Virus record (IMG/VR): IMGVR_UViG_3300031994_000001 | Location: 183,799-247,798 of that record | DNA: 64,000 nt | Reading direction: 5' to 3' (one strand) | Origin: a virus | Lineage: Duplodnaviria > Heunggongvirae > Uroviricota > Caudoviricetes | Part shown: piece after piece, positions 1-64,000 of the stretch | Numbering within the stretch: the stretch's first letter is position 1 | Layout: every line of letters starts with the position of its first letter | The notes under the pieces: generated by a model | Told to the model about the DNA's origin: nothing | Seen by the model: only the letters and a program-made list of their open reading frames with translations | Databases searched by the model: none | Made by a program: the position numbers and the translations under genes

Positions 1-13
1 AGACGAAATCGCT

Positions 14-916
14 TTGCCGAAACGAATCAAGGATATGTTGTCCAAGGGCATACGGACAAATATGCTGTTCTACGGAACGCAGGGAACGGGAAAAACCTCA
101 ACTGCCAAACTTATGGTGAAGCAGTTCGGTCACAACTACATCTATATCAACTGCTCCAAGGAGACGGGAATTGACACAATCAGAGAGCGTATTCAGAACT
201 TCTGTATGACTTCCTCGCTGACCCAATCGAAAAGCGGTCTGAAGGTTGTCATTATGGACGAGATGGACGGTATGAGTGCGCAGGCTTACCAAGCGTTGCG
301 CGGCAGTATCGAAGAGTTCGCTTGCAACACCCGTTTCGTTGCCACCTGCAACTTCGTGTCGAAAGTACCCGAACCAATCCAAAGCCGTTTCGAATGCATC
401 AGTTTCGACTTCGAGGGTGAGGAAATGAAAGAGGTGAAGATTGCCTGCGTTTACCGCATCAAGGAAATTTGCGACAACGAGGGTGTGAAAATCACGAAAG
501 ACGCAATCTCCGCGCTTATCAAAAACAACTTCCCCGATATGCGCAGCATCGTGAACAAGTTGCAGACTATGATTCTGCAAGGCGTTGAGGAAATCAAGTT
601 GGAAGACGTGTCGAAGTACAATTCGAGTTTCACCGATATTTTTGAACTCGTCACCACGAGTAACGACCCCGTGAACAACTACAAGGTTCTCGTCAGCGAG
701 TACGCCAACAAGACCGATGATGTTCTCAACTCACTCGGCAGGGAGTTCATTCAGTACATCATTTCAAACAGAGAGGATTTGACACGGTTCATTCCGCATC
801 TCACCATAGCGGCTGCGAAGTATCAGAACCAAAAGTTCCAAATCATTGACCCCGTTGTGTGTATGCTTGCTTGCGTTGCCGAAATGCAGCAAATCATAAA
901 CCAAAAGATTGAGTAG
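14..916 (+). CDS. Clamp loader AAA+ subunit (RFC small subunit / T4 gp44-like), probably 5'-truncated by the window edge
   Basis: Walker A GTQGTGKT, Walker B VVIMDEMD, SRF(SRC-like) arginine finger, FPDMRSIVN motif; frame is open back to position 2. Confidence 0.9.
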   Translation: MPKRIKDMLSKGIRTNMLFYGTQGTGKTSTAKLMVKQFGHNYIYINCSKETGIDTIRERIQNFCMTSSLTQSKSGLKVVIMDEMDGMSAQAYQALRGSIEEFACNTRFVATCNFVSKVPEPIQSRFECISFDFEGEEMKEVKIACVYRIKEICDNEGVKITKDAISALIKNNFPDMRSIVNKLQTMILQGVEEIKLEDVSKYNSSFTDIFELVTTSNDPVNNYKVLVSEYANKTDDVLNSLGREFIQYIISNREDLTRFIPHLTIAAAKYQNQKFQIIDPVVCMLACVAEMQQIINQKIE

Positions 917-917
917 T

Positions 918-1226
918 ATGAAAGAAATTGTTTGGGGCAACAAGATTGTCTATAAGAAGAATTTTATCGAAAGGCTCTATTACAAACTAAAAGGGAAGAA
1001 AATAACTTTGGGGAAGAAGGAGATTTTCGAGTTCAAAGAGTTGCCGTTCTTTTTCAGAAACAAGCGCAGGTACAACAAACACGTGAAAAATGTCTTGTCT
1101 GTGACAAAGAAACTTATCGGCGAGACCGAGTGCAATATCTACGAAATGCAAAAGAAATATAGGGAAAACGAAAATAAAAAGGACATCAAGAAAAAACGCA
1201 AAAGACTGTTCGGGAGAAAGAAGTAA
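918..1226 (+). CDS. Hypothetical basic protein
   Basis: Lys-rich ORF starting at the ATG just after the clamp loader stop. Confidence 0.6.
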   Translation: MKEIVWGNKIVYKKNFIERLYYKLKGKKITLGKKEIFEFKELPFFFRNKRRYNKHVKNVLSVTKKLIGETECNIYEMQKKYRENENKKDIKKKRKRLFGRKK

Positions 1227-1229
1227 AAT

Positions 1230-1297
1230 TGTTGATAACTTTGTTGATAACTTTTTTCAGAAAAAATGTTGAGTGTATAAAAATTTTTGTATTTTTG
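1230..1297 (+). promoter_or_regulatory. Host-type (Bacteroidetes) promoter with tandem TGTTGATAAC boxes, copy 1
   Basis: TGTTGATAAC at 1230 and 1242; TAnnTTTG (-7) element TATTTTTG at 1290-1297; same architecture in 4 copies. Confidence 0.8.
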
Positions 1298-1340
1298 CAG
1301 CGTAATCAATTTCAGTATTAACCCTTAAAAATTTAGAGCA

Positions 1341-1823
1341 ATGAATCTTTATGAAATCACAAACGAGCAAGTTGAATTGAACAACCTCCTTGAAGAGTCT
1401 ATGGGCGAATTGACCCCCGAATTGGAAGCCGCCCTCGAACTGAACAGAGAGAATTTCCACACCAAGGCTGAAGGCTATGTGAAAGCCATCAAGAACTACA
1501 AGGCTGATGCCGACAGCATTGCCGAGGAAATCAAGAAATTGCAGGCAAAGAAGAAAACCTGCGAGAACGCCATCGAAAGAATGAAGACCGCCCTTTGCGG
1601 TGCTATGCAGATTTTCGATATGCCGAAAGTGCAGTTGGGTCTGTTTAAGGTTTCCCTCACCAACAGCGAAAGCGTCAATATCATTAACGAGGACGCTATC
1701 CCTATGGAATTTAAGAAAGTAAGGTACGAGATTTCCAAGACCGAACTGAAGAAAGCCATCAACGAGGGCGTGGAAATCGAAGGTGCTGAAATCAGAAAGA
1801 ACACCTCAATCACAATCCGATGA
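1341..1823 (+). CDS. Siphovirus Gp157-family protein
   Basis: M-LYEIT start, coiled-coil body, IP-EF and ISKTELKKAI...GVEIEGA C-terminus typical of Gp157. Confidence 0.85.
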   Translation: MNLYEITNEQVELNNLLEESMGELTPELEAALELNRENFHTKAEGYVKAIKNYKADADSIAEEIKKLQAKKKTCENAIERMKTALCGAMQIFDMPKVQLGLFKVSLTNSESVNIINEDAIPMEFKKVRYEISKTELKKAINEGVEIEGAEIRKNTSITIR

Positions 1824-2152
1824 AGAAAGAGACCTTTGTTAAACTTGTTGACACCCTCGTGAGTGTCTGCAAGAACAGAGACAAGATGAATGACGAGTTA
1901 GTGGCGGTGATTAAAAAACACCGCCACTGTAACGAAGAATTGTCGTTCAGAGATGCCATTTACGACTACACACTTGAAGATACCATCATTGACGTTATTG
2001 AAATGGAAATGGGCGTGTATGTTAGGGACAGAGTTGCCGACTATGTGTATGAGCAGCACGGCAGCAAACCCGTTTGTTCCCCGTACCCAATCCTTGATTC
2101 CGCAGAAGATTTGTATGACGATATAATGGAGAGCAATATATGCGGAAAATAA
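1820..2152 (+). CDS. Hypothetical protein
   Basis: ATGA overlap with upstream gene; co-oriented ORF. Confidence 0.7.
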   Translation: MKKETFVKLVDTLVSVCKNRDKMNDELVAVIKKHRHCNEELSFRDAIYDYTLEDTIIDVIEMEMGVYVRDRVADYVYEQHGSKPVCSPYPILDSAEDLYDDIMESNICGK

Positions 2153-2556
2153 TCCTACTTTCGATTATGCTTTTCTGCCTGCGCTGCAATGCGCAAAGGT
2201 ATGAAATCAATGAAGTGTTTTCAGTGTTGAACGCAACAACCGAGGAAACGGTTGAACGACTGTGTTCGATTGTCATAAAAGGCGACACGGCATACCTCAA
2301 CATATTCGACATACCAGCAAAGGTTGAAATCACACGAAAGGAAAGAGTGTGCGGGAAAACCGAAATTGTTGAGAACAATATTCTGTACCGTGACCGAATT
2401 TGTGGTAAGGTGTTCTTTTTTGACGATTCGTCCTATGTTTTCATAGGCAAGGTGAACGGCAACCGTATGGTTATGCTATCCATCGAATCATCAGATAATT
2501 ACATCTTTATAAATACAGAGTATTTGACACAAAATGGACACTTTTTTAAGCGATGA
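2140..2556 (+). CDS. Hypothetical protein with signal-peptide-like N-terminus
   Basis: MRKIILLSIMLFCLRCNAQ leader; fills the gap between neighbours. Confidence 0.65.
   Translation: MRKIILLSIMLFCLRCNAQRYEINEVFSVLNATTEETVERLCSIVIKGDTAYLNIFDIPAKVEITRKERVCGKTEIVENNILYRDRICGKVFFFDDSSYVFIGKVNGNRMVMLSIESSDNYIFINTEYLTQNGHFFKR
2508..2515 (+). promoter_or_regulatory. T4-type late promoter TATAAATA upstream of uvsW
   Basis: Exact TATAAATA 19 nt before the ATG at 2534. Confidence 0.5.
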
Positions 2557-4051
2557 TAAACGATTTATAACAATACGCGAATGCTCACAAGAAGAATACG
2601 ACCAAGTGAAAACAGCGTACACGAAGAAAGCGGACGGATACCGCTTCAACCCGTTATACAAGAAAAAATTGTGGGACGGCACGGTTTCCTATTTCAAGGG
2701 TGCTAATCTGCCATCGGGTACTTGGTCTTACCTCATAGACATTTCCAAACAATGTGGTTGGAAGTTGAGAATAGAGGGGCTTCGCGGACTTTTTGACAAC
2801 AACATAACACTTGAATCCTATACCGAATGGGTAAACAAATTCTTTGACGGTCTCCCGTTCACACCACGCGACTATCAGATAAAGAGCGCGTACAGAATAC
2901 TTCGGTACAGAAAGTGTCTGTCGGAACTCGCAACGTCTGCGGGAAAAACGCTGATATGCTTTATGGTGTTGGCGTATCTGATAGACAACAAAATAATCAA
3001 GGGCAAGGTGCTTATGATTGTGCCAACCGTTCAACTCGTGCTGCAATCTTCGGGCGACTTCGAGGAATACAACACGGACAAACTTCCCATTGTCATACAG
3101 CAGATATACGCAGGTTACAAAATGAAGCCCGATGCGAACATATTTGTCGGGACATACCAAACCCTTACGAAAATGGAGGAGTCTTGGTTCAAGCAATTCG
3201 ACTGTATCATAGTTGACGAGACGCACAAGGCAAAGGCGAAGTCAATCAAGGATATACTCGAAAGGTGTTGGCACTGCGAGTACAAGTTCGGTGTTACGGG
3301 TACGCTGCCGAAACCTAACAGCGCGGAATCGTTGACTCTGCAAACGTACTTGGGGCCGTTGGTGACGGAGGTCAAAGCCAAATCCCTCCAAGACCGAGGC
3401 TTCATATCAAACTGCAATATCGTGCAGATGCGTATTGATTATGTCAGCGAGGCGAAGAAATCCGAGTTCGCCGAGGCGTACAAGTTCCTTATGAAAAAGA
3501 AGAAAGGCTCTGACGCATTCAACCTTGAAAAGAACTTTATCATAGAGAACGAAAAGCGTTTCAACTTCATATCCGACTTGATACGGAAAACGACCAAGAA
3601 CACACTCGTTCTGTTCCACCGAATCATATACGGCAAGAAACTGTTTGAGTTCCTGCGGGCGAACCTGCCGAACAAACGGGTGTACTATATTGACGGAAGT
3701 ATAGACAAAGACATAAGAAAGGAGATAACCGACAGAATGGATAAGTTTGATGACGTTATCCTTGTTGCGAGTTTCGCCACATTGAGTACTGGTGTCAGCG
3801 TGAACCACATATACAATGTGATATTCACGGAGAGTTTCAAAAGCCCGTTTGTCATTATTCAGTCAATAGGTCGTAGTTTGCGTCTGAAAGACAAGGAGAA
3901 CAAGGAGAAAAACAAGGCGACAATCATTGACATTGTTGACGATTTCCGTTATGGAAAATATGTTAATTATCTGTACCGACACGGGGTTGAGCGTATGCGG
4001 ATGTACAAAGAGCAGCAATATCCCGTCATAATAAGAAAAGCGAAATGGTAA
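2534..4051 (+). CDS. uvsW: UvsW-like SF2 DNA helicase
   Basis: PRDYQ Q-motif, ATSAGKT, DETH, GVTGT, QSIGRSLR, IIDIVDDF, and C-terminal NYLYRHGVERMRMY as in T4-like UvsW. Confidence 0.9.
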   Translation: MDTFLSDDKRFITIRECSQEEYDQVKTAYTKKADGYRFNPLYKKKLWDGTVSYFKGANLPSGTWSYLIDISKQCGWKLRIEGLRGLFDNNITLESYTEWVNKFFDGLPFTPRDYQIKSAYRILRYRKCLSELATSAGKTLICFMVLAYLIDNKIIKGKVLMIVPTVQLVLQSSGDFEEYNTDKLPIVIQQIYAGYKMKPDANIFVGTYQTLTKMEESWFKQFDCIIVDETHKAKAKSIKDILERCWHCEYKFGVTGTLPKPNSAESLTLQTYLGPLVTEVKAKSLQDRGFISNCNIVQMRIDYVSEAKKSEFAEAYKFLMKKKKGSDAFNLEKNFIIENEKRFNFISDLIRKTTKNTLVLFHRIIYGKKLFEFLRANLPNKRVYYIDGSIDKDIRKEITDRMDKFDDVILVASFATLSTGVSVNHIYNVIFTESFKSPFVIIQSIGRSLRLKDKENKEKNKATIIDIVDDFRYGKYVNYLYRHGVERMRMYKEQQYPVIIRKAKW

Positions 4052-4908
4052 TAAACTATGTTACAAATGCCGAACTCTGCAATATCGTGAGGAACAACCT
4101 GCACAAGATTCCTCACGACATAGACGGCGTTATCGGAATACCGAGGGGAGGTATGTTCATCGCCACCATAATCAGCGAGTATTTCAACATACCGTTATAT
4201 TCGGTTGAGAGTTTCCTTTTCGGCAGCAGTATAGGCAGCGGCGAGGCGGGCAAGACTATGAAGAAAAGCAGCCACGGCAAATACCTTGTTGTTGACGATT
4301 CCGCAAGTTCGGGCAAGAGTTTCAAAAATATAAGGGCTATATTCGCTGAACGCAGCGAAAAATTCGTGTATTTGGCAGCAGTGTGTGACGACAGAAAGAA
4401 CCTTGACTGTGTTGACATAGTTCTTTCTTATGTCAGAGAGTTGAGGATATTTGAACTCAATCTTTTCAGAATACCTTTCATAAGAAGGTCAATCATAGAT
4501 TTTGACGGTGTGCTGTGTGAAAACCCGCCGAGAGACATAGACAAAGACGAGGAAAAATACATTGAGTTTATGAAAACGGCGAAGCCTATGTTTCCGCTAT
4601 GTTACCCGCCACTTGCTATATGCACGGGCAGGCTGCTGAAATATTCGAAAGAGACTATATCGTGGTTGAGGGAACGTGGTATTTCATACGGAAAACTCTA
4701 TATGCTTGACATACCGTCCATTGAAGAAAAATTGGAGAAAATGAACACGCCATCTGTCAAGAATATGAAGGCTACCGTTTACAAAAAGCACAAGGAAGCC
4801 GCTTTGTTCATTGAGAGCGACAAAATTGAGGCTATGCACATCTATAACTGCACGGGAAGACCCGTCTTGTGCATAGGTAATAACACATTGTATCAGAATC
4901 AGAAATAA
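4045..4908 (+). CDS. Phosphoribosyltransferase-fold / HAD phosphatase fusion
   Basis: GIPRGG and LVVDDSASSGKS (PRPP loop); C-terminal half has DFDGVLC (HAD DxD), CTGR, FIESD. Confidence 0.75.
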   Translation: MVINYVTNAELCNIVRNNLHKIPHDIDGVIGIPRGGMFIATIISEYFNIPLYSVESFLFGSSIGSGEAGKTMKKSSHGKYLVVDDSASSGKSFKNIRAIFAERSEKFVYLAAVCDDRKNLDCVDIVLSYVRELRIFELNLFRIPFIRRSIIDFDGVLCENPPRDIDKDEEKYIEFMKTAKPMFPLCYPPLAICTGRLLKYSKETISWLRERGISYGKLYMLDIPSIEEKLEKMNTPSVKNMKATVYKKHKEAALFIESDKIEAMHIYNCTGRPVLCIGNNTLYQNQK

Positions 4909-4927
4909 GTAAAACACACCTACAATT

Positions 4928-5854
4928 ATGAAAAACTACAAAGATGTAAAAGCACAGATATCCGCATTCGAGACGATATGCGAGGAACTTGAAGTTGATT
5001 TGCAGACGACAAACAGCGACAAGGAGTACAGAGAAATAGAGTCAACACTCGAACAAGCGAAAAAGAACATAGCCGAATTGGAGAATGTGTTAAGCACAAG
5101 CATACACGTCAGCATAACGGACACGTGCAGGTCATTCAGTCCTTGCGAGTTCGACATACCGATAAAACTCGGAAGCGTGAACTATATGGTGGGCTGCAAC
5201 GGCAGCGGAAAGACTACAATCTTGCAGAAGATTCGCTCCGATATGGATTCACTATACGATATAAACAAGAATGACCGTGACGGTATGACAAGTGTGAACT
5301 TGGATATAATTAAATTCGTACCTATTAAAATCAGCGGAGTGACCGATAAGTTCACCCATATATTCGCGTTGGATTCCATAGAGGACGACCCGTCAAACTT
5401 CATCAATTCGTCAACGGCATACGGTCTTGTCGCAGGCGGCGGTCTTGAAGTGCAGCATAGGTCAAAGGGAGAGAAGTCGAAGATTATGCTGTCAATGCTT
5501 ATCACAAAAATACAAAAGGTTCTCGGCTTCACCATTGACGATTACAAGAAAGGCGAAGATATTAAGGATTGCAGACCTCTGATTCTGATTGACGAGATTG
5601 ACGAGGGTATGGACTTTAAAAGTATGCTCACATACGACCGCCTGCTTTCCAACTTATGCAACATTTTCAACGCTACCGTGATATGCGTTACACACAATCC
5701 GTTGGTTTGCTTCGGGAACAGTAAGTACGACCAATGCCCCGTGTTCGACATCAAGCAAATGAAGCAGATAACAATAAGCGACTACATAACAAACGAAACG
5801 GGTATGCGTTTGCAGATGGTTATGCCGCCGTCAGAGGATAAACAAGATATATAA
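4928..5854 (+). CDS. ABC/AAA_21-type ATPase with N-terminal coiled coil
   Basis: GCNGSGKT, SKGE signature-like, LILIDEID, VTHN H-loop. Confidence 0.75.
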   Translation: MKNYKDVKAQISAFETICEELEVDLQTTNSDKEYREIESTLEQAKKNIAELENVLSTSIHVSITDTCRSFSPCEFDIPIKLGSVNYMVGCNGSGKTTILQKIRSDMDSLYDINKNDRDGMTSVNLDIIKFVPIKISGVTDKFTHIFALDSIEDDPSNFINSSTAYGLVAGGGLEVQHRSKGEKSKIMLSMLITKIQKVLGFTIDDYKKGEDIKDCRPLILIDEIDEGMDFKSMLTYDRLLSNLCNIFNATVICVTHNPLVCFGNSKYDQCPVFDIKQMKQITISDYITNETGMRLQMVMPPSEDKQDI

Positions 5855-5868
5855 CTTATATAAGAGAT

Positions 5869-6291
5869 ATGAAAGCACTTATCATTACATTGATTGTCAT
5901 TGCTGTATTGGTTCTGCTTGTTATTGCAGGCATTGCCATATCCCGCAGGATTATACGGAAAAAGTTTGAATCGGCATTCGGGTCTTTGCTCTTGAATCTT
6001 GCGATGCACGTAATATCGTTGAAACTTGACACCCTGCCCGATGAGGAAAATATGCCGAAACCAAAATTCTCCTATTTGGATTTTGTGTATGACAAAGACA
6101 AGAAAAGGCATTGGAGACGTAAGAATCGTAAGGCATACAAATTTGTAAGGACAACGGCATTTGACTTGATTGACAATAACGAGGTGTTCGAGAAACACGG
6201 TATGAGCAAGCCGAGCGGGTTGCTTCCCTATGACCTTGTTGACGAACACGGGAATCCGCTTCCGTCAGACGCAAAAATCAAATTAGATTAA
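5869..6291 (+). CDS. Hypothetical membrane protein
   Basis: N-terminal hydrophobic helix. Confidence 0.7.
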   Translation: MKALIITLIVIAVLVLLVIAGIAISRRIIRKKFESAFGSLLLNLAMHVISLKLDTLPDEENMPKPKFSYLDFVYDKDKKRHWRRKNRKAYKFVRTTAFDLIDNNEVFEKHGMSKPSGLLPYDLVDEHGNPLPSDAKIKLD

Positions 6292-6309
6292 CCCACAAAA
6301 CCAAAAAAT

Positions 6310-6645
6310 ATGAAAAATGTTTTAGCAATCATTGTTATCGTTGGCTTGGCTGTAATGTTCATCGCAGCGGAAGTCATCGCCCGTAATAAAAGACGGGACA
6401 AAATGAAAGAGATTCTGAAGGTCGGCAGACGCATAGTGGTCTATGACTATATACCGTTTTTAAATGAATGCAACTATCTCGGCAGCGGAACTATAATATC
6501 CTGCGGCGACCGCAAGTTCACCTACGTTATGGGTGACGATTCCAAACACACGGAAAGATATGCCTCATTCGGGAAAACAATCTATACCGTTGAGGTGTAT
6601 GACGGCGATAAACTTGTTTACACAAACAACAGCGCGAAAAAATAA
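6310..6645 (+). CDS. Hypothetical membrane protein (paralog of 9785-10132)
   Basis: N-terminal TM; shared C-terminal VEVYDGD motif. Confidence 0.7.
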   Translation: MKNVLAIIVIVGLAVMFIAAEVIARNKRRDKMKEILKVGRRIVVYDYIPFLNECNYLGSGTIISCGDRKFTYVMGDDSKHTERYASFGKTIYTVEVYDGDKLVYTNNSAKK

Positions 6646-6654
6646 AGTTAGTAT

Positions 6655-6933
6655 ATGACAAAGGAACAACTTATAGAATTTGTCGAAGAGGCACACAAGA
6701 ATAAGGTACTTAACCTATTCCTCGTGTCTCTGATTACCTCGGAGAATACGGACGAGCAAAAGAAAGTCGCCCTTGACTTGGCTAAACGGTTGGTTGAATG
6801 CGCTGACGAAATCAACCTGCCGAAAACTGTAAAGGCACGGGTCAAGCGGTGTGCGAAGAAAACAATCACCACGCTTGAAATCGAATTGGGCTTGGCTGAA
6901 AGGAAAGAGCCGAAAGGTGAATCAGAAAAATAA
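6655..6933 (+). CDS. Hypothetical protein
   Basis: Co-oriented ORF ending at a terminator. Confidence 0.7.
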   Translation: MTKEQLIEFVEEAHKNKVLNLFLVSLITSENTDEQKKVALDLAKRLVECADEINLPKTVKARVKRCAKKTITTLEIELGLAERKEPKGESEK

Positions 6934-6965
6934 AAAGGCGGGAAGTTATCCCGCCTTTCTTTTTC
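6932..6965. terminator. Bidirectional intrinsic terminator
   Basis: AAAGGCGGGA-AGTTA-TCCCGCCTTT with A and T tracts, between convergent genes. Confidence 0.85.
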
Positions 6966-6974
6966 AGAGAGTTG

Positions 6975-7382
6975 CTATCTCTCAATGTAGTTGTGATTCA
7001 CAAGCGTTTCTTGAATATCGAAATCGCTTGCGAAGTAGAGAATGTGGAAAGTGATACTTCCAATCATTTCAGCCTCGTCAGCCATTTCATCGCCGAGGTC
7101 TGTTGTGAAAAATTCGGCGACATACCTCTTGTTGGTTTCATCGGGTGTGATTGTGTAGTATCCGTTTGATGTCTCGGCAACACCTGCGCAGCGTTGCATA
7201 AAGTCAATAAGTCCGACCATTTCGTTAGGGGCATAGTCGAATCCGTTGTCAATGCCTCTGTCCTTGTGTTCTGCGGAAAGGGTGGCATCCTCAATGATTA
7301 CGCTCAAATTATCTTGAGCCAATTCAGCAAACACCGTGTCGGGGTTGCTATACATTTCGTTTACTCTTTTAATATGTGTCAT
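6975..7382 (-). CDS. Hypothetical protein, possible internal virion protein
   Basis: MTHIKRVNE N-terminus resembles T4-like prohead-protease-processed leaders; last gene of the minus-strand unit. Confidence 0.65.
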   Translation of the reverse strand: MTHIKRVNEMYSNPDTVFAELAQDNLSVIIEDATLSAEHKDRGIDNGFDYAPNEMVGLIDFMQRCAGVAETSNGYYTITPDETNKRYVAEFFTTDLGDEMADEAEMIGSITFHILYFASDFDIQETLVNHNYIER

Positions 7383-7403
7383 AGTCTTTAATTTTTTGCA
7401 TTG

Positions 7404-7838
7404 TTAAAACATCGGCGTGTCGTGACGGTATTCCCGTTTGAGCAACGACAGAACGTGGTTGTTCGGGTAAACGCCGCGACCCGCAAGATTGGTTATCTTG
7501 TATCCGTAGCAGTCCGCAAGAAACCTGCCGACCGCCTGCGAGCGGGAGACACCCGCCCTGCAATGTATGTAGAAATCTTTTCCGATATTCTCCGCTATAA
7601 AGTCGTATATGGTTTTAGCCTCGCTGTCGGTAAGACCCTTTATTCCACTAACATCATAGTCGTTCACATCCCAAAAGTCAATGTTAAGCACGCGCTCCGT
7701 GCCGTTCTTGAAGTAGTGTGAACCTCCATTCGGTTCGCTTATGGAAATGACAGCCATATTGTCGGAAATCGAATCCAAATATCCGTTGTCCGCCATATAT
7801 TTGTCAAACAGCCTTCTACTGAATATGTATGCGTTCAT
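7404..7838 (-). CDS. Dual-specificity / tyrosine phosphatase-like protein
   Basis: HCRAGVSRS catalytic P-loop. Confidence 0.85.
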   Translation of the reverse strand: MNAYIFSRRLFDKYMADNGYLDSISDNMAVISISEPNGGSHYFKNGTERVLNIDFWDVNDYDVSGIKGLTDSEAKTIYDFIAENIGKDFYIHCRAGVSRSQAVGRFLADCYGYKITNLAGRGVYPNNHVLSLLKREYRHDTPMF

Positions 7839-8845
7839 TATCTTTTGTTTAGTTTGTTTATGAGTTCCTTTTGTTCCGCTTTGACATCAGCCGCCATATC
7901 GTCATATTCAACTCTGTTGTCCAATGTATCTTCAACACAGACGTGTCTGCCGCTTCTGCCTAACATAAAAAACTCTGTGTTGTATTTTGCTTTCAGTCTT
8001 TCAAGTGCTTCTTGGCACAATCTATTGTATTTTTCCTCGTTAAAATTCTCTGGCTCAACATTCACATCCCACAATATATGCTCGTCTGAAAGTTGCAGAT
8101 AATTCATACCGTCATCTTCATTATAATATGTTTCGTAGTCACCGTAAGCGTATGAGGCATATTTGTAAAAGTTGTTAATATCTTCAACAATGCGCTCGCA
8201 ATCTATGTGCAACTCCACGCAATATATGCAGACATTTGCGAAGTTGTCGGTGTATTCGGCAAACGGGTATTCAAAGTAATATTCTTTGTTGTTGCCTACT
8301 GCTCCGCCAAGAACAATGGGATTCGGCAGGTTTTGATGTGCATATCCGCCACCGTAATTAAATTCAAGGTCTATTGAATCATTGCATTCGTCATTAAGGA
8401 ATTTCTGCAAGTATTCGGAATATCCCTTTATTTTCTCAACGACAGCCTTGTTGTTTTTCAACCTATCAGCCGTTATAGGCTGTATGTTGAGTTTTTCGTT
8501 TACTTGGACTTCGTAATGGTCGGATATGTATTCGAGAAAATCGTCTTTTTTCACCCACCAAACCGAAGTGCCGCCGTGAACCCAAAGGTCTTCATCATCC
8601 TCATACATAAACATATTGTCATCGCCGTCAGAAGTTATTCCGTTGTAATAGTCATTTGTTGACCATTTGTCAATAAGGTCGTTGCATATTTCCATTGTTA
8701 TCTTCCAATGCTCACTTCCGTTGATTGTTTTGCGCTCCCCCGTGAAAGCGGCGGTGTTGAAATCGAAATGAAATCCCTCGAATTTGACGCTATAACCTGC
8801 GCCCGCGCCCTCGGCTATGAATTGGTCTAATGATAAAATTTTCAT
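7838..8845 (-). CDS. Hypothetical acidic protein, possible internal virion protein
   Basis: MKILSLDQFIAE leader; internal VNEKLNIQPITADRLK; preceded by TATAAATA. Confidence 0.7.
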   Translation of the reverse strand: MKILSLDQFIAEGAGAGYSVKFEGFHFDFNTAAFTGERKTINGSEHWKITMEICNDLIDKWSTNDYYNGITSDGDDNMFMYEDDEDLWVHGGTSVWWVKKDDFLEYISDHYEVQVNEKLNIQPITADRLKNNKAVVEKIKGYSEYLQKFLNDECNDSIDLEFNYGGGYAHQNLPNPIVLGGAVGNNKEYYFEYPFAEYTDNFANVCIYCVELHIDCERIVEDINNFYKYASYAYGDYETYYNEDDGMNYLQLSDEHILWDVNVEPENFNEEKYNRLCQEALERLKAKYNTEFFMLGRSGRHVCVEDTLDNRVEYDDMAADVKAEQKELINKLNKR

Positions 8846-8866
8846 AATCTCGTTTGTTTAACCATA

Positions 8867-8874
8867 TATTTATA
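8867..8874 (-). promoter_or_regulatory. T4-type late promoter TATAAATA (minus strand)
   Basis: Plus-strand TATTTATA 22 nt upstream of the minus-strand ATG at 8845. Confidence 0.6.
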
Positions 8875-8876
8875 AG

Positions 8877-8944
8877 TGTTGATAACTCTGTTGATAACTT
8901 TTTTGAAAAAATGTGATGAGTGTATGAAATAATTTGTATTTTTG
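8877..8944 (+). promoter_or_regulatory. Host-type promoter with tandem TGTTGATAAC boxes, copy 2
   Basis: Boxes at 8877 and 8889; TATTTTTG at 8937-8944. Confidence 0.8.
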
Positions 8945-8967
8945 CGATGTCTTAAAAACGATAAGCA

Positions 8968-9327
8968 ATGAGTATGAGATTCAAGTCAAAAAAGGAATTG
9001 GAAAACGCAATCAGAGAGTCAATCACGACCAATCCGAAACGCGCCATTGACGCTATGCTGCGGATATTCGAGTACCAAACCGCTGACGAGCAGGCGTGCG
9101 GTACGGTGAGCAAACTTAACGGTGTCGGATTCGTCTGCACCGATGCCCCGATTCTCACCTCGTTCTGTGAAAGATACAAGAAATTCGGCAATCTCACAGA
9201 GCGTCAGATTGAGTTTCTTATGAAGAAAATCGGGAAATACGCAAAGCAACTAACGACCCAAGCAATCGAAAAGGGGTTGTATGTCAAGGAAGGCAGTATG
9301 TGGATTGTCAACAAATCAAACAAGTAA
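8968..9327 (+). CDS. Conserved phage hypothetical protein
   Basis: QTADEQ...NGVGF...DAPILTSF...LTERQ pattern familiar from phage proteins. Confidence 0.75.
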   Translation: MSMRFKSKKELENAIRESITTNPKRAIDAMLRIFEYQTADEQACGTVSKLNGVGFVCTDAPILTSFCERYKKFGNLTERQIEFLMKKIGKYAKQLTTQAIEKGLYVKEGSMWIVNKSNK

Positions 9328-9347
9328 TCACCTTAAATACCTTTATT

Positions 9348-9773
9348 ATGAGTTTTGCGAAATACGATGACGGCATTGTAAAAAAATGCGAGATGGTTTA
9401 CACCAACCGTGTGAATAAAATAGAGGACATAAAGATTCTCGCTGACGGCACATACCTTGGATTCAAGGTCTGTATTCTTTCCTATGGCACACACCCCTGC
9501 TGCTATTTCAAACTGAACGAGGGTGACAAGTTCATTGGCGAGGATATGGACAATATCCCATTAAACTGCCACGGCGGTCTCACGTTTGCGCGGAAAACCG
9601 AAAAGGATTCCCCGATGGGTGAGGGTTATTGGCTCGGTTGGGACTATGCACACTACGGAGACGCAGACGGCAGCGGAATATTCGAAATGCTCGGAATGTC
9701 GGGTAAGAAGTACACAACCGATATGCTCGTTGCCGACTTGAAAGAGGCTATCAAACACTATGTAACACTTTAA
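9348..9773 (+). CDS. Conserved phage hypothetical protein
   Basis: CHGGLTF and WLGWDYAHYGD motifs; start moved to ATG 9348. Confidence 0.75.
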   Translation: MSFAKYDDGIVKKCEMVYTNRVNKIEDIKILADGTYLGFKVCILSYGTHPCCYFKLNEGDKFIGEDMDNIPLNCHGGLTFARKTEKDSPMGEGYWLGWDYAHYGDADGSGIFEMLGMSGKKYTTDMLVADLKEAIKHYVTL

Positions 9774-9784
9774 TTGAACGTCCT

Positions 9785-10132
9785 ATGGAAAAACTTATAG
9801 CATTCGGATTTGTTTTGCTTGTTATCTTTATGTGGATTGTCACAGAGGAATTGTCAAGCAGGAAGTTTCTCAAAGAACGAAGGGCTATCCTTACTGAAGG
9901 CAGGAAAATCATATTTTTCGCTTGTGTCAACAAGGAGTTTGACGATTGGAAACAAATTGCTTCCTGCGTCATTGTTGACTGCCGTGACGAATATTTCAAG
10001 TGCAAGTACAGTGACGGCACAGTTGACTATATCAGATACACATACCTCGGCGAATATGACGACAAGGTTGAAGTTTATGACGGTGACACCCTCGTTATGA
10101 GGACTGGGTTCGCCCTTCGTTATGACTATTAA
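9785..10132 (+). CDS. Hypothetical membrane protein (paralog of 6310-6645)
   Basis: N-terminal TM; VEVYDGD motif. Confidence 0.7.
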   Translation: MEKLIAFGFVLLVIFMWIVTEELSSRKFLKERRAILTEGRKIIFFACVNKEFDDWKQIASCVIVDCRDEYFKCKYSDGTVDYIRYTYLGEYDDKVEVYDGDTLVMRTGFALRYDY

Positions 10133-10143
10133 AGCAAAAGGTT

Positions 10144-10563
10144 ATGAATATTGTAAAGGCATTTGAAAAGGCTTTCGCCCAAAAGGAACGCTTGGGCTGG
10201 GATAAAATCTACGTTCTCGTTGATGTTCACGACACCATTATGAGCGGCGTGCATAAAAAAGACGAGCCGTATCTTTGGTACGATATGGCGTTGGTTGGTC
10301 TGAAAATGCTTTCTTCCCGTGACGACATCTGTCTGATTATGTGGACGGGTTCGCACGACACGAGGATAAGACAGACGCTTGCTGAACTTGAAAAACGTGG
10401 CATCCATTTCGACTATGTGAACGAGAACCCCGAAGCGGAGGACAACGATTTCTATTGCAGCACAAGCAAGATATATTTCAATGTCGGCATAGACGACAGA
10501 TTCGGATTCGAGGCGGAGAAAGATTGGGCTGACATTGTTAGATTTCTGACAAACTCAAAATAA
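10144..10563 (+). CDS. HAD-superfamily phosphatase-like protein
   Basis: LVDVHDTI, MWTGS, FDYVNENPE, K..F...IDDR. Confidence 0.8.
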   Translation: MNIVKAFEKAFAQKERLGWDKIYVLVDVHDTIMSGVHKKDEPYLWYDMALVGLKMLSSRDDICLIMWTGSHDTRIRQTLAELEKRGIHFDYVNENPEAEDNDFYCSTSKIYFNVGIDDRFGFEAEKDWADIVRFLTNSK

Positions 10564-10570
10564 CTGAAAT

Positions 10571-10978
10571 ATGGAAAAGGAAAGATTATTGACTTTGTGT
10601 AACTGCCTGCTGTCCGACAATGATGCGGAGCGAGACACCGCCGAGGAAGTCTTGATTCGGTATTTCGCCCCGCTGTTCAAGAAATGGTATGAGCGGATAC
10701 ATAAGTATTTGGGAATGAACATCTCGTATTATGAATATTACAACCCCGACAGCGGTATGTTCATTCGAGTAGTGTATGCCCAAAACAAAAACACACTGTC
10801 GTTTTATTATTATGACGAAATACGTTCTTGTGAGGATGTTGTTGAAGTTGACATAAATGAAATCACAAACGGCAACTTCCTTGACAGAGAGGAATACGAG
10901 GCCTGGCGAACAGAGGTAATGTATCACGAAAGCAGACTTTGCGAACTTAAAAAGAATCAACCAAAAGAAGTGTTATGA
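10571..10978 (+). CDS. Hypothetical protein (tandem paralog of 10975-11433)
   Basis: Shared KWY...KY.G.NIS.Y..Y and NF.(D/E).EE...W motifs. Confidence 0.7.
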   Translation: MEKERLLTLCNCLLSDNDAERDTAEEVLIRYFAPLFKKWYERIHKYLGMNISYYEYYNPDSGMFIRVVYAQNKNTLSFYYYDEIRSCEDVVEVDINEITNGNFLDREEYEAWRTEVMYHESRLCELKKNQPKEVL

Positions 10979-11433
10979 AAAAAGAAGAATTAAAAGAGTG
11001 GATTTACAAAATCAACGATGACTCGAAGTCGGTTACAAAAAACGCAAAACGCATTGTGATTGACGAGTGCGTTCCTTTCATCCAAAAATGGTACAATATC
11101 GTCACCAAATACGGCGGCGGTAACATTTCTAAATACGATGATTATCGTGATAACCGAGGTGAGATTGATGACGTGTCGTTCAATGTGTCCAAATCGGAAC
11201 TGACATTCCATTACTCTGACGGTTGCAGGGGTGAATATATTGAGGACTTCATAACCGTCAAATTGAACAACCTGCTTGACGAAAACTTCTTTGAGAAGGA
11301 GGAACTGCGTGTTTGGAAAAAAGCGGTTGCTTTTACCGAAAAAACGCTTGCCGAATACAAGGAAAAGGTTATGCGAATCGAAGAGACTTTGGCAGACCTA
11401 AAAGCCAACAAACCGAAAGTAAAAACCGAATAA
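10975..11433 (+). CDS. Hypothetical protein (tandem paralog of 10571-10978)
   Basis: Shared motifs; ATGA overlap. Confidence 0.7.
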   Translation: MKKEELKEWIYKINDDSKSVTKNAKRIVIDECVPFIQKWYNIVTKYGGGNISKYDDYRDNRGEIDDVSFNVSKSELTFHYSDGCRGEYIEDFITVKLNNLLDENFFEKEELRVWKKAVAFTEKTLAEYKEKVMRIEETLADLKANKPKVKTE

Positions 11434-11443
11434 AAATATTGTT

Positions 11444-11929
11444 ATGAACAAAGACAGAATGATAGACGTTAGCAAGTTCAGAATTGGCAACTATGTCATT
11501 TCAAGGGGTGAAATCACGAAGATAATCGGAATCCGCACCGACACGGACGACCCCACCTATCTGTGTGAGAACTGCGATATTTGGATGCCCGTGGTTGAGG
11601 GCATACGGCTGAACTTGGAAATCCTCCAATACAATCGTTTCGGTATGTCGGACGACAAGAGTTACGGCGTATTGAGAACTACGTTCAACCCGTTTGGCGA
11701 ACGAGGGTTCAAGGAGTTCGAGGACTGCATTATAATTGACCTTAAAATGCCGCAGTCCTGCTTGGTGAAGCATCAATACCTGCAATATCACGAAGGGTTC
11801 AAACCAAGTCTGATATGCAGGAAATACGATGGGGAAATCATTTACTTCCACGAGTTGCAGAACATTATGTCAGTCTGTGAAAACAAGGTCGAAATCAAGA
11901 TTGACCCCAATATGAAAATTCAACAATAA
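11444..11929 (+). CDS. YopX-like phage protein (HELQ family)
   Basis: FRIGNYV start, IRLNLEILQYNRF, YFHELQN. Confidence 0.6.
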   Translation: MNKDRMIDVSKFRIGNYVISRGEITKIIGIRTDTDDPTYLCENCDIWMPVVEGIRLNLEILQYNRFGMSDDKSYGVLRTTFNPFGERGFKEFEDCIIIDLKMPQSCLVKHQYLQYHEGFKPSLICRKYDGEIIYFHELQNIMSVCENKVEIKIDPNMKIQQ

Positions 11930-11934
11930 CAATT

Positions 11935-12414
11935 ATGGACAGAAGAGAATTTATCGCAAGGAAAGCCCACGCAATCGTTATGGGCGATTTGGACAAATAT
12001 GTTGTCCTTAAAGAAGATGAGAAAGGTCGCTATATCGAATACGCATTCAAGGATGGCGCACCGCACGACAACCGCTGTCTGTCTTGGTATGTCACGTTGC
12101 AGCCGAAAGCATTGAAGCGTAACGGTCACGACATCAAGGAATGGAAACTTTGTGAAGTCGGTCAAATATACAGACTTCTCGAAAACAACTGCGGCGAGGG
12201 TGACAAGAAAGGTGATGAATACTGCGCCGCAGGTCATCTCCGCGAAAAGTGCAGAAGCAACTACCCGCATTGGACTTATGATGAACCCGTCAAGTGCGCT
12301 TGTTGGAGTCTGTGGAGATTGGAAGACTTGGGTCAGTTGAGCATCCCGCTTGACAAAGTGGTTGACTATATGCACGAACTTGTGAACCTGCAAAAAGAAA
12401 AGCACGAAAGTTAA
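11935..12414 (+). CDS. Hypothetical protein
   Basis: Co-oriented ORF in a gene-dense run. Confidence 0.7.
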   Translation: MDRREFIARKAHAIVMGDLDKYVVLKEDEKGRYIEYAFKDGAPHDNRCLSWYVTLQPKALKRNGHDIKEWKLCEVGQIYRLLENNCGEGDKKGDEYCAAGHLREKCRSNYPHWTYDEPVKCACWSLWRLEDLGQLSIPLDKVVDYMHELVNLQKEKHES

Positions 12415-12432
12415 ACCAATAAACCGACAATT

Positions 12433-12894
12433 ATGAAAGAAGAAATTATGAATGTCAAGGTGTTCATCGCCGATGACGGAAAGAAATTCCTTGACGAAGA
12501 CGAGTGCAAGAGATACGACAAGATAATCAAGAACATTCGCTATTTCTTGGTTAAGCACACACCCGACTTGACCGAAACGGGTCTGTTTAAGGAAATCAGC
12601 GTTGTCGCTGTTTATTCCGAAAACGGATACCATCGTGAAATCGTTGAGCGTTGGTGCGTTGAAGAATGGAAATACTGCATTCTCGGCGTATCTGTGCAGG
12701 GTTACGGATTCCAACCGCACTTCGAGATTATCGAAGGCACGGGTGATGACATCGTGAAAACCCGTTGGAACAACTATGTCTATGACCAAAGGGTTGATTC
12801 CTTCAGATATAAGAAAAAGTTGTTCCTATCCCCGATACGTGTTGAGGGATTCCCGAACAACACGGACTATTACGAAAAATGGTTCAAACTCTGA
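12433..12894 (+). CDS. Hypothetical protein
   Basis: FIADDGKKFLDEDECKRY motif common in phage proteins. Confidence 0.7.
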   Translation: MKEEIMNVKVFIADDGKKFLDEDECKRYDKIIKNIRYFLVKHTPDLTETGLFKEISVVAVYSENGYHREIVERWCVEEWKYCILGVSVQGYGFQPHFEIIEGTGDDIVKTRWNNYVYDQRVDSFRYKKKLFLSPIRVEGFPNNTDYYEKWFKL

Positions 12895-12927
12895 TAAAAA
12901 AATTTTTTATTCGACATTTTTCGGAAA

Positions 12928-12940
12928 TTTTTATTATATT
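12928..12940 (+). promoter_or_regulatory. Phage promoter-like motif TTTTTATTATATT upstream of tRNA-like RNA A
   Basis: Motif recurs 11 times, always intergenic and upstream of a gene. Confidence 0.7.
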
Positions 12941-12968
12941 GTATTGTAAAGTTCTTTGAAAACCCATA

Positions 12969-13134
12969 AGGTGTGTAGCATAAACAATGCGCGGCGTGCG
13001 TCTATTTTTTTTTCGGTTCTTGTCTTAAAGAACACAGCAGCAAAACTCACTATCATCTGTATTTAATAAATTTCAATCAAAATCATTCCGCGAGACGCTT
13101 TGCCGATATGCGGGTCACAACCCCGCCACACCTT
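12969..13134 (+). ncRNA. tRNA-scaffolded ncRNA A (degenerate D and T loops, large anticodon-arm insert)
   Basis: Acceptor AGGTGTG/CACACCT; D stem GCAT/ATGC; stem CGGCG/TGCCG extended by GCGTCT/AGACGC; T stem GCGGG/CCCGC with 7-nt loop; insert has GTTCTT/AAGAAC hairpin and AAGAA-N5-CAGCA. Confidence 0.75.
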
Positions 13135-13185
13135 TGTTTTGAATCCCTTGTATTTCTACTCATAATAATTATTTTTGTTGAAGAA

Positions 13186-13219
13186 AAAAGGAAGCCCGTT
13201 TGGACTTCCTTTTTCTTTT
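13186..13219. terminator. Bidirectional intrinsic terminator
   Basis: AAAAGGAAG...CTTCCTTTT hairpin between ncRNA A (+) and the ligase gene (-). Confidence 0.7.
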
Positions 13220-13236
13220 TGTGTTGTCGGCATAAG

Positions 13237-14589
13237 TTACACTTCCCTGCCGTTCTCGTCATACACACACTTGACTGTCGGGAATCGCATACTCGTTCCA
13301 CCTTTTTGATTCTTGGTTTCCTCGAAATACTTGACGCTTATTGTGCGACCGAGGATTTCTTCGGGGTGTTCGGCATAGTATATCCTCTGTTGTTTGTTGA
13401 ACCCGCTTCCGACACCTACACGATTGCCCTTGTAGTCAATCACCACATTGGTAAGAACGTGCCGCACAACCTGCTTGCCGTCCTCAACCATACGCATATC
13501 GCCGAGTTCGTAGTCAATCACGGTGAACTCATCGTCCAGAAAATCCTTTACTTTAAGCAGGTTGTTCGTGCGCTTGCCCTCGTAGGCGACATCGCGGCGA
13601 ATCATAAGACCCTCCCATTTCTTCGCCCTTGCCTCGTCATAGAGCGTGTTGAACACTTCGTTGCTTTCGACTTTGGTCTGCTTCAGCATCTTTATATTGT
13701 TGCCGACAATTTCCGCATTGTCCAAACAGAACTGCCGCAGGTCTTCCAACCTCAACGAAAGATACCTTCCGCCGCCGCAATACAGTTCTTCCAATGTGAG
13801 TTTGTCGAACACTTGGTAGCAGGGATTAGGAATTGTGTAGTCTTTTTTCCTAACGAGTTTTACAATGCTTATGAAATCCTCGTTGCCGAGCAGGTCAACT
13901 ATGCAGAGTTCACCGTCAAGAACGAAGTTGTCTTCGGGACATTTTTCAAGGATTCGTTTCAGCACGCCGAGTGTAAGGAACTCCTTTTTCTGTCTTGAAT
14001 AGAATTTGACCAATCCGTTGCGCTTTATCGCTATGCACCTCACGCCGTCACATTTGCGGGATGCCCACCAATCCTGCGTGGTGAAGTCAACCTTTTCGGC
14101 AATGTCGAAATACTTGTTTGCCAAAGCGACACCGAAATTCTCGTTGATTGTGTCGAACCCTTTGAGGTCGAATACTGTTTGGATTGTGTTCGCAGCCACA
14201 CCGCAGCCGAAGTCCTTGTCTATGATGTCAAGGAAAAGGTTGGAGACCGCAAGGTCTTTTTTGCGCAGGGCGTTCCGTATCGAAGCACAAATCTCAACAG
14301 CATAGTTGCCAGTTATTTTTCTCTCCGAAAGTGATTCGAGTACATACATAATGTTCTCATCGGAAACGGTCTCGGCGCATCTGTCGGACTTGCATTTCAG
14401 AATGTTGTCTGCTGACACATAGAATCTGACGTGGGGGTTGGCAATGAAGTTGAACACTCTCATAGCGAAGTCGCTGTCCGCAGTTTTCTTGTATTGTTCA
14501 AGCATTTCACGCTTTTTGTTCAGCGATGAAGTTTCCATTAGATGTTGCTGCAAATCAGAGAGTTTCTTGAATTGTACCAAATTTTCCAT
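13237..14589 (-). CDS. lig: ATP-dependent DNA ligase
   Basis: RKCDGVRC (KxDG), VLDGEL, QVFD, EGLMIR, LLKVK, and OB-domain VGSGF...RFP. Confidence 0.92.
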   Translation of the reverse strand: MENLVQFKKLSDLQQHLMETSSLNKKREMLEQYKKTADSDFAMRVFNFIANPHVRFYVSADNILKCKSDRCAETVSDENIMYVLESLSERKITGNYAVEICASIRNALRKKDLAVSNLFLDIIDKDFGCGVAANTIQTVFDLKGFDTINENFGVALANKYFDIAEKVDFTTQDWWASRKCDGVRCIAIKRNGLVKFYSRQKKEFLTLGVLKRILEKCPEDNFVLDGELCIVDLLGNEDFISIVKLVRKKDYTIPNPCYQVFDKLTLEELYCGGGRYLSLRLEDLRQFCLDNAEIVGNNIKMLKQTKVESNEVFNTLYDEARAKKWEGLMIRRDVAYEGKRTNNLLKVKDFLDDEFTVIDYELGDMRMVEDGKQVVRHVLTNVVIDYKGNRVGVGSGFNKQQRIYYAEHPEEILGRTISVKYFEETKNQKGGTSMRFPTVKCVYDENGREV

Positions 14590-14612
14590 AGTGAAATTTT
14601 TAAAATTGCAAT

Positions 14613-14662
14613 TATTTATATTCGTTTTTTATTATATCAATATCGGATGGGTTGTATAAATA
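14613..14662. promoter_or_regulatory. Divergent promoter region between lig and nrdD
   Basis: TATAAATA on minus (14613-14620), TTTTTATTATAT on plus (14626-14637), TATAAATA on plus (14655-14662). Confidence 0.6.
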
Positions 14663-14739
14663 AAATCCCGATGCAACCCGTCAAAAGTAAATAATAAAAA
14701 TTGTCCAAAAATAATTATCGAATATAAAGACTAACTGAT

Positions 14740-16905
14740 ATGCGCGTATTAAAAAGAGACAAAACGATTGAGAAATTTTCCAAGATGAAAATTCGCAAAT
14801 CACTTCAAAAAACATTCAAGTCAAGCAAAGTTAAATTCTGTGCAGAATGTTATGACGAAATTATCAAGAACATAAACGCTGCCTACTTAAACGAGAAATC
14901 CGATGTGCTTGATATTAACAAAATCCAAGACATAACAGAATCAACGCTCGTCAAGTGCGACCTGCCCGAAGTGGCGAAAGCGTATATTCTGTACCGCCAC
15001 GAAAGAGACAGAATCAGAGAGTTCGCAAAGCAGAAGCAGGACTTCATTGAGAGTTACAAGAAGGCGTACAATACTGCCGACAACACCATTGACGACAACT
15101 CCAACGTGGCAAACAAGAACATAGGCGTTCTGAATGCGGAAATCCACAAAAAGGACAACATCCAAATCAACAGATTGACCGTAACCAACAAAATCCACGA
15201 CCTCTACCCCGATTTTGACGCGAAGCAGTATTGCAGGGATTTGGAAGACCACATTATCTACAAGAATGACGAGAGTTCATTCGCCTGCATCAGCCCGTAC
15301 TGCGTGGCAATCACAATGTACCCGTTCCTTATCAACGGTATGAAGGACTTGGGCGGGCTTTCGGCAAAGCCCAAAAACCTTGACAGTTACTGCGGTATGC
15401 TCGTGAACCTTGTGTTCGCTTTGTCAAGTCAGTTCGCAGGTGCTGTCGCACTTCCCGAAGCGTTGCTTTGTTTCGACTATTTCGCAAGAAAAGAGTGGGG
15501 TGACGATTACATTGACCACATCGAAGAGCCTTGTAAGAGCAACTTTTGCGCAACGCAGAGAACCGTGAAAGAACAAATCCATCAGTATTTCCAACAAATC
15601 ATTTATTCCATCAACCAACCCGCAAGCGCGAGGGGTATGCAGAGCGCGTTTGTCAATTTCTCGTATTTTGACGAGCCGTTCTTCCACGGAATGTTCGATG
15701 ACTTCGTGTTCCCCGATGGAACGAGACCCATTTGGCGTTCACTCAATTGGCTGCAAAAGGAGTTTATGACTTGGTTTAACGAGGAAAGATTGAAGTGTGT
15801 ACTCACATTCCCCGTGGAGAGTTTCGCTATGATTTACAAAGACGGCGAGTTTGTTGACAAAGACAACTTCAAGTTCGTTTGTGACGAATATTCACGCGGT
15901 CACAGTTTCTTCACTTACATCAGCGACAGCGTTGATTCGTTGAGTTCCTGCTGCCGTTTGCGCAACAACATCACGACTCACGAGTTCAATTTCACCAACG
16001 GGAACATTTCCGTACAGACGGGTTCAAAGTCCGTTATTTCACTCAACCTTTCCCGTATCGTGCAGAACGCTGTCAAGGATTTCGACAATCCGCAGGATAG
16101 ATTGGAGAAGGACACTATCTACGAGGCTATCCGTAACTATCTCATTGACGTACTCGGTCGCGTTTACATTTACCATAACGCATACAACCAACTTCTGTGG
16201 GATATGTACGAAGCCAAACTTATGCCCGCATACGATGCAGGGTTCATCCACCTTGACAAACAGTATCTAACAATCGGCTTGAATGGACTGAACCAAGCGG
16301 CTGAATTTCTCGGATTGAAATGTACCAAGAACAAACAGTACGGCGAGTTCTGCCATATGATATTCGGTACTGTGAAAGAGCAAAACGCGCTTCACAAGAC
16401 AAAGCACACAATGTTCAACACCGAGCAAGTTCCCGCTGAAAGCCTCGCGGTAAAGAACTACAATTGGGATAAGGAGGATGGATATTGGGTTCCAGAGGAT
16501 ACGAACCTTTACGCAAGTTATATCTTCAAGCCGAATGACCCGAATATTTCCGTTCTTGACAAAATCGAAATGCACGGGCGCGACTATATTGGCGACTATC
16601 TTGACGGCGGTTCAGCAGCCCATATTAATTTGAGCGAGCATTTGACAACAAAGCAATATGACGTTCTGCTGCACCACGCAGCAAAGACGGGTTGCCAATA
16701 CCTCACTTTCAATGTTCCGAACAGTGAATGCGAAGCCTGCGGTTGGATTGGCAAGACCCCCGTTGACGAATGTCCGCACTGCCACAGCAAGAGCATTGTG
16801 TATTGGGACAGAATCATCGGCTACCTCACCAAAATCAGAAATTGGAGCGAGGGAAGGCGCATTGAGCAGAAGACCCGTGTTTACACAAAGAATGTGAATG
16901 TTTAA
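14740..16905 (+). CDS. nrdD: Anaerobic (class III) ribonucleoside-triphosphate reductase
   Basis: N-terminal ATP cone, SSCCRL active-site cysteines, PAESLA, CEAC...CPHC Zn site, RIIGYL glycyl-radical motif. Confidence 0.95.
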   Translation: MRVLKRDKTIEKFSKMKIRKSLQKTFKSSKVKFCAECYDEIIKNINAAYLNEKSDVLDINKIQDITESTLVKCDLPEVAKAYILYRHERDRIREFAKQKQDFIESYKKAYNTADNTIDDNSNVANKNIGVLNAEIHKKDNIQINRLTVTNKIHDLYPDFDAKQYCRDLEDHIIYKNDESSFACISPYCVAITMYPFLINGMKDLGGLSAKPKNLDSYCGMLVNLVFALSSQFAGAVALPEALLCFDYFARKEWGDDYIDHIEEPCKSNFCATQRTVKEQIHQYFQQIIYSINQPASARGMQSAFVNFSYFDEPFFHGMFDDFVFPDGTRPIWRSLNWLQKEFMTWFNEERLKCVLTFPVESFAMIYKDGEFVDKDNFKFVCDEYSRGHSFFTYISDSVDSLSSCCRLRNNITTHEFNFTNGNISVQTGSKSVISLNLSRIVQNAVKDFDNPQDRLEKDTIYEAIRNYLIDVLGRVYIYHNAYNQLLWDMYEAKLMPAYDAGFIHLDKQYLTIGLNGLNQAAEFLGLKCTKNKQYGEFCHMIFGTVKEQNALHKTKHTMFNTEQVPAESLAVKNYNWDKEDGYWVPEDTNLYASYIFKPNDPNISVLDKIEMHGRDYIGDYLDGGSAAHINLSEHLTTKQYDVLLHHAAKTGCQYLTFNVPNSECEACGWIGKTPVDECPHCHSKSIVYWDRIIGYLTKIRNWSEGRRIEQKTRVYTKNVNV

Positions 16906-16921
16906 CATATATGACTTATAT

Positions 16922-16955
16922 AAAAGCGGGTGCGACTGCCGCATCCGCTTTTTTT
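16922..16955 (+). terminator. Intrinsic terminator after nrdD
   Basis: AAGCGGGTGCG-ACTGC-CGCATCCGCTT followed by a T tract. Confidence 0.85.
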
Positions 16956-16969
16956 AATACCAGAACCTT

Positions 16970-17983
16970 ATGATTAGCATTATAACCCCCGCACACAAGG
17001 TGCTGCCGTGGTACAACGCTCGGCTCATAAACGTGTGCAGCCAAGACTCTGACGAGTGGGAGTGGATTATCCTTGACAACTCGAAGGACGGATGCGTTAA
17101 AGAATATGTTGACCGTTTCTTTACTGAAATGCAGGGTGTGAATTACTTGCATTGCAGGTCTAAAATCAAAGTCTATCACGAGCCGCAGTTTTCTGACATA
17201 CCGCTTGTTGACGGTAAAATGGGCAAGATGTGCAATCGAATGCTTGAACTCGCAACGTGCGATGATGACGGATTCTTTATGCGTCTTGACTTTGACGATT
17301 TTCTGTGTGACGGGAGTATCCGTATAATTAACAAGGCTATCCGTATGAATCCCGACAGCGAATTTATCACGGGTCAAATAGGCGATTGGCTTGTTATGAC
17401 AAAGAACGGGGATTTTGACTATTGCGATTTCAGCGATGCGTTCAACCACGACCCCGATGACTTGCTTGAAGTTATGCGGTGCGAGAAAATCTGCGACCCG
17501 TCATTGATTGACGAATACAAAGCAAGAATACAAAAATACGGGCTGACAAGAAAACTTGTTAGCGCACCCTGCCGTGTGACATTACCATATACCGAATTTA
17601 ATTTTTTTCGAAACGAAGTGCAGACTTTGGGCGCGGGTTGGGATATGTTCGGCGGAGTTGAGCATCCCCTTTGTTTGAAGAAAAGCGCGTTTCTGAAAAA
17701 GATAGGCGGATTCGTAACGAACAATTCAAAAGAGGATTTGGTGAGCCTACTCTATGTGACGAGATTCGAGAACATTGTCTATATAGACAACGCACTTTAC
17801 CTCCGCTGTGTAGTATGCAGCAAACGCGGAAGATTCTATTATATGGACAGCGGCACTATTGAGGTATGCAACCAAGCAAACAAGCAGATAGAGTGGGATA
17901 TAATCACTTCCGAACTTAAAGAGAATTACAGCAGGCTCGGATTGTTCGGGCTTGTAGTACCAAAACGCATTAAATTCAACTAA
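16970..17983 (+). CDS. GT-A fold (GT2-like) glycosyltransferase 1
   Basis: ISIITPAH start, WEWIILDNSKDG, RLDFDD (DxD). Confidence 0.75.
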   Translation: MISIITPAHKVLPWYNARLINVCSQDSDEWEWIILDNSKDGCVKEYVDRFFTEMQGVNYLHCRSKIKVYHEPQFSDIPLVDGKMGKMCNRMLELATCDDDGFFMRLDFDDFLCDGSIRIINKAIRMNPDSEFITGQIGDWLVMTKNGDFDYCDFSDAFNHDPDDLLEVMRCEKICDPSLIDEYKARIQKYGLTRKLVSAPCRVTLPYTEFNFFRNEVQTLGAGWDMFGGVEHPLCLKKSAFLKKIGGFVTNNSKEDLVSLLYVTRFENIVYIDNALYLRCVVCSKRGRFYYMDSGTIEVCNQANKQIEWDIITSELKENYSRLGLFGLVVPKRIKFN

Positions 17984-17985
17984 CA

Positions 17986-18999
17986 ATGATTAGCATTATA
18001 ACACCTGCCCACAAGGTGATTCCTTGGCACAATGCTCGCCTCATAAACGTTTGCGAGCAAGATTCCGATAATTGGGAATGGGTTATTCTTGACAACTCGA
18101 AAGACGGGTGCGTCAAAGATTATGTAGAGCGTTTCTTTATTGAAATGCAGGGTGTGAATTATCCGCATTGCAAAGACAAAATCAAAGTTTATCACGAGCC
18201 GCAGTTCGCCGACATAACTATTGTTGACGGCAAGATGGGCAAGATGTGCAACAGACTTGTGGAATTGTCCGAATGCGGCGATGACGGATTCTTCCTGCGA
18301 CTTGACTTTGACGATTTTCTGTTCAAGGGCTGCATCCGTATGCTCACAGAAGCAATAGAGGCATATCCCGAAACCGAGTTTGTCACGGGTCAACTGTGCA
18401 ACAACCTATGTCAGAAATTCAGTGACGGCGAGTTCTATTACAATGACGGCTCGGCTTCTTGGTATGTCGTTCCCGAAAACCAACTTCAAGTTCTGATACA
18501 CGAGGGTTTCGGGAAAATTGAAGGTTTCAATGAGTTTGCCGAGAATATAAGGAATAACTATCGTAACATTGCTCCGAGATATTTGGTTGACTGTCCGAGT
18601 GAAATTGAAATACCGAACACGGGTCTCGTTTTCTACGGCAGGAACGTACTCACATTGAGAGACGGTTGGGGAATGTTCGGAGTGCCAGAGCATCCGCTGT
18701 GTGTGAAAAAAGGCGCGTTCATTGAAAAATTAGGCGGCTTTGTCACGGACAACACGAAAGAGGATTTGAACCGATTGTCATACCCGCTTGTGTTCAATGA
18801 GCAGGTATGGATTGACAACCCTCTGTATATGAGGTGTTTTCAAATAAATGATTCATTGCAGATGTGCGGTACGACAAACATTGTCCGTGAGCAATGCAAC
18901 TACGAGAACGAATACTATTACAAGGCGAGAACACTCAAAGCGTTCTACGAGAAATACGGATTGTACGGAAAAGTGATTCCACATAGAATAAAGTTCTGA
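17986..18999 (+). CDS. GT-A fold (GT2-like) glycosyltransferase 2, tandem paralog
   Basis: Same length (337 aa) and near-identical N-terminal ~110 aa; divergent central region. Confidence 0.75.
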   Translation: MISIITPAHKVIPWHNARLINVCEQDSDNWEWVILDNSKDGCVKDYVERFFIEMQGVNYPHCKDKIKVYHEPQFADITIVDGKMGKMCNRLVELSECGDDGFFLRLDFDDFLFKGCIRMLTEAIEAYPETEFVTGQLCNNLCQKFSDGEFYYNDGSASWYVVPENQLQVLIHEGFGKIEGFNEFAENIRNNYRNIAPRYLVDCPSEIEIPNTGLVFYGRNVLTLRDGWGMFGVPEHPLCVKKGAFIEKLGGFVTDNTKEDLNRLSYPLVFNEQVWIDNPLYMRCFQINDSLQMCGTTNIVREQCNYENEYYYKARTLKAFYEKYGLYGKVIPHRIKF

Positions 19000-19073
19000 T
19001 GTCCGAACATTTTTTCTTGATTTTTATTATATGAAAATATAAGACTAATACAAATCAACAAAATCACAGTATT

Positions 19074-19772
19074 ATGGGTTACGAAATTGATTTCATTCCA
19101 ACGAAAGAATTTATCGAAGAAAAGATAAAACCGTTGATGGCATACAAGTTGAAACCAACGGAGATTCCGATTACGGAAACGGAAATATTGGTTTACGTTA
19201 TGAAAAACGGAGAGGAAACACGTTCCGTTATGAACCACCTCTATTTTCAACTGAAATACTTGCGTGAATCAGTCCGTATAGCAACTATACAAGATGCCAT
19301 AAAACAGTTTGAAAGCGAGGGCAGGATTTGGTACTGCGGTTGGGAATATGCAAAAGACAGTTACAGTCAAGATATTGACGATGTTACCAACAATGTGATT
19401 CGTACATTCACTTTGCTGAAGCAGACTGTACCGACTGCTGACTATTTCAAGGATGGCGACCACTATTACAAAAAGGTGAACGAGATTGAGGAGCAACTTG
19501 AATACTTCACCGACACTTGCAGGGATGCAACCATATACGAGATTATGGATTTGCTGCGCCCGTTTGTCGAAAAAGACGAGGACGAGGACAATGAGAAAGA
19601 CGATGAGAAAGACGAAACATTTGGCGGTTGCTTCGGTAAAACGGATGACGGCGGAATTGGCGGCTGTTTCGGTGTGATTGACAATGAAGACCAATTCAGA
19701 CCGTTGCCAGGGGATGAAGTCATTCTTGGCTCGGACGGCGATTTGCCAAAAACAAAAGCAGACAACATTTAA
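19074..19772 (+). CDS. Hypothetical protein with acidic low-complexity tail
   Basis: ORF downstream of the TTTTTATTATAT motif at 19021-19032. Confidence 0.7.
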   Translation: MGYEIDFIPTKEFIEEKIKPLMAYKLKPTEIPITETEILVYVMKNGEETRSVMNHLYFQLKYLRESVRIATIQDAIKQFESEGRIWYCGWEYAKDSYSQDIDDVTNNVIRTFTLLKQTVPTADYFKDGDHYYKKVNEIEEQLEYFTDTCRDATIYEIMDLLRPFVEKDEDEDNEKDDEKDETFGGCFGKTDDGGIGGCFGVIDNEDQFRPLPGDEVILGSDGDLPKTKADNI

Positions 19773-19807
19773 TAACATTTAGTATAAACTTTAAATTTAT
19801 CAAAGTA

Positions 19808-20599
19808 ATGGGAAAAATCTTAAAACTTGAAAATTGTGACAAAAACGCTTTGCTGTCATTGGTGAAGCAGATGGTGGTTGTTGACAAGTATATGAACATT
19901 CGTGTCAGCAAGGAGTTCACCGATTCATCTTCCTACACGGGTCAAAAGGATGTTGTGAAATACATCAAGACCGAAAACGCCTCATTGTTCGAGAGCAAAT
20001 ACGAATTGGACAAACCCGTGCGTATGTGCTTCATCAACGGCGTGAAGATTATGCTCTACCTAAACCAATTCGACATTGACAAGGTTAACCTTGAAATCCG
20101 CTATGAGGAATACGAGGACGAGTACTACGCAACCCGCGTGACATTCTTGGGCGGCGACTTGAAGATGACCGAAATGTGCGCCGACCGTCAATATGACGGC
20201 ATCAACATCGCACCAATCAAGGACGAGATTATGCAGAAACTGCTTGACACAAGCAACACAACGGTCAATTTCGACATTTCAAAGGATACCGTCAAGTCTA
20301 TGAAGGCTCTGTGCGGAATCGAAAAGAACACCTCTTGGTTCGAGTATGTCATTGCCGACAGCAAGATTTCCGTCCGCGAGAGAACCGACTTGGAGGAAGA
20401 GGATTCCGTCTTCTTCAACAAGGTCATTTCCGACACGGAATACGATGACGAAGCCTTGGTCGTACTCTGCAAGAAAAACGTGTTCGAGGCTATGAACACT
20501 CTCCTTGACTACAATGTCTGCATCTGCAACGATGACAGCAAGATTGTTTACAAGCACGAGGAGAAAGATTCCGAAACCTATATTATCGCTGCAATTTAA
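19808..20599 (+). CDS. Putative sliding clamp (gp45/PCNA-like)
   Basis: 263 aa, acidic, alternating beta/alpha two-domain pattern; clamp loader present in the window; no diagnostic motif. Confidence 0.45.
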   Translation: MGKILKLENCDKNALLSLVKQMVVVDKYMNIRVSKEFTDSSSYTGQKDVVKYIKTENASLFESKYELDKPVRMCFINGVKIMLYLNQFDIDKVNLEIRYEEYEDEYYATRVTFLGGDLKMTEMCADRQYDGINIAPIKDEIMQKLLDTSNTTVNFDISKDTVKSMKALCGIEKNTSWFEYVIADSKISVRERTDLEEEDSVFFNKVISDTEYDDEALVVLCKKNVFEAMNTLLDYNVCICNDDSKIVYKHEEKDSETYIIAAI

Positions 20600-20877
20600 T
20601 GAAAGCGGTAGGCAAATACATAGTATTGAGGCAAGACCCGCGCCAAAACTTTATCGGCGGATTGTATATACCAGAGCAAATACAGAGCGAAAAGGTAATC
20701 AATCCGCCGTACAGCGGCGTGATTGATTCGGTCGGAGAGGATGTGGTTGGGTATGCGAAAGGCGACCACATAGCCTTTGACGATATGTGCAGACCGTGGT
20801 TGGTTGAGATTGACGACCACGATGTTATAGTAATCAAAGATACTGACGTTGTTTGTAAATTTAGAGATGAAAAATAA
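20599..20877 (+). CDS. groES: Co-chaperonin GroES-like protein
   Basis: MKAVGKYIVL, GGLYIPE mobile loop, GVIDSVGEDV...KGD, VIKDTDVV. Confidence 0.8.
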   Translation: MKAVGKYIVLRQDPRQNFIGGLYIPEQIQSEKVINPPYSGVIDSVGEDVVGYAKGDHIAFDDMCRPWLVEIDDHDVIVIKDTDVVCKFRDEK

Positions 20878-22465
20878 TTTTTGCGATTACATACTGAAAA
20901 GGGGCGGTGAACTGCGAAGCCTTGAAATACCTTACGAGTTCTCGAAAGGTCTCGGACTTTGTAACCCGTCCGTTTTTATAGACGGAGATGACATATTGGT
21001 AAATGTGCGCAGGGTAAACTATGCCCTGCACACCTCGGCGGATGTATATGAGTGGAACTCGGCATACGGCCCAACGAACTATCACCACCCCGATACCGAT
21101 GTCAAACTCCGTACCGACAACTTTATGATGAAACTTGACGACAATTTCAACATCATTCCAAGTACGATTCGGGAAATTGACTACTCGAAATTCAACAAAA
21201 AGCCGATTTGGGATTTTGTCGGCGAGGAAGACGTGAGGATTGTGCGTTGGGACGGCAGGCTGTTTGTAACGGGTTGCAGGCGCGATGTCAAGACAAACGG
21301 TGAATCACGAATGGAGTTGAGCGAACTTGATTCCGACTTCAAGGAGATTTCAAGAACCCGTGTTCCCGCAGTTGACGACACTTCGTATTGCGAAAAGAAT
21401 TGGATGCCGATTCTTGACAAACCATATCATTTCGTAAAGTGGTGCAATCCTCTTGAAATTGTCAAGTTCGACCCAAAGACGGGCAAGACTGAACGTGTCG
21501 TTTCCAAGTCATACAAGGTTGAGAGCAAGGAACAACTTTGTGATTTGCGCGGAAGCAGCCAAGTTTTGAAGGTTGATGACTACTACATTGCCTTGGTTCA
21601 CGAAGTAACGCTTTGGCGTAACAGATACAACGAGCGTGAGGGTGACTATTTCAACCGATTCATCGTTTGGGATAAGGATTGGAATATAGTCAAACTTTCC
21701 GAAAGGTTCTTGTATATGAACTTTGAGGTTGAGTTCGGTGTCGGTCTCGCCTACAAAGACGGAAAATTCTTGATTCCTTTCGGCGTGTATGACAACACAC
21801 CGTTTATGCTTGTCGCCTCAAAAGAAAGCATTTTCGGCTATATCGGTCTGACCGATGAGGTGAAACCTTCCGACTATTCGACAGACGGGGACTTGACACT
21901 CGTCAAAAACTACATTGCCGATATGAGGAATCCATACGCTTCATACGAAGTCGGTATGGACTACTATATGCGCAAACAGTATTGCTGCGCACACGCATTT
22001 TTCCTGCGGTCGGCGCAGATGAGTGTTGAGGCATTCCAAAACGCCAAGGAGAAATACAAGAAAATAGGTTACGATGCGTTCTATATGTGCCAAAAGTGTC
22101 TTGAACATCTTGGTAACAGAAAGGACAAAATGCTTGCCCAATACCAACAACTCATTGATTGGGACACGGAGCGTTTCGAGGCATATTACGAACTGTCAAG
22201 CCTATACTACGGATTCGGAGAAAACTTCAACAATCACTATGTGGCACTCGGATATGCGGCGATTGCAAAGTCAAAACGGCACACGACCGTAACCAAAATG
22301 CCGCAGGATGAATACATAACCCCCGACAGAATTATGCTGCAATACTATATATGTAATTACAGATGCTATAAGGACTATGTTGCCGTTGACGGTTTGCGTC
22401 ACCTTTTGGCGTGCGGCTCTACTGAAGTGAAACGATTGATTAAATCATTAAACCTTAATATATGA
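20867..22465 (+). CDS. Glycosidase-like five-blade beta-propeller with TPR-like C-terminus
   Basis: NPSV, EDVRI, EKNWMP, RGSSQ, EFGVGL blade motifs; helical Y/A-rich C-terminal region. Confidence 0.65.
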   Translation: MKNNFCDYILKRGGELRSLEIPYEFSKGLGLCNPSVFIDGDDILVNVRRVNYALHTSADVYEWNSAYGPTNYHHPDTDVKLRTDNFMMKLDDNFNIIPSTIREIDYSKFNKKPIWDFVGEEDVRIVRWDGRLFVTGCRRDVKTNGESRMELSELDSDFKEISRTRVPAVDDTSYCEKNWMPILDKPYHFVKWCNPLEIVKFDPKTGKTERVVSKSYKVESKEQLCDLRGSSQVLKVDDYYIALVHEVTLWRNRYNEREGDYFNRFIVWDKDWNIVKLSERFLYMNFEVEFGVGLAYKDGKFLIPFGVYDNTPFMLVASKESIFGYIGLTDEVKPSDYSTDGDLTLVKNYIADMRNPYASYEVGMDYYMRKQYCCAHAFFLRSAQMSVEAFQNAKEKYKKIGYDAFYMCQKCLEHLGNRKDKMLAQYQQLIDWDTERFEAYYELSSLYYGFGENFNNHYVALGYAAIAKSKRHTTVTKMPQDEYITPDRIMLQYYICNYRCYKDYVAVDGLRHLLACGSTEVKRLIKSLNLNI

Positions 22466-23688
22466 AAATACTTGCCAATACCATAATGGGTAGCGGCGGC
22501 ATTATATGCCCCGTCAAAATAAAGGATTGCGACACCGTGAAAAACAGAGGGATTTCAAACCCCTCCATTGTGAACCACAACGGAAAGAAACTGATAACAT
22601 TCAGAAGTTGCGACTACACATTTTTCGCTTCGGTAAAACCGAATCTGTCACACCATATACTTGTGTGGTATCCCATTGACAGACCAAACGCCCACACACA
22701 TCTGAACTCAAGGAATGTTATCTGCGAGTTTGACGATGACTGCAACGTGTTCAACCCGAAGCAGTATTTGACGGAACACGGGTACGATAAATTCAACGGT
22801 TATGAGGATATACGGCTGTCGTCATTTGACGGGGTGCTGTATGCCTCCGCCTCGCATCCGACAAAGAACGGCATTCCTATGCGTATATGCAAGTTGGACG
22901 ACAACTTCGAGTTGGTGTCGTTTGACGAGTACAGCAGCGGGAACCCAGAGAAGAATTGGATGCCCGTTATGGACAAAAAGGGCGTGTACTATTACCTCGC
23001 TCCCGAAAGGGTGATTGCTGTTGAAAACGGCAATGTGACGGATATAAGAAACGTGCATTGTGAGGATAGGTTCAGCGGTTCTTCCCAACTCGTTCCTTAC
23101 AACCTTGAAGGAACTGACGGGTATGTGTGTGTTATTCACAGAGGAACTATTGAAAGTTATAACGACAAGGGCAACTACATTCTGAACTACCTGCACAAAT
23201 TCTTGTTCTTTGACAGAGACTATAACTTGGTACATCAATCGGATTGGTTCAGATTCACGGGATTCCCGATTGAGTACACCTGCGGTCTTATGATTGAGGA
23301 CGGAATTGTCACACTTCCATTCAGCATTATGGATTCATACTCTTTCATATCGAAATTCAGCACGAATGTACTTGACGACCTGCTCCTTTGGAAGAACGAC
23401 AAATTCTACAATGAGAATCCGAATGACATAAGCGGTGAACTCGGCGACCTGCGTTTCAAATTGGGCAGGATGATAATGGACGAGGACAGCACCAACTATG
23501 CGGCGAAGATTGCGGTCTCCACATACCTTGCAACAATGTCGAAGTCCAATAAAGAGGCTATAAATATGTATGAGTATGCTTTGGGTGTCTTGGGCAGTTT
23601 CGACAGCAACCAAGAGAACAAATACTTCCATTCGCTTCTGTTCCAAGACCACGCGATAAACCAAATAAAATATTTGAAAGAAAAATAA
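22462..23688 (+). CDS. Glycosidase-like beta-propeller, tandem paralog
   Basis: NPSI, YEDIRL, EKNWMP, SGSSQ, EYTCGL. Confidence 0.65.
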   Translation: MKILANTIMGSGGIICPVKIKDCDTVKNRGISNPSIVNHNGKKLITFRSCDYTFFASVKPNLSHHILVWYPIDRPNAHTHLNSRNVICEFDDDCNVFNPKQYLTEHGYDKFNGYEDIRLSSFDGVLYASASHPTKNGIPMRICKLDDNFELVSFDEYSSGNPEKNWMPVMDKKGVYYYLAPERVIAVENGNVTDIRNVHCEDRFSGSSQLVPYNLEGTDGYVCVIHRGTIESYNDKGNYILNYLHKFLFFDRDYNLVHQSDWFRFTGFPIEYTCGLMIEDGIVTLPFSIMDSYSFISKFSTNVLDDLLLWKNDKFYNENPNDISGELGDLRFKLGRMIMDEDSTNYAAKIAVSTYLATMSKSNKEAINMYEYALGVLGSFDSNQENKYFHSLLFQDHAINQIKYLKEK

Positions 23689-23689
23689 T

Positions 23690-24196
23690 ATGGAAAACTA
23701 CGCATTCTTGATGGTGAAGTACGACACCCCGTTGGTGATTGAGAAACTTCACAAGGACATTGACCCCGAAGACGTTTACGAATACGGAAACGAGCAATTC
23801 GGATTGGAGAAAGACACACACGTCACTCTCGCTCCCTGCCTTGACAACGGAATAACTGTTGTTGAATTGAAGAAATATCTCAACCCGATAGGTTCATATT
23901 CCGCCTGCATAGGCGAGTTGAGTATGTTCGAGTGTCCCGATTTTGATGTGCTGAAATATGATGTGACCTGCCAAGCGTTGCACGAATCAAACGCGAAGAT
24001 TGGTGCGCACCACACTATGCACACGGAACACACTTACCATCCGCATATGACCGTAGCCTATATGAAAAAAGGCTGCGCGAAGAAATATATGCTGCCGAAA
24101 TACAATGCGTTCCCAATCCTATATGTTCCCGCAAAGTATTTTATGTGGAGTTTCTATGACAATTCAGACAACCAACAACGCATAAACTTTTTGTAA
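23690..24196 (+). CDS. 2H phosphoesterase, T4 gp57B/Acb1-like
   Basis: Two HxT motifs: THVTL and YHPHMTVAY; ~170 aa. Confidence 0.75.
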   Translation: MENYAFLMVKYDTPLVIEKLHKDIDPEDVYEYGNEQFGLEKDTHVTLAPCLDNGITVVELKKYLNPIGSYSACIGELSMFECPDFDVLKYDVTCQALHESNAKIGAHHTMHTEHTYHPHMTVAYMKKGCAKKYMLPKYNAFPILYVPAKYFMWSFYDNSDNQQRINFL

Positions 24197-24197
24197 T

Positions 24198-24755
24198 ATG
24201 ACACGATGTAACATAGTTGTAAATGACAGCACTGACACGCTGTATATCTATCATCATTGTGACGGCTATCCAAAAGGCGTGGGTCAGCAACTAATTAAAT
24301 ACCTGCAATGCAACACACCGTTGAGTGCGCAGGATGTGCTTGACGGTCTTGTCTTTATGTACGGAGAGGAGTACGAGGAAACTTCAAGCGTACACGGTGA
24401 CATAGAGTATCTTTACACCATTGACATTCGTGACGACAAAATCTCGCTCAAATGCGATGACGTTTACGCAAACAAAAAGGCATTCAGTTGTGACTTTTCC
24501 AAAGGCGATGTCATTGAAACCGCATTGAGCAAGAAAGACATTGAACGCCTTGAAGTCACCATTGAAATGAAATACGACACGCCGAAAAGCAAAGTTTACC
24601 AAAATATGCCCGTTGATATGAATATCCCGCAGAGGAAATTCGTTGATATGGTCGTTGATGAGGTTACGGAATATTTGAAAAAGAAAAGTTTACCCGACCA
24701 TATAACAATAAGAACAACATTAACACCAAATGATACTGAAAATAAACACGACTAA
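24198..24755 (+). CDS. Conserved phage hypothetical protein
   Basis: IYHHCDGYP..VG motif. Confidence 0.7.
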   Translation: MTRCNIVVNDSTDTLYIYHHCDGYPKGVGQQLIKYLQCNTPLSAQDVLDGLVFMYGEEYEETSSVHGDIEYLYTIDIRDDKISLKCDDVYANKKAFSCDFSKGDVIETALSKKDIERLEVTIEMKYDTPKSKVYQNMPVDMNIPQRKFVDMVVDEVTEYLKKKSLPDHITIRTTLTPNDTENKHD

Positions 24756-25077
24756 AGGCAACCACCTCATAAACACAGCAGACATCGCCAAGGTCACGCA
24801 GGACGGCGGAGCAGGTGGTATCGGTAAAATTACCATAATGTATATGTGCGGACTGATGTACACGTTGGAACTCGAATACGGCGAATCGAAACGAGTGTTC
24901 GACTTCATATCCGACTGCTTGAAAACGGAGCATCACTTTTCCGTGTACGGTGAGGAAAAGCCGCCGAAAGACCCAAGGAACGAAGGAAACACCTCGTACA
25001 GCGGCGGTGACGGTAAATATTCATCGAATATGACACCACTTCCTAACCTTGACAAATGCACTCTCATAACTGATTGA
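24730..25077 (+). CDS. Hypothetical protein
   Basis: Co-oriented ORF. Confidence 0.65.
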   Translation: MILKINTTKGNHLINTADIAKVTQDGGAGGIGKITIMYMCGLMYTLELEYGESKRVFDFISDCLKTEHHFSVYGEEKPPKDPRNEGNTSYSGGDGKYSSNMTPLPNLDKCTLITD

Positions 25078-25107
25078 TTTTCTGTTTTATGATTTTTTTT
25101 TGTTTGT

Positions 25108-25152
25108 AAAAATCGGAAATGCTTTGCGCGTTTCCGATTTTTTTATTATATT
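25108..25152 (+). terminator. Terminator-like hairpin overlapping a TTTTTATTATATT promoter motif
   Basis: AAAAATCGGAAA...TTTCCGATTTTT; the T tract doubles as the promoter motif at 25140-25152. Confidence 0.65.
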
Positions 25153-25181
25153 ATATCGTAACAACTTTAATTTTTTATAAT

Positions 25182-25544
25182 ATGAAAAACCAAATCGAAA
25201 GAATTACCAAGGGGCGTTATCACTACACAGTCAACGCCGAGAAGGGCGTGGTGGTCTGCATCACGTCAAAGAAGTTCAACGGTGACGAGTACCAAGGAAA
25301 GGGTATCTCACGCTGCAACAAGGATGACCAATTCAACAAGGAGTTGGGTATGGAAATCGCCAAACTCCGCGCCATCCAAAACTGCAACAAGACAATGTAC
25401 CGCTGCGAGTTCAGCGGTGTGCGCAACGACTTCCTCCAAAAGAAGATTGACTATTGGACTTACCTGCTCAATATGAAAACCTATTTGGAGGGTCAACGCA
25501 AGAAACTCGCCGAAGACCTCAACAAACTCACAAAGGATTTGTAA
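25182..25544 (+). CDS. Hypothetical protein with G.S.C..DD.F....G..IA..RA motif
   Basis: GKGISRCNKDDQFNKELGMEIAKLRA; start at ATG 25182 after the promoter motif. Confidence 0.7.
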   Translation: MKNQIERITKGRYHYTVNAEKGVVVCITSKKFNGDEYQGKGISRCNKDDQFNKELGMEIAKLRAIQNCNKTMYRCEFSGVRNDFLQKKIDYWTYLLNMKTYLEGQRKKLAEDLNKLTKDL

Positions 25545-26308
25545 TGAATCCGAAATGCGTAATCGTGCCAGATGTCCACGGCAGGGGATTTTGGCGCACA
25601 GCCATATCCCTTTGCCCCACGGACACACCGATAGTCTTTCTCGGTGACTATCTTGACCCATACGGTTTCGAGGGAATAACACCATACGAAGCGGTTGAGG
25701 TGTTCAAGGAAGTCATAGCGTTCAGAAAGGCTAACCCCAATGTCGTGCTTCTGCTCGGAAACCACGACTGCACCTATTTCATAGGAAAAAGCATCTGCGA
25801 GTGCCGTTGCAACTATGAACAGTATGACGAAATAAGAAAACTGTTCAAAGACAACGCGGAACTTTTCGGCATAGTTCATCCGTTTAGTGTTGGCAAAAAG
25901 AAATTCATTCTGTCGCACGCGGGAATCCAACCGAAATGGCTCGAAGACTATGGTTATACCGTTGACGACATTGAAAAGTTCAATGGCTATATCAAAGGGT
26001 TCGATGAGGAAAGTGAAAGGTTCAAGGGTGCTTTGAGTGCAGTCAGTTACTATCGCGGTGGAATCGGATACTCGGCTTCGCCAATTTGGGCTGACATACG
26101 GGAATACGGTTTGAAAATGAATGATTTGAGTGCGTTTGACTTCTATCAGATTGTCGGACACACATACATAGAAAAACCCGTTGTCGTTGGTAAAATCACC
26201 TGCATTGACGTGCAGAGGGTATTCTGCATAGGTGATAACGGAAAACTTTACGACTACGAAACAGAAAAGGAAATCAAGAACGATGGAAGAACAAATAATG
26301 GAAATTGA
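25544..26308 (+). CDS. Calcineurin-like metallophosphoesterase
   Basis: DVHG, GDYLD, GNHD, SHAG, GHT motifs; TAATG overlap. Confidence 0.9.
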   Translation: MNPKCVIVPDVHGRGFWRTAISLCPTDTPIVFLGDYLDPYGFEGITPYEAVEVFKEVIAFRKANPNVVLLLGNHDCTYFIGKSICECRCNYEQYDEIRKLFKDNAELFGIVHPFSVGKKKFILSHAGIQPKWLEDYGYTVDDIEKFNGYIKGFDEESERFKGALSAVSYYRGGIGYSASPIWADIREYGLKMNDLSAFDFYQIVGHTYIEKPVVVGKITCIDVQRVFCIGDNGKLYDYETEKEIKNDGRTNNGN

Positions 26309-26606
26309 GGGGCATTGCAGAGAATCCCTGCAAATGTGGAGTGAAGTGCTTACCGAATCAAATACAAAAGGTTGGGGTATTCACTTGAATTTCACGAGTG
26401 ATGACGCTAAAAATGCCCTGCGCATAGCGACAAATATCTGCTCCAACATAGCAATCAAGAATGGAAAAATCCGCACAGTTGAAGATGCGGAAAAAATCGG
26501 CGATGCAATCAGAGAATTTGTTTGGGATAACTTTGGCATTGACACAACCAAAAGTAACGAGAATGGCGAACAAGAATCAGACGAAAGTTTACAAGTACAG
26601 CCTTAA
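26283..26606 (+). CDS. Hypothetical protein
   Basis: Co-oriented ORF. Confidence 0.65.
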   Translation: MEEQIMEIEGHCRESLQMWSEVLTESNTKGWGIHLNFTSDDAKNALRIATNICSNIAIKNGKIRTVEDAEKIGDAIREFVWDNFGIDTTKSNENGEQESDESLQVQP

Positions 26607-27027
26607 TGGAAAACTTCTTGCTGTCTATGACAGCATTTCCATTGCCGCCAAAGACAACAAGATTTCGACAACCTGCATCGCCAACGCAATGTACGGCGGT
26701 ACTAAATTCAATATCAGTCACAAGAATATTTGGCTTCGCGAATCTATGGTTGGGGAGATAGACAAAATCGTTGCCGACCGAAAAAAGGCTGTGACGTTGG
26801 AGGGAAGAATGCACGCGACCATCAAGAAAAGCGAACCCATTGACAACAAGGTTGAGCGCAGGGGCAACTACATATTCATAGAAAAGAACTTGCCCGCCGT
26901 TGAAAGGTGCATACGCTGCGCTATGTATAACAGCACTATGGAATGTCCGCCCTGCGACAAACGCGACAGAGAAGATGGCAAGGAGGGGTATTGGAGATAT
27001 TGCAAACCGATGAATGTTGAATATTGA
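26563..27027 (+). CDS. NUMOD1-like DNA-binding domain protein
   Basis: KVYKYSLNGKLLAVYDSISIAA...I..A motif; Cys-rich C-terminus; no nuclease motif seen. Confidence 0.6.
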   Translation: MANKNQTKVYKYSLNGKLLAVYDSISIAAKDNKISTTCIANAMYGGTKFNISHKNIWLRESMVGEIDKIVADRKKAVTLEGRMHATIKKSEPIDNKVERRGNYIFIEKNLPAVERCIRCAMYNSTMECPPCDKRDREDGKEGYWRYCKPMNVEY

Positions 27028-27029
27028 TT

Positions 27030-27224
27030 ATGTGGGTGGCAAGAGACAAAGACGGAGGTTTGGCGGTTTATCGGGTGAAACCGATAAGAGATGCGCGGAA
27101 TTGGTCGTGCGACCGAAAGGTGTCCTGCGAATGGAGACCCTTGTGGTTCGGGTTCGATGACTTGAAATGGGAGGATGAACCGCTCGAAATTGACGATATG
27201 TACCTCGGATTACTACTTTGGTGA
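27030..27224 (+). CDS. Small phage hypothetical protein
   Basis: MWVARDKDG.L..Y..KP.R...W family motif. Confidence 0.7.
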   Translation: MWVARDKDGGLAVYRVKPIRDARNWSCDRKVSCEWRPLWFGFDDLKWEDEPLEIDDMYLGLLLW

Positions 27225-27242
27225 TACATAACTTATATATAA
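27221..27242 (+). repeat. 22-bp dispersed element GTGATACATAACTTATATATAA
   Basis: Exact inverted copy at 43088-43109; 18/19 match at 37922-37940. Confidence 0.8.
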
Positions 27243-27310
27243 ACACAATCATATCAACCTATAAAACAAGCATTTATAAAGAAAAATTTTTTTGTTGCGA
27301 AATTCAGATT

Positions 27311-27323
27311 TTTTTATTATATT
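27311..27323 (+). promoter_or_regulatory. TTTTTATTATATT promoter-like motif upstream of the DUF2828 gene
   Basis: Recurrent motif, 89 nt before the ATG at 27412. Confidence 0.7.
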
Positions 27324-27348
27324 ATCACAGTTGCAAATGTTTTTCAAA

Positions 27349-27388
27349 AAGAAGTTTTCAGCATTTGTATAAGTAATCAAACTTCTTG
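27349..27388 (+). promoter_or_regulatory. 5'-leader RNA hairpin carrying AAGAA-N5-CAGCA
   Basis: AAGAAGTTT (27349-57) pairs with AAACTTCTT (27379-87); CAGCA at 27359-63; same determinants as the tRNA-like RNA inserts. Confidence 0.65.
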
Positions 27389-27411
27389 CAAACCAAAAAA
27401 ATCGTATCAGT

Positions 27412-28932
27412 ATGATTGAACAAATGAAAGAAACATTGAACTCGGACGGCTACAATGTCGCCTACTCCGAAAACGGCGCAAAAATGTACGCAACAACGGG
27501 CAAGAACCTGCTTGACTTGTTCTTCAAAATCCCGATGTTCCGTAAATTCAAGGCAGGCAAACTGCCAAACGGTTCTAACCTTCAGAACTTGTTTATGCCC
27601 GCCCTCACCGAGAACCGCGAACTCTTTGCGAAGTTTATGTTCTACCTGCGCGATGTCCGTGGCGGCGTTGGTGAACGTGATATGTTCCGCAATATGTTCT
27701 TGTGGTTCTCCGACAACTATCCGCAGGAGGCAACGAAACTCATCGGATTCATTCCCGAATTTGGTCGTTGGGACGACCTTGTGTTCATCGCTGTAAACAC
27801 CCGCAGCAACGAAGTCTGCGAGGCAGCGTTCAACATCATCAAAGCCCAACTCGAAGCCGACAAGACTTCCGACCATCCTTCCTTGCTCGCCAAGTGGATG
27901 CCCTCTATCAACGCGGGCAACAAGGCGAAGAGCGATGCGAAGTTCGTCATTTCCAAACTCGGTATCATCAGCGCAGATTACCGTAAGATGCTCGCCGAAC
28001 TCCGTAAGAAAATTGACATTGTGGAGACCCACATTGCGTCAAAGACCTACGGTGAAATTGACTACGAGAAAGTGCCTTCCGTGGCTAACACCCGTTACGC
28101 CAACTTGTTCTTGAAATACGATGAGGACAGACGCAGGGCATACCTCGGCGCACTTGTCAAGGGCGAAGCCAAAATCAACGCTTCCGCCGTGTTCCCGCAC
28201 GACATTTGGAAGAAACTGCACGAGAGCAACTGCGACAGAACCACTGTCAACGAAATGTGGAAGAATCTTCCCGACTTCGTTAAGGGAGACACGGGTACGC
28301 TCGTTGTCCGTGACGGTTCGGGTTCTATGACTGTCCGTCTGCCGAACTCAACAACCCAAGTGCTTGACATCGCTTCCGCTTTGAGCGTGTACTTTGCCGA
28401 GCGTATGACGGGCGAGTTCAAGGGCAAGTTCATCACCTTCAGTTCAAACCCGCAGTTGGTTGACATTTCGGGTGCAAAGAACCTCTACGAAGCATACAGC
28501 ATTCTGCGCTCCTACAACGATTGCAGCAACACTGACATCGAAAAGACGTTTGACCTTGTGCTTGACACCGCAGTCAGACATCAAATCCCGCAGAGCGAAC
28601 TGCCGAAGCAACTCCTCATTATCTCCGATATGGAGTTCGACTACGCGCACTCCGTGGGCTACTACTCTCAAAGAGTGGACGATGACACGCTGTTCACCAC
28701 AATCGCCAAGAAGTACGAGAAAGCGGGCTACCAACTTCCGAAACTCGTGTTTTGGAATGTCAACTCCCGCACTGGTGCCATCCCAATGACCCAAAATCCC
28801 AACGGCGTAATCTTGGTTGCGGGTTACTCACCTGCAATCTGCAAGATGGTTCTCTCCGAAGAGACCGACCCGTACTTGGCTCTTGTCAAGGTGCTGATGG
28901 GCGAGCGTTATTCTCAAATCACATTAGGATAG
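27412..28932 (+). CDS. DUF2828-family TROVE/Ro60-like protein with C-terminal VWA domain
   Basis: SENGA...LDLFF, LRDVRGG.GER, FGRWDDL, LLAKWMPS, IDYEKVPS, MIDAS DGSGSM, IISDMEFD, VFWNVNS, GYSP. Confidence 0.85.
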   Translation: MIEQMKETLNSDGYNVAYSENGAKMYATTGKNLLDLFFKIPMFRKFKAGKLPNGSNLQNLFMPALTENRELFAKFMFYLRDVRGGVGERDMFRNMFLWFSDNYPQEATKLIGFIPEFGRWDDLVFIAVNTRSNEVCEAAFNIIKAQLEADKTSDHPSLLAKWMPSINAGNKAKSDAKFVISKLGIISADYRKMLAELRKKIDIVETHIASKTYGEIDYEKVPSVANTRYANLFLKYDEDRRRAYLGALVKGEAKINASAVFPHDIWKKLHESNCDRTTVNEMWKNLPDFVKGDTGTLVVRDGSGSMTVRLPNSTTQVLDIASALSVYFAERMTGEFKGKFITFSSNPQLVDISGAKNLYEAYSILRSYNDCSNTDIEKTFDLVLDTAVRHQIPQSELPKQLLIISDMEFDYAHSVGYYSQRVDDDTLFTTIAKKYEKAGYQLPKLVFWNVNSRTGAIPMTQNPNGVILVAGYSPAICKMVLSEETDPYLALVKVLMGERYSQITLG

Positions 28933-28936
28933 TGCT

Positions 28937-29347
28937 ATGGGATACATTATCGTAACTGCGATTGTTGCTTTTTGGGTGGGTGTGATTGTGGGCTACGCAA
29001 TCGCCCCCGCCTTAAAAAAGCAAAACGAGATTGACCGACAAATCGAAGAATTTGTTGAATCTGACGGTTCTTGCGAGGACAACAATGACAACGATGAGCA
29101 GCCGCAGTTGAAATCGGCGCAAGTCAATGACGGCAAGTTTGAAATCGGCGATATTGTTATGAAGGACTTCGCCATCGAAAATCCTTTTGCACAAGACAGT
29201 TGTATGCTGATTACAAACAAGCGGCGCAATGAAAAGGGTGTTATGTACTATGAGTATATGTTTTGCGACAGAGACGGCAGAAGTACGGGTATGATAAGGT
29301 ACGGCGACACTCTTGACAGATGCACAAAAGTCGGTCATAAAAACTAA
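28937..29347 (+). CDS. Hypothetical membrane protein
   Basis: N-terminal TM helix. Confidence 0.7.
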   Translation: MGYIIVTAIVAFWVGVIVGYAIAPALKKQNEIDRQIEEFVESDGSCEDNNDNDEQPQLKSAQVNDGKFEIGDIVMKDFAIENPFAQDSCMLITNKRRNEKGVMYYEYMFCDRDGRSTGMIRYGDTLDRCTKVGHKN

Positions 29348-29385
29348 TATACACCATTCTTCACATTTATTCATAATCATTTTCC

Positions 29386-29422
29386 AATCGGGGTTGCAAG
29401 CAGTCAAGCAATCCCGATTTTT
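29386..29422 (+). terminator. Intrinsic terminator-like hairpin
   Basis: AATCGGGGTTGC...GCAATCCCGATT followed by TTT. Confidence 0.65.
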
Positions 29423-29430
29423 ATAAGCAG

Positions 29431-30111
29431 ATGAAACATTACGATTCGATAAACAGAGTGCAGGACGATGGATTCCTGCTTGGCAAGAGCGTGTGGGCGT
29501 TCAACAAATTGGACGGTCAGAACTTCGCTGTCAAATACAATCCGAAGAAAAACATATACGATTCATTCGGCAGCAGGAACAGAATGGTTGACGAGAATGA
29601 CGAGCAGTTTGGCTGGGCTGTGCGGCATTTCAAGGAATCACTGATACCGAATGTACTGTCGGAACTTGTAAAGGCAAATAAGGGCAAAAACGGCGTGTTT
29701 GCAGGCGTTGACGAGATAACATTCTTCTTTGAATGGTACGGGGAACATTCATTCGCAGGCAGGCACGACCCGTCAGACATACTCCGTCTGTCTCTGATTG
29801 ACGTGTTCCTCAAAAAGAAAGGCTACATTGAGCCTAAACCGTACTATGACATATTCTGCAAAGACGATAGGATTGAAACACCCGAACTCGTATTCAAGGG
29901 CATTTTGACAAACTCATTCATACAAGAGATACGCGACAACGATTGGACGAAAGCGGATTGTTTATACCCTATGGTGAAAGAGGGTGTCGTGTGCCGCTCG
30001 TCATCTCTGCTGAAAGGTCAGCGTATGCCGAAAGTGAAGTTCAAGACCCAATGGTGGCTTGACCGCTTGCACGAACTCTACACAGAAGAAGAGTGCAAAC
30101 TCCTCGAATAA
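29431..30111 (+). CDS. Rnl2-like RNA ligase (adenylation domain only)
   Basis: NKLDGQN (motif I), FFEWYG (III), LIDV (IIIa), KEGVV (IV), KVKFKT (V). Confidence 0.7.
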   Translation: MKHYDSINRVQDDGFLLGKSVWAFNKLDGQNFAVKYNPKKNIYDSFGSRNRMVDENDEQFGWAVRHFKESLIPNVLSELVKANKGKNGVFAGVDEITFFFEWYGEHSFAGRHDPSDILRLSLIDVFLKKKGYIEPKPYYDIFCKDDRIETPELVFKGILTNSFIQEIRDNDWTKADCLYPMVKEGVVCRSSSLLKGQRMPKVKFKTQWWLDRLHELYTEEECKLLE

Positions 30112-30147
30112 CCGAAATTTTTATTATATTAGTATAAATGTACGATT

Positions 30148-31107
30148 ATGATAAAGAGTGTTTTTTATCCGACAGAGGGCAGCGGCTACCTCTATGACAA
30201 ATACAAAAAACCCGAACCGCTTGAAACACGCAAGGGCAGGTCAACGAGATGCGATAAGGAAGTTTATGAACGTGAACTTGCCGACTACAACGAGTATGGC
30301 GAGACATACAAGCACCCGCTTGCAGCAAAACTCATAGGCAGGAAAATCACATTCGCCAACGACAAGATAAACATTATTTTCGGTGAGAACGCCTCTGGCA
30401 AGACCACCATCCTCAAATCCCTCTCCGCAGTCTGCAATGCGGAAGACGGTTGGAGTTCAATCATACGACCCATTGACCTTATGCACGTAAGGACACTCGG
30501 CGAGAATGTCAAGAAAAGCGATGTCAAGAAATACCTCAACAGCATACAGCCGAACACCTGCAATGTTGAATGGGACGGCGCACCCATATTCAAACACAAC
30601 TTCGGAGAAAACACGGGTGCATACACCGCCCCGATGAGTGACGAGTGTTTCGTTTGGTGGACTAAAAGCAAATCGCGTTTGAGCGCAATGCAGAAGGATA
30701 TGATGTTCTTGTGCAAGGTGTTCAACCTTATGTTGATAAAGGTGAAGTTCACAAACATATTTTCCAACTACATCAGAAAGTCGGAGATATGGAACAACTT
30801 GTGGCAGAGTTGCGTTGACGCACAAGTGGAATACTACAACGATTTCCCTATGGCACAGAGTGACGACTTGCAGAACACTTATCTGTTCGATGAGTTCGAC
30901 AAACATTTGAGCATAGCGAATGCCATAAACCTCTACACGGAATATCTGCCGAATGTGTTTGAAAAGTCAAAGCCGCAGATAATCCTTGTATCGCACTCGC
31001 CCATTGTTCTGTCAAAGGCTGTTGCCGATACGGGAATCTACAACTTGGTTTCCCTTGACGAAGAATACACAGAGACCTGCAAGAAAAGGTTGGCTGAAAT
31101 TTTCTGA
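30148..31107 (+). CDS. ABC/AAA_21-type ATPase
   Basis: GENASGKT, YLFDEFD, VSHSP. Confidence 0.75.
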   Translation: MIKSVFYPTEGSGYLYDKYKKPEPLETRKGRSTRCDKEVYERELADYNEYGETYKHPLAAKLIGRKITFANDKINIIFGENASGKTTILKSLSAVCNAEDGWSSIIRPIDLMHVRTLGENVKKSDVKKYLNSIQPNTCNVEWDGAPIFKHNFGENTGAYTAPMSDECFVWWTKSKSRLSAMQKDMMFLCKVFNLMLIKVKFTNIFSNYIRKSEIWNNLWQSCVDAQVEYYNDFPMAQSDDLQNTYLFDEFDKHLSIANAINLYTEYLPNVFEKSKPQIILVSHSPIVLSKAVADTGIYNLVSLDEEYTETCKKRLAEIF

Positions 31108-31157
31108 AATTTTGTGTTCATATCGGTTTTTTTATTATATTACATCAAAACGATATT

Positions 31158-31364
31158 ATGGAAGTACAATTAAGCCATTCAAGCGAACCCGTTGAGGTTG
31201 ACGGATTCAGAGTGAAAATACACGACAATGAGTTCCTTATCAAAGGGGTCGCTGACGGCTTGCATATTATTGAAATAACGAATGACAACATTATGATTCG
31301 CCCTAACACGGCAAACAGTGTTGTATTGGTAACAAGAACGAATAAATATGAAAAACACGGCTAA
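31158..31364 (+). CDS. Hypothetical protein
   Basis: ORF right after the promoter motif at 31129-31141. Confidence 0.6.
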   Translation: MEVQLSHSSEPVEVDGFRVKIHDNEFLIKGVADGLHIIEITNDNIMIRPNTANSVVLVTRTNKYEKHG

Positions 31365-31686
31365 ATCATCATTTTGGATTGTGGCGTTGTTTGTGTTTGT
31401 CGGACTGTTCATCGGTCTGATATTGAGCGCAACTTCGTCTTGCACAAGTGCGACAAACTGCAATCAGCAGGAGACAACACAAGTTAAAAACCAACAGCAG
31501 GAACTGCCCGAATACACGGATAGGTTTGTTCGCGTTGAGATTGGCAGACACAATATGGTTAATGTCGTTTACGACAAACATACGCGGGTTATGTATGCCA
31601 TATCAGCAGGCAATCATAACATTGGCAGTATGACTATGCTCTGCGATTCAACGGGCAAACCATTACTTTGGAAAGGCAATGAATAA
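31348..31686 (+). CDS. Membrane-anchored / lipoprotein-like protein
   Basis: TM helix, then VVYDKHTRVMY...GSMTML.D..GKPLLW motif. Confidence 0.7.
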   Translation: MKNTAKSSFWIVALFVFVGLFIGLILSATSSCTSATNCNQQETTQVKNQQQELPEYTDRFVRVEIGRHNMVNVVYDKHTRVMYAISAGNHNIGSMTMLCDSTGKPLLWKGNE

Positions 31687-32122
31687 AGTGAAATTGAACG
31701 AGAGAAACCTTATGGTCGGCGATTGGGTGTACTACGGTACTGACAGACCCAATATGGAAGGCGACTATGACGTGGTGTTTGAGATAAGGCAAATCACGCT
31801 TGACGACTTCAAGTTTTGGGCTGACAACGATTGGGACGATTCCGTATTCGAGGAATTTATCAAGCCCATTGACTTGTCGGACGAAATCCTCGAACACAAT
31901 TTTCCGACCTCGGAACTGTTGGCTTGGTGGAGATGCGAGGACAAAGACAAAGGCTACCATATCGAATACACGCCCGATGGCGACTTTCCGAGCGGCGATT
32001 ACGGTGAGTTTGTGGAATGCGTCAATAGTGTTCACGAGTTGCAGCACCTTATGCTCGCCCACGGAATCGAACACAAGATTGAAATTGAAAATTATATGTT
32101 CACAGAAAATATCGAATTATGA
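31679..32122 (+). CDS. YopX-like phage protein (HELQ family)
   Basis: LMVGDWV, KPIDLSDEILEHNF, VHELQH. Confidence 0.65.
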   Translation: MNKVKLNERNLMVGDWVYYGTDRPNMEGDYDVVFEIRQITLDDFKFWADNDWDDSVFEEFIKPIDLSDEILEHNFPTSELLAWWRCEDKDKGYHIEYTPDGDFPSGDYGEFVECVNSVHELQHLMLAHGIEHKIEIENYMFTENIEL

Positions 32123-32502
32123 CAAAGAAAGACATTATCGCACTTCGTGAATGCGAGGAGACACGGGAAAAATTGGCTCACAGTATCCTTTCGAGATATG
32201 CGAAAAAGAAAGGGTTTACCGAGTACAAATTCGACAACGGATACTACTGTTTCGCCGAAACAAAAGAGGGTGCGGAACGGAAGTACAAGGAATGGCTTGA
32301 CAGCAGGCTTCGTGACAAGAACGGCGCGATTCTCAAAGTCGGTGATGTCGTTCACAACAAGTGGGGCTACGACCTCGTAGTACACCGTGAGCGTCACGGT
32401 AAGTGCAAATGGTACGGTATGCTTGTGTGCAATATCGGACATTCCTGCGAGACAATCCCCTATGCGCTTATATCGGAAGAAATTGAACTTTTAAATGAAT
32501 AA
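32119..32502 (+). CDS. Hypothetical protein
   Basis: DKNGAILKVGDVV motif; ATGA overlap. Confidence 0.65.
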   Translation: MTKKDIIALRECEETREKLAHSILSRYAKKKGFTEYKFDNGYYCFAETKEGAERKYKEWLDSRLRDKNGAILKVGDVVHNKWGYDLVVHRERHGKCKWYGMLVCNIGHSCETIPYALISEEIELLNE

Positions 32503-32504
32503 AA

Positions 32505-32621
32505 ATGGAATACGTAGAATTTTTCTTTGGTAACTTTTGGCATTGGCTCGGTCTGTGGGTCATTGTCGCAACGATTTTCGGTGGAGCGTACATCCACATT
32601 TCAAACGACAAACGCAGATAG
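32505..32621 (+). CDS. Small membrane protein (38 aa), missed by the ORF track
   Basis: MEYVEFFFGNFWHWLGLWVIVATIFGGAYIHISNDKRR*; exactly fills the intergenic gap. Confidence 0.6.
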   Translation: MEYVEFFFGNFWHWLGLWVIVATIFGGAYIHISNDKRR

Positions 32622-32622
32622 T

Positions 32623-32898
32623 ATGGAAAAGTGCTTTGAAAAAACGCCTTGTGTCAAATTCGGTTGGCTTGATTCTGACGGCAAGATTGTCTATATAAAG
32701 AAAAAGGCATACGACACCGATAAGGAGGCAATCGAAGCGGCAAGGAAACTCAACGCAAGCCAACATCAAATAAGCAAGGCTGTGGCGTACAAGTGTCCTA
32801 TATGCTTCAAATGGCACATCGGGCGTAACGGAAAGACACTTACAGAAAAAGACAAACAACATTACAAACAGCAAAACGGAATGCTATGGAAAAGTTGA
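32623..32898 (+). CDS. Zn-finger-like hypothetical protein
   Basis: KKAY.T..EA...AYKCPICFKWHIG. Confidence 0.7.
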   Translation: MEKCFEKTPCVKFGWLDSDGKIVYIKKKAYDTDKEAIEAARKLNASQHQISKAVAYKCPICFKWHIGRNGKTLTEKDKQHYKQQNGMLWKS

Positions 32899-33362
32899 AC
32901 ATTTCAGACATCAGCAGCGGCGATTGGCTTTCAATCAACGGCAACGAAGTAAAGGTTATCGGCACAAACGAACTTCACAACTCCGTGTGTTACTTCGAGG
33001 AAGAATTGCAGGATATTGTTGAAGCGGACATCAGCGCGTTCTCGCCTATACCGATTTATCACGAGGCATTGCTGAAAAACGACTTTGTTTCGGAAGTCAC
33101 TTGGCACGGCATAGTCACGCTCACATATTCGGTCAAGAAAGACAAAGACATAGACTATGAGAATATGAAGTTCAGCACGGATATAACCGTAAGTGTTGAA
33201 ATGTTGGAAAAGGAAGACCACGTAAGGCACATCAAGATTGATGCTTTCAACAAACACGGGATTTTCAATTCCAAGCGTGTCAAAGCGGGCGAACCGCACT
33301 ATATCCACGAATTGCAGCACGCTATGCGTGACGCTCACATAGAAAAACAAATTGAACTGTAA
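32886..33362 (+). CDS. YopX-like phage protein (HELQ family)
   Basis: SGDWL, SPIPI...LLKNDF, YIHELQH. Confidence 0.65.
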   Translation: MEKLNISDISSGDWLSINGNEVKVIGTNELHNSVCYFEEELQDIVEADISAFSPIPIYHEALLKNDFVSEVTWHGIVTLTYSVKKDKDIDYENMKFSTDITVSVEMLEKEDHVRHIKIDAFNKHGIFNSKRVKAGEPHYIHELQHAMRDAHIEKQIEL

Positions 33363-33817
33363 TGGACAGCAACAGATTCGTTTCATACGATATTGCGCGA
33401 TACCTGCACAACATCGGCTTTTACAGCGATGAGTGCATTGCGTTGTACTACACGGGCTACCATACAACGGAGCGTGAGTTGGACATCAACACAGCCATAT
33501 ACGAGTACGGCGCGGAGGACTACCTTGAATCCCAATACGGAATCGAATGGCAACGGTTTCCATACTATCTCGCCCCAACACCGAGCGAGGCGTTGAGGTG
33601 GCTTCGTGAGAAAGGCATATATGTTTTTGTCAGACTTGACAACAAGTCGGAGATTGACAGAAGAGTTGTTGCCGAGGTGTGTGTGAAGGTGCGGTCGTTC
33701 ATTACAATCACCGTTTTGTACGACAACGATTCGTTTGAGGCTGCTGAACTGGCTGGTCTCAAATATGCGTTGGTGAATTTTGACGAATTAGATAAAATGA
33801 TAAATGGATATGACTGA
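33362..33817 (+). CDS. Hypothetical protein (APT-WLR paralog family)
   Basis: VSYDIARYLHNIGF, APTPSEALRWLRE, FEAAE. Confidence 0.7.
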   Translation: MDSNRFVSYDIARYLHNIGFYSDECIALYYTGYHTTERELDINTAIYEYGAEDYLESQYGIEWQRFPYYLAPTPSEALRWLREKGIYVFVRLDNKSEIDRRVVAEVCVKVRSFITITVLYDNDSFEAAELAGLKYALVNFDELDKMINGYD

Positions 33818-34523
33818 TTTTATGGCAGGTGAATGGGCTTACCTAAAAGTCCAAGAAAAAGACAAGCCTACACGTCTCACAAAGAAGATGTTGAATGACG
33901 GCATTGATGCGAAGCCTATCCCGTTGGATAGAACAACACTCATACGAAACGATTTCGGTATTGTAAAGCGCGATGACGAGGATTATTCTGACGGATTCAC
34001 ATACAGACTGAAAAACGACAGCGGCATATATGCAACTGTAAATGAAGTGTTCAAGCGTGACGGCACACAGAGTGACATTTGGCGTTTGCGCATAGTCTGC
34101 AACAACGGGTCGGTTGACTTGAACATCCGATATGTTCACGAACTGCAACGGCAACTCGGATTGTGTGGCATTCAGAGGTATATTAAGGTCTTTGATGACG
34201 GCATTGTGTTCGCCCCGTACATTATGGCTGACAGTGTTGGAACAGTCGGCAACATCGGCGAAATGGCAAAGAAAGAAGTCAATTCAAGATATGCAACGGT
34301 TGAGGTTGCGCCCAACACCTACGGAACGATGCCAAAATACAAGGTTGGCGACATATTCACCAAAAAAGGTTGCAGAGACTGTGCCGTTATGAAGGTGACG
34401 CAGATAATCCTCGGTTTAGAACCGATATATCACCTCGAACCCGTTAAAGGCATAGGATTGTCCGCTGAATGGTGTGAATCCGCATTGGACGAACTTTACA
34501 GATATGTTGAACGCAAAAATTAA
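33804..34523 (+). CDS. YopX-like phage protein (HELQ family) with C-terminal extension
   Basis: KPIPLDRTTLIRNDF, YVHELQ; second domain KYKVGD. Confidence 0.65.
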   Translation: MDMTDFMAGEWAYLKVQEKDKPTRLTKKMLNDGIDAKPIPLDRTTLIRNDFGIVKRDDEDYSDGFTYRLKNDSGIYATVNEVFKRDGTQSDIWRLRIVCNNGSVDLNIRYVHELQRQLGLCGIQRYIKVFDDGIVFAPYIMADSVGTVGNIGEMAKKEVNSRYATVEVAPNTYGTMPKYKVGDIFTKKGCRDCAVMKVTQIILGLEPIYHLEPVKGIGLSAEWCESALDELYRYVERKN

Positions 34524-34543
34524 CAACCATAAATTTTACGGCT

Positions 34544-34825
34544 ATGAAAAAATGCACGCTTTATGACGGCGAACTGAATGATATTGACATCAACAATGTT
34601 ATCGGAAAGGTAATCGAAATGAAAAAGGAATCAGACGAGGACGTGTTCCTGCGTTGGAACGGCGCAACTATGCGCATAACCAAAACAAGCACTGTGCAGG
34701 AAGTTCTTGATGATTACGACAGACAGACAAATGCAACGAACCTTCTTTGGAAAAAGGAGCATAACCTTTTGTTCGATGCCGAAACCGTAGCCAACAAGTT
34801 ATTGAAATTTTTAGCAAGTATATAA
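34544..34825 (+). CDS. Hypothetical protein
   Basis: Co-oriented ORF. Confidence 0.65.
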   Translation: MKKCTLYDGELNDIDINNVIGKVIEMKKESDEDVFLRWNGATMRITKTSTVQEVLDDYDRQTNATNLLWKKEHNLLFDAETVANKLLKFLASI

Positions 34826-34826
34826 A

Positions 34827-35432
34827 ATGAAAGACGAATACACCTCATCGGAAGAGTTTTACAGAGACTACGAGAAAGAGCATTGCCGCTGTCCTATTTG
34901 CGGGCAGAAAGGCGTGCAAACATCGCTTGTCGGTTACATCGCGGATTTGAAACGCCCCAACGAGTACAAGGACAAAAACCGAGTCATCTGTCACAACTGC
35001 GGATACAAAGGAATCTATCACGATTTGGTCGGCGAGGGTGACGTGGTTGAAAAGGTTGTCACATACAGAGTGGCGGAGGTGCTGCGCAGTTTGGGGTTCA
35101 ACAAGAGCAAAGACCATAATTGCAAGTTCGTCTATCTGTCGCCGAGAATAATAACCAAAGTCGGTTATCACATTGACCGAAATATGGTTTATGAAGCACC
35201 GACATTGGATGCCGCTATGGATTGGCTTCGCGAAACGCACAAAATCCACATTGAAATCCACGCAAGTCTTGAAGGCGAAAATGCGCAATCCCGCCGAGAA
35301 CTCAAATACTCATACGCCATTGTTATAAACAACGGCGACACCACAATAACAAGGGTGCAGAGCAACGAATACTACGACACATACGAGGAAGCCGTGAACG
35401 AAGGTATCTTTATGGCAACCCAATACATCTAA
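34827..35432 (+). CDS. Zn-ribbon + APT-WLR family protein
   Basis: CPIC...CHNC N-terminal; APTLDAAMDWLRE; YEEAVNEG. Confidence 0.7.
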   Translation: MKDEYTSSEEFYRDYEKEHCRCPICGQKGVQTSLVGYIADLKRPNEYKDKNRVICHNCGYKGIYHDLVGEGDVVEKVVTYRVAEVLRSLGFNKSKDHNCKFVYLSPRIITKVGYHIDRNMVYEAPTLDAAMDWLRETHKIHIEIHASLEGENAQSRRELKYSYAIVINNGDTTITRVQSNEYYDTYEEAVNEGIFMATQYI

Positions 35433-35436
35433 CAAT

Positions 35437-35925
35437 ATGGAAAAGGTATTAGTAGGATATGACAACGCAATGCTGCTGAAGAAATGCGGCTTTGACGAAC
35501 CCTGCCAAGATTTCTATTCGGACGATATAACCTATGACGGTAAATCAATATCGTTCAACGAACAACTTGAAATAATCAAGAGAGGCAGGGTGAATGAAAT
35601 AGAATGCAAGAACGGCGGCAAGTTGTTACACGGAAACGTGCGCAATTCCGATGATTGGGTTCACGAAAAAATAGCGGCAGCACCCGAACAGCACGATGTC
35701 ACCAAATGGCTTCGTGACACATACGGTATAATCATTCTAATCCGATTCGCCTACAAGTTCAAAGACAACAGCACAGACGGAGTGGAGTACACATTCTCCG
35801 TTTACGAAGAGAAACCCCGTGATTGGGGATATGAATGCGAAGAATATTGGGACAGATTCGAGGATGCTGTGGAAAACGGAATAAACCACGCATTGAACAA
35901 ACTTATAAAAATACAAGCAATATGA
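35437..35925 (+). CDS. Hypothetical protein (APT-WLR paralog family)
   Basis: VGYDNAMLLKKCGF, APEQHDVTKWLRD, FEDAVENG. Confidence 0.7.
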   Translation: MEKVLVGYDNAMLLKKCGFDEPCQDFYSDDITYDGKSISFNEQLEIIKRGRVNEIECKNGGKLLHGNVRNSDDWVHEKIAAAPEQHDVTKWLRDTYGIIILIRFAYKFKDNSTDGVEYTFSVYEEKPRDWGYECEEYWDRFEDAVENGINHALNKLIKIQAI

Positions 35926-36323
35926 AAGAACACGCAAAAGATTTGCTAAAAACACTTGCCGTTATTTGCATTATTGGAGTCGCAATCGGTTTGATTTTTA
36001 AAAAATGTGCGAAAGACGCGGAGGAAGCGATACCGTTCAAAATCAAAGGCGATGTCGAATATGTGTACGAGGGTGACAGCGTTGTGCATCACTACGAATT
36101 TGATGACCTTTTCGACCCCAACTCAAGGGTCAAGAGTATGAGTGTCGAATACTTTGCCAAGACGGGATATATGAACAGAATGGTCTTGGTTTGTACATAC
36201 AAGTTTTCAAATCATATAGCACAAACATACGAAAAGGAACTGTTCTACATACCCGACAGACGGTTCACGGTCAAGAACATAACTTGGCATTTCACACAAA
36301 CACGAGAAACAGATACGAAATAA
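35922..36323 (+). CDS. Hypothetical membrane protein
   Basis: N-terminal TM; ATGA overlap. Confidence 0.65.
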   Translation: MKEHAKDLLKTLAVICIIGVAIGLIFKKCAKDAEEAIPFKIKGDVEYVYEGDSVVHHYEFDDLFDPNSRVKSMSVEYFAKTGYMNRMVLVCTYKFSNHIAQTYEKELFYIPDRRFTVKNITWHFTQTRETDTK

Positions 36324-36324
36324 A

Positions 36325-36822
36325 ATGTTGACATACGCAAACACATTTAGAAGATTAAGAAAGGACGAGATATTGGATGCCGCCCTTGAAAGCCTTAATG
36401 GGTCAAATATGTTTTACGACCCAGGCGATGAGGTGTATCTTGTGAACGCGAGGTATTTAATCCGAAAGAAAATGTCGGAAATCCTGCTCTTGGATTCACC
36501 TATGCTTTCGATTGAGTATTCAGTTCTTGTGCGGCGTGACGTTTATGAAAGGCTTGCCGTTGCAGGCGTTAATACCAACCAAGAGCCTCCGAAGATAAAT
36601 GAGCAGAGGGTTGCCGTTCTTGAAAAGGCACGGCAAAGTATGATAGACATACCCATTAAAGGCTATGAACAATACGCAATCGTGCATTATATTATGAATC
36701 TGCAAAGGGATGAAATATCGGCGAAAAGCCTAATCCATCAGATAATGTCTCCGAAGGGAATGGCGTTTCTTTGGTTTGACGGTGAAAAGGATTTGTTGTC
36801 AATGCCGCTAATCAGATGGTGA
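36325..36822 (+). CDS. Hypothetical protein
   Basis: Co-oriented ORF. Confidence 0.65.
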   Translation: MLTYANTFRRLRKDEILDAALESLNGSNMFYDPGDEVYLVNARYLIRKKMSEILLLDSPMLSIEYSVLVRRDVYERLAVAGVNTNQEPPKINEQRVAVLEKARQSMIDIPIKGYEQYAIVHYIMNLQRDEISAKSLIHQIMSPKGMAFLWFDGEKDLLSMPLIRW

Positions 36823-36823
36823 T

Positions 36824-37585
36824 ATGAAGTACCAAGGCAACAAGAACAGATACCGAGCGGAAATTCTGCCGATAATCCTCAACGGGTGGAAAGGGTACAA
36901 CAGCGGTCGCTATTATGTAGAGCCGTTCTGCGGCAGTTGCAGCGTCCTGCAATACGTGAACGGCAAACGAATCGCCAACGACAAAAACAAGTACCTTATC
37001 GCTATGTGGAAATCCCTCGTTGCGAATAAGGATATGCCGAGAATCATAGACAAGGAGTTCTATGACGATGTGAGGGATTGCTTCTACGGCAGAAACGCCA
37101 AGTATTCGGACGATATTGTCGGTTGGGTAGGGTATATGGCTTCGTATAACGGTCGCTTCTTTGACGGAGGATACAGCGGTCACAATGTCGTTATAAAGGA
37201 CGGCAGCACCCGTGACTATATAACGGAAAACATAGAGAACACCATTGTCCAAATTCCGTACCTGCACGATGTTGATTTCAGAAGTTGCGACTACAACGAA
37301 CTTGAACTGCCGCCGAATTCGCTCGTATATGCAGACCCGCCGTACAAGAACACCAAGCAGTATATGTATTCAAAGGATTTCGACCACGAGGCGTTCTACG
37401 AATGGTGCAGGAAAACGGTCGCTGACGGACACACGCTGTTCATATCCGAATACAATATGCCAAGCGATTTCGAGTGTGTTTGGAGCAAGGATGTGACCTG
37501 CGCTATGAACCCGAACATAACAAAGAACAACACGGAGAAACTGTTTGTCCTTAAAGGCACAGTGAAACGAAAGACATTATTTTAA
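36824..37585 (+). CDS. dam: DNA adenine methyltransferase (Dam/D12 class)
   Basis: MKYQGNK, YVEPFCGS, YADPPY, FDHEAF.EW, FISEY. Confidence 0.88.
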   Translation: MKYQGNKNRYRAEILPIILNGWKGYNSGRYYVEPFCGSCSVLQYVNGKRIANDKNKYLIAMWKSLVANKDMPRIIDKEFYDDVRDCFYGRNAKYSDDIVGWVGYMASYNGRFFDGGYSGHNVVIKDGSTRDYITENIENTIVQIPYLHDVDFRSCDYNELELPPNSLVYADPPYKNTKQYMYSKDFDHEAFYEWCRKTVADGHTLFISEYNMPSDFECVWSKDVTCAMNPNITKNNTEKLFVLKGTVKRKTLF

Positions 37586-37617
37586 ATCGTGCAATCAAAT
37601 AAGTTAAACTCAAAACT

Positions 37618-37920
37618 ATGGATAATCGTTGCAAACAGATAAGTTATGGAAATAACCACGTCAAAGCGGAGTTCAAGTTAGCAAACGGTAGGACGTTTAT
37701 GACGGAGCAGATTAAATGTCCGATATGTGCCGCAAAAATGGAGATAGCGCAGATGACAACTTTGCCGAGAAACGAACTGCGGCTTCGAGACCGCACACCG
37801 CCGTTCTGCGGTATTGTCTGTGAATCGGTCAACACATACGAAAGCGTTATGCAATGTCCGAACAGATGCTGCACGCTGAACTTTGAACACGAGGTCACGC
37901 AGGTTGCTGTCGGCAATTAA
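37618..37920 (+). CDS. Cys-rich hypothetical protein
   Basis: CPIC and CPNRCC motifs. Confidence 0.6.
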   Translation: MDNRCKQISYGNNHVKAEFKLANGRTFMTEQIKCPICAAKMEIAQMTTLPRNELRLRDRTPPFCGIVCESVNTYESVMQCPNRCCTLNFEHEVTQVAVGN

Positions 37921-37951
37921 CATACATAAGTTATATATAAACCAAACCAAT

Positions 37952-38335
37952 ATGCAAAGAGACGAGGCTATATTTTTCCTCAAAGAAGTGTTTGAGGAAT
38001 TGAAGAAAGACTATCCGAATCTGACATACGGTACATACAATACGGGTGATGTCGGGTTTTTCACAAAAGACGAAAACGGGGTTGAATACCTTGTTGCATA
38101 CGCACCCGCAATTATGCAGAGGTTTCCGAAAGAGAACCGAGTGAAGTATTATATCAATTGCCTGCAAGTGCTTAAAAAGGGCTGCACCTCAAACATTGAT
38201 TCATACAAAATGGAAAATGTAATCGGTATGGTGTCGCTTGACGAAAAAGAGGTTTTATCACGATTCAAGCAGAGTATCAAGAGCGATATGGTGAAACTCA
38301 TAAACAAAAGAATGAACAGCGATGGAAAGGAATAA
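37952..38335 (+). CDS. Hypothetical protein
   Basis: ATG 37952 follows the ATACATAAGTTATATATAA element. Confidence 0.65.
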   Translation: MQRDEAIFFLKEVFEELKKDYPNLTYGTYNTGDVGFFTKDENGVEYLVAYAPAIMQRFPKENRVKYYINCLQVLKKGCTSNIDSYKMENVIGMVSLDEKEVLSRFKQSIKSDMVKLINKRMNSDGKE

Positions 38336-38780
38336 GGAATACAAGCAGATAATATTGAAGGCGCACGAATACAACGAAGCACTCAAAGGCAAGGTTGTTG
38401 ACAAAGTTGTGTTCAATGACAACGGCTCGTATGATACACAATTCTGTATCATAATGTTCACGGACAAAACCTATATTGCCATTGGCACTGGTTACAAAGA
38501 CCTTGAAAGCGGCAATGACGAACCAAACCTCGAAAACTACTGCGTCAATTCGCCCAACTGTGTTGACAGCGGATGTTTCGATTGTCACAGTTGGGTTGAC
38601 ACAGAAGGCAACCTGCATTTCTACGAGTGGATTCAGATTCTCAAAGACTTGGGTCTTTGGATTATAGACGAAAAAGAAGCCAAGGGAATTATTGACCGAA
38701 AGAACGCTGAATATGAGGAACGTGAGTATCAGAATTACCTGCGGCTGAAGGAAAAATTTGAGAAAAAGGAAAACACCTAA
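38322..38780 (+). CDS. Hypothetical protein
   Basis: Co-oriented ORF. Confidence 0.7.
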   Translation: MERNKEYKQIILKAHEYNEALKGKVVDKVVFNDNGSYDTQFCIIMFTDKTYIAIGTGYKDLESGNDEPNLENYCVNSPNCVDSGCFDCHSWVDTEGNLHFYEWIQILKDLGLWIIDEKEAKGIIDRKNAEYEEREYQNYLRLKEKFEKKENT

Positions 38781-38811
38781 TAAAAACTTTCGTTTTTTAT
38801 TATATGTGTAT

Positions 38812-39012
38812 ATGGATAAAGAAACAAAGTTGAATATAGTAAAGGCTTTGCACGCGGAAACGGGCTGCGGTCTTATGAAGATAACGCAATGCCTTGACTC
38901 ACTAATACACGCATTGAAGCACAAGCCTATGGTGAAAATGGATGTCGGCTACCGCTTGAATATGAAATGGGAAGAGTACGACCTCCGCACAGTAAGAAAA
39001 AACGCAGAATGA
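38812..39012 (+). CDS. Small protein resembling the EF-Ts N-terminal (UBA-like) / bL12 C-terminal helical motif
   Basis: KLNIVKALHAETGCGLMKITQCLD vs EF-Ts VKELR..TGAGMMDCKKAL; follows the promoter motif at 38794-38805. Confidence 0.5.
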   Translation: MDKETKLNIVKALHAETGCGLMKITQCLDSLIHALKHKPMVKMDVGYRLNMKWEEYDLRTVRKNAE

Positions 39013-39027
39013 CTAAAAGACAATGTT

Positions 39028-39417
39028 ATGGACGGAATGAAATATGACATTTATATGGACAGAGAGTGTGTCGCCTTGTGTGACGCTCTAAACGAACTGC
39101 CCGATGTAGAGACAACAGAAAGTTGCTGCGGGCATTTCGAGAACCCGTACCGAATTTGGTTCAGAACAAAGAACCCGTATTCGGTAGCCGTAATAGCGCG
39201 GGCAGTTGACAAACGGTATATCGGTATCGAAATGGGTTGGGAGTTGAATGTGGAGACATCCGATGCCGAATCAGACCCGCAATACTGTTTCTGCCTCCAC
39301 TCGGCGAGACCCTACGCCGATTACGGTGAGATGATGACTGACATCACAAAAATTATTGAGAATATAGAGTATTGGAAATCACCAACTTTTTACAACTATT
39401 TCAAATTTAACAATTAA
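39028..39417 (+). CDS. Hypothetical protein with TYW3-like T.ESC.GH motif
   Basis: LCDALNELPDVETTESCCGH resembles the L..IN......TTSSCSG N-terminus of TYW3-fold proteins; fold call tentative. Confidence 0.5.
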   Translation: MDGMKYDIYMDRECVALCDALNELPDVETTESCCGHFENPYRIWFRTKNPYSVAVIARAVDKRYIGIEMGWELNVETSDAESDPQYCFCLHSARPYADYGEMMTDITKIIENIEYWKSPTFYNYFKFNN

Positions 39418-39428
39418 AAATTATAGTT

Positions 39429-41015
39429 ATGAAGGAAATCTTTTCAAAGTCAGAAAATTTCAAGCAGGAATATTCTGCAACAATCGTAAGGGTCGGGGAA
39501 CTCAAGGACATTGAGAACTCCGACAACTTGAAGCAAACCATCATTGACGGATTCAGCGTTGTCGTCAACAAGAACGATGTCAAGGAGGGCGACTATATGA
39601 TTTACTGCAAGAACGAGACCGAATTGAACTCGGAGTACCTTGCCGTGAACAATATGTACGAAATCGGCGAGCGTCACCTTAACGCAAACTGTGTTGAGGT
39701 TGAGAAGTTGATTGCTGACGGCAAAACCGATGAGGCGAAGAAAATGGTCGGCTACTTCAACAAGAACGGTCGTGTCAAGATGATTCGTCTGCGCGGCTGT
39801 CCGTCTATGGGCGTTCTTATGCGTTTGGTGAGTTTCATCAATTGGGACGGCGCATTGGCTGATGTCAATCTCCAAGACTATGTTCACTACGACAGCAACG
39901 GCAACTTCGTTCCATTCGACTTCGACACCGTGAACGGCAAACTGTTCATCAAGGCATACGTGCCGAAAATCAACCCTTGCAGAAGCGGTGGCGGAAGCGG
40001 CGGCGGAAAGAAGAAGGACAAGTCAAAGAAGTTCGACCGAATGATTGAGGGCGAATGGGCGTTCCACTATGACACCAACCAACTCAACTCTAATATGTGG
40101 AGACTGTCTCCCGAAGACGTTGTGTATATCTCAACCAAGGTACACGGCACATCAATCTGTCTCGGCAACATTCTTGTCAAGAAGCCCACATTGCTTAACA
40201 AGTTCCGCGACTTCCTCAACTCATTCAAGGACAAGAAAATCAGCAAGTACGAGCGTCAGTTGAAGCGCACCGAGGACGATTTGCTGAAACTTGAACTCCA
40301 AAAGAAAATCGCAGTCGTTGACAACCGCAAGATTCGCAAGTTCGATACGGAATACTACAATGTGTATTCCTCACGCACGGTCATCAAGAACCAATACATC
40401 AACAAGCAGGTCAACAGCGGTTTCTACTCAACCGACATTTGGGGCGAGTACAACGAAATGCTGAAGGGCAAGATTCCGCAGAACGTGTCAATCTACGGCG
40501 AGATTGTCGGCTACCTCACGGGTTCGTCAAAGATGATTCAGAAGAACTACGACTACGGCTGTGAGGTCGGCGAGAACAAACTTATGATTTACCGTGTCAA
40601 CGAAAAGTTGGAGGACGGCACTCACAAGGAGTACGAGATTGATGAGGTTATTGAGTTCACCAAGCAGTTGGTCGCCCAATACCCCGAAATCGAAAGCAGG
40701 ATTCTGCCGTACACTCTGCTGTTCCACGGCAAACTCTCCGACTTGTATCCGCAAGTTGACAGAGCAAACCATTGGAACGAGAATATCCTTGAGGAACTGA
40801 AGAACGACAAGGAGCATTTCGGTATGGAACTTGACGAGCCTATGTGCAAGAACAAAGTTCCACGCGAGGGTATCTGTCTGCGTATCGCAAACGACCCCGT
40901 TAAGGAGTGCTTCAAGTTGAAGTGCCTCTACTTCCTCGGCAAAGAAGCAGCCAATATTGACAAGGGTGAAGTCGATATCGAAATGGCTGACAACTACGGC
41001 GAGCAACAACAATAG
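39429..41015 (+). CDS. RNA ligase, DRB0094/Rnl2-like with N-terminal tRNA-binding OB-like domain
   Basis: IENSDNL...VKEGDYMIY OB region; TKVHGTS (I), IYGEIVG (III), REGICLR (IV), FKLK (V). Confidence 0.85.
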   Translation: MKEIFSKSENFKQEYSATIVRVGELKDIENSDNLKQTIIDGFSVVVNKNDVKEGDYMIYCKNETELNSEYLAVNNMYEIGERHLNANCVEVEKLIADGKTDEAKKMVGYFNKNGRVKMIRLRGCPSMGVLMRLVSFINWDGALADVNLQDYVHYDSNGNFVPFDFDTVNGKLFIKAYVPKINPCRSGGGSGGGKKKDKSKKFDRMIEGEWAFHYDTNQLNSNMWRLSPEDVVYISTKVHGTSICLGNILVKKPTLLNKFRDFLNSFKDKKISKYERQLKRTEDDLLKLELQKKIAVVDNRKIRKFDTEYYNVYSSRTVIKNQYINKQVNSGFYSTDIWGEYNEMLKGKIPQNVSIYGEIVGYLTGSSKMIQKNYDYGCEVGENKLMIYRVNEKLEDGTHKEYEIDEVIEFTKQLVAQYPEIESRILPYTLLFHGKLSDLYPQVDRANHWNENILEELKNDKEHFGMELDEPMCKNKVPREGICLRIANDPVKECFKLKCLYFLGKEAANIDKGEVDIEMADNYGEQQQ

Positions 41016-41030
41016 TGCTTAACGCACAGC

Positions 41031-41148
41031 GGGCGTGTGGCTGAATTGGTAAAGGCAATTAAGTCACAAAACGGTTCTCGAAAGAGAATACAGCAGCAAC
41101 TTATACAAACTCACTTATCGTATGGCGGTTCGAGTCCGCCCGCGTCCG
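41031..41148 (+). ncRNA. tRNA-scaffolded ncRNA B with 48-nt insert in place of the anticodon loop
   Basis: Acceptor GGGCGTG/CGCGTCC; D arm GCTGAATTGGTAAAGGC; stem TAAGT/ACTTA; T arm GGCGG-TTCGAGT-CCGCC; insert TTCTC-GAAA-GAGAA then N5-CAGCA. Confidence 0.85.
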
Positions 41149-41152
41149 CAAA

Positions 41153-41269
41153 GGGAGTGTGGCTGAACGGTTAGGCGGCGGGATGGCAGATAATTCTTGA
41201 ACAAGAACTTTACAGCAACATTAACCAAGGTAAACCCGTGAGATGGTGGTTCGACTCCATCCGCTCCCA
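41153..41269 (+). ncRNA. tRNA-scaffolded ncRNA C with 52-nt insert in place of the anticodon loop
   Basis: Acceptor GGGAGTG/CGCTCCC; D arm GCTGAACGGTTAGGC; stem GCGGG/CCCGT; T arm GGTGG-TTCGACT-CCATC; insert TTCTTG-AA-CAAGAA then CTTTA-CAGCA. Confidence 0.85.
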
Positions 41270-41284
41270 CAAAAATTTAGAAAT

Positions 41285-42127
41285 ATGCTATTCAACGTAG
41301 ATTATCACATAACTGACATTTGCAACCTCAACTGTGCGCATTGCAGTCATTACTGTCCGTTGGTGAAGTTTATACCAAACACAAAGCACAAGTCGGTTGA
41401 GCAGATTACGGCAGACTTGACGCTGCTGTCAAAGCACAAGGACTATTTGGAGAGATTGGGCATATTGGGCGGCGAACCCTGCCTGCACCCGCAACTCTCG
41501 AAGATATTGCGAATCGCCCGTGGGCTGTTTCCGAAAACAAAAATCGTTCTGACGACAAACGGAACGCTGACCGAGAAATACCTGCGGTGGAAAGATGCCA
41601 TTGAGGAAAACGACATACAACTTTGTGTAACGCTGTACCCGTTCAAAGGGGATGAACAATCCGCTTGGCAGAATTTCAAGAGAATATCCGACTTCATACC
41701 GTCAGTTGATGTTTGGGCATATCCTGCGCAGGTAGGTATGACATATCACCAACTCGCATACGAACCTTGCATAAAGGATGATATGGATAGAGAGGAAAAG
41801 GATAAACTCGAAAGCAAGGTGTTCGGCTGTTACAAGCGTTGGCAATGTAACCAACTCAAAGACGGCAAACTTTGGATATGCCACTATGCCGCTTACTTGG
41901 ACATACTTGAAAAGGCGTTTCCAAACAAGGTGAATATCGGTCAAGACGCACAATGCTATTTGGACTTGAACAATGACAATCTGACCGAGCAGGACATATA
42001 CCAATGGCAATGCGAGACATATCCAAAAATATGCAAGCACTGTACCGATGTCCAACACGGCGGCTATGACGGCGAAACAGAGCCTTGGTGCAGGACAAAG
42101 TATGACATTTCCGAATGGGTTGAATAA
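41285..42127 (+). CDS. Radical SAM protein
   Basis: CNLNCAHC (CxxxCxxC), LGGEP, TTNGT, extra C-terminal Cys cluster; start at ATG 41285. Confidence 0.88.
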   Translation: MLFNVDYHITDICNLNCAHCSHYCPLVKFIPNTKHKSVEQITADLTLLSKHKDYLERLGILGGEPCLHPQLSKILRIARGLFPKTKIVLTTNGTLTEKYLRWKDAIEENDIQLCVTLYPFKGDEQSAWQNFKRISDFIPSVDVWAYPAQVGMTYHQLAYEPCIKDDMDREEKDKLESKVFGCYKRWQCNQLKDGKLWICHYAAYLDILEKAFPNKVNIGQDAQCYLDLNNDNLTEQDIYQWQCETYPKICKHCTDVQHGGYDGETEPWCRTKYDISEWVE

Positions 42128-42138
42128 GCAATAAACTT

Positions 42139-42879
42139 ATGCGAAACAGAGAAGAACTTAATAGATGTATAGCGCAATCCTTAAAGGATGGTCGTTTTTA
42201 TGAAAGATTTGTTGAAGCCCAAATCAAAATAAATTTTCCGCAGTCTTTCTGCAAGCACATTGAGGATTTTGACGACAATATGGTGTTTAGAGTTGACGGC
42301 AAACAATGCGCAAAGACGGAAGTTGATGAAAAATACCACATTGATTTGTTTTTGAAATTTGACAAAAACAAAGAACGGATGCAGAGTATGGATGCCAAAT
42401 CTCCAAAACGCTTGAAACGCCAAGACACATCATATAATTATAACATAGAGTACGTTGAATTTACCAATGTGAATGGAGAAGAAGGATGGGTTCGTGGCAG
42501 AGCGGATTTTATCGCGTTTGTTACAAATGTTGACATAATCATAGTTAGCAGACATTGGCTTTTCGGATATTCAAATGATATTGTGAAACCAAACACACCC
42601 ATTTATATCGGTAACATAGCAGACAAATATCCAAATGACTATCTACATAAATTGAGCAGAAGAAAAGACCGAAAGGATTTGATTACTATATTAAGCACGG
42701 AAGAAATACGCAAAATTGCCAAAGAGCAAAATGGATTGATTATGCGATTTGACAAAAGCATTGATTGGAATCAAATTGACCAAATGAGAAAAAACGGTGA
42801 AGATGTGACTGAATTGCTTGATGTTGACGCGACTGTTATTGATTACAGAAAGACTGAATCTGTCGCAGAAGCATCATAA
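42139..42879 (+). CDS. PD-(D/E)xK-like nuclease (possible homing endonuclease)
   Basis: HIDL...MDAK catalytic-like pattern, VEF...GWVRG.ADFIAF; AT-rich relative to neighbours. Confidence 0.55.
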   Translation: MRNREELNRCIAQSLKDGRFYERFVEAQIKINFPQSFCKHIEDFDDNMVFRVDGKQCAKTEVDEKYHIDLFLKFDKNKERMQSMDAKSPKRLKRQDTSYNYNIEYVEFTNVNGEEGWVRGRADFIAFVTNVDIIIVSRHWLFGYSNDIVKPNTPIYIGNIADKYPNDYLHKLSRRKDRKDLITILSTEEIRKIAKEQNGLIMRFDKSIDWNQIDQMRKNGEDVTELLDVDATVIDYRKTESVAEAS

Positions 42880-42885
42880 ACAGCA

Positions 42886-43014
42886 GGACGTGTAGCCAAA
42901 TCGGTAAAGGCAGAGGAGCGCAAAAGTTTCTTGTAAAGAAACAATCAGCAACCATAGCAAAGAAAACCTCGCATACACATAGGTGTATTGGTGGTTCGAG
43001 TCCACCCGCGTCCA
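42886..43014 (+). ncRNA. tRNA-scaffolded ncRNA D (class II variable arm) with 50-nt insert in place of the anticodon loop
   Basis: Acceptor GGACGTG/CGCGTCC; D arm GCCAAATCGGTAAAGGC; stem GAGG/CCTC; variable arm ATACAC/GTGTAT; T arm GGTGG-TTCGAGT-CCACC; insert GTTTCTT-GTA-AAGAAAC and AAGAA-N5-CAGCA. Confidence 0.85.
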
Positions 43015-43053
43015 CAATCTGACTTCATAACTATACGGCGTTCAAACGCCACA

Positions 43054-43081
43054 AAAAAAGCCGCCTTTCGGGGCGGCTTTC
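43054..43081. terminator. Bidirectional intrinsic terminator
   Basis: AAAGCCGCC-TTTCG-GGGCGGCTTT between convergent units. Confidence 0.85.
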
Positions 43082-43105
43082 CATTTCTTATATATAAGTT
43101 ATGTA

Positions 43106-43765
43106 TCACACAAAAACATACGCCGTTTTGCACTTGTCTGCAAAAATGTTCACAACATCCCGTATGTTACTACACAGAAATTCAACGTTATTGTCAATAA
43201 ACCAAGGTTTGTCAATAAAGATATGCTCCATCAAAAACGGAAGCCATATAGTCAGACTGCCGTTTTTACTGTCCCAACCTTTGCTCGTTTGGGATTCCTC
43301 TTTTATTCTCGAACCCACAAAATAAGGATTGTGCAAATCATTATTGTATATATCACGCATTTTGGCAGTCATTCTCGCTGCCTTGTTGTCACCATAGTCT
43401 TGTGCAAACAAGTCTCTGTCAAAAACAAAAAACAGCAACACAAACAGACATCCTTCACCCGTTCTTTCATTTTTTGGTATGAACGCAACTGTATTGACAC
43501 CCTCGTCATACTTGCCGTTTAACCAACGCTCGTTTATAGTTGCCCGTTTAGCCATTTCATCGCCGAATTCCGAATAGTAGAATCCGTTTGCGTAAATATG
43601 CAGGTGATTGTACTTTGTCTGCGGATAAAGCAGCAAGTGACCTGGCATACTGACATCCTGCAATATATTGTCTATGACCCTTGAAGTCTGTTCAACAAGC
43701 AGAATCTTGTTGTTCTGCATTTTAAGGTAATCCTTTGAAATCGGTGCTATTTGTATCTTGCCCAT
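43106..43765 (-). CDS. Hypothetical protein with KI.PI N-terminal motif
   Basis: MGKIQIAPISKDYLK; last gene of the minus-strand unit. Confidence 0.7.
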   Translation of the reverse strand: MGKIQIAPISKDYLKMQNNKILLVEQTSRVIDNILQDVSMPGHLLLYPQTKYNHLHIYANGFYYSEFGDEMAKRATINERWLNGKYDEGVNTVAFIPKNERTGEGCLFVLLFFVFDRDLFAQDYGDNKAARMTAKMRDIYNNDLHNPYFVGSRIKEESQTSKGWDSKNGSLTIWLPFLMEHIFIDKPWFIDNNVEFLCSNIRDVVNIFADKCKTAYVFV

Positions 43766-43767
43766 TG

Positions 43768-44868
43768 TTATAAGCCTAACTCTTTGCTTACTTTATTAAC
43801 AACATTCCTTATTTCTTTCGACAGTCTGTTAAATCCCGTAATGTCGTAAAATTCCTCCATAAGATGTTCGGGTACTTTGACCATCCCCGTGGAATGCGGC
43901 AAATGTTCCAACGATTTCAAATTGCAGCAGTCGTTGCAATAGAAGTTGTTTCTGATTGACTTCGGCGCACCTTCGAGCGATTCAAGTTTCTTGCAGTAAC
44001 TGCAATCGAACAAGCCGAACACCTCTTCGGGTACGCCGATGAGGTTTGTTATACTTGTATAGGAGCAGATGAAAGAGCCGCATCCCAAGGTTTTTGGAGC
44101 ATATTCGAGAGATTCAAGTCTGCCGCATTGACAGCAGTCGAATGTGTCGCTTATGTGTTCGGGCGCACCTTTCAATGATGTCAGACTGCTACAAGTTCTG
44201 CATCTGAACGAACCATTCACCTTTTTCGGTGCGCCTTCCAAATTGACCAACTTAACACAATCGGAACAGTTGAAATTGCCTCCGACATCAACGGGCGCGT
44301 GTTCAAGGCTGTTCAATTTCACACAATTTGAACAGTCAAACGTGCCGCTTACAGACCTTGGCGCATATTCAAGTGATGTCAGTTTGGCACACCCGCTGCA
44401 ATCAAACATACCGTTCACCGAATACGGCGCACCTTCCAACGACACCAATTCGTCACAACCCCTGCAATCGAAATTAGTGAATATATATTTTGACGCGCCT
44501 TTCAACGACTTTATTTTTCGGCAAAAGCAGCAGGCGTAAAAACCGCCGACATATTCGGGTGAGTGTTCAAGCGATTCAATGTTGGTGTTGCCGCAATTGA
44601 AATTGCCGTAAACCTTTCTCGGTGCGCCATCCAACGAAGTGAGTTCACGCATATTGCTGCAAATGAAGTCACCTTTTATCACGCCGAATTTAATGAGGAA
44701 GTGTCCGTTTTTGTCAAGCATACTCGGAGTGACTTTAACCGCTGTCTCGGAATCATACAAACGGGTCTCCCTATTATAGACGAGACCCATATCCTCCGCC
44801 ATACGCTTGGCTATAAAGTCATTCTGTATGTCTTTAAGCCTTCTTGCCGATACGGGTTGTATTTTCAT
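43768..44868 (-). CDS. Cys-rich leucine-rich-repeat-like solenoid protein (12 repeats of ~22 aa)
   Basis: Repeat L.SLEGAP..V.G.F.C..C; start placed at the ATGA overlap (44868). Confidence 0.85.
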   Translation of the reverse strand: MKIQPVSARRLKDIQNDFIAKRMAEDMGLVYNRETRLYDSETAVKVTPSMLDKNGHFLIKFGVIKGDFICSNMRELTSLDGAPRKVYGNFNCGNTNIESLEHSPEYVGGFYACCFCRKIKSLKGASKYIFTNFDCRGCDELVSLEGAPYSVNGMFDCSGCAKLTSLEYAPRSVSGTFDCSNCVKLNSLEHAPVDVGGNFNCSDCVKLVNLEGAPKKVNGSFRCRTCSSLTSLKGAPEHISDTFDCCQCGRLESLEYAPKTLGCGSFICSYTSITNLIGVPEEVFGLFDCSYCKKLESLEGAPKSIRNNFYCNDCCNLKSLEHLPHSTGMVKVPEHLMEEFYDITGFNRLSKEIRNVVNKVSKELGL

Positions 44869-45857
44869 AGCGCAAGCCTTATATTTTTGGTGGTATATGT
44901 GTTTAGTTTCAGACAACGTGTGTGATTGAACTCACCAATGATAGAGCCTGCGCCTTCAAGTGATTCGAGGTTGATGCAGTCGCTGCAATTAAACGAACCC
45001 GTCACCATTTGCGGTGCGCCTTCAAGCGTGGTGATGTTGTCGCAATGCGTGCAGGAAAACGACTGAACTTCCTGCGGTGCGCCTTTAAGTGATTTCAGCC
45101 CACGACAATACCCGCTCATAAACGCCCCTTTCACTATTTGCGGTGCGCCTTCAAGCGTTGTCAACCCGTCACATAGGTTGCAGACAAAATTGCCGTCAAC
45201 AATATTTGGTGCGCCTTCCAATGTCTTTATACCCGCCATAACGCAGGAAAACGAACCCACATAATCGGGTGAACCTTCAAGAGATGTTAGACTTGGACAG
45301 CATTCGCAGTTGAAATTACCCTTTACTGTTCTCGGTGCGCCAGACAAAGTTGTGAGGTTATCGCAATGCGAGCAGGAAAACCTGCCGCCTACAATTCTCG
45401 GTGAGCCGAACAGCGTGTGCAAACTTATGTTATTGTTGCAAACAAAATCGCCTTTTACCTCTTTCGGTGCGCCTTCAAGGGAAGTGAGGTTCTTGTTAAA
45501 TGAACAGTGAAAATGCCCGCCGACCTTTTCGGGAGAGTGTTTCAGATTCTTTATGCTTGTGTGGGAACAGTCAAAACTGCCGCCGACATAAGTCGGTGCG
45601 CCTTCCAACGTGGTGAGTTTATGACATTCGTCACATAAGAAGTCGCCTATCACAACGCCGAAATCCAAGATGAACCTGCCGTTGTCGTTTACGAGGGCAT
45701 CGGTTATAGTTATGCCTTCGAGACAATCATAACGCTTCGTGTCATTATTGTAGGTAAGTTCGTATGCGTTGACTATCCTCTGTATTTTAAGCCATTCATC
45801 AGTGTTTCTCAACCGAGCGGCGTTCACGGGTTTTATCTTTAACTTTGTACCTTCCAT
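44865..45857 (-). CDS. Cys-rich leucine-rich-repeat-like solenoid protein (11 repeats of ~22 aa), paralog
   Basis: Same repeat; shared Y..(E/D)T..YD...I..LG.FII.FG pre-repeat segment. Confidence 0.85.
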   Translation of the reverse strand: MEGTKLKIKPVNAARLRNTDEWLKIQRIVNAYELTYNNDTKRYDCLEGITITDALVNDNGRFILDFGVVIGDFLCDECHKLTTLEGAPTYVGGSFDCSHTSIKNLKHSPEKVGGHFHCSFNKNLTSLEGAPKEVKGDFVCNNNISLHTLFGSPRIVGGRFSCSHCDNLTTLSGAPRTVKGNFNCECCPSLTSLEGSPDYVGSFSCVMAGIKTLEGAPNIVDGNFVCNLCDGLTTLEGAPQIVKGAFMSGYCRGLKSLKGAPQEVQSFSCTHCDNITTLEGAPQMVTGSFNCSDCINLESLEGAGSIIGEFNHTRCLKLNTYTTKNIRLAL

Positions 45858-45872
45858 AATTTCTTTTATGGC

Positions 45873-45885
45873 AATATAATAAAAA
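45873..45885 (-). promoter_or_regulatory. TTTTTATTATATT promoter-like motif, minus strand
   Basis: Plus-strand AATATAATAAAAA 16 nt upstream of the ATG at 45857. Confidence 0.7.
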
Positions 45886-45910
45886 AATCAACACAAACAC
45901 AAAAAATAAT

Positions 45911-45978
45911 TGTTGATAACTCTGTTGATAACTTTTTCCGAAAAAAGTGATTGGTATATAAAAAATTTTGTATTTTTG
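45911..45978 (+). promoter_or_regulatory. Host-type promoter with tandem TGTTGATAAC boxes, copy 3 (left flank of island)
   Basis: Boxes at 45911 and 45923; TATTTTTG at 45971-45978; 65/68 identical to 49584-49651. Confidence 0.85.
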
Positions 45979-46010
45979 TGTCGTAATAAAAACATTCAAG
46001 TATAGCAAAG

Positions 46011-47477
46011 ATGACAACTGAAGAATTTATCACAAGAGCGAAACAAGTACACGGAGACAAGTACGACTATTCCTTGGTGAAGTATGTTAATGCTAATACA
46101 AAGATTAAGATTATTTGCAAAATACACGGTATCTTTGAACAAAGACCGCTTAACCATTTATATAATAGCCACGGCTGTCCAAAATGTGGTGGTAATAAGC
46201 GATTAACAAAAGACGAGTTTGAAATAAAGGCAAATGAAGTTCACGGTAACAAATATAATTATGAATATGTTGAATATATCAATGGTCAAACTAAAGTAAA
46301 AATTGAGTGTCCTACTCACGGTATATTTGAGCAAACACCAGGCAGTCATTTAGGAGGATGCGGGTGTCCAAAATGTCAGAAAGTAGAAGCCGCTAATAAG
46401 CAGCGATTAACAAAAGACGAGTTTGAAATAAAGGCAAATGAAGTTCACGGTAACAAATATAATTATGAATATGTTGAATATATCAATAGTCGAACTAAAG
46501 TAAAAATTGAGTGTCCTACTCACGGTATATTTGAACAAAAACCAAGTAGTCATTTAATGGGTCACGGCTGTCCGAAATGCGGTAATATAGTAAAAATGAC
46601 AGCAGACGAATTTTTAAAAAAAGGAATACAAATTCATAGTTCTGCTAATTATATATATGATTATGTTGATTATGTTGACTATCATACAAAAGTAAAAATT
46701 GAATGTCCTACGCACGGTATATTTGAAATAAGACCAAATAATTTTTTACGAGGACAAGGGTGTCATAAATGCGCATTGGAAAGAAATGCAAATAGACGCA
46801 AACTAACAAAAGAAGAATTTGAAACAAGGGCAAACGTAGTTCACGATAATAAATATGATTATTCAGAAACACAGTTAAACGGTGTTGATAAAAATGCTCG
46901 TATTCGTTGTCCATATCACGGATATTTTTGGCAACGTCCTTATAGTCATCTTTGCGGATGCGGGTGTCCAAAATGTAGTGGAACTGGAATTAGAAATTCA
47001 CATAAATTTAACCTCCTTGAAGAATTTGAGAGTGAGTATGCGTTCCGCACGTTCCTCGAAAACAATGACATTAACATTCTTCTTTTGATTATCACCAATA
47101 TAGAACCGAAATATAAGCCTCTGAAAAAGGACATAATGTTCGCGTTGAGACACGCTGACGAAATAAACCCCATACAATATTTGCGTGAAAAATACAGTTC
47201 GGAATCCAATGACAGTTTTGCTCAAAATACAAATAATACAGACATCACTTCAAGCGATTCAAATGATGATATTGTAAACGACATACTCTCACAAAAAATA
47301 AAGCCAAACATAAACGACAATTTATCAATAGGTGACATTATCAAGAATGACAGTGAAGAAATCCAAGTGATAAACAGATTGGACTGTGAACACCTTATTA
47401 CGCCAGAAATTCGTGAGTATATTATGAATAAGTTTATCAATGATATGCACCGTAACAAAATTTCAAGTAGCAAATAG
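46011..47477 (+). CDS. Five-repeat Zn-finger (DUF723-like, homing-endonuclease-associated) DNA-binding protein lacking an obvious nuclease domain
   Basis: Five H..KY.Y......KV.I.C..HG.F...P..H....GC.KC units; acidic Asn/Ser-rich C-terminus. Confidence 0.8.
   Translation: MTTEEFITRAKQVHGDKYDYSLVKYVNANTKIKIICKIHGIFEQRPLNHLYNSHGCPKCGGNKRLTKDEFEIKANEVHGNKYNYEYVEYINGQTKVKIECPTHGIFEQTPGSHLGGCGCPKCQKVEAANKQRLTKDEFEIKANEVHGNKYNYEYVEYINSRTKVKIECPTHGIFEQKPSSHLMGHGCPKCGNIVKMTADEFLKKGIQIHSSANYIYDYVDYVDYHTKVKIECPTHGIFEIRPNNFLRGQGCHKCALERNANRRKLTKEEFETRANVVHDNKYDYSETQLNGVDKNARIRCPYHGYFWQRPYSHLCGCGCPKCSGTGIRNSHKFNLLEEFESEYAFRTFLENNDINILLLIITNIEPKYKPLKKDIMFALRHADEINPIQYLREKYSSESNDSFAQNTNNTDITSSDSNDDIVNDILSQKIKPNINDNLSIGDIIKNDSEEIQVINRLDCEHLITPEIREYIMNKFINDMHRNKISSSK
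46198..46540 (+). repeat. Intragenic tandem duplication, 204-nt period
   Basis: 46198-46283 is identical to 46402-46487, and near-identity continues ~50 bp further. Confidence 0.85.
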
Positions 47478-47500
47478 TTACAACATTTAAAAACACTATT

Positions 47501-49579
47501 ATGACATTTGAAGAAGAATTGAAGTTGAGATTTGAAGAAGAATTGGATTCCATCAATGAAATGGAAAAACAAGGTTCAGAGGTATTCAATCATAAATTGA
47601 ACTATCAACAAAAACTTACTGTAACAAGACTTAAAAAACTTGATTTTTTTCTTAATTACAGTGACACGGGTGCAGGCAAAACAAAGGCTGCTATTTCATC
47701 GGCATTTTATCTTGGCGCAAAACATATACTTGTGTTCTGTCCCAAACAAGTGATGTCAACTTGGGAACAGCAAATCACCGAAGCAAAATTCGTTGATTCC
47801 GAAAACGTAGCAATAGGATATACAATTAAAAACTATAAAGATGGTTGCACCTTTGAAGTATTCAATTACGATAAATTCAACACCGAAGTTCGTGCAAGCA
47901 AACGAATTGAAAGATTACTCAATTCAAAGACTTATGATTTGATTGTATTTGACGAAATACACAGATTGAAAAACAAAAATTCGGAAACATACAAACAAAT
48001 TTTCAAATTGGTTAATATATTACGTAGAACCAATCCAAATGTTAAATTTCTTGGTGCTACTGCAACACCAATTACAACAAGTAACGCTGATTTGCAAGGT
48101 ATATATGAAATTTTGTCGGGCAAGCAGGCTGATGAACTAACAATGGGCAATCTTGCGTCCAAACTGTTAAATGCAAACAAGGTTCTTGAAACAAGTGGTT
48201 TTGGTTATTTTCCGAAAAGTGTTATAACTGTTAGATACAATGATATAGACGGAAACCACTTGTTTGAATCAGAACAAAATCGTGATGAGATTTTTAATAC
48301 AGAACTTGCTAAAATTGACGGAACGTCCATAGAAGAAGATTGCATTAAAAATAAAAGCAACATAAGCAAAATTGAAGAACTGCACCTTGAATTAAAATTT
48401 GAAGCATACAAGCACCTTATTAAAAAAGGAACTGTTATCTATACCGAATACACATACGGCGACACAATCCTTTTTAATTTGAAATACCTTGTTGAAAATG
48501 AATGCAATCTTACAACTTGTATTTACAGCGGTGAATACAAAGAAACCGATAGCGGTAACTCAATAGAAGAGTTCATAAAAGGCAACAAGGATGTCCTTAT
48601 AGCAACAAAATCTATGTGTGAAGGCGTGGACGGATTACAAAAAGTGTCAAACAGAGTGATACTTCACACAGTTCCTTCAGTATGGTCTGTTATGCACCAA
48701 CTGATAGGCAGGTTTGACAGACAAGGTTCAAACTTCGTTGCCGAAGGCGTTGACGTATATGTTCCTATGGTTGTATTCACACTCAACGACAGCACAACTG
48801 TATCGTTTGACGGCAGGCGGTGGAACAAGGCTATGATGAGAAAAATAAATGACGACATCGTAAAGGGCGGTCATCTTGAAGAAATATCTATTGCGGAAAA
48901 AAGAGATATGATTGATGATGTTGTTTCAAAACTTAAAGACAAATATGAAATGACAGAATTGCCCCGAAAAAATGTTGAGTTTGATATTGACAATAATGAA
49001 ATTGAGCGAAAAGAGCGTGTTAAGTCAATTATCAACGACTTTAATCAAAGAGGAAAAATTACTGATTCTGAAAAATTACACAAAGAATTGGAAAAATATC
49101 CAAGTTTATGGTTTGAATATCATAACGCGAGAGATGAGCGTATGAAAGAATGGAATGAAATACCATACGAACATATTGCTTCAAAAATTAAAAACAAAAA
49201 CAGCGTTGTTGCTGATTTTGGTTGTGGTATGAACCGTATGAAAGATTGTATTCCCAACAATAAAGTATATGCGTTTGACCACGTTGCAATAGACGATTCT
49301 GTAATCGCTTGTAATATGGCTCATACACCGCTTGACGATGAAAGTGTTGATGTTGCAGTTTTTTCTCTTTCATTATGGGGAAACTATGAGGACTATTTTA
49401 AAGAAGCATACAGAATCCTCAATTTTGGCGGATTGGTACATATTGCAGAACCGTCAAAATCTTATAATGAAGATAAAATAAATGAACTTATCGAAATGCT
49501 CAAAAGAAACGGTTTTGTGAAAGTTGGCGACATTGAAAACAGAGGTAAATTTTTCTATTTAACCTTTATGAAAATGTAG
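47501..49579 (+). CDS. SF2 (DExH) helicase fused to an Rrp8/nucleomethylin-like SAM methyltransferase
   Basis: DTGAGKT, FDEIH, GATAT, QLIGRFDRQG; C-terminal VVADFGCG, AFDH, ACNMAHTPLDDESVDVAVFSLSLWG. Confidence 0.82.
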   Translation: MTFEEELKLRFEEELDSINEMEKQGSEVFNHKLNYQQKLTVTRLKKLDFFLNYSDTGAGKTKAAISSAFYLGAKHILVFCPKQVMSTWEQQITEAKFVDSENVAIGYTIKNYKDGCTFEVFNYDKFNTEVRASKRIERLLNSKTYDLIVFDEIHRLKNKNSETYKQIFKLVNILRRTNPNVKFLGATATPITTSNADLQGIYEILSGKQADELTMGNLASKLLNANKVLETSGFGYFPKSVITVRYNDIDGNHLFESEQNRDEIFNTELAKIDGTSIEEDCIKNKSNISKIEELHLELKFEAYKHLIKKGTVIYTEYTYGDTILFNLKYLVENECNLTTCIYSGEYKETDSGNSIEEFIKGNKDVLIATKSMCEGVDGLQKVSNRVILHTVPSVWSVMHQLIGRFDRQGSNFVAEGVDVYVPMVVFTLNDSTTVSFDGRRWNKAMMRKINDDIVKGGHLEEISIAEKRDMIDDVVSKLKDKYEMTELPRKNVEFDIDNNEIERKERVKSIINDFNQRGKITDSEKLHKELEKYPSLWFEYHNARDERMKEWNEIPYEHIASKIKNKNSVVADFGCGMNRMKDCIPNNKVYAFDHVAIDDSVIACNMAHTPLDDESVDVAVFSLSLWGNYEDYFKEAYRILNFGGLVHIAEPSKSYNEDKINELIEMLKRNGFVKVGDIENRGKFFYLTFMKM

Positions 49580-49583
49580 TTCG

Positions 49584-49651
49584 TGTTAATAACTATGTTG
49601 ATAACTTTTTCCGAAAAAAGTGATTGGTGTATAAAAAATTTTGTATTTTTG
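49584..49651 (+). promoter_or_regulatory. Host-type promoter with tandem boxes, copy 4 (right flank of island)
   Basis: TGTTAATAAC at 49584, TGTTGATAAC at 49596, TATTTTTG at 49644-49651. Confidence 0.85.
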
Positions 49652-49677
49652 CAGCGTAATCAAAAACGATAAACGAT

Positions 49678-49875
49678 ATGAAAGTAAAACTGTATAATAT
49701 GAATGTTGTGACGGACATCATTGACTGCAACGACATAGACCACGTTGACAACCCGTGCTATTTCGATGATGTTGTCAGAGTACACCTCCGAAACCACCAA
49801 ACGAAACTTTGTGACGATTTGGTGTTTCTGACAGAGGAAGAATCCAAGGAAGTCAAAAGTACATTGAATTTTTAA
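49678..49875 (+). CDS. Small hypothetical protein
   Basis: First ORF after promoter copy 4. Confidence 0.6.
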   Translation: MKVKLYNMNVVTDIIDCNDIDHVDNPCYFDDVVRVHLRNHQTKLCDDLVFLTEEESKEVKSTLNF

Positions 49876-49892
49876 CCTATAAATCGGCAATT

Positions 49893-50261
49893 ATGGCACA
49901 CAAGAGAATCAGAGCAAGATACAGAAACTGCGACAGAATCCCTTACAAAAAGGGCGGCAGAGACAACAAGGACTACTTCAACACGAGGGGCGGCAATATG
50001 TGCTACACGCGCAACACAATCCGCATACCCTCGCTGAACGCGAACAACAAGACGTGGAACAACTTTTACAAACTGTTCCCTCGTTTGAAAAGATACCTTA
50101 TGGGCGACAAGACCGCGTTGTACGGCAAATTCCGCGAGACCGAGTATGACGAAAAGAACAATGTTCTGATTGTCAGAGAAGAGTGCTATGTTGGCGACCC
50201 GTTCAACCCGAAGTTCGGACGTTTCTATGTCAAAACGCACAAGTTCAAGAAAACTTGGTAG
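49893..50261 (+). CDS. Hypothetical basic protein
   Basis: R/K-rich co-oriented ORF. Confidence 0.7.
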   Translation: MAHKRIRARYRNCDRIPYKKGGRDNKDYFNTRGGNMCYTRNTIRIPSLNANNKTWNNFYKLFPRLKRYLMGDKTALYGKFRETEYDEKNNVLIVREECYVGDPFNPKFGRFYVKTHKFKKTW

Positions 50262-50300
50262 GATTCAGAATTTTTTATTATATTAAATCAAACGGGTTAT

Positions 50301-50477
50301 ATGACAAAGGAAGAAAAACGCGAAATGTTCAGACCGAGAATGTGGCATCTTTACGAGAACGGTGTTTGGATTGACACTTTATTTTCCCACAAGGAGGCTA
50401 AACGGGTGAAACACAGACTGACGGTCGAAGCATATAGGGATTTTCTTGATTTGACATATACTATTAAAAAAGCATAA
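50301..50477 (+). CDS. Small hypothetical protein (58 aa), missed by the ORF track
   Basis: MTKEEKREMFRPRMWHLYENG...; follows the promoter motif at 50272-50284 and abuts the next gene. Confidence 0.6.
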   Translation: MTKEEKREMFRPRMWHLYENGVWIDTLFSHKEAKRVKHRLTVEAYRDFLDLTYTIKKA

Positions 50478-50478
50478 A

Positions 50479-50979
50479 ATGAAAGAAACAAGAGACATAA
50501 AAATCTATCTCGCTTCCTCAATGGAATCGCAGTTCAGAGACAAAATCAAACAAGTTGCCGACATTCTGCGCAATACATTCAGAGATGTTTACGTTCCTAT
50601 GGAACACGTTGTCACTAACGCTTGGGACTACCCGAACAACGAGTGGGGTCTTATGGTGTTCGAGGACGATTTGAGCGCAATCAACAACTGCGACTATGTT
50701 GTGTTCCTAAACTACGGCAGGAAGAAAACCACTGCGGGCTGCGCTTGGGAAGCGGGCTACGCATTCGCCCTCGGCAAGAAAGTGTTTGTGGTTGATATGT
50801 GCGAGGACATCAACCGCGAAATCGAAAAGCGTATAAGCGAGGGCAAGCCCTACGAGATATTCGTCACTTCCCTTATGATTGAGAACGGCAGGTACGCCAC
50901 AATCAACGGTATCGAAGGTCTTATTGCTTACGATTGGGAAAAACTCCCGAAAACAAGAACAATGTTTGAACAAAAGTAA
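50479..50979 (+). CDS. Nucleoside 2-deoxyribosyltransferase-fold protein
   Basis: KIYLAS, VFEDDLSAINNCD, TAGCAWEAGYAFALGK. Confidence 0.85.
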   Translation: MKETRDIKIYLASSMESQFRDKIKQVADILRNTFRDVYVPMEHVVTNAWDYPNNEWGLMVFEDDLSAINNCDYVVFLNYGRKKTTAGCAWEAGYAFALGKKVFVVDMCEDINREIEKRISEGKPYEIFVTSLMIENGRYATINGIEGLIAYDWEKLPKTRTMFEQK

Positions 50980-50987
50980 CAACAATT

Positions 50988-52655
50988 ATGGAAAAGGAAG
51001 ATAAATCAGTAATTTGCCAAGTCATTATCCAAGCGGTAGGCGATGCCGCAGACGAACTCGGATATGACGCTTATATGGTCGGCGGCTATGTCCGCGATAT
51101 GATTATGAACCGCGAGTCCGATGACATTGACTTCGTTTGTGTCGGCGGAAAGACACCCGATGTCCGTGCTGGTATTGCGGTAGCCAACAGAGCGGCGCAC
51201 AAACTCGGCGTTGACAAAGTTGAGGAGTTCAAGAACTTCGGTACTGCCCACTTCGTCTATGACGGGGTTGAGGCTGAATTTGTCGGCGCACGCAAGGAGA
51301 GTTACAGCCGTGGAAGCCGCAAACCCGTTGTCGAAAACGGCACGCTCGAAGACGACCTCAACAGACGAGACCTCACAATCAACGCAATAGCGTACTGCGT
51401 GAACCGCAACAAGCGAGGCTACATCGACAAGTTCAATGGGGAAAAGGACATCAAGAACGGGATTATCCGCACCCCTCTTGACCCGAACATCACATTCTCG
51501 GACGACCCGTTGCGTATGCTCCGTGCAATTCGTTTCGCCGTGAGGTTCAACTTCAGCATTGAGGAACGCACGCTGAATGGCATCACCAACAACGCCCACC
51601 GCATTTCGATTATCTCTGCGGAGAGAATCAGCACGGAACTGAACAAAATACTTATGTCGAAAGACCCGTCACGCGGAATCCAACTGTTGCAGTACACGGG
51701 GTTGCTCAAACTTATCCTGCCGAGTGTTGCCGCATTGGATGAGGTCAAAACCGAGAAAGGCGTAAAGCACAAAAACAACTTCATTCACACGCTCGGTGTC
51801 CTGCAATATGTCAGCAACCACGGTGCAAGCCTCAATGTCCGTTGGGCTGCTCTGCTGCACGATATTGGGAAGACCAAGACCCGCAGGTTCGAGAACGGCA
51901 CTTGGACATTCAGATACCACGAGGTTGAGGGTGCGAAGATGGTTGCCAAAGTGTTCAACAAACTCAAACTGCCGCTTGACGATATGAAGCACGTCCAAAA
52001 ACTCGTTGAGTTGCATATGCGCCCGCAGGCAATCGTTGAGGAAGTCACCGATTCCGCAATCCGCAGACTTATGTTTGACGCGGGTGACGACCTCGAAGAC
52101 CTTATGCTGCTCTGTATGGGTGATGTCACCTCGAAAAATGACGAAAAGGTCAAGCGTATCCGTGCGGGTTTCGAGCATTTGAAAGAAAAGTTCGTTGACC
52201 TTGAGGAACGCGACCATATCAGAAACTTCCAACCGCCCGTGAATGGTGACGAGATTATGGCTATGCTCAATCTGAAGCCTGGGCGTGAGGTCGGTATGGT
52301 CAAAGAGAATATCAAGAACGCAATCCTTGACGGCGAACTCGAAAACGACCACGACAAGGTTGCCGCCTACATTATGCAGAAGTACGCGGGTCGTGACGGC
52401 ATCCGTGAGGATTCGCAGAAGAAAACTTCCATTGCCGACAATCAAGAGCAAAAACCCGTTGATAGCGTTGAGCAAATGGCGGAAAAATACGCGAAACTGC
52501 TGACCCACATTGACAGCCGTATGGAAGAATTGTGGGAACTGCTGCCCGATGGGGACAAAGCGCAGAAAGGAGAAATAACCCTTGAAGATGCCAACGCCCT
52601 CGGCAGATATATGGAGTTGGAACAGTTGGAAAATTTCATTGAATCACTTAAATAA
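50988..52655 (+). CDS. cca: CCA-adding tRNA nucleotidyltransferase (class II) with HD domain
   Basis: VGGYVRD, DDIDF, DLNRRDLTINA, SDDPLRMLRAIRF, HT..V...ALLHDIGK; short extra C-terminal tail. Confidence 0.92.
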   Translation: MEKEDKSVICQVIIQAVGDAADELGYDAYMVGGYVRDMIMNRESDDIDFVCVGGKTPDVRAGIAVANRAAHKLGVDKVEEFKNFGTAHFVYDGVEAEFVGARKESYSRGSRKPVVENGTLEDDLNRRDLTINAIAYCVNRNKRGYIDKFNGEKDIKNGIIRTPLDPNITFSDDPLRMLRAIRFAVRFNFSIEERTLNGITNNAHRISIISAERISTELNKILMSKDPSRGIQLLQYTGLLKLILPSVAALDEVKTEKGVKHKNNFIHTLGVLQYVSNHGASLNVRWAALLHDIGKTKTRRFENGTWTFRYHEVEGAKMVAKVFNKLKLPLDDMKHVQKLVELHMRPQAIVEEVTDSAIRRLMFDAGDDLEDLMLLCMGDVTSKNDEKVKRIRAGFEHLKEKFVDLEERDHIRNFQPPVNGDEIMAMLNLKPGREVGMVKENIKNAILDGELENDHDKVAAYIMQKYAGRDGIREDSQKKTSIADNQEQKPVDSVEQMAEKYAKLLTHIDSRMEELWELLPDGDKAQKGEITLEDANALGRYMELEQLENFIESLK

Positions 52656-52664
52656 TTTAGTAAT

Positions 52665-53276
52665 ATGAAACCTTACGTTTATTTGGCAGGACAAATTACA
52701 AAAAATTGGTGGCGAAACGCACTCACCAACACAGAGTACACCCCAAAAACAAGAATACCCTTTGTTGATGTAATGAATTATCACAAAGATGATTATTTTT
52801 ATTCAACTTATGAATGCGAAGATTTTATTGTAACTGGACCACACGCTGTTGGATGTGACCACGAATGCTTTCACGATTTTCCGCACGCGGCAAGTGGGTA
52901 TTGCCTTGGAAGTGGGGACACGTTTGTCACAACAAAAGAAGTATGTGATGCTTGTTGCGACCAAATAAAAAGGGCTGAAGTATTGTTTGCTTACATTGAA
53001 GAAGAAGAAGCATTCGGCACTTTTGCTGAAATTGGTGTCGCAAAAGGATTAGGCAAGTACATACATATTCTTTTCAAAACGAAAAAACTCGCCAAAAAAC
53101 TTTGGTTTTTATCCGAGATGGCTGACGCTTTTAGCATACAAGATGGTGAAGATACACCCGAAATAAGAAAGGCGTTTCAGAAATGTATGGTTGATTTTGA
53201 GCATAAGAAAATAAGTGATACTATTAAAGCAAACACAAAGGCTGCGGCAGAAAAAGCAAAAATGACAAAAAAATAA
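52665..53276 (+). CDS. Second nucleoside 2-deoxyribosyltransferase-fold protein
   Basis: YVYLAG, DQIKRAEVLFA, FGTFAEIGVAKGLGK; AT-rich. Confidence 0.7.
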   Translation: MKPYVYLAGQITKNWWRNALTNTEYTPKTRIPFVDVMNYHKDDYFYSTYECEDFIVTGPHAVGCDHECFHDFPHAASGYCLGSGDTFVTTKEVCDACCDQIKRAEVLFAYIEEEEAFGTFAEIGVAKGLGKYIHILFKTKKLAKKLWFLSEMADAFSIQDGEDTPEIRKAFQKCMVDFEHKKISDTIKANTKAAAEKAKMTKK

Positions 53277-53290
53277 TCAAATAAATCACT

Positions 53291-54157
53291 ATGGCAAGTA
53301 AAGACAGTTTGGGCGACCGTATGAAAGAGAACTACGAAGCCCGATTCAAGTTTAAGTTATTGAGACGCACACCCGTAATCATCAGAGTTGACGGCAAGGC
53401 GTTCCACAGTTTCACACGCGGGTTCAACAAACCGTTTGACCGTGTTCTGTCAAACGCTATGGACAGAACTATGAAAGCGTTGTGCGAGAATATCCAAGGC
53501 TGCGTGTTCGGATATGTGCAATCGGACGAAATCACACTCGTTCTGAACGACTACTCGAAACTCACAAGTTGCGCTTGGTTCGACAACGAGGTTCAGAAAA
53601 TGTGCAGCGTTTCCGCTTCTATGACTACTTCTTATTTCAACAGAGCGTTTGCCGATGAGGTTGCCAAGTTCAAAGACCTTAAAGACCTTGTGTCCAGACT
53701 GTTGAATAATCCGTCAGTTGATGTTGATTCCGTACTCAAAACCGAATACTACATTGACGATTACAGCAAGGCGGTTAAACTGTATGAAGCATACTCGAAT
53801 AAACTGCATACCGCTATGTTCGATTCGAGATGCTTCAACATTCCCGTTGAGGAAGTCACCAACTGTGTCCTTTGGAGACAGCAGGATGCCACCCGCAACA
53901 GTATCGAAATGGTCGGCAGAAACTACTTCAACAGCAGCGAACTGTACGGCAAGAACACGAGCAATATCCAAGATATGCTAATGGAAAAACACAGCGTGAA
54001 TTGGAACGACTTTCCCGTGAGATACAAACGCGGCTGCGCCTGCTTCAAACGCGAGACAGACAACGGCAGAACCGAGTGGTTTGTTGACTACGATATGCCA
54101 ATCATCTCAAAGGACAGAGACTACATTGAGAAATTCATTTTAACAAACAACAATTAA
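53291..54157 (+). CDS. thg1: tRNA(His) guanylyltransferase / Thg1-like 3'-5' polymerase
   Basis: GDRMK.NYE, RVDGKAFHSFT, YVQSDEI, FDSR, WRQQDA.RNS. Confidence 0.93.
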   Translation: MASKDSLGDRMKENYEARFKFKLLRRTPVIIRVDGKAFHSFTRGFNKPFDRVLSNAMDRTMKALCENIQGCVFGYVQSDEITLVLNDYSKLTSCAWFDNEVQKMCSVSASMTTSYFNRAFADEVAKFKDLKDLVSRLLNNPSVDVDSVLKTEYYIDDYSKAVKLYEAYSNKLHTAMFDSRCFNIPVEEVTNCVLWRQQDATRNSIEMVGRNYFNSSELYGKNTSNIQDMLMEKHSVNWNDFPVRYKRGCACFKRETDNGRTEWFVDYDMPIISKDRDYIEKFILTNNN

Positions 54158-54185
54158 ATTCATTAACAATCAAAAATTAAAAGTT

Positions 54186-54626
54186 ATGCTTACAATTATT
54201 TTAATGGTTCTTGCTGCGGCAGGATGTATCGTATGGGCTGTAAAGTCCGATTGGGACATTGAAGAAGTTGCCATTGCTTTGGCAATCGTAATGTGCATCT
54301 GTGTTGTTGTCACACTTCTCACACTTTGCAACCGAGGCAAACGCTTCGATTACACAATTGAGAAATACAACAACATCAAAGCGCAGGTTGAGGATTACAA
54401 CTCGCTTCCCGACAGTGCCAAACTCATTTCCCTCGAATATGACATCAGAGAGGACGTTTTGGATATGAACAACACAATCTCCAAGCACGAGGTTATGCAC
54501 GAAAGCATTTGGAAAGGATTGTGGTACAGCGAGGAAGTTGGAAACCTGCCAAAACTGCACATCATCGGCAAGAATGAAAATGAACTGCCGCAGGCTACCG
54601 AATTACCAACCGACCAAAACCAATAA
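54186..54626 (+). CDS. Hypothetical membrane protein (2 TM)
   Basis: Two N-terminal hydrophobic helices. Confidence 0.7.
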   Translation: MLTIILMVLAAAGCIVWAVKSDWDIEEVAIALAIVMCICVVVTLLTLCNRGKRFDYTIEKYNNIKAQVEDYNSLPDSAKLISLEYDIREDVLDMNNTISKHEVMHESIWKGLWYSEEVGNLPKLHIIGKNENELPQATELPTDQNQ

Positions 54627-54629
54627 GGT

Positions 54630-54929
54630 ATGAAGATTGACTTTGAAATGTGTCCGCAGCCTATGCCGATGAATTTTGATACTGTCAAATTCCTCGCCAA
54701 GAAAGGCAGTATGCACTTTGTGATTCTGCGAAAGACGGAAACCCGATACAGCGCAAAGACTTACAGAGACGAAAAAGTTGTCACGGAAAAAATCGGAACA
54801 TTGGACATACATCCGAATATCACCATATTGGAACACGATGTTTTCTATGACACAAGGTATCGTGACACGGAACTCCTTGGCTACTGCCCCATTGAGTTCC
54901 CAAGTCAATACAAAAACATTAACATTTAA
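54630..54929 (+). CDS. Hypothetical protein
   Basis: Co-oriented ORF. Confidence 0.65.
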   Translation: MKIDFEMCPQPMPMNFDTVKFLAKKGSMHFVILRKTETRYSAKTYRDEKVVTEKIGTLDIHPNITILEHDVFYDTRYRDTELLGYCPIEFPSQYKNINI

Positions 54930-54940
54930 TCCAAGCCACT

Positions 54941-55564
54941 ATGTACAGATTGTTTTTAACGGCACTCGGACTTTCGTCACAGCCGACAACGCAGGAAATT
55001 AAAAAAGACACAAGCGACCTGCCGTATCAACTGAAGGAAGTGGTGTTCACGGAAAAGGAGAAAAAGCGTCTCAATATCAACGACCGAGAGACCTATTACC
55101 GAATCACCAAAAACGGCAAGGTTGTGAACAATGCCATATTCCGCCAAGGCGCGTTCTCGTCAGACATAATTGACTTGAACACGAAACGCTATGTCGAACT
55201 GCTCACCTATGACGAGGAAAGATACAGCGACTACGTTATCAAGGAATGCAAACTGAAAAGCCCCTACTGTCTCAAAAGCCACAACTGCGTCTTCGATATG
55301 GAGACTCACGAGATAGTCTTCAAGACAAAGGACTTTATGAAAGACTACATTTTCATTTACGACAATCTGTGCGTGAACAACATTCGTGACGGCATTTGGT
55401 TTCTTACAGAAAGACGGTGGATTTTGGGCGATGCCAAATTGGAGAAATACATTGAAACAGACAAATACATTTTCGCCCACACAAACAAGTACGATTCGGG
55501 AAAGGTTGTCGTGTACCGAGTTGACAGAATTACGGGCGAGGTCATAAACTGCAACGAGATATGA
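54941..55564 (+). CDS. Hypothetical protein
   Basis: Co-oriented ORF. Confidence 0.7.
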   Translation: MYRLFLTALGLSSQPTTQEIKKDTSDLPYQLKEVVFTEKEKKRLNINDRETYYRITKNGKVVNNAIFRQGAFSSDIIDLNTKRYVELLTYDEERYSDYVIKECKLKSPYCLKSHNCVFDMETHEIVFKTKDFMKDYIFIYDNLCVNNIRDGIWFLTERRWILGDAKLEKYIETDKYIFAHTNKYDSGKVVVYRVDRITGEVINCNEI

Positions 55565-56049
55565 AAATCACATCAATCAAAAAAACAAAACACATCACCC
55601 CGCTCGGCGGCAGCGGCACGGGCTATTCAGAACCCGATGTGTTCAAGGTGTGCTGCGATGACGGCACTACCCGTGAAATAACCATTGACATTTGGTACAA
55701 GACCGCCGATTCAGTAAAGCGGGAGTTTGAGACCGAATTGCAAAAGGCATTCGGCGACACCTGCAAGAACCCTATGGAGGCATTCGGTATGTACTCCAAG
55801 GAAGTCGCCAACACAAGTTGCCCGTATTCCGTTGACGAACTTATGCGGAACGGCTTGGTCGGTTGCCCCGTTGACGACAGCGACAAATCGAAATCCATTG
55901 CAGATGACCCCTGCGAATACTGTTCGCTTATGTCTATGGCGGAGTGGAAAAACAAAACATTCGCCGACTTCCTGCGCGGGCTTCTGTTCGTATCGAACCA
56001 CACCATACTGCACGAGATTATCAACAACAAAATCCAAGAACTTGACTGA
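55561..56049 (+). CDS. Hypothetical protein with Cys motifs
   Basis: ATGA overlap; CPY..., CP..., CEYC. Confidence 0.65.
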   Translation: MKITSIKKTKHITPLGGSGTGYSEPDVFKVCCDDGTTREITIDIWYKTADSVKREFETELQKAFGDTCKNPMEAFGMYSKEVANTSCPYSVDELMRNGLVGCPVDDSDKSKSIADDPCEYCSLMSMAEWKNKTFADFLRGLLFVSNHTILHEIINNKIQELD

Positions 56050-56594
56050 TGAGTTACAAACCCGTTGAACGGTATGTTTCATACGAAACCGCCGCGCTGA
56101 TGAAGTCGCTTGGTTTCTATGTGAATTGGTGCAACCAATGGTACAACAACAAGGAGCAGGACGGGCATCCCGTATCTGTCGGATTCAAAAACTGTGTACC
56201 TGCCGCCACACAGCAGATGGCTATGGAGTGGATTCGCGACATTTACCACATTCACATATACGTTGACTACAACGGCGATATTGGTCAATACTGTTGGGCT
56301 GTCACCGACACGGAAAGCGGTGAGGCGAGACCCTATGACGGTTTGGGCGACACTTATCCCGAAACCGTGGAAAACGCCTTGCAGTACGTTATGAAATATG
56401 TGATTCCGAAAGACATTGAATGGCAAAAGGAACACGGGCAGCAAAACGACCAAGCGATACATCACGACCTGCTTCACAAATTCAATGAAGAGCATTGCGA
56501 GTTCTGTGGCACGCAACGCTGTATTGGTTGCTTCGATGAGGTTTGGCGCGAGGGCTGTGAAAAATTCAAAGAATTTATAAAGAATAACAAATAA
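56049..56594 (+). CDS. APT-WLR family protein with C-terminal Cys cluster
   Basis: VSYETAALMKSLGF, AATQQMAMEWIRD; HCEFCGTQRC..C...C tail. Confidence 0.7.
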   Translation: MSYKPVERYVSYETAALMKSLGFYVNWCNQWYNNKEQDGHPVSVGFKNCVPAATQQMAMEWIRDIYHIHIYVDYNGDIGQYCWAVTDTESGEARPYDGLGDTYPETVENALQYVMKYVIPKDIEWQKEHGQQNDQAIHHDLLHKFNEEHCEFCGTQRCIGCFDEVWREGCEKFKEFIKNNK

Positions 56595-56604
56595 ACAGAA
56601 AGTT

Positions 56605-57423
56605 ATGGAAGTAAAAGACGAAAAAGAAATCACTCCGAGTCAATATTTTGACTATATCAAGGAGGCAAAGAACACCATTACGACAGATGCGTTGAAAAAC
56701 TCATTCGAGATTTTCATCAAACTTGCCGAAAAATACAACAAACTCGGTCAGAAGGAATCGTTGAAGAAACTCTGTTTTCTCGCTGACACCCTCAAAAAAG
56801 AGGAACAACTTATTGAAATGGGAATCACCACCTATGTCTATAAGAGCGTGGTTGAGGACTATATCGAACACGTTGCCGACAAGACCGTCAAGATTGTCGA
56901 ACTTTCGAGATATATGCGGGAAATCCCAGACGAACTTGTGGAGACGGTGGAAAAAACGAAACCGCTGTTTGACGAATTCTATGTTCTGTTCACCGATTAC
57001 ACGGGCAAAGAAGAGCGCACCGTGGAGAAAGAACGCAGGGACAAAGACCCGATTCTGTTCGGCGTGTTCAAGAACCAATCCAATGTAGCCGACCGTTTCT
57101 ATTTCCTCGGCGATTGGATTGACGAGTTCTGTGACTTGACCCTTGACAAAATGATTGAGACCTACTCGGCATACACCAAAGAGAAAAACGGCAAGGCGAT
57201 TGACCCGACAGTCACCACAATAATCCCGCAGAGCAGCGATGAACTTATCGCCATTCTCAAGTCATACCACATTGAAGAGGACAAGAACAGCCATATCAAG
57301 TTGAGTGTTGCAAGCGGTGAAGCATTCGATACCACGCTGCCGTATTACAAGAAAACCGAAACCACCGATAAAACCAACGGCGGATTCTTCGACAAGGTTC
57401 GTTCAATCTTCAAGAAGCAATGA
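56605..57423 (+). CDS. Hypothetical protein
   Basis: Long ORF with strong codon bias; DPILFG motif. Confidence 0.75.
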   Translation: MEVKDEKEITPSQYFDYIKEAKNTITTDALKNSFEIFIKLAEKYNKLGQKESLKKLCFLADTLKKEEQLIEMGITTYVYKSVVEDYIEHVADKTVKIVELSRYMREIPDELVETVEKTKPLFDEFYVLFTDYTGKEERTVEKERRDKDPILFGVFKNQSNVADRFYFLGDWIDEFCDLTLDKMIETYSAYTKEKNGKAIDPTVTTIIPQSSDELIAILKSYHIEEDKNSHIKLSVASGEAFDTTLPYYKKTETTDKTNGGFFDKVRSIFKKQ

Positions 57424-57842
57424 CACCTAAAACCGACCTAACGGAAAACCGAGAGTTCAGCAGGATTCCGCAGCGCACATTCGTCTATGATGTCGTATCG
57501 TCTGAAGAATTGGGTGAAATGCTCAATATGACAAACGAAAAGTACGACCGCATACACGGGTGGGAGAGAATCTTCGGAAAGAAGTATCACACATCTGAAA
57601 GATACCGAATTTTCAATGATGAAGAGCAGTATATGTGCGATATGAAAACGCATTGCCTGCGCTGCGGGGTTGTCTTGCGGATTCCTTGGCGGAACAATGA
57701 CGGATTGTGTGTCGAATGCGCCCGCGACTTGGATGGGGATTTTAACAAGTTCCCGTGGCGTAACCTAAAGATTCAGCCTTGGGAAAACCCCGTTTCCGAG
57801 GAGGATGAGCGTACAAAAATGGATTTGTTCGGATTACGGTAA
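57420..57842 (+). CDS. Hypothetical protein with Zn ribbon
   Basis: HCLRCG...CVEC. Confidence 0.65.
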   Translation: MTPKTDLTENREFSRIPQRTFVYDVVSSEELGEMLNMTNEKYDRIHGWERIFGKKYHTSERYRIFNDEEQYMCDMKTHCLRCGVVLRIPWRNNDGLCVECARDLDGDFNKFPWRNLKIQPWENPVSEEDERTKMDLFGLR

Positions 57843-57898
57843 ATTTGATTTCGTCATTTGCGACTTTTTTATTATATTATGGTATAAGCAGTACAGTT

Positions 57899-58381
57899 AT
57901 GAACAATACCGAACACTATGTCAGTTACGATTTCGCCGAGTTCTTGGAAAGCATTGGCTATGACGGTGAATATCACGCATTGTACGCGAAAGGCGATGTG
58001 GAGGAGGGTTTGTACAGTCAAGGAAAACAGCAGATTATGAAGTTCAAGCGTGAGAAAGGCTACTTCTTTGCTGTTGACCAAATGTACCTCCACGAACTGA
58101 AACCGCAGAAAAACCTGCTCAAAGCACCGACATTGGAATCCGTGATGAATTGGCTTCGTGAAAAATACGACATATTGGTAAGCGTATGCATCGTTGACTC
58201 GAACACGGTCTATATGGGAGGCGAATACTACTACTGCCGAATATTCAAGAACAGAAGCGAAGAGCGCAAGTTCAGATACAATTTGGAGAAATTCGTCACA
58301 TACGAGGAAGCCGTGAATTATGCGCTCGAATACATATTCGTTAATTTTGAAATACTTTCACACATAGACAATGAATTATAG
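57899..58381 (+). CDS. APT-WLR family protein
   Basis: VSYDFAEFLESIGY, APTLESVMNWLRE, TYEEAVNYA; follows the promoter motif at 57866-57878. Confidence 0.7.
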   Translation: MNNTEHYVSYDFAEFLESIGYDGEYHALYAKGDVEEGLYSQGKQQIMKFKREKGYFFAVDQMYLHELKPQKNLLKAPTLESVMNWLREKYDILVSVCIVDSNTVYMGGEYYYCRIFKNRSEERKFRYNLEKFVTYEEAVNYALEYIFVNFEILSHIDNEL

Positions 58382-58700
58382 AACAAAGGAAATAATGGAA
58401 TGGGTAATCCCAGGCGTGTTCGTGTTTTTGATTCTGACGAGCGTGTTCGGTTACATCGGTGCAAAAAATCTCAACGCTACCCGAAAGGCGAACAACATTG
58501 AAGTCGGCGACACGTTCAAGGTTGAATATGTAACCGACAATCCGTATGAGGATAGTTTCATATTCGGCGGCAGGATTATAGACAAGAAAGGCAACTACAT
58601 ACTCTATGTCACCTCAAAAGGCGACACCTGCACCACCAACATACGCGACCCCTACACGTTGCCGAAATTTTTCAAAGTGACAGTTTACAAAAACAAATAG
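58371..58700 (+). CDS. Hypothetical membrane protein
   Basis: N-terminal TM. Confidence 0.65.
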   Translation: MNYRTKEIMEWVIPGVFVFLILTSVFGYIGAKNLNATRKANNIEVGDTFKVEYVTDNPYEDSFIFGGRIIDKKGNYILYVTSKGDTCTTNIRDPYTLPKFFKVTVYKNK

Positions 58701-58702
58701 TT

Positions 58703-59380
58703 ATGAGCAAATCAGAAATTACAATCAGAAGAAAAAGTGACGGCAAGGTTCTGAAAGACATAATCAACGATTCCTGCCAAGTCCACAATATCTATGACGG
58801 TGACACGCTTGTCGCATCGGAAAAAGACAGCGCAATCGGCTACATTGAAGGCAGCGGATTCTGTGATTGGTCTGACTACGAGGAAATAGGGCGGAAGAAT
58901 GATGCCCAAAAATTTTTCGAGAGTTTGGAGAATGTGTCGGAATACAACAAGAACCTTTTGGTCGCCGACTTGGGTATAAGGATTCCGTACAATGTCGTGT
59001 GCCATATTTCACAACACGTAAACGGAGGCGACTTGGAAACTGACGACATATTGAGGGCTGTTTACAAAGAAGGCGTTTGCGAGTTCGACCAAGCCATAGG
59101 ATTCGACCTTGGTGACTTCAATGTCGAAACGGATGTGCGCCCGTACTTGCGTCCTATGAGTTCTATGACAGAGAGCGAATACAAACAAATGAAGGAAGAG
59201 ACAGTCCATAACGATTTATACGGCAGCATTTTCAAATACGATTTGGCTGCATACCAAATCGCCGCACAAATCAAATGGCTCGCTATGCGGCATTTCGATT
59301 TCAACGACCTTATCGGTAGAGGTCTCGCAATAAAAGTGACGGAAGATAACAACCCATACAAAGATGAAAAAGGAAGATAA
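58703..59380 (+). CDS. YLRPM family paralog 1 (with N-terminal extension)
   Basis: VRPYLRPMSSMTE; WL...HFDF..LI.RGLA. Confidence 0.75.
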   Translation: MSKSEITIRRKSDGKVLKDIINDSCQVHNIYDGDTLVASEKDSAIGYIEGSGFCDWSDYEEIGRKNDAQKFFESLENVSEYNKNLLVADLGIRIPYNVVCHISQHVNGGDLETDDILRAVYKEGVCEFDQAIGFDLGDFNVETDVRPYLRPMSSMTESEYKQMKEETVHNDLYGSIFKYDLAAYQIAAQIKWLAMRHFDFNDLIGRGLAIKVTEDNNPYKDEKGR

Positions 59381-59780
59381 GTTGGAATTGCACAAGGCTC
59401 TTGCGAGCGGTCTCCCGCACGGTCTGAAGGTCGAATACAACGGCGACTTATATGACTTATATATGTTGGGTGTGGAAAACGCCGTAACGCTGAAGCCGTT
59501 TATGTCAAATCTCGAATCGCATCCGATTGAAACTGTCAAACCATACCTGCGCCCATTTTCTGATTTGACTGACAAAGAGAAGAAAACCATTGACGAAATG
59601 ACATACGGTGCAGGTATGGTGGGCAGAAAAAAGAGTGTCGAATGGTACAGCAACGCCATACATTTCCTTGACAAAATACACGTTGACTACCGTGGTCTCA
59701 TAAAGAAAGGACTTGCGGTTGAAGCACCAAAAGATATGTACCCCAAAAACACAGAAGATTATGGAAGTGACAATAATTAA
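59364..59780 (+). CDS. YLRPM family paralog 2
   Basis: VKPYLRPFSDLT; HVDYRGLIKKGLAVEAP. Confidence 0.75.
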   Translation: MKKEDKLELHKALASGLPHGLKVEYNGDLYDLYMLGVENAVTLKPFMSNLESHPIETVKPYLRPFSDLTDKEKKTIDEMTYGAGMVGRKKSVEWYSNAIHFLDKIHVDYRGLIKKGLAVEAPKDMYPKNTEDYGSDNN

Positions 59781-59973
59781 AAAACTGTTTCTGACAGTTG
59801 ACCTTGACATTCCCGAAAACGAAATCACCAAGGAGCGTGTTTCGGATGAAATCAAGAAAGTGATTGACGAACACGATGACCTCGAATGTTGGGACACCCA
59901 AGATTGGACGGGCAACGAGCGTTACGAGGCTTATGAAACCTACGGCGGAACTAATATTGAACTGAATTTCTGA
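59761..59973 (+). CDS. Small hypothetical protein
   Basis: Acidic ORF with overlapping junctions on both sides. Confidence 0.6.
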   Translation: MEVTIIKKLFLTVDLDIPENEITKERVSDEIKKVIDEHDDLECWDTQDWTGNERYEAYETYGGTNIELNF

Positions 59974-60293
59974 TGGAGATAAAGTGCAAAGAGGAACGGG
60001 AGATTTCCGAGGCTATCGTAGCCGCCCGAAAGATGCAGGAAGTTCTGTGGGGCGAATACAACGGCAAGTGGAACATTGAGGAATGGCGGCGTATGTTCAG
60101 AAAACGCATACAGAAGATTGACGACATAGACCCCACCAACCCGCACGCAAAAGTTGAAATGCGCAAACGCTTTATACAGAACGCCGCGCTTTCAATAGCC
60201 CTGCTCCACATAATCAACGAAAGCGGCATACCGACAGCGGAATGTAACATACCGAGTAACCTGCCGCAATACAGCGAACCTATAAAAAGTTAA
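59973..60293 (+). CDS. All-alpha hypothetical protein, possibly MazG-like
   Basis: Helical; IQNAALSIALL ending loosely resembles NTP pyrophosphohydrolase folds. Confidence 0.45.
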   Translation: MEIKCKEEREISEAIVAARKMQEVLWGEYNGKWNIEEWRRMFRKRIQKIDDIDPTNPHAKVEMRKRFIQNAALSIALLHIINESGIPTAECNIPSNLPQYSEPIKS

Positions 60294-60295
60294 AA

Positions 60296-60556
60296 ATGAA
60301 AAAGGAAGAAGTATTTGACATTAACGGAAAGAACCCGAAAGTCGGCGACCGAATTGCGTTGGCGGTTGGTTGGACTACGAACAACGCATACCTCAACGTA
60401 TGCGTCATTGACGAAATCATAGAGAAACCGACAACCGTTGTAATGAAGTTATCAATAGAACGGACTGGTCTGTGGAACAAACTCACCGAGGTCACTTGGA
60501 ACAGAAAGAATGTCATCAAGTTCCCTATGTCTCACTGCAAATTCATCATACTATGA
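60296..60556 (+). CDS. Hypothetical protein
   Basis: DINGKNPKVGDRIA motif. Confidence 0.65.
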   Translation: MKKEEVFDINGKNPKVGDRIALAVGWTTNNAYLNVCVIDEIIEKPTTVVMKLSIERTGLWNKLTEVTWNRKNVIKFPMSHCKFIIL

Positions 60557-60882
60557 AAAGAATGGGTGTCATAACTGACGGCAACTGTACGAAATTGGCT
60601 GTTGTGTGCCATAATCTTGACGATGACGGCACATTCGGTCATATCGGAAAAATGTACCAATTCGATGACGTGAAAGCCGTTATAAAGAAAGACTGCTATG
60701 ACGAGGCGGACATTCACTATTTCAGCAAGAACCCCAAAAAGATTTTGGCAGGAACAGAAGTGACGCTTAATGTGTATTGGATTAACTTCTACGGTTCTTA
60801 TTACAGAATAAGCCACGAGGGTCGCACATACGACATTAAAAAAAGTAACGTGTTATTCAAATTAGAAAACAAAAAGCAATGA
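60553..60882 (+). CDS. Hypothetical protein
   Basis: ATGA overlaps on both sides. Confidence 0.65.
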   Translation: MKRMGVITDGNCTKLAVVCHNLDDDGTFGHIGKMYQFDDVKAVIKKDCYDEADIHYFSKNPKKILAGTEVTLNVYWINFYGSYYRISHEGRTYDIKKSNVLFKLENKKQ

Positions 60883-61298
60883 CAGACGAAGAAAGAAACA
60901 TATTGACCGAGGATTTGTTCGGACGGCTCGCACACGAGGTCGTAATCAAGTTGCTGCCCGATGACGATGAGGAATATCTCTTCTCGGCAAGAATCAACGG
61001 CGGCAAGTGGCTGATAAACGATGCCTACTATGTTGACGAGGTGCGCCCGTACCTGCGCCCTATGGAATCAATGTCAATCGAAGAACTGAACGAGTGCGCG
61101 ATTGCTTCGGGTATCCGTGACATACCCTGCCCGAATTGGAAAAATGATGAGCCGACTGAACGGCTGAAACATTCAGCCAACGTGTTCAAGTGCGACAGCA
61201 GGCAGGTTGAATGGTTGAACACTCACCACTTCGACTACCGTGGTCTGATTGAAATTGGGTTGGCACTCGAAGCCCCCGAAGGGATGTATAACATTTAA
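60879..61298 (+). CDS. YLRPM family paralog 3
   Basis: VRPYLRPMESMS; WLNTHHFDYRGLIEIGLALEAPEGMY. Confidence 0.75.
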   Translation: MTDEERNILTEDLFGRLAHEVVIKLLPDDDEEYLFSARINGGKWLINDAYYVDEVRPYLRPMESMSIEELNECAIASGIRDIPCPNWKNDEPTERLKHSANVFKCDSRQVEWLNTHHFDYRGLIEIGLALEAPEGMYNI

Positions 61299-61300
61299 AT

Positions 61301-61861
61301 TTGAATAATATGAAAAAGTTACTTATCGTTGGTGATTATAATGACGCAGATTATGTAAAAGATGTTGTCAATGTTGAAGATTCTGTCTTTGAGAAGTTTT
61401 TTCCGTTTATGAAGGCAATCAATAATTTTGAACCTTATGTTCGCCGTAGTAAGGTTGGCGGTATTTGTGAACGTAATTGGATTAGCACGCGAGAAGAACT
61501 TGGAGAAAAGAACATCTATGAATCTTATCCTCAATTCACTACTGAATATATTGATGAGTTCATTGACATTTTTACAAGCGGTCTATATCCACCTTATGAT
61601 GACTGTGCTTGCCATACCATTATTGAAATTAGTGATGTAGTTACTGATGAAAAATATGTTGACTATGACCCAAGTCGGCAAGCATTTGAGAAGAAATATA
61701 GTCCTAAAGTAAAGGAATATCTTAAAAAAAGAAATGAGATTTATTCTTATAAACGCCCTTCTGATGGGAAACCTTTAAATTGCATTCCTTACACAGAAAT
61801 GAATGATTATGAGAATGAACTTATTCGTAAGTTATATACACTTTGGAAAGATTATCAATAA
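61301..61861 (+). CDS. Hypothetical protein, AT-rich cassette
   Basis: LLIVGDYNDADY start; T-ending codon bias unlike neighbours. Confidence 0.7.
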   Translation: MNNMKKLLIVGDYNDADYVKDVVNVEDSVFEKFFPFMKAINNFEPYVRRSKVGGICERNWISTREELGEKNIYESYPQFTTEYIDEFIDIFTSGLYPPYDDCACHTIIEISDVVTDEKYVDYDPSRQAFEKKYSPKVKEYLKKRNEIYSYKRPSDGKPLNCIPYTEMNDYENELIRKLYTLWKDYQ

Positions 61862-61862
61862 T

Positions 61863-62267
61863 ATGACAGAACAAGAAAAACAATTATTGTTGAAAGACAT
61901 CTGTACAAGATTGCCGTATGACGTTAAAATTGTATTGAATAAAAACGTCTATACTGTTAAAGGAATTGATTTAATCGTTACAGATGAAGGCGATTGGAAA
62001 TATGCTGTTACTGCAAAAGGTATTGCGCCTATTGAAATTGGTTTTGTCAAGCCATATCTGCGCCCGATAGAAAAAATGACGGAAATAGAATGGGAGGAGT
62101 TCACAAACATATACAATTGGTGTCACCCACATTCACGGTATATACTGCCGAAAGTGGGAGACATTGCCGAACCACTTGAATGGTTAAACGAACATCATAT
62201 AGACTATAATGGGCTAATCGAAAAAGGTCTCGCTATCGAAGCCCCCGAAGGAATGTATAATAATTAA
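61863..62267 (+). CDS. YLRPM family paralog 4
   Basis: LLLKDICTRLPY, VKPYLRP, WLNEHHIDYNGLIEKGLAIEAPEGMY. Confidence 0.75.
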   Translation: MTEQEKQLLLKDICTRLPYDVKIVLNKNVYTVKGIDLIVTDEGDWKYAVTAKGIAPIEIGFVKPYLRPIEKMTEIEWEEFTNIYNWCHPHSRYILPKVGDIAEPLEWLNEHHIDYNGLIEKGLAIEAPEGMYNN

Positions 62268-62272
62268 AGATT

Positions 62273-62731
62273 ATGACACAAGAAGAAAAACAACTGTTAT
62301 TGACAGACCTTTGCGCAAGGGCGCGATATAAGGTAAAGATTTGTGTGGCAAAAGGTGTACGCATCAATATTAACGGCAAAATAAAAGAAAAAAATTTGGT
62401 AGATACTGTATATGGAGTAATCTTTTATAACGATGAGCCTAAAATTGTAACTCCGCAAAATTTTTCATATTTGGATAGATATGGTATCTACAATTTTGGT
62501 GGTTGGAGTGTTGAAAGGGTAAAACCTTATCTCCGACCTATGTCAAATATGACAAAGAAGGAGAAGTGTGAATATAGAAATATTGATAGCAGGTCATATT
62601 CTTGTCCGATTGATTATGCACATATTCCTGCTTCGGATAGAATAAATTGGCTCAACGCACACCACTTCGACTACCGTGGATTAATAGAAAAGGGATTGGC
62701 ACTTGAATCGCCAAAAGGTATGTATGAATAA
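62273..62731 (+). CDS. YLRPM family paralog 5
   Basis: LLLTDLCAR, VKPYLRPMSNMT, WLNAHHFDYRGLIEKGLA. Confidence 0.75.
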   Translation: MTQEEKQLLLTDLCARARYKVKICVAKGVRININGKIKEKNLVDTVYGVIFYNDEPKIVTPQNFSYLDRYGIYNFGGWSVERVKPYLRPMSNMTKKEKCEYRNIDSRSYSCPIDYAHIPASDRINWLNAHHFDYRGLIEKGLALESPKGMYE

Positions 62732-62742
62732 ATTCGGAAATT

Positions 62743-63120
62743 ATGACAACTGAAGAAAAAGACATATTGTTCAAAGACCTCTGCGGCAGGTTGCCATACG
62801 GTGTGATATGCGACCTTTGGATGTGCAAAAATCCGAATGAAAAGATTACGGAAGTTCTAAAATTCGGGGGTCTGCGTATGTTTCACGAAGACCACATCAA
62901 TTTTAACATTAAACCGTATCTACGACCGATGAAGTCTATGACCGCAGATGAGGAAAAGGTGTTCCTATCGCTATCAGACCGTCTCGAATACGACAACAAT
63001 ACAGAGAACGTAGTGTTCACCACAAATGCCGTTGATTGGCTCAATGAACATCACTTTGACTACCGTGGACTTATCCATAAGGATTTGGCTAATGCAGCAC
63101 CCGAAGAAATGTACAGTTAA
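62743..63120 (+). CDS. YLRPM family paralog 6
   Basis: LFKDLCGRLPY, IKPYLRPMKSMT, WLNEHHFDYRGLI. Confidence 0.75.
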   Translation: MTTEEKDILFKDLCGRLPYGVICDLWMCKNPNEKITEVLKFGGLRMFHEDHINFNIKPYLRPMKSMTADEEKVFLSLSDRLEYDNNTENVVFTTNAVDWLNEHHFDYRGLIHKDLANAAPEEMYS

Positions 63121-63131
63121 AAAATGTTATT

Positions 63132-63410
63132 ATGATTGAACAAGTGTTTAGAATTACTTGCGATTGGTGCGGCGAGCAAACCATTTACAGCATCACGAAA
63201 AGAAAAGATGATGTGTTGGCGGACTATGCAAAACGTTTCCTTTTGTATAAGTTTGTCAATGTGAACCCGCTTGCTGACGAATTGTTTGCCAAAGACCGCC
63301 CTTACGTGGCAAAACACCTTATGTTCTGTTGTGAGAATTGCGCCGAACACTATTTCAACGAATCACCCGAAGAAAGGGGTCATTATAAAATCGTAAACAA
63401 GAAAAAATGA
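63132..63410 (+). CDS. Small Zn-finger-like protein
   Basis: CDWC...FCCENC. Confidence 0.65.
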   Translation: MIEQVFRITCDWCGEQTIYSITKRKDDVLADYAKRFLLYKFVNVNPLADELFAKDRPYVAKHLMFCCENCAEHYFNESPEERGHYKIVNKKK

Positions 63411-63841
63411 AAAACGAGGAAAAAGAACTTTTGGTAAAAGACCTATGTAGCAGGTTGCAACACGGCGTTATGCTGGATGTCACGTTTCACAACGATACTG
63501 ACGAATACACAAACGCATTCACTATGGTCGGTATAATGGAATCCGAAGTGTTGATTGAGCCAGAGTATGATGAGGAAAGTATGGGTATGATGGATACAAG
63601 ACCTATTCGTATTCCGATAGAGGATGTCAGACCTTATCTGCGTCCTATGGATTCTATGACCGAGGATGAGCGTGACGAATATAACGAGCAACACCATTTG
63701 GCGGGTTCGGGCAAATGGCTTGTTTGGGAGGATGAGGTTAATACAAGAACCGACTTTCTCAACGCACACCTTTTAGACCACAGAGGTCTCATTGAAAAAG
63801 GGTTGGCACTTGAAGCACCCAAAGGTATGTACAATTTTTAA
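63407..63841 (+). CDS. YLRPM family paralog 7
   Basis: LLVKDLCSRL, VRPYLRPMDSMT, FLNAHLLDHRGLIEKGLALEAPKGMY. Confidence 0.75.
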   Translation: MKNEEKELLVKDLCSRLQHGVMLDVTFHNDTDEYTNAFTMVGIMESEVLIEPEYDEESMGMMDTRPIRIPIEDVRPYLRPMDSMTEDERDEYNEQHHLAGSGKWLVWEDEVNTRTDFLNAHLLDHRGLIEKGLALEAPKGMYNF

Positions 63842-63851
63842 TCAAACAGAT

Positions 63852-64000
63852 ATGAAAAAAATCGTATTTTTATTGTTAGCGGTCTTTATGTTAGCAGGTT
63901 GCCGACAAGTTGACCATAGTTACAAAGGCAAAGTCCCAACGGGCTGTCAAATTATCATCATTGACGGTTGTGAATATGTTGATTTTGGCTACGGTCTCGC
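63852..64000 (+). CDS. Lipoprotein, 3'-truncated by the window edge
   Basis: MKKIVFLLLAVFMLAGC lipobox; IDGCEY motif. Confidence 0.65.
   Translation, partial: MKKIVFLLLAVFMLAGCRQVDHSYKGKVPTGCQIIIIDGCEYVDFGYGL

What the first reader, a model, noticed from the sequence alone, without database searches (positions are those of the whole stretch)
12928..13219. A fourth, hidden tRNA-like RNA as a stand-alone transcription unit with coordinated loss of elbow nucleotides
Seen in sequence: 12969-13134 folds as a cloverleaf. It has a perfect 7-bp acceptor AGGTGTG/CACACCT, a 4-bp D stem, a 5-bp stem extended by GCGTCT/AGACGC, a 4-nt variable loop and a 5-bp T stem with 7-nt loop. The D loop (AAACA) lacks G18G19 and the T loop (TCACAAC) lacks TTCGA, so tRNA finders should miss it. 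Its ~100-nt insert keeps GTTCTT/AAGAAC plus AAGAA-CACAG-CAGCA and shares AAACTCAC with ncRNA B. It has its own promoter motif (12928-12940) and terminator (13186-13219). Inference: selection keeps the stems and the CAGCA module but not the tRNA elbow, which argues that the insert is the functional part.
Basis: partly seen in the sequence, partly recalled or inferred. Interest (0 to 1): 0.75.

Follow-up and report, generated by a model that had tools for sequence, protein, structure and literature searches.

The report
Elbow-less tRNA-shaped Y-like phage RNA
The flagged sequence is a real small RNA gene of a 413-kb rumen phage: a tRNA-shaped RNA without the tRNA "elbow" that carries the docking motif tied to the phage's Ro60-like protein, and one public RNA data set holds it with its two ends joined, so it may be circular.

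Summary
ARAGORN and Rfam both miss it.

It is one of seven RNAs in this phage that carry a 5-bp hairpin, 5 nt and CAGCAA. The TTCTY form of that motif occurs 6 times in the genome against 0 in shuffles, always in a tRNA-shaped scaffold.

Orthologues sit beside DNA-ligase genes 74-75% identical to ours. They keep all stems and the handle, with compensatory changes in 6 of 27 pairs. The D loop (5 or 6 nt) and T loop (7, 9 or 12 nt) vary freely.

A sheep-gut metatranscriptome holds a 203-nt contig in which 13138 joins back to 12966. That gives a 173-nt unit, without CCA and not cut at the RNase P position: either a circular RNA or a head-to-tail artefact.

The phage's DUF2828 protein is predicted to fold like Ro60. 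In 61 other phage loci the handle lies within 1 kb upstream of that gene (42 hits, 0 in the control).

Most likely this is a Y-RNA-like partner of that protein. Earlier notes of this scan describe the same handle family on at least 25 other genomes. I found no paper describing it.

The parts
12917..12940 (+). Phage promoter motif: TTTCGGAAA-type upstream element plus the TTTTTATTATATT core.
   Evidence: The core has 52 copies in the genome against 0-4 in shuffles, mostly 20-40 nt ahead of start codons. It is identical in all D orthologues. A sigma-70-like match TCGACA-18-TATATT also lies here.
12950..12963 (+). Leader strand of a leader-trailer helix below the acceptor stem. It is removed from the mature RNA.
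   Evidence: The MFE folds of all six precursors pair it with the trailer. Where type 1 has AAAAC paired with GUUUU, L229 and L242 have AAUAA paired with UUAUU, so two pairs are compensated.
12966..13138 (+). The RNA as found in a metatranscriptome: a 173-nt unit whose last base is joined to its first.
   Evidence: Run X17 holds a 203-nt contig (173 + k-1) made of 12978-13138 joined to 12966-13007, a joint that "goes back 173". No such joint appears in three DNA runs.
12969..12975 (+). Acceptor stem, 5' strand; pairs with 13127-13133.
   Evidence: In the orthologues two pairs changed on both sides (G-C to A-U, U-A to C-G).
12978..12990 (+). D arm: 4-bp stem GCAU/AUGC with loop AAACA, which lacks G18 G19.
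   Evidence: The stem is invariant. The loop is 5 nt in type 1 and 6 nt (AACAGA or AGCAGA) in type 2.
12992..13003 (+). Anticodon-like stem, 5' strand. The lower 5 bp pair with 13101-13105 and the upper 6 bp with 13093-13098.
   Evidence: Three of the 5 lower pairs changed on both sides. Type 2 has one uninterrupted 8-bp stem of different sequence. The upper extension tolerates a C-A mismatch in strain L232.
13016..13043 (+). The handle: hairpin GTTCTT-GTCTTA-AAGAAC, spacer, then CAGCAA (13038-13043).
   Evidence: 6 genome copies against 0 expected. The hairpin core, the 5-nt spacing and CAGCAA are invariant in the orthologues, while the loop and spacer letters vary.
13044..13092 (+). AT-rich segment of the insert. 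Its length is kept (47-53 nt) but its sequence is not.
   Evidence: All point differences among near-identical strains fall here or in the upper stem extension: 13051, 13059, 13068, 13091, 13094.
13110..13126 (+). T arm: invariant 5-bp stem GCGGG/CCCGC with loop TCACAAC, which lacks TTCGA.
   Evidence: The loop is 7 nt here, 9 nt in L229 and L242, and 12 nt in L226.
13136..13144 (+). Trailer strand of the leader-trailer helix. The 3' end of the RNA (13138) lies inside it.
13186..13219 (.). Hairpin with A and T runs on both sides: a terminator for the D transcript and for the convergent DNA-ligase gene.
   Evidence: The pig strain's A13204G turns a C-A mismatch into C-G. L229 repairs the same mismatch from the other strand.
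27412..28932 (+). Gene of the DUF2828/DUF7788 protein with a predicted Ro60 fold, the proposed protein partner. That it binds D is inferred, not shown.
   Evidence: Pfam. AlphaFold2 model with pLDDT 90.8. The top 13 Foldseek matches in the PDB are all Ro60/TROVE structures. The handle is enriched just upstream of this gene in 61 other phage loci.
27349..27389 (+). 5' leader of the Ro60-like gene: a 9-bp helix whose loop begins with CAGCA. It is a permuted copy of the handle and a candidate autoregulatory site.
   Evidence: The same arrangement occurs in G005, G002 and G001 and in the leaders of L249, L277 and L291.

Best explanation
D is a stand-alone non-coding RNA gene of a 413-kb rumen phage.

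Shown:
- It has its own copy of a common phage promoter.
- Its transcript folds into a tRNA-type four-way junction with tRNA connector lengths.
- In place of the anticodon loop it carries the hairpin-N5-CAGCAA handle shared by six other tRNA-shaped RNAs of this phage.
- A public RNA data set holds it as a discrete 173-nt unit (12966-13138). That unit has 3 extra nt at the 5' end, UUGUU in place of CCA at the 3' end, and the two ends joined.
- Orthologues keep the stems and the handle through compensatory changes, and let the D and T loops drift.

Inferred:
- The RNA descends from a tRNA but is no longer handled as one. It shows no RNase P-type 5' end and no CCA, which fits the lost elbow.
- It is cut out of a conserved leader-trailer helix. 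The cut geometry leaves a 2-nt 3' overhang, as RNase III would.
- Its ends are then sealed, perhaps by one of the phage's two ATP-dependent RNA ligases. The result would be an exonuclease-proof circle in which a 6-8-nt loop caps the acceptor stem.
- Through the handle it docks on the phage's Ro60-fold DUF2828 protein, as Y RNAs dock on Ro60. It would either regulate that ring's access to other RNAs or tether it to a partner.
For: Fold: the MFE is the cloverleaf, z = -3.3.

Family: the handle occurs 6 times against 0 expected, always inside a tRNA-like scaffold. A seventh copy has a covarying hairpin, ACCTC/GAGGT.

Orthologues: L226, L229 and L242 lie at the same site, between the ligase and the small-ORF block. 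Of 27 pairs, 96.9% of cells are paired, against 37-54% when the partners are slid. Six pairs changed on both sides.

RNA: the contig with the 13138-to-12966 joint is in an RNA run and not in three DNA runs. Its sequence carries no CCA.

Leader-trailer helix: present in all six precursor folds, with two compensated pairs.

Partner protein:
- AlphaFold2 model pLDDT 90.8; the top 13 PDB matches are all Ro60, including the phage phiLo Ro60 9KOP at E = 2e-9.
- In 61 phage loci, a generic "5-bp hairpin + N5 + CAGCAA" scan gives 42 hits in the 1 kb upstream of the gene on the same strand, 0-4 in every other 1-kb bin, and 0 in that bin of the reversed-sequence control (0-3 elsewhere).
- A permuted handle sits in the mRNA leaders of these genes.

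Ligases: a 226-aa RNA ligase lies 0.5 kb downstream of the Ro60-like gene, and a 528-aa RNA ligase lies directly upstream of the RNAs at 41031-41269.
Against: - No binding experiment exists. The Ro60-like gene is 14 kb from D, whereas in most other phages the handle RNAs lie directly upstream of it.
- The handle lacks the GNCGAA/CGAA motif of characterised Y RNAs (PMC4201824, PMC12135203), and Rfam's Y RNA models do not match.
- The joint comes from one assembled contig of one run. Reverse-transcriptase template switching on an abundant RNA, or ligation during library preparation, could produce it. Contig depth cannot show how common the joined form is.
- D is dispensable or recent. It is absent at this site in L189, L227 and L230 (ligase 72% identical), and in L231, which encodes the same ligase protein as D-bearing strains.
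- One phage with a Ro60-like gene (G006) has no recognisable handle.
Confidence: 0.6

Rival explanations
1. The RNA is linear in the cell. The head-to-tail joint is an artefact of reverse transcription (template switching between copies of an abundant RNA) or of library preparation. Positions 12966 and 13138 are then simply its processed 5' and 3' ends. The rest of the best explanation stands.
For: There is one contig from one run, and assembly keeps any word seen a few times, so a rare chimera could close the graph. A second contig shows many cDNA fragments ending at 12978, so reverse transcription on this RNA is uneven. If the enzyme added two untemplated A residues, they would pair with the terminal UU and yield exactly this joint (inference).
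Against: The joint is exact, with no letters between the two sides and no ambiguity (table 5). The two ends lie side by side at the base of a stem, a good ligase substrate. The phage encodes two RNA ligases.
Confidence: 0.4
2. D works independently of the Ro60-like protein. It could be a decoy or sponge for a host tRNA-binding or tRNA-cleaving defence factor, or for another RNA-binding protein that recognises the handle.
For: The window is rich in tRNA and RNA-repair genes: two RNA ligases and a radical SAM enzyme. D is 14 kb from the Ro60-like gene. A capped acceptor stem would resemble a stem-loop substrate.
Against: D has lost the elbow and anticodon loop that tRNA-directed enzymes read. 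The handle, its one invariant part, tracks the Ro60-like gene in position and strand across 61 loci and recurs in that gene's own mRNA leader.
Confidence: 0.12
3. D is a pre-tRNA whose insert is an intron, removed by a phage endonuclease and ligase to give a decoding tRNA.
For: The insert sits where tRNA introns sit, and RNA ligase genes are present. ARAGORN in intron mode can force anticodons onto some sister elements.
Against: - No 7-nt anticodon loop can be rebuilt.
- The D and T loops lack the nucleotides every decoding tRNA needs.
- The RNA contig contains the whole insert and no CCA.
- No bulge-helix-bulge motif fits the cut sites.
- In the orthologues the stem next to the insert changes length (5+6 bp against 8 bp).
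Confidence: 0.03
4. D is a decaying, functionless duplicate of one of the tRNA-shaped handle RNAs, transcribed only because it kept a promoter.
For: The elbow is lost, distribution among relatives is patchy, and one close strain (L231) lacks it.
Against: Compensatory changes in three helices, a handle that is invariant apart from its outermost pair, and conserved connector lengths across alleles whose neighbouring ligase is only 74% identical. The promoter and leader are conserved. The RNA is present in a metatranscriptome.
Confidence: 0.05

Closest known systems
YrlA-type bacterial and phage Y RNAs with Ro60/Rsr (Chen et al. 2014, PMC4201824; Thermus phage phiLo Yrl1/Yrl2 with phage Ro60, PMC12135203)
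   Same: A small, stable, tRNA-derived non-coding RNA in a genome that encodes a Ro60-fold ring protein. It has one protein-docking module plus a tRNA-like module. If the joint is real, the acceptor stem is closed by a loop, as in YrlA. An RNA ligase is encoded beside the Ro60-type gene, as in the Salmonella rsr-yrlBA-rtcBA operon (PMC7790460).
   Different: The docking motif is hairpin-N5-CAGCAA, not GNCGAA/CGAA in a bulged terminal stem. The protein belongs to DUF2828/DUF7788 and gives no Pfam TROVE hit. Gene order is that of a tRNA, with ends at the acceptor, not at the docking stem. D lacks the conserved T and D loops that define YrlA's tRNA mimicry. No Rfam match.
The tRNA-shaped CAGCAA-handle RNAs of large phages. 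They are unnamed. Members here: 41031-41148, 41153-41269 and 42886-43014, three in this genome's tRNA array, and those upstream of Ro60-like genes in other phages.
   Same: The same handle with the same 5-nt spacing at the same place in the cloverleaf, the same strand, and the same class of phage.
   Different: 30 of 32 distinct members beside Ro60-like genes elsewhere, and 6 of 7 in this genome, keep a canonical TTCRA T loop. The six others in this genome also keep the GG of the D loop. D lacks both. D has its own promoter, a leader-trailer processing helix and a roughly 50-nt extra AT-rich segment.
tRNA (Rfam RF00005)
   Same: Cloverleaf with tRNA connector lengths: 7-bp acceptor, 2 nt, 4-bp D stem, 1 nt, 5-bp stem, 4-nt variable loop, 5-bp T stem stacked on the acceptor.
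   Different: No anticodon loop, no G18 G19, no T54-Psi55-C56, no CCA in the RNA contig, a 5' end 3 nt upstream of position 1, and no model match.
Archaeal circular RNAs: bulge-helix-bulge-excised introns, and C/D box sRNAs circularised by an ATP-dependent RNA ligase (PMC9014305, PMC4797309)
   Same: A small structured RNA whose paired ends are joined by a ligase. Excision is from a helix formed by the flanks.
   Different: Bacterial phage context. No bulge-helix-bulge geometry at the cut sites. Circularity rests on a single contig.

Membership tests
tRNA (RF00005) | Score at or above the Rfam gathering threshold, or detection by ARAGORN | tested here: not met
   No tRNA hit on 12700-13400 even at E <= 10. 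ARAGORN finds 0 genes in the window.
tRNA (RF00005) | Cloverleaf with canonical stem and connector lengths | tested here: met
   The MFE structure is the cloverleaf, kept in the orthologues with covariation.
tRNA (RF00005) | Elbow nucleotides (G18 G19 with T54-Psi55-C56) and a 7-nt anticodon loop | tested here: not met
   D loop AAACA, T loop TCACAAC. In the orthologues the loops are 6 nt and 9 or 12 nt. The anticodon loop is replaced by about 100 nt.
tRNA (RF00005) | Mature ends at position +1 and at a 3' CCA | tested here: not met
   The RNA contig runs from 12966 (3 nt before the acceptor) to 13138 (UUGUU after the acceptor), with no CCA.
YrlA / Y RNA (Ro60 partner) | Ro60-binding motif GNCGAA(N)G or CGAA in the stem formed by the RNA's ends (PMC4201824, PMC12135203) | tested here: not met
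   The mature RNA 12966-13138 contains no CGAA or GNCGAA, and no Rfam Y RNA family matches.
YrlA / Y RNA (Ro60 partner) | A Ro60-type (TROVE) protein encoded in the same genome, usually adjacent | tested here: inconclusive
   A protein with a predicted Ro60 fold is encoded 14 kb away. It belongs to DUF2828/DUF7788 and gives no Pfam TROVE hit.
YrlA / Y RNA (Ro60 partner) | tRNA-like domain with conserved T and D loops | tested here: not met
   Both loops are degenerate and variable.
YrlA / Y RNA (Ro60 partner) | Physical binding to the Ro60-type protein | not testable with these tools
   Only genomic linkage was measured.
CAGCAA-handle tRNA-shaped phage RNAs (unnamed) | 5-bp or longer hairpin, 5 nt, then CAGCAA | tested here: met
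   13017-13043. It is one of 6 genome matches against 0 expected and is conserved in the orthologues.
CAGCAA-handle tRNA-shaped phage RNAs (unnamed) | Handle placed in the anticodon arm of a tRNA-type cloverleaf | tested here: met
CAGCAA-handle tRNA-shaped phage RNAs (unnamed) | Genome also encodes a DUF2828 Ro60-like protein | tested here: met
   27412-28932. The link is confirmed in 38 of 61 other loci and in G001 and G002.
Bulge-helix-bulge excised circular RNA | Two 3-nt bulges separated by a 4-bp helix at the cut sites | tested here: not met
   In the precursor fold the 3' cut lies inside a 5-bp helix and the 5' cut lies in a 4-nt/1-nt internal loop.

The most novel reading that the evidence does not exclude
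A bacteriophage makes a covalently circular, tRNA-derived Y-like RNA. The transcript would be cut from a leader-trailer helix and its ends sealed by a phage RNA ligase, giving an exonuclease-proof ring that docks through the CAGCAA handle on a Ro60-fold protein. Circularisation would also explain why earlier notes of this scan report genes of this RNA family in circularly permuted orders in other phages, since every permutation yields the same circle.
Probability: 0.3. Interest if true: 0.85.

Novelty: new variant of a known kind. Interest (0 to 1): 0.66.

Why it matters
Ro60 and its Y RNAs form an RNA quality-control system known from animals and bacteria. What the system does in phages is barely explored; only the phage phiLo system (PMC12135203) has been studied structurally. 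D belongs to a widespread phage RNA family with a different docking motif and a different branch of the protein family. I found no paper describing either.

D is a natural experiment within that family. It keeps the helices and the handle and discards the tRNA elbow, so the handle and the four-way junction, not tRNA mimicry, appear to be what selection sees. If the end-to-end joint is genuine, D would be, as far as I could find, the first phage-encoded circular tRNA-derived RNA. It would link the RNA ligases that large phages carry to making RNAs as well as repairing them. The sequence, ends and candidate partner are now defined precisely enough for direct bench tests.

Tried and rejected
- GenBank phage BLAST with the D region and with the two RNAs at 41031-41269 found nothing.
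- An exact-pattern scan of IMG/VR for the handle returned mostly chance hits in coding DNA. Only L045, L057, L063 and L091 were real.
- DNA-ligase loci from IMG/VR (9) and JGI metagenomes (37) contained no handle. The orthologues came only from exact-protein look-ups.
- G005, a relative whose Ro60-like protein is 83% identical, does not include the ligase region.
- A strict TTCTY/RAGAA regex found only 5 of 80 Ro60-like loci, because the hairpin covaries. I replaced it with a generic hairpin scan.
- On whole genomes the generic scan is noisy, with a similar number of control hits. I therefore used it only for its positional enrichment.
- A bulge-helix-bulge reading of the cut sites does not fit.
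- Rfam at gathering score found nothing on the D orthologues or on the region upstream of the tRNA array.
- PDB sequence searches and NCBIfam could not assign the two RNA ligases to a subfamily. Which ligase, if any, would close D is unknown.
- Literature searches for DUF2828, phage circular RNA and tRNA-like circles found no description.
- In run X17 the flanks (12562-12964 and 13151-13400) have no contig cover. Contig depth (180.6 for D against 2.9 for the one neighbouring contig) is only a rough hint of abundance.
- MAFFT placed a gap in the U run of the trailer, so the leader-trailer helix could not be counted with the count of structure pairs. I read it from the folds and the alignment.

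Full report
**Context.** The window is bases 183799-247798 of a 413-kb IMG/VR virus record from a sheep gut sample. Earlier notes of this scan call it a T4-related jumbo phage of Bacteroidota; I did not re-test that. The finding lies in a 342-nt gap between two convergent genes. One is a 153-aa ORF of unknown function (12433-12894, +). The other is an ATP-dependent DNA ligase (13237-14589, -), followed by NrdD.

**The observation.** RNAfold returns exactly that cloverleaf as MFE and centroid for 12969-13134: -42.7 kcal/mol, z = -3.3, and 0 of 200 shuffles fold as well. The opposite strand folds less distinctively (z = -2.5). ARAGORN finds no tRNA in the window. Rfam finds three tRNA-like genes with 48-59-nt inserts at 41031-41148, 41153-41269 and 42886-43014, but gives no RNA-family match over D's cloverleaf even at E <= 10; the only weak hits in that search centre on the terminator hairpin.

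**D belongs to a family.** All four RNAs share a 5-bp hairpin (TTCTY/RAGAA), exactly 5 nt, then CAGCAA.
- This pattern occurs 6 times in the 413-kb genome. All copies are on the + strand and inside cloverleaf scaffolds. Thirty shuffles and the reversed genome give 0.
- Two of the six lie in the phage's 36-tRNA array (genome 14979-15098 and 17346-17466).
- A seventh copy (17480-17602) has a covarying hairpin, ACCTC/GAGGT, with the same spacing.
- Other large phages carry the element too.
- Earlier notes of this scan describe the same CAGCAA handle on at least 25 other genomes and read it as the partner of a Ro60-like protein. I treated that as a lead and tested it, as described below.

**Orthologues and covariation.** IMG/VR and JGI ligase loci had no D. 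Exact-protein look-ups of ligase relatives did.
- L226 (ligase 74% identical), L229 (75%) and L242 have the same gene order and a 330-nt gap holding a diverged D.
- L232-L241 are near-identical strains.
- On the 6 distinct sequences (A2), the 27 pairs that can be placed in common columns are 96.9% paired, against 37-54% when the 3' partners are slid by 1-3 columns.
- Six pairs changed on both sides: two in the acceptor, three in the anticodon-like stem and one in the handle hairpin.
- These six sequences amount to two lineages, so this is about six independent compensatory events, not a statistic.
- The D and T stems, the connector lengths (UA, G, 4-nt variable loop) and the handle core are invariant.
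- The D loop is 5 or 6 nt and the T loop is 7, 9 or 12 nt, with unrelated sequence.
- Among near-identical strains, all point differences fall in the AT-rich part of the insert or in the upper stem extension.

By contrast, 30 of 32 distinct handle RNAs beside Ro60-like genes in other phages, and 6 of 7 in this genome, keep a canonical TTCRA T loop. The loss of the elbow is therefore real, specific to D and tolerated by selection.

**Transcription unit.** The core TTTTTATTATATT at 12928-12940 is one of 52 genome copies against 0-4 in shuffles. Most copies lie just ahead of genes and have a TTTCGGAWW element upstream. The promoter and the first 20 nt or so after it are identical in all D alleles. 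The terminator hairpin is kept, and a C-A mismatch in it is repaired by A13204G in a pig-gut strain and from the other strand in L229.

**The RNA itself.** Twenty public runs hold this stretch or part of it, four of them RNA. I laid one RNA run and three DNA runs on 12500-13400.
- The sheep-gut metatranscriptome X17 has a 203-nt contig made of 12978-13138 followed by 12966-13007.
- The joint (13138 to 12966, "goes back 173") is exact. The contig length equals 173 + 30, which is the signature of a closed 173-nt cycle in a k = 31 assembly graph.
- The three DNA runs cover the region colinearly without this joint.
- The unit therefore begins 3 nt before the acceptor and ends with UUGUU after it. 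It has no CCA and no RNase P-type 5' end. The cell does not finish it as a tRNA, which fits the missing elbow.
- A second contig shows the sequencing adapter abutting 12978, so many cDNA fragments end at tRNA position 10. This could be a reverse-transcription stop at a modified position 8 or 9, or a nick. I cannot tell which.

The joint means either a circular (or head-to-tail ligated) RNA, or template switching or ligation during library preparation. Contigs cannot give the share of joined molecules. I put a real circle at about 50%.

**Processing helix.** In all six precursors the MFE pairs the leader with the trailer just below the acceptor. Type 1 has AAAAC paired with GUUUU plus GUUC paired with GAAU. 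L229 and L242 have GAAUAA paired with UUAUUU plus AGUUC paired with GAACU, which compensates two pairs. The observed ends leave a 2-nt 3' overhang if the internal loop is read as stacked. That is the geometry of RNase III, which also leaves the 5'-phosphate and 3'-OH that ATP-dependent ligases need (inference). A bulge-helix-bulge reading does not fit.

**Candidate ligases.** The phage encodes two RNA ligases. One (29431-30111) lies 0.5 kb downstream of the Ro60-like gene. The other (39429-41015) lies directly upstream of the RNAs at 41031-41269.

**The partner.**
- The 506-aa protein at 27412-28932 matches Pfam DUF2828 and DUF7788 and phrog_850, "RNA-binding protein".
- An AlphaFold2 model built on 44 sequences has pLDDT 90.8 and pTM 0.90.
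- Its 13 best PDB matches are all Ro60/TROVE structures aligned over their full length: phage phiLo 9KOP (E = 2e-9, TM 0.56-0.60), Xenopus 1YVP and Deinococcus 2NVO. Everything below them is an isolated vWA domain.
- I fetched 80 phage loci around relatives of this protein and scanned the 61 with full 10-kb flanks for any 5-bp hairpin + N5 + CAGCAA. There are 42 hits in the 1 kb upstream on the gene's strand, 0-4 in every other 1-kb bin and 0 on the other strand in that bin. The reversed-sequence control gives 0 in that bin and 0-3 elsewhere. The hairpin covaries extensively.
- The mRNA leaders of these genes, including ours (27349-27389), hold a helix whose loop starts with CAGCA(A). This permuted handle suggests autoregulation.

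Binding is inferred, not shown. The motif differs from the GNCGAA/CGAA of known Y RNAs (PMC4201824, PMC12135203).

**Limits.**
- D is absent at the same site in relatives with 72% ligase identity (L189, L227, L230).
- It is also absent in L231, which encodes the same ligase protein as D-bearing strains. It is therefore lineage-restricted and not essential.
- Some strains carry a roughly 190-nt element with hairpin ends between D and the terminator.
- I found no publication on DUF2828 RNPs or on phage circular tRNA-like RNAs in the searchable library. That library covers open-access papers only.

**Verdict.** D is a genuine, expressed, structurally constrained non-coding RNA. It is an elbow-less member of a widespread phage family that most probably partners a Ro60-fold protein. 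There is a single-data-set indication that its ends are joined.

Noticed in passing
Genome G000:11391-12300 (outside the window; locus L003): Four tandem copies of the promoter motif, each followed about 11 nt later by a GTTCTTTGA-like motif (exact in two copies; also found in D's leader). Then comes a roughly 600-nt ORF-poor stretch just before the 36-tRNA array. No Rfam family matches it. It may be a large structured RNA.
   Followed up: partly
Between window 13158 and 13159 in strains L232/L233 and runs X3, X4; also L231: A roughly 190-nt insertion with two near-identical hairpin ends (ATTCCTCC...GGTGGAAT and ATTCCACC...GGTGGAAT), which looks like a miniature mobile element. L231 has this element but lacks D and the neighbouring small ORFs, so the gap is a recombination hot spot.
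   Followed up: partly
window 27349-27389: The 5' leader of the Ro60-like gene holds a 9-bp helix whose loop begins with CAGCA, a permuted handle. The same design is seen in G005, G002 and G001 and in the leaders of L249, L277 and L291. It is a candidate autoregulatory operator.
   Followed up: partly
window 27412-30111: The Ro60-like gene, a 136-aa ORF and a 226-aa RNA ligase lie in a row, and the order is the same in G005. This parallels the Salmonella rsr-yrlBA-rtcBA arrangement of Ro60 with an RNA ligase.
   Followed up: no
Genome G000:14979-15098, 17346-17466, 17480-17602: Three more handle-bearing tRNA-shaped genes sit inside the phage's tRNA array. The third has a covarying hairpin, ACCTC/GAGGT.
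   Followed up: partly
window 12976-12978: In RNA run X17 a contig shows the sequencing adapter abutting 12978, so many cDNA fragments end at tRNA position 10. This may be a reverse-transcription stop at a modified U8 or A9, or a nick.
   Followed up: no
Record G006 (IMGVR_UViG_3300028886_000035), around 250400-251893: A 281-kb phage with a Ro60-like gene (43% identical) in which neither the TTCTY handle nor a convincing generic handle was found. It may use a different RNA motif.
   Followed up: no
window 41243-42879: A radical SAM gene and a 246-aa ORF with no family match lie between the tRNA-shaped RNAs at 41153-41269 and 42886-43014. The radical SAM gene is in the same position in G005.
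   Followed up: no

What the first reader, a model, noticed from the sequence alone, without database searches (positions are those of the whole stretch)
27311..28932. The ncRNA motif recurs, circularly permuted, in the 5' leader of a TROVE/Ro60-like (DUF2828) gene: candidate phage Ro-like RNP with autoregulation
Seen in sequence: between the promoter motif (27311-27323) and the ATG (27412) lies AAGAA-GTTTT-CAGCA (27349-27363). Its AAGAAGTTT pairs with downstream AAACTTCTT followed by G. This has the same helix, the same TTCTY-G strand and the same N5 spacing to CAGCA as all four tRNA-like inserts, but with the strand order swapped. Established: DUF2828 proteins have the TROVE-like helical region plus VWA architecture of Ro60, which binds Y RNAs. 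RNA-binding proteins often repress their own mRNA through a mimic of their target. Inference: this protein binds the helix+CAGCA site in both its own leader and the tRNA-scaffolded RNAs, forming an undescribed phage RNP, plausibly linked to the co-encoded RNA repair enzymes.
Basis: partly seen in the sequence, partly recalled or inferred. Interest (0 to 1): 0.9.

Follow-up and report, generated by a model that had tools for sequence, protein, structure and literature searches.

The report
Ro60-like gene's leader carries its RNA handle
A giant gut phage places a stripped-down copy of the RNA "handle" found on its tRNA-shaped small RNAs in front of the gene for its Ro60-like ring protein, so the protein probably binds its own message and limits its own synthesis, though no binding has been measured.

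Summary
At 27349-27388, between a phage promoter and the ATG at 27412, lies a 40-nt hairpin: AAGAAGTTT, then TCAGCA, then AAACTTCTT and G.

The gene product (DUF2828 plus a vWA-like domain) folds like Ro60. All 13 best PDB matches are Ro60/TROVE.

The leader hairpin belongs to a widespread RNA "handle" family:
- a closing helix that starts RRGR;
- exactly 10 nt from the helix start to CAGCA;
- a G after the 3' strand.

Strict copies lie within 300 nt upstream of 36 of 58 dereplicated DUF2828 genes. Reverse-complement and in-gene controls gave none, and shuffles averaged 0.015. The handle sits beside the gene in the cultured phages A511, CP81, KVP40, LeBron and EC6.

Homologous leaders keep the helix through compensatory changes.

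Autoregulation is inferred, not shown. In several lineages the copy nearest the gene is a minimal handle that abuts or covers the ribosome-binding site.

I found no matching Rfam family and no paper describing these RNAs. This scan has already noted the same protein-RNA family in at least eight other genomes.

The parts
27295..27323 (+). Phage promoter: -35-like TTGCGA, a 17-nt spacer and -10-like TATATT. It includes the genome-wide motif TTTTTATTATATT at 27311-27323. The predicted transcript start is near 27329-27331.
   Evidence: One search gives a 9/12 match. TTATTATATT occurs 43 times in the genome, with a median of 25 nt to the next ATG; here the distance is 88 nt.
27332..27339 (+). TGCAAATG, invariant in relatives. 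It can pair with CATTTGTA at 27362-27369, as an alternative helix or as the first stem of an H-type pseudoknot. This pairing is unresolved.
   Evidence: -4.7 kcal/mol alone. L011 and L013 offer a different pairing, TTGCGT with ACGCAG, at a shifted register.
27349..27388 (+). Minimal 40-nt "CAGCA handle": helix 5' strand AAGAAGTTT (27349-27357), CAGCA core (27359-27363), variable loop, helix 3' strand AAACTTCTT (27379-27387) and terminal G (27388).
   Evidence: Compensatory changes occur in L008 (AAGGAG/CTCCTT) and in L011 and L013 (GAGAGGC/GCCTCTC).
27389..27411 (+). A-rich 23-nt spacer between the handle and the start codon. It has no Shine-Dalgarno sequence and no terminator.
   Evidence: one search found no terminator-like site in 27150-27500.
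27412..28932 (+). Gene for a 506-aa Ro60-like protein: DUF2828 helical region plus a vWA-like DUF7788 domain with the MIDAS-type motif DGSGS at residues 301-305.
41031..41148 (+). tRNA-shaped RNA A. The handle is in hairpin form inside the anticodon region (GTTCTC-GAAA-GAGAAT-ACAG-CAGCAAC).
41153..41269 (+). tRNA-shaped RNA B, with a hairpin-form handle (TTCTTG-AAC-AAGAAC-TTTA-CAGCAAC).
42886..43014 (+). tRNA-shaped RNA C, with a hairpin-form handle (GTTTCTT-GTA-AAGAAAC-AAT-CAGCAAC).
12970..13140 (+). tRNA-like RNA D. It has its own promoter and terminator and a hairpin-form handle (GTTCTT-GTCTTA-AAGAAC-ACAG-CAGCAAA).
   Evidence: Rfam tRNA does not match it.
29431..30111 (+). RNA ligase gene (PF09414), two genes downstream. 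The same order is kept in relatives L004 and L008.
25454..26308 (+). Metallophosphatase gene upstream, given as context for a possible RNA-repair link.
   Evidence: the same neighbour is seen in L006-L008.

Best explanation
The 40-nt hairpin at 27349-27388 is a minimal copy of the RNA handle that marks the partner RNAs of the phage's Ro60-like DUF2828 protein. The handle is a helix starting RRGR, with CAGCA exactly 10 nt from the helix start and a G after the 3' strand.

The copy sits in the 5' UTR of that protein's own mRNA, 23 nt before the AUG. The most likely mechanism is negative feedback. The ring protein is normally held by its stronger partner RNAs: at least five stem-closed and seven tRNA-scaffolded handles in this genome. 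When protein exceeds those partners, it binds the weaker leader copy, which has U instead of A on both sides of CAGCA, and hinders 30S loading.

Shown here:
- the element, its conservation and its covariation;
- the Ro60 fold of the protein;
- the genome-wide association of handle and gene.

Inferred: that the protein binds the handle, and that binding represses translation.
For: 1. Fold. The AF2 model has pLDDT 91. The 13 best PDB matches are all full-length Ro60/TROVE, including Thermus phage phiLo Ro60, with E-values from 1e-9 to 3e-5.

2. Conservation and covariation. The leader is near-invariant at 78-84% protein identity, with one compensatory pair in L008. At 59-60% identity, L011 and L013 have the same promoter. 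Three helix pairs are exchanged (GAGAGGC/GCCTCTC), while CAGCA, the register and the terminal G are kept.

3. Association of handle and gene.
- 36 of 58 dereplicated DUF2828 loci have at least one strict handle within 300 nt upstream. Reverse-complement and in-gene controls gave 0, and shuffles averaged 0.015.
- Handles found by sequence alone have the gene within a few kb in 13 of 28 cases, against 2 of 52 for unpaired chance matches. Nine of 10 further handle-bearing contigs carry the gene elsewhere on the contig.
- The base rate of the gene is 711 of 50,697 phage records.

4. Operator-like anatomy.
- The copy nearest the gene is a 36-41-nt minimal handle in several lineages.
- In KVP40 the Shine-Dalgarno sequence lies in the loop and the AUG in the 3' strand.
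- In L048 and L057 the Shine-Dalgarno sequence lies in the loop and the handle ends 2 nt before the ATG.
- In L042, L060 and L045 the terminal G is the first base of the Shine-Dalgarno sequence.
- Short proximal handles have degenerate flanks: A after CAGCA in 5 of 15, against 117 of 123 long elements.

5. This leader is 88 nt long, against a median of 25 nt for the phage's promoters.

6. There is a precedent. Yrl1 and Yrl2 lie upstream of the phiLo Ro60 gene and bind that protein (PMC12135203).
Against: - No binding or expression data exist.
- As a free RNA the hairpin is weak (-5.8 kcal/mol). The leader's MFE is no better than shuffles (z = -0.49).
- A sequence-only profile of the handle's 5' half, built from other phages, does not retrieve this leader. 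The leader lacks the A before CAGCA (85% conserved in long elements) and the A after it (95% conserved).
- In EC6 and LeBron the handles lie only downstream of the gene. In L012, L016 and Aeh1 I found none upstream. Feedback through a leader therefore cannot be general.
- In this phage the handle ends 23 nt before the AUG, which is at the edge of a ribosome footprint.
- The lineages counted as support are related, so the counts are not fully independent.
Confidence: 0.5

Rival explanations
1. The leader hairpin is a co-transcribed small partner RNA, a minimal Y-like RNA. It would be cut out of the 5' UTR and serve in the RNP, as yrlA and yrlB are transcribed within the Salmonella rsr operon, and would not control translation.
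For: - In most phages the handles next to the gene look like independent small RNAs, present in 1-4 tandem copies. In EC6 and LeBron they lie downstream of the gene.
- The middle LeBron element carries a YrlA-type tRNA-like body.
- Yrl1 and Yrl2 of phiLo lie upstream of their Ro60 gene (PMC12135203).
Against: - The leader copy has no effector module, only a 15-nt variable loop.
- It has sub-optimal flanks.
- It has no terminator or obvious processing signal.
- Minimal copies recur exactly at ribosome-binding sites in other lineages.
Confidence: 0.25
2. The hairpin is bound by another factor, phage or host, such as the neighbouring RNA ligase, a nuclease or a tRNA enzyme. On this view the DUF2828 protein is only a syntenic companion of the handle RNAs.
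For: - No direct link between protein and RNA exists.
- An RNA ligase, a metallophosphatase and an ATPase are conserved neighbours.
- Handles also sit in tRNA arrays far from the gene.
Against: - The handle's association is with DUF2828 itself, across very different gene neighbourhoods.
- The protein's fold is that of a protein known to bind stem-closed small RNAs.
Confidence: 0.12
3. The hairpin is a generic 5' stabiliser or RNase processing site of the mRNA, and its likeness to the handle is coincidental or a relic of local duplication.
For: - 5' hairpins commonly stabilise mRNAs.
- The leader copy deviates from the consensus flanks, and a sequence profile misses it.
Against: - The chance rate of the full descriptor is about 3e-4 per upstream region.
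- L011 and L013 change the helix but keep CAGCA(A), the register and the G.
- The same placement recurs in unrelated lineages.
Confidence: 0.08

Closest known systems
Ro60 (Rsr/TROVE) with Y RNAs: bacterial and mycobacteriophage YrlA/YrlB (Chen et al. 2014, PMC4201824; Rfam RF02553) and Thermus phage phiLo Ro60 with Yrl1/Yrl2 (PMC12135203; PDB 9KOP, 9L5Y)
   Same: - A ring of helical repeats plus a vWA domain.
- Small RNAs whose 5' and 3' ends form the protein-binding stem, with swappable tRNA-like bodies.
- RNA genes placed next to the protein gene, upstream of it in phiLo.
- RNA-repair enzymes nearby.
- One LeBron element aligns to the whole YrlA model (39.8 bits).
   Different: - There is no sequence-level similarity to TROVE or to solved Ro60 structures.
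- The RNA site is a helix starting RRGR plus (A)CAGCA(A) at a fixed 10-nt register, not GNCGAAN0-1G or GGUCCGA.
- No Rfam match reaches threshold.
- In this window the handle is embedded in the mRNA leader and, in the tRNA-shaped RNAs, closed at the opposite end.
- I know of no reported autoregulation for Ro60 (my own knowledge).
Translational autoregulation by mimicry of the primary RNA ligand: E. coli ThrRS operator, ribosomal proteins (S8, L1, L20, S15), and T4 gp32, gp43 and RegA (my own knowledge of these systems)
   Same: - A copy of the protein's RNA target lies in its own 5' UTR, next to or over the ribosome-binding site.
- The operator copy is weaker than the primary ligands, so repression would start only when the protein is in excess.
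   Different: - Nothing has been measured here.
- In this phage the site ends 23 nt before the AUG and there is no Shine-Dalgarno sequence.
- The putative repressor is a 57-kDa ring protein.
Class I RNAs of dictyostelid social amoebae (Kjellin et al. 2021, PMC7919456)
   Same: - RNAs of about 60 nt with a short terminal stem that covaries.
- A conserved 11-nt motif directly 3' of the 5' strand, with conserved T3, C6, C9, A10 and A11. This is compatible with ..U..CAGCAA.
- They start with AAG and end with CUGU, and the interior is variable.
   Different: - They are eukaryotic, with their own promoter element (DUSE).
- The known binder is an RRM protein (Rnp1A/Cibp).
- The likeness is a lead taken from earlier scan notes. 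I checked it only against the paper's text, not by alignment.

Membership tests
CAGCA-handle RNAs that accompany DUF2828 genes (not in Rfam; defined here and in earlier scan notes) | Closing helix of at least 6-7 bp whose 5' strand starts [A/G/T]-R-G-R | tested here: met
   AAGAAGTTT pairs with AAACTTCTT over 9 bp. The helix covaries in L008, L011 and L013.
CAGCA-handle RNAs that accompany DUF2828 genes (not in Rfam; defined here and in earlier scan notes) | Exactly 10 nt from the first helix base to the CAGCA core | tested here: met
   AAGAAGTTTT, then CAGCA. The same register holds in the tRNA-shaped RNAs A-G and in all 138 distinct strict elements.
CAGCA-handle RNAs that accompany DUF2828 genes (not in Rfam; defined here and in earlier scan notes) | A on both sides of the core (ACAGCAA) | tested here: not met
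   The window has UCAGCAU. A precedes the core in 105 of 123 long elements and follows it in 117 of 123. Among short proximal elements the figures are only 5 of 15 for each position. A 5'-half sequence profile misses the leader.
CAGCA-handle RNAs that accompany DUF2828 genes (not in Rfam; defined here and in earlier scan notes) | G directly after the 3' strand | tested here: met
   G at 27388, conserved in all relatives.
CAGCA-handle RNAs that accompany DUF2828 genes (not in Rfam; defined here and in earlier scan notes) | Lies beside a DUF2828 gene or in the phage's tRNA array | tested here: met
   It ends 23 nt before the gene's ATG. The family-wide association is shown.
Ro60 / TROVE proteins | Ring of helical repeats followed by a vWA domain with a MIDAS motif | tested here: met
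   AF2 model with pLDDT 91. The top 13 Foldseek PDB hits are full-length Ro60, with TM-scores of 0.40-0.58. DGSGS at residues 301-305 is invariant.
Ro60 / TROVE proteins | Match to Pfam TROVE (PF05731), or sequence similarity to solved Ro60 structures | tested here: not met
   Pfam gives DUF2828, DUF7788 and a weak VWA_2 only. phmmer and a profile search against PDB sequences find no Ro60.
Ro60 / TROVE proteins | Binds Y RNAs on the outer surface and single-stranded RNA ends in the cavity | not testable with these tools
   This needs biochemistry or a structure of the complex.
Y RNA / YrlA (Rfam RF02553) | Rfam model match at the gathering score, and the GNCGAAN0-1G motif | tested here: not met
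   No YrlA hit in the window. The best related hit is LeBron at 39.8 bits against a gathering score of 69. The motif here is CAGCA.
Autoregulatory translational operators that mimic the protein's RNA ligand | A copy of the ligand in the protein's own 5' UTR at or near the ribosome-binding site | tested here: met
   The site overlaps the Shine-Dalgarno sequence or the AUG in KVP40, L048/L057, L042/L060 and L045.
Autoregulatory translational operators that mimic the protein's RNA ligand | The protein binds the operator and represses its own translation | not testable with these tools
   This needs EMSA, toeprinting or reporter assays.

The most novel reading that the evidence does not exclude
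The Ro60-like protein runs a small post-transcriptional regulon. Handle copies sit in the leaders of its own gene, of a zinc-ribbon plus IMPDH/GMP-reductase-like operon (genome 133746), and of a gene resembling a 5'(3')-deoxyribonucleotidase of the HAD type, named only from its DVDG motif (genome 369270, minus strand). In relatives L011 and L013 the IMPDH-like gene is adjacent to the DUF2828 gene.

The protein would be titrated by a dozen decoy or partner RNAs built on tRNA bodies and anticodon-loop mimics. Damage to, or consumption of, those tRNA-like RNAs, for example by host anticodon nucleases, would then re-set expression of RNA-repair and nucleotide-metabolism genes.
Probability: 0.15. 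Interest if true: 0.85.

Novelty: new variant of a known kind. Interest (0 to 1): 0.7.

Why it matters
Ro60 and its Y RNAs are a long-studied particle whose function is still poorly understood. They are known in animals, in about 5% of bacteria and in a few phages.

The results here point to a second, sequence-unrelated branch: DUF2828 proteins with CAGCA-handle RNAs. It is present in hundreds of phage records, including easily handled model phages such as the FelixO1-like EC6, Listeria A511, Vibrio KVP40, Campylobacter CP81 and mycobacteriophage LeBron.

The leader copy offers a simple handle on function. If the protein represses its own message through a weak copy of its RNA ligand, then reporter assays and mutants can define the recognition code. 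They can also test what titrates the protein during infection.

The work also marks several "hypothetical ORFs" and unannotated gaps next to these genes as RNA genes.

Tried and rejected
- **Thermodynamics.** The leader's MFE is not better than shuffles (z = -0.49). The case for a structure rests on comparison, not on energy.

- **Pseudoknot.** TGCAAATG (27332-27339) can pair with CATTTGTA (27362-27369), and L011 offers TTGCGT with ACGCAG. The register differs between the two clades and there is no covariation within a clade, so this is left open.

- **Cross-clade alignment for pair counting.** MAFFT misaligned the two helix types (A3), so the compensatory changes were read directly from the sequences.

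- **Covariance model of the open-form handle.** MAFFT aligned only the last five bases of the 3' strand (A4), so no useful structure could be passed to build_rna_model. I used an explicit descriptor with shuffle, reverse-complement and in-gene controls instead.

- **Descriptor under-calling.** The descriptor rejects helices whose extension adds G-U pairs, and first-pair mismatches. The counts are therefore conservative.

- **nhmmer profile of the 5' half.** Twenty-two columns carry too little information. The profile ranks the tRNA-array elements first and misses the DUF2828 leader.

- **Rfam.** Only tRNA matches, plus sub-threshold YrlA.

- **Sequence searches against PDB.** No Ro60 found.

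- **Distant IMPDH-like homologues (L103-L109).** They carry no handles. The IMPDH link is therefore specific to this clade.

- **G001.** This 281-kb phage with a 43%-identical protein has no long tRNA-like hits, but it does have one open-form handle 265 nt upstream of the gene.
Full report
**1. What is in the sequence**

The window is positions 183799-247798 of a 413,021-bp IMG/VR phage record that CheckV rates complete. Its GC content is 43%, and ARAGORN finds 37 ordinary tRNA genes at genome positions 12.8-27 kb.

The coordinates in the finding are exact:
- a promoter-like site, TTGCGA-17-TATATT, at 27295-27323, which includes the motif TTTTTATTATATT;
- AAGAAGTTTTCAGCA at 27349-27363;
- AAACTTCTT at 27379-27387, followed by G at 27388;
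- an A-rich 23-nt spacer with no terminator;
- the ATG at 27412 of a 506-codon ORF that ends at 28932.

The promoter motif is a general promoter of this phage. TTATTATATT occurs 43 times, and the median distance to the next ATG is 25 nt. The 88-nt leader here is among the ten longest.

**2. The protein**

Pfam assigns DUF2828 (1.8e-31) and DUF7788 (2.2e-43, vWA-like). PHROG 850 names the family "RNA-binding protein". Sequence and profile searches against PDB sequences find no Ro60.

An AlphaFold2 model built from a 50-sequence alignment is confident (pLDDT 91.1, pTM 0.90). Its 13 best Foldseek matches in the PDB are all full-length Ro60/TROVE. They include Xenopus and human Ro60, Deinococcus Rsr and the Ro60 of Thermus phage phiLo, with E-values from 9e-10 to 3e-5. 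Isolated vWA domains follow only after these. A MIDAS-type DGSGS at residues 301-305 is invariant.

The family is present in 711 of 50,697 phage records. Some mycobacteriophage records already annotate it as "Ro-like RNA binding protein". LeBron gp53 is reported to be toxic when overexpressed (PMC13148394).

**3.

Three Rfam tRNA matches in the window carry inserts of 48-59 nt in the anticodon region (41031-41148, 41153-41269, 42886-43014). A fourth tRNA-like RNA with its own promoter and terminator lies at about 12970-13140. The tRNA array outside the window holds three more.

All seven carry a short hairpin whose 3' strand starts RAGA or GAGG. CAGCA(A) follows exactly 10 nt from that first purine, and the pyrimidine strand is followed by G. 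In one of them the helix is CCTC/GAGG instead of TTCTT/AAGAA. The 83%-related contig G002 has orthologues with further helix variants.

**4. The leader element is conserved and covaries**

In six loci from relatives whose proteins are 78-84% identical, the stretch from GCAAATG to CTTCTTG is almost invariant, while the flanking intergenic sequence is not. L008 changes AAGAAG/CTTCTT to AAGGAG/CTCCTT.

In L011 and L013 (59-60% identity) the same promoter precedes GAGAGGC-ACG-CAGCAAA...GCCTCTC-G. Three of the seven helix pairs are exchanged on both sides, while the core, the 10-nt register and the terminal G are kept.

**5. It belongs to a family tied to the gene**

I wrote a descriptor from these features: a helix of at least 6 bp that starts [AGT]RGR, CAGCA at +10, and a partner strand within 115 nt followed by G. 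I applied it to about 100 DUF2828 loci.

Of 58 loci left after dereplication, 36 have at least one element in the 300 nt before the start codon, 58 elements in all. The controls were:
- the reverse complement of the same regions: 0;
- 310-nt windows inside the genes: 0;
- 200 dinucleotide shuffles: mean 0.015, maximum 1.

Cultured phages show the same thing:
- three tandem copies upstream in Bacillus phage Thrax1 and in Listeria A511;
- two upstream in Campylobacter CP81;
- one upstream in Enterococcus EF5;
- one over the translation start in Vibrio KVP40;
- three downstream in the FelixO1-like EC6 and in mycobacteriophage LeBron.

The middle LeBron copy encloses a YrlA-type tRNA-like body. 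It aligns to the whole Rfam YrlA model at 39.8 bits, below the gathering score of 69.

I also tested the association in the other direction. The 14-base pattern AAGACACNNACAGCAA was used to pull loci from IMG/VR.
- At 28 of 80 loci the site forms a proper handle. A DUF2828 gene lies within the few kb held for 13 of these.
- Among the 52 unpaired matches, only 2 have the gene nearby.
- Nine of 10 further handle-bearing contigs have the gene elsewhere on the contig. The exception is an 80%-complete fragment.

**6. The permutation**

In the common form the handle's helix is closed by the RNA's own 5' and 3' ends, and a variable body follows CAGCAA. In the tRNA-shaped RNAs of this phage the same helix is closed by a short loop at the end where the termini would be, and the tRNA body takes the place of the variable module.

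The leader, however, has the family's usual topology.

This genome also has five canonical open-form handles inside its tRNA array, at genome 13680, 14244, 14361, 14911 and 16549.

**7. Is it a regulator?**

This part is inference. The evidence in favour is anatomical.

- The copy nearest the gene is often a minimal handle of 36-41 nt with no body. This holds for the window clade, L011/L013, the L031/L033/L041 group and L048/L057.
- These minimal copies end next to or inside the translation initiation region.
  - In KVP40 the GAGGA lies in the loop and the AUG in the 3' strand.
  - In L048 and L057 AAGGAG lies in the loop and the handle ends 2 nt before the ATG.
  - In L042, L060 and L045 the terminal G is the first base of GAGGAG.
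  - In L067 the gap to the start is 12 nt.
- Short proximal copies have degenerate flanks. A follows the core in 5 of 15 of them, against 117 of 123 long elements. A weaker site of this kind is what an operator that competes with stronger primary ligands would need.

The evidence against:
- Nothing has been measured.
- The hairpin is weak as a free RNA.
- A sequence-only profile does not find it.
- Some lineages have no upstream copy at all.
- In this phage the handle ends 23 nt before the AUG.

The main rival is that the hairpin is simply a co-transcribed minimal partner RNA.

**8. Comparison with what is known**

The closest system is Ro60 with Y RNAs. Bacterial YrlA RNAs combine a terminal Ro-binding stem with a tRNA-like body (PMC4201824). 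Phage phiLo encodes two Y-like RNAs upstream of its Ro60 gene, and they bind the protein (PMC12135203).

The present system shares the fold, the RNA layout and the gene-RNA adjacency. It differs in three ways:
- it has no detectable sequence similarity to TROVE;
- it uses a different RNA motif, CAGCA at a fixed register instead of GNCGAAN0-1G;
- it has no Rfam family.

A full-text search for DUF2828 found only plant and tardigrade papers. Searches on phage Ro60 found nothing on these RNAs.

Earlier notes of this scan had already reached the "Y-RNA-like partner" reading, both for the tRNA-shaped RNAs of this genome and for the same family in at least eight other genomes. I re-derived the family association independently.

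Those notes also gave a lead to the Class I RNAs of dictyostelids. The published description of those RNAs fits the handle's layout: a 6-bp covarying terminal stem and an adjacent 11-nt motif with conserved T3, C6, C9, A10 and A11 (PMC7919456).

**9. Verdict**

The protein is Ro60-like in fold. The leader hairpin is a degenerate member of the handle family that accompanies this gene. The claim of autoregulation is plausible, testable and unproven.

I rate the system a new variant of a known kind, with interest 0.7.

Noticed in passing
Genome 133705-133840 (L010:706-840), outside the window: A second leader behind the same promoter subtype (…TATATTATCACAG). AAGAAG-CGGG-CAGCAA…CTTCTT-G (6 bp) precedes a zinc-ribbon ORF and an IMPDH/GMP-reductase-like gene. 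In relatives L011 and L013 the IMPDH-like gene lies directly downstream of the DUF2828 gene, behind that gene's leader.
   Followed up: partly
Genome 369366-369190, minus strand, outside the window: A third leader, with two tandem handles: GAGGAAC-ACG-CAGCG…GTTCCTC-G and AAGAACC-TTT-CAGCAA…GGTTCTT-G. It lies between a phage promoter and a 185-aa gene that begins MRQRIGIDVDGVL. I guess from the DVDG motif that this is a HAD-type 5'(3')-deoxyribonucleotidase, but I ran no family search on it.
   Followed up: partly
Genome 13680, 14244, 14361, 14911, 16549 (L009:2671-5603), outside the window: Five canonical open-form handles (AAGGTG or AAGAT[GA] helices, ACAGCAA or GCAGCAA) lie interspersed with the tRNA genes. 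Two enclose anticodon-stem-loop look-alikes, with loops CTTTTAA and CTGTAAC.
   Followed up: partly
Handle elements of many loci (L017-L101): 49 of 123 distinct long handles hold a 4-5-bp hairpin with a 7-nt YU-NNN-R-N loop. The most frequent 'anticodons' are UUU, UGA, CAA, CAU and GUU. Shuffled interiors give about 9. Fourteen handles hold a T-loop-like GGTTCRANTCC. The bodies may mimic parts of tRNAs that anticodon nucleases target.
   Followed up: partly
Genome 17481-17599 (L009:6482-6600), outside the window: A seventh tRNA-shaped RNA, whose handle helix is CCTC/GAGG instead of TTCTT/AAGAA. This shows covariation within one genome.
   Followed up: yes
L095:2964-3008 (Vibrio phage KVP40, NC_005083.2): The handle spans the translation start of KVP40.0300. 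GACATT-TTA-CAGCAA is followed by the GAGGA Shine-Dalgarno sequence in the loop, and AATGTC holds the AUG. This makes KVP40 a convenient cultured system for testing repression.
   Followed up: partly
L098:2948-3196 (Mycobacterium phage LeBron, NC_014461.1), between gp53 and gp54: Three unannotated handle RNAs followed by a terminator. The middle one has a YrlA-type tRNA-like body.
   Followed up: partly
L100:1343-1480 (Campylobacter phage CP81): The annotated ORF140 lies at L100:1343-1480, between the tRNA array and the DUF2828 gene. Two handle RNAs occupy L100:1305-1456, covering most of it, so it may not be a real gene.
   Followed up: no
window 27332-27369: TGCAAATG and CATTTGTA are invariant in relatives and complementary. 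They would form either an alternative helix that hides part of CAGCA, or an H-type pseudoknot with the handle helix.
   Followed up: partly
window 28937-29347: A 136-aa ORF starts 4 nt after the DUF2828 stop codon, and its N-terminus looks hydrophobic. A gene of 117-138 aa holds this position in relatives L004-L008. It has no Pfam match.
   Followed up: no
window 41285-42127: A radical-SAM gene sits between tRNA-shaped RNAs B and C, and an unassigned 246-aa ORF at 42139-42879 follows it.
   Followed up: no

What the first reader, a model, noticed from the sequence alone, without database searches (positions are those of the whole stretch)
41031..43014. Family of tRNA-scaffolded ncRNAs with a conserved module replacing the anticodon loop
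Seen in sequence: three genes (41031-41148, 41153-41269, 42886-43014) have full acceptor stems, canonical D arms and TTCGA T arms. Their 7-nt anticodon loop is replaced by 48-52 nt. The inserts differ in sequence but all contain a short TTCTY/RAGAA hairpin, with RAGAA followed exactly 5 nt later by CAGCA (GAGAA-TACAG-CAGCA; AAGAA-CTTTA-CAGCA; AAGAA-ACAAT-CAGCA). No canonical Y32-U33 anticodon loop with matching acceptor identity can be read, and none encodes CCA. Established: bacterial Ro60-associated YrlA RNAs mimic tRNA D/T arms and carry their protein-binding stem where the anticodon arm would be. Inference: these RNAs use the tRNA body as a stable, host-processed scaffold to display a protein-binding site. 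They would be a differently permuted analogue of Y RNAs, or decoys for anticodon nucleases, rather than decoding tRNAs.
Basis: partly seen in the sequence, partly recalled or inferred. Interest (0 to 1): 0.92.

Follow-up and report, generated by a model that had tools for sequence, protein, structure and literature searches.

The report
tRNA-shaped partner RNAs of phage Ro60-like protein
Three tRNA-shaped genes in a 413-kb rumen phage carry a conserved hairpin-plus-CAGCAA insert that across many phages travels with a Ro60-like ring protein, so they are most likely Y-RNA-like partner RNAs, not decoding tRNAs or ordinary intron-bearing tRNAs.

Summary
Rfam's tRNA model hits exactly the three stated stretches, and each carries a 50-52 nt insert with a 5-bp hairpin, 4-5 nt and CAGCAA (4 matches in the window, 0 expected).

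The family is much larger. There are seven copies in this genome, dozens in unrelated IMG/VR phages, and five in cultured Vibrio phage KVP40, three of them annotated as "tRNA-Pseudo".

The hairpin covaries. The module co-occurs with a DUF2828/vWA protein (odds ratio 40, p=6e-5) and often lies directly beside its gene. This protein is encoded in the window (27412-28932), and its predicted fold matches Ro60 over the full length.

Rumen RNA contigs show W1 with its insert intact. W1 and W2 appear as discrete units with head-to-tail junctions.

In 22 of 36 members, cutting out the insert restores a perfect anticodon arm (W2 gives Tyr-GUA). However, the discriminator base fits the anticodon in only 8 of 18, and W1 and W3 cannot be restored.

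Best reading (0.55): Y-RNA-like, tRNA-mimicking partners of a phage Ro60-like protein. Main rival (0.25): a new short tRNA intron.

I found it in neither Rfam nor the papers searched. Earlier notes of this scan reported the same family on other DNA.

The parts
41031..41148 (+). W1: tRNA-shaped RNA gene, 50-nt insert; no restorable anticodon arm
   Evidence: Rfam tRNA 34.9 bits. Own model R1 93.8 bits. No clean cut-out solution even with one mismatch allowed. Covered with the insert intact by RNA contigs of 4 runs.
41153..41269 (+). W2: tRNA-shaped RNA gene, 52-nt loop; removing 41185-41229 would give loop AUGUAAA (Tyr-GUA) on stem GCGGG/CCCGU
   Evidence: Rfam tRNA 40.1 bits. ARAGORN -i calls Tyr(gta) i(33,45). 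Cut-out solutions. The ortholog G001b gives the same loop.
42886..43014 (+). W3: tRNA-shaped RNA gene, 50-nt insert plus a 6-bp variable-arm hairpin; no U33 option
   Evidence: Rfam tRNA 39.5 bits. R1 63.2 bits. No cut-out solution.
41075..41099 (+). Module of W1: hairpin TTCTC/GAGAA, 5 nt, CAGCAA
   Evidence: hairpin covariation across 36 members
41194..41218 (+). Module of W2: hairpin TTCTT/AAGAA, 5 nt, CAGCAA
42928..42951 (+). Module of W3: hairpin TTTCTT/AAGAAA, 4 nt, CAGCAA
41010..41149 (+). RNA unit holding W1, seen with a head-to-tail junction 41149->41010
   Evidence: X18 contig record 24, depth 27.1, against 6-7 for the ligase mRNA. X17 record 18 ends at 41149.
41150..41272 (+). RNA unit holding W2, seen with a head-to-tail junction 41272->41150
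   Evidence: X17 contig record 19, depth 2.9
12969..13134 (+). W0: fourth module-bearing tRNA-like gene of the window; about 100-nt insert, non-canonical D and T loops, followed by a terminator-like hairpin with a T run
   Evidence: not matched by R1 or Rfam tRNA
27412..28932 (+). Ro60-like protein (DUF2828 + DUF7788/vWA), the proposed protein partner
   Evidence: Pfam (one search did not cover this ORF). AF2 model pLDDT 80. Full-length Foldseek matches to Ro60/TROVE structures, E 1e-11 to 1e-6.
39429..41015 (+). RNA ligase (N-terminal OB + RNA_ligase; weak match to the DRB0094 ligase model) immediately upstream of W1
29431..30111 (+). Second RNA_ligase-family gene, two genes downstream of the Ro60-like gene
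43053..43085 (+). GC-rich hairpin with T run that closes the ligase-W1-W2-rSAM-ORF-W3 run
   Evidence: Sequence; weak terminator-type Rfam matches there.

Best explanation
W1, W2 and W3 belong to a widespread phage family of tRNA-shaped non-coding RNAs. A constant handle (a 5-8 bp helix followed by 3-6 nt and CAGCAA) is grafted into the anticodon arm of a tRNA body.

Proposed working:
- The handle is the docking site for the phage's Ro60-like ring protein (DUF2828 plus vWA domain, window 27412-28932).
- The RNAs are cut out of the ligase operon transcript, keep the insert, and at least some molecules have their ends joined.
- They then work like Y RNAs of the YrlA type. The handle holds the ring protein, and the tRNA body tethers or baits proteins that recognise tRNA. 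In many family members the body includes a faithful anticodon hairpin.
- The most plausible targets are host anticodon-directed nucleases or the phage's own tRNA-repair enzymes (three RNA_ligase-family genes in the genome; earlier scan notes also list a CCA-adding enzyme and Thg1 in this window, which I did not check).

Shown: the family, the covarying handle, the Ro60 fold, co-occurrence and adjacency, insert-bearing RNA, and head-to-tail junctions.

Inferred: direct binding, the absence of decoding, and the identity of the tethered partner.
For: 1. The module is real and structured. There are 4 copies in the window against 0 expected. Across 36 members, all 5 hairpin pairs show double changes and 97% of cells are paired.

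2. The partner has the Ro60 fold. The AF2 model matches Thermus phage phiLo Ro60, Xenopus Ro60 and D. radiodurans Rsr over the full length.

3. Co-occurrence, in records at least 60% complete:
- module+/DUF2828+ 10
- module+/DUF2828- 1
- module-/DUF2828+ 6
- module-/DUF2828- 24
Fisher p=6.5e-5.

4. Adjacency on the same strand. Members lie 157-289 nt upstream of the DUF2828 gene in four unrelated records, about 200 nt downstream in a fifth, and 1-5 kb away in four more.

5. The insert is retained in RNA. W1 is covered intact in 4 RNA runs at depths 8-27, above the neighbouring mRNA. The units 41010-41149 and 41150-41272 tile and carry head-to-tail junctions.

6. The RNAs are not selected for charging.
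- The discriminator base is the usual one for the anticodon in 8 of 18 members, against 86% of 626 ordinary tRNAs from the same loci (p=4e-5).
- 14 of 36 members, including W1 and W3, have no restorable anticodon arm.
- W0 lacks canonical D and T loops yet keeps the module.

7. The handle occurs in other topologies: a T arm upstream of the module, and copies in the leader of the DUF2828 gene.

8. No splicing toolkit tracks the module.
- EndA and RtcB are absent from this genome.
- KptA, the 246-aa ORF and the radical SAM gene do not follow the module.
- One 99%-complete module-bearing phage has no RNA_ligase or RtcB hit.
Against: - No binding experiment exists, and the tools here cannot model protein-RNA complexes.
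- In this window the Ro60-like gene is 12-14 kb from the RNAs, not adjacent.
- The known Ro60-binding motif of Y RNAs (GNCGAAN0-1G in PMC4201824; CGAA in PMC12135203) is absent, and Rfam gives no Y RNA or YrlA hit.
- In 22 of 36 members a single excision restores a flawless cloverleaf, against 0.56 in shuffles. A pure handle model does not require that.
- Mature 75-nt spliced tRNAs would be nearly invisible in these RNA contigs, so retention of the insert does not exclude splicing.
- The head-to-tail junctions come from contigs of two runs of one study. They could arise in library preparation.
- The control group for co-occurrence consists of chance hits of a pattern search, not a random sample of phages.
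- Five cultured DUF2828 phages gave no match to my model. That model is tied to one architecture.
Confidence: 0.55

Rival explanations
1. The insert is a new class of short (38-55 nt) tRNA intron. It is usually placed in the 5' strand of the anticodon stem (exon ...CG | UAA...hairpin...CAGCAA...U | G... exon). It would be excised to give decoding tRNAs, with the nick sealed by a phage or host RNA ligase. The Ro60-like protein could be the chaperone or platform for this step.
For: - 22 of 36 members regain a 5-bp Watson-Crick anticodon stem, U33, R37 and a 4-5 nt variable loop after one excision, against 0.56 +/- 0.8 in shuffles.
- Genome copies give Gly-UCC (U73, G1-C2-G3), Asp-GUC (G73, loop CUGUCAC) and Pro-UGG (G37, A73).
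- W2 and its ortholog both give AUGUAAA.
- RNA ligase genes flank the RNAs and the Ro60-like gene.
- The genome encodes a KptA/Tpt1 2'-phosphotransferase.
Against: - W1, W3, W0 and 14 of 36 members cannot be restored.
- The discriminator base disagrees with the anticodon in 10 of 18 members.
- Every restorable copy in this genome duplicates an intron-less isoacceptor.
- No spliced joint appears in the RNA contigs, while the insert-bearing form is deeper than the flanking mRNA.
- EndA and RtcB are absent here, and KptA does not track the module.
- No group I or other ribozyme match in Rfam.
- The module also occurs away from any tRNA body and in permuted order.
Confidence: 0.25
2. The RNAs are decoys for host anticodon nucleases or other tRNA-targeting defences and act on their own. 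The link with the Ro60-like gene would then only reflect a shared tRNA-repair gene neighbourhood.
For: - Anticodon hairpins are faithful but sit on bodies with mismatched acceptor identity.
- The window is rich in RNA-repair genes.
- Phage tRNAs are known to face anticodon nucleases (PMC7824862, read).
Against: - The invariant CAGCAA and covarying hairpin have no role in such a model.
- W1-W3 and W0 present no anticodon loop at all.
- Adjacency to DUF2828 within 150-300 nt in five unrelated records is tighter than a general neighbourhood effect.
Confidence: 0.1
3. They are decaying pseudo-tRNAs hit by a small selfish insertion and have no function. This is the implicit reading of the 'tRNA-Pseudo' annotations in cultured phages.
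For: - KVP40 copies are annotated tRNA-Pseudo-3/4/5, and phi-pp2/KVP40 papers list them as low-score pseudo-forms (PMC3468402).
- W1's stem is imperfect.
Against: - The hairpin shows compensatory changes across dozens of unrelated phages.
- Acceptor and T stems are 98-99% paired.
- The RNAs are present in RNA libraries at higher depth than the neighbouring mRNA.
- The link to one protein family is non-random.
Confidence: 0.07

Closest known systems
YrlA-type bacterial and phage Y RNAs bound by Ro60/Rsr (Chen et al. 2014, PMC4201824; Rfam YrlA)
   Same: - A non-coding RNA that combines a tRNA-like D/T/acceptor domain with a separate protein-binding element.
- Encoded on the same strand as, and often within a few hundred bases to 4 kb of, a Ro60-fold protein gene.
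- RNA ligase genes are often nearby.
   Different: - The handle is a helix plus CAGCAA, not the GNCGAAN0-1G bulged stem.
- The RNA ends lie at the acceptor stem and the handle closes the anticodon arm, which is the opposite topology.
- Many members are complete tRNAs with true anticodon hairpins.
- The protein is the divergent DUF2828 branch.
- No Rfam YrlA or Y_RNA match.
Thermus phage phiLo Ro60 with Yrl1/Yrl2 (PMC12135203; PDB 9KOP, 9L5Y)
   Same: - A phage-encoded Ro60-fold protein with small RNAs encoded upstream of its gene.
- It is the best structural match to the window's protein.
   Different: - The phiLo RNAs are stem-bulge-stem Y RNAs with a CGAA motif and no tRNA body.
- Sequence identity of the proteins is about 16%.
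Archaeal/eukaryal protein-spliced tRNA introns (bulge-helix-bulge, EndA, RtcB or Trl1/Tpt1)
   Same: - Short inserts (tens of nt) at varying places in the anticodon arm.
- Their removal restores a cloverleaf.
- This genome encodes ATP-dependent RNA ligases and Tpt1/KptA.
   Different: - A conserved internal sequence and structure module in place of a boundary motif.
- No EndA and no RtcB in the genome.
- Identity elements are often inconsistent.
- Many members are not restorable.
'tRNA-Pseudo' genes of Vibrio phage KVP40 and relatives
   Same: They are the same family. KVP40 has five matches to my model at 46-72 bits, three of them annotated tRNA-Pseudo-3/4/5. The DUF2828 gene KVP40.0300 lies about 10 kb away.
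   Different: This is only an annotation label. tRNAscan-SE's low-score GCA calls (PMC3468402) may be read out of the CAGCAA motif (my inference). No function or family has been proposed.

Membership tests
tRNA (Rfam RF00005) | Cloverleaf with acceptor, D and T arms scoring above the gathering threshold | tested here: met
   34.9, 40.1 and 39.5 bits against a threshold of 29
tRNA (Rfam RF00005) | 5-bp anticodon stem closing a 7-nt loop with U33 and a purine at 37 | tested here: not met
   As encoded, the loop is 50-52 nt. After one excision W2 meets the feature, but W1 and W3 do not.
tRNA (Rfam RF00005) | Acceptor identity (discriminator base) consistent with the anticodon | tested here: not met
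   Family level: 8 of 18 members, against 86% of 626 ordinary phage tRNAs. W2 (A73 with GUA) is consistent.
YrlA / Y RNA | Encoded near, and on the same strand as, a Ro60-fold protein gene | tested here: met
   Family level: directly adjacent in five unrelated records and within 5 kb in four more. In this window: same strand, 12-14 kb away.
YrlA / Y RNA | tRNA-like D and T arm domain | tested here: met
YrlA / Y RNA | Ro-binding motif GNCGAAN0-1G / CGAA in a stem formed by the RNA's 5' and 3' ends | tested here: not met
   The motif is not conserved in the inserts (sequence). The ends lie at the acceptor stem. The motif definitions come from PMC4201824 and PMC12135203.
YrlA / Y RNA | Match to the curated Rfam model | tested here: not met
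   No Y_RNA or YrlA match at E<=1 in 40900-43200, nor at gathering score in the whole window.
YrlA / Y RNA | Physical binding to the Ro60 protein | not testable with these tools
   Needs EMSA, RIP or CLIP.
Ro60/TROVE proteins (for the partner, window 27412-28932) | HEAT-repeat ring followed by a vWA domain | tested here: met
   Pfam DUF2828 + DUF7788/VWA. The AF2 model matches 9kop, 9l5y, 2i91, 1yvr and 2nvo over about 500 columns. No sequence-level PDB hit.
Group I tRNA introns | Catalytic core of about 200 nt or more (P3-P9), 5' splice site after U, terminal G | tested here: not met
   Inserts are 38-55 nt. No Intron_gpI match. The inserts mostly end in U and follow a G.
Protein-spliced (bulge-helix-bulge) tRNA introns | EndA splicing endonuclease available | tested here: not met
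   PF01974 is absent from the 413-kb genome; the control rings in 4 archaea. The host was not examined.
Protein-spliced (bulge-helix-bulge) tRNA introns | Bulge-helix-bulge motif at the exon-intron boundaries | not tested
   Inspected by eye in only a few members. No systematic test was made.

The most novel reading that the evidence does not exclude
The handle is both a Ro60-like docking site and a removable intron. The phage would store complete tRNAs as ring-bound, possibly circular, nuclease-proof precursors. On demand it would release decoding tRNAs by excision and nick-sealing with its own RNA ligases. That would be a protein-guided tRNA splicing pathway in viruses of bacteria.
Probability: 0.15. 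Interest if true: 0.95.

Novelty: new variant of a known kind. Interest (0 to 1): 0.74.

Why it matters
Ro60 and its Y RNAs are conserved from bacteria to humans, yet what the tRNA-like part of bacterial Y RNAs is for remains open.

This is a large family that I did not find described. Complete or partial tRNAs are fused to one constant handle and travel with a divergent Ro60-like protein. It occurs in hundreds-of-kilobase rumen phages and also in cultured phages: KVP40 has five copies, and a Felix O1-like E. coli phage has module copies of another architecture.

It explains a class of 'pseudo-tRNA' annotations. It gives tractable systems for asking what a Ro60-type RNP does during infection. 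It also links tRNA mimicry to the phage-host conflict over tRNA cleavage and repair. If the RNAs are circular or spliced, the RNA biology would be new as well.

Tried and rejected
- Default ARAGORN found no tRNA in the window. It needs the intron option.
- blastn of the locus against cultured phages gave no match.
- Five literature searches found no description of the module, only 'pseudo' tRNA remarks.
- My first reading (a new intron, 55%) was lowered after I tested the Ro60 link.
- ARAGORN on all deletion variants was too permissive to be informative. I replaced it with a strict stem/loop test.
- Candidate processing partners were rejected as family-wide companions:
  - the 246-aa ORF 42139-42879 is absent even from the closest relative;
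  - the radical SAM gene 41285-42127 does not follow the module;
  - KptA does not follow the module;
  - EndA and RtcB are absent from this genome.
- My model R1 found nothing in five cultured DUF2828 phages. It is tied to one architecture. A hairpin+CAGCAA scan did find copies beside the gene in the Felix O1-like phage.
- RNA contigs gave no cover, or only partial cover, over 41300-42000 and the 3' half of W3, and showed no spliced joint. Neither can be read as absence.
- The two 'skip' joints inside the ligase gene in X15 have short sides (22-25 nt) and probably come from another organism.
- The intron-less tRNAs of the genome are not recent parents of the module-bearing ones (55-68% identity).
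- Complex prediction was not used because it cannot take RNA.
Full report
**The observation**

The window is part of a 413,021-bp IMG/VR virus record. The scores are 35-40 bits, and each match has a 48-59 nt insertion where the anticodon loop should be. Default ARAGORN sees nothing.

The sequence shows full acceptor stems, D arms and GGTTCGA T loops. The inserts are 50-52 nt. Each contains a 5-7 bp hairpin (TTCTY/RAGAA), 4-5 nt and CAGCAA. That pattern occurs four times in the window and never in 100 shuffles. No CCA is encoded; each gene is followed by CAA.

**The family is much larger than three genes**

- The fourth window copy (12969-13134, here W0) has a longer insert, non-canonical D and T loops, and a terminator-like hairpin after it.
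- Three more copies sit in the phage's main tRNA cluster, 170-210 kb away.
- A relative whose ligase is 89% identical has the same trio beside its ligase gene.
- A pattern scan of IMG/VR, followed by a covariance model built from nine copies (R1), found dozens more in unrelated phage contigs.
- Cultured Vibrio phage KVP40 has five matches at 46-72 bits. Three are annotated 'tRNA-Pseudo-3/4/5' and two are unannotated.
- Across 36 aligned members, all five hairpin pairs show changes on both sides and 97% of cells are paired. Controls slid by one to three columns give 45-54%. That alignment is fitted to the model, but the different hairpin sequences are also plain by eye (UUCUU/AAGAA, CCUC/GAGG, GUGUCU/AGACAC, CGUGAAAU/AUUUCACG and others).

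**The intron reading**

In most family members the module does not replace the anticodon loop. It sits inside the 5' strand of the anticodon stem, after nt 28 or 29 (exon ...CG | UAA...hairpin...CAGCAA...U | G...), next to an intact anticodon hairpin.

Removing one contiguous 38-55 nt segment restores a perfect arm in 22 of 36 members: five Watson-Crick or G-U pairs, U33, a purine at 37, and a 4-5 nt variable loop. Shuffles give 0.56 +/- 0.8. The genome copies become Gly-UCC, Asp-GUC and Pro-UGG.

W2 and its ortholog both become AU|GUAAA (Tyr). The ortholog of W1 becomes a clean Phe-GAA. At this stage I favoured a new class of short intron.

**Evidence against decoding tRNAs**

- W1, W3, W0 and 14 of 36 members have no restorable arm, even with a mismatch allowed.
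- Among 18 members with a unique anticodon, the discriminator base is the usual one for that amino acid in only 8. The figure is 86% for 626 ordinary tRNAs taken from the same loci (binomial p=4e-5).
- Every restorable copy in this genome duplicates an intron-less isoacceptor, and none is a recent copy of one.
- The module also occurs in other arrangements. One has a T arm upstream of the hairpin. Others lie in the leader of the Ro60-like gene. In a Felix O1-like E. coli phage the helix encloses CAGCAA.
- No splicing toolkit follows the module:
  - EndA and RtcB are absent from this genome.
  - KptA is present but occurs equally in relatives without the module and is missing from most genomes with it.
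  - The neighbouring 246-aa ORF and the radical SAM gene are not family-wide.
  - One 99%-complete module-bearing phage has no RNA_ligase or RtcB hit.
- Rfam finds no group I intron or other ribozyme.

**The Ro60-like link**

Earlier notes of this scan pointed to a Ro60-like protein, and I tested this myself.

- The window encodes a DUF2828 + DUF7788/vWA protein at 27412-28932.
- An AlphaFold model built on 20 homologues (pLDDT 80) matches Ro60/TROVE structures over its whole length. The hits are Thermus phage phiLo Ro60, Xenopus Ro60 and D. radiodurans Rsr, at E 1e-11 to 1e-6. There is no detectable sequence match to PDB chains.
- Among records at least 60% complete, module and DUF2828 co-occur as 10/1/6/24 (odds ratio 40, p=6.5e-5).
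- In four unrelated records the module-bearing tRNA genes lie 157-289 nt upstream of the DUF2828 gene on the same strand. In a fifth they lie about 200 nt downstream, and in four more within 1-5 kb. This is the pattern by which YrlA RNAs were originally found next to rsr (PMC4201824).
- In this window the genes share a strand but are 12-14 kb apart.
- Caveat: the control group consists of chance hits of my pattern search, not a random sample of phages.

**RNA evidence**

Logan contigs of four rumen metatranscriptome runs were laid on 39000-43300.

- W1 is covered with its insert intact in all four runs. Depths are 8.5-27, against 4-8 for the ligase mRNA.
- One contig reads 41010-41149 and then 41010-41039 again. 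Another reads 41150-41272 and then 41150-41178. A third stops at 41149.
- The two units therefore tile exactly, and each carries a head-to-tail junction. This suggests defined cleavage followed by end joining (circular RNA), or rolling-circle cDNA.
- For W2 the joined ends would close the acceptor stem with a 7-nt loop.
- Limits: these are contigs from two runs of one study, ligation during library preparation cannot be excluded, and mature 75-nt tRNAs would hardly be captured. The data show that the long form exists and is relatively abundant. They do not show that splicing never happens.
- The ends do not coincide with RNase P or RNase Z sites.

**Conclusion**

The best-supported reading (0.55) is that W1-W3 are Y-RNA-like partner RNAs of the phage's Ro60-like protein. 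The hairpin-plus-CAGCAA handle docks the protein. The tRNA body, which in many relatives carries a faithful anticodon hairpin, serves as tether or bait for tRNA-recognising proteins. The setting is a genome region rich in RNA-repair genes: RNA ligases at 29431 and 39429 and, according to earlier unchecked notes, a CCA-adding enzyme and Thg1.

Direct binding, the tethered partner and the absence of decoding are inferred. The main rival (0.25) is a new short intron. A hybrid of the two, a Ro60-bound and removable insert, is the most novel reading still open.

**Relation to known families**

The RNAs work like YrlA but fail two of its defining features: the GNCGAAN0-1G motif and the Rfam model. 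They also have the opposite topology. I therefore file them as a new variant of the Ro60/Y-RNA kind, not as members of YrlA.

I found no description in Rfam or in the papers searched. Cultured-phage papers list such genes only as low-score pseudo-tRNAs (PMC3468402). Several earlier notes of this scan reported the same family on other DNA, most with the Ro60-handle reading and one with the intron reading.

Noticed in passing
window 12969-13134: A fourth module-bearing tRNA-like gene (W0). It has a 7-bp acceptor stem, an extended stem, an insert of about 100 nt with the same GGTTCTTG...AAGAAC-ACAG-CAGCAA module, and D and T loops lacking GG and TTCGA. A terminator-like hairpin with a T run follows at about 13190-13215. 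Neither Rfam tRNA nor my model detects it.
   Followed up: partly
window 27340-27395: The leader of the Ro60-like gene holds AAGAAGTTT-T-CAGCAT...AAACTTCTT, a helix that encloses a CAGCA element about 50 nt before the ATG. A clearer hairpin+CAGCAA lies about 60 nt before the start of the homologous gene in another phage (L214:2568). This may be autoregulation by the protein.
   Followed up: partly
G000:C1:14979-15097, 17346-17465, 17481-17599 (outside the window): Three module-bearing tRNA genes in the main tRNA cluster. After excision they become Pro-UGG, Gly-UCC and Asp-GUC. What first looked like a long variable arm in them is really the anticodon hairpin.
   Followed up: yes
L223 (Vibrio phage KVP40, NC_005083.2 179304-181841): Five family members in a cultured phage. 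Three are annotated tRNA-Pseudo-3/4/5 and two are unannotated, one of them overlapped by the hypothetical CDS KVP40.0319. The motif varies there (CAGCAC, CTGCAA, CGGCAA).
   Followed up: partly
L224:4744-5075 (Escherichia phage vB_EcoM_AYO145A, Felixounavirus): The unannotated gap just downstream of the DUF2828 gene and tRNA-Glu holds two repeats of AGAAGACC-N5-CAGCAA...GGTCTGG and an unannotated tRNA-like body. Here the helix encloses the CAGCAA, a different architecture of the handle.
   Followed up: partly
L225 (Listeria phage LP-125): The DUF2828 gene lies between tRNA genes and an RtcB-like 'tRNA-splicing ligase' 1.3 kb downstream. This recalls the rsr-rtcB operon of Salmonella.
   Followed up: no
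G000:C1:92993-93463 (outside the window): A KptA/Tpt1 RNA 2'-phosphotransferase gene (Pfam E 1e-42). It does not co-vary with the module across phages.
   Followed up: yes
window 41066, 41068, 41101: In two bovine RNA runs the W1 insert reads C, C and C in place of A, A and T. This changes the stretch UCACAAAA to UCCCCAAA while the tRNA body stays the same. The variable parts of the insert evolve fast; the W1 ortholog in the closest relative is entirely different there.
   Followed up: partly
window 41107: One sheep RNA contig ends at 41107, inside the W1 insert 8 nt after CAGCAA, and runs straight into Illumina adaptor sequence. This marks an RNA or fragment end at that place.
   Followed up: no
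window 41285-42127 and 42139-42879: Two genes lie between W2 and W3. One is a radical SAM protein with C-terminal cysteine clusters, which has a 37%-identical paralogue at G000:286063-286836. The other is a 246-aa ORF with no family match, absent from the closest relative.
   Followed up: partly
window 46011-47477: A large HNH/DUF723-type endonuclease gene lies close to the RNA operon. A NUMOD1-domain ORF is at 26461-27027, just upstream of the Ro60-like gene.
   Followed up: no
G010:135664-135815, G007:99452-99632, G016:77682-77788, G008:84626-84746: Other long tRNA genes in related huge phages carry different inserts of 42-110 nt without the CAGCAA module. One has GCGCAGAAAT and one has TAGCAGAAT. 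Their nature is unknown.
   Followed up: no
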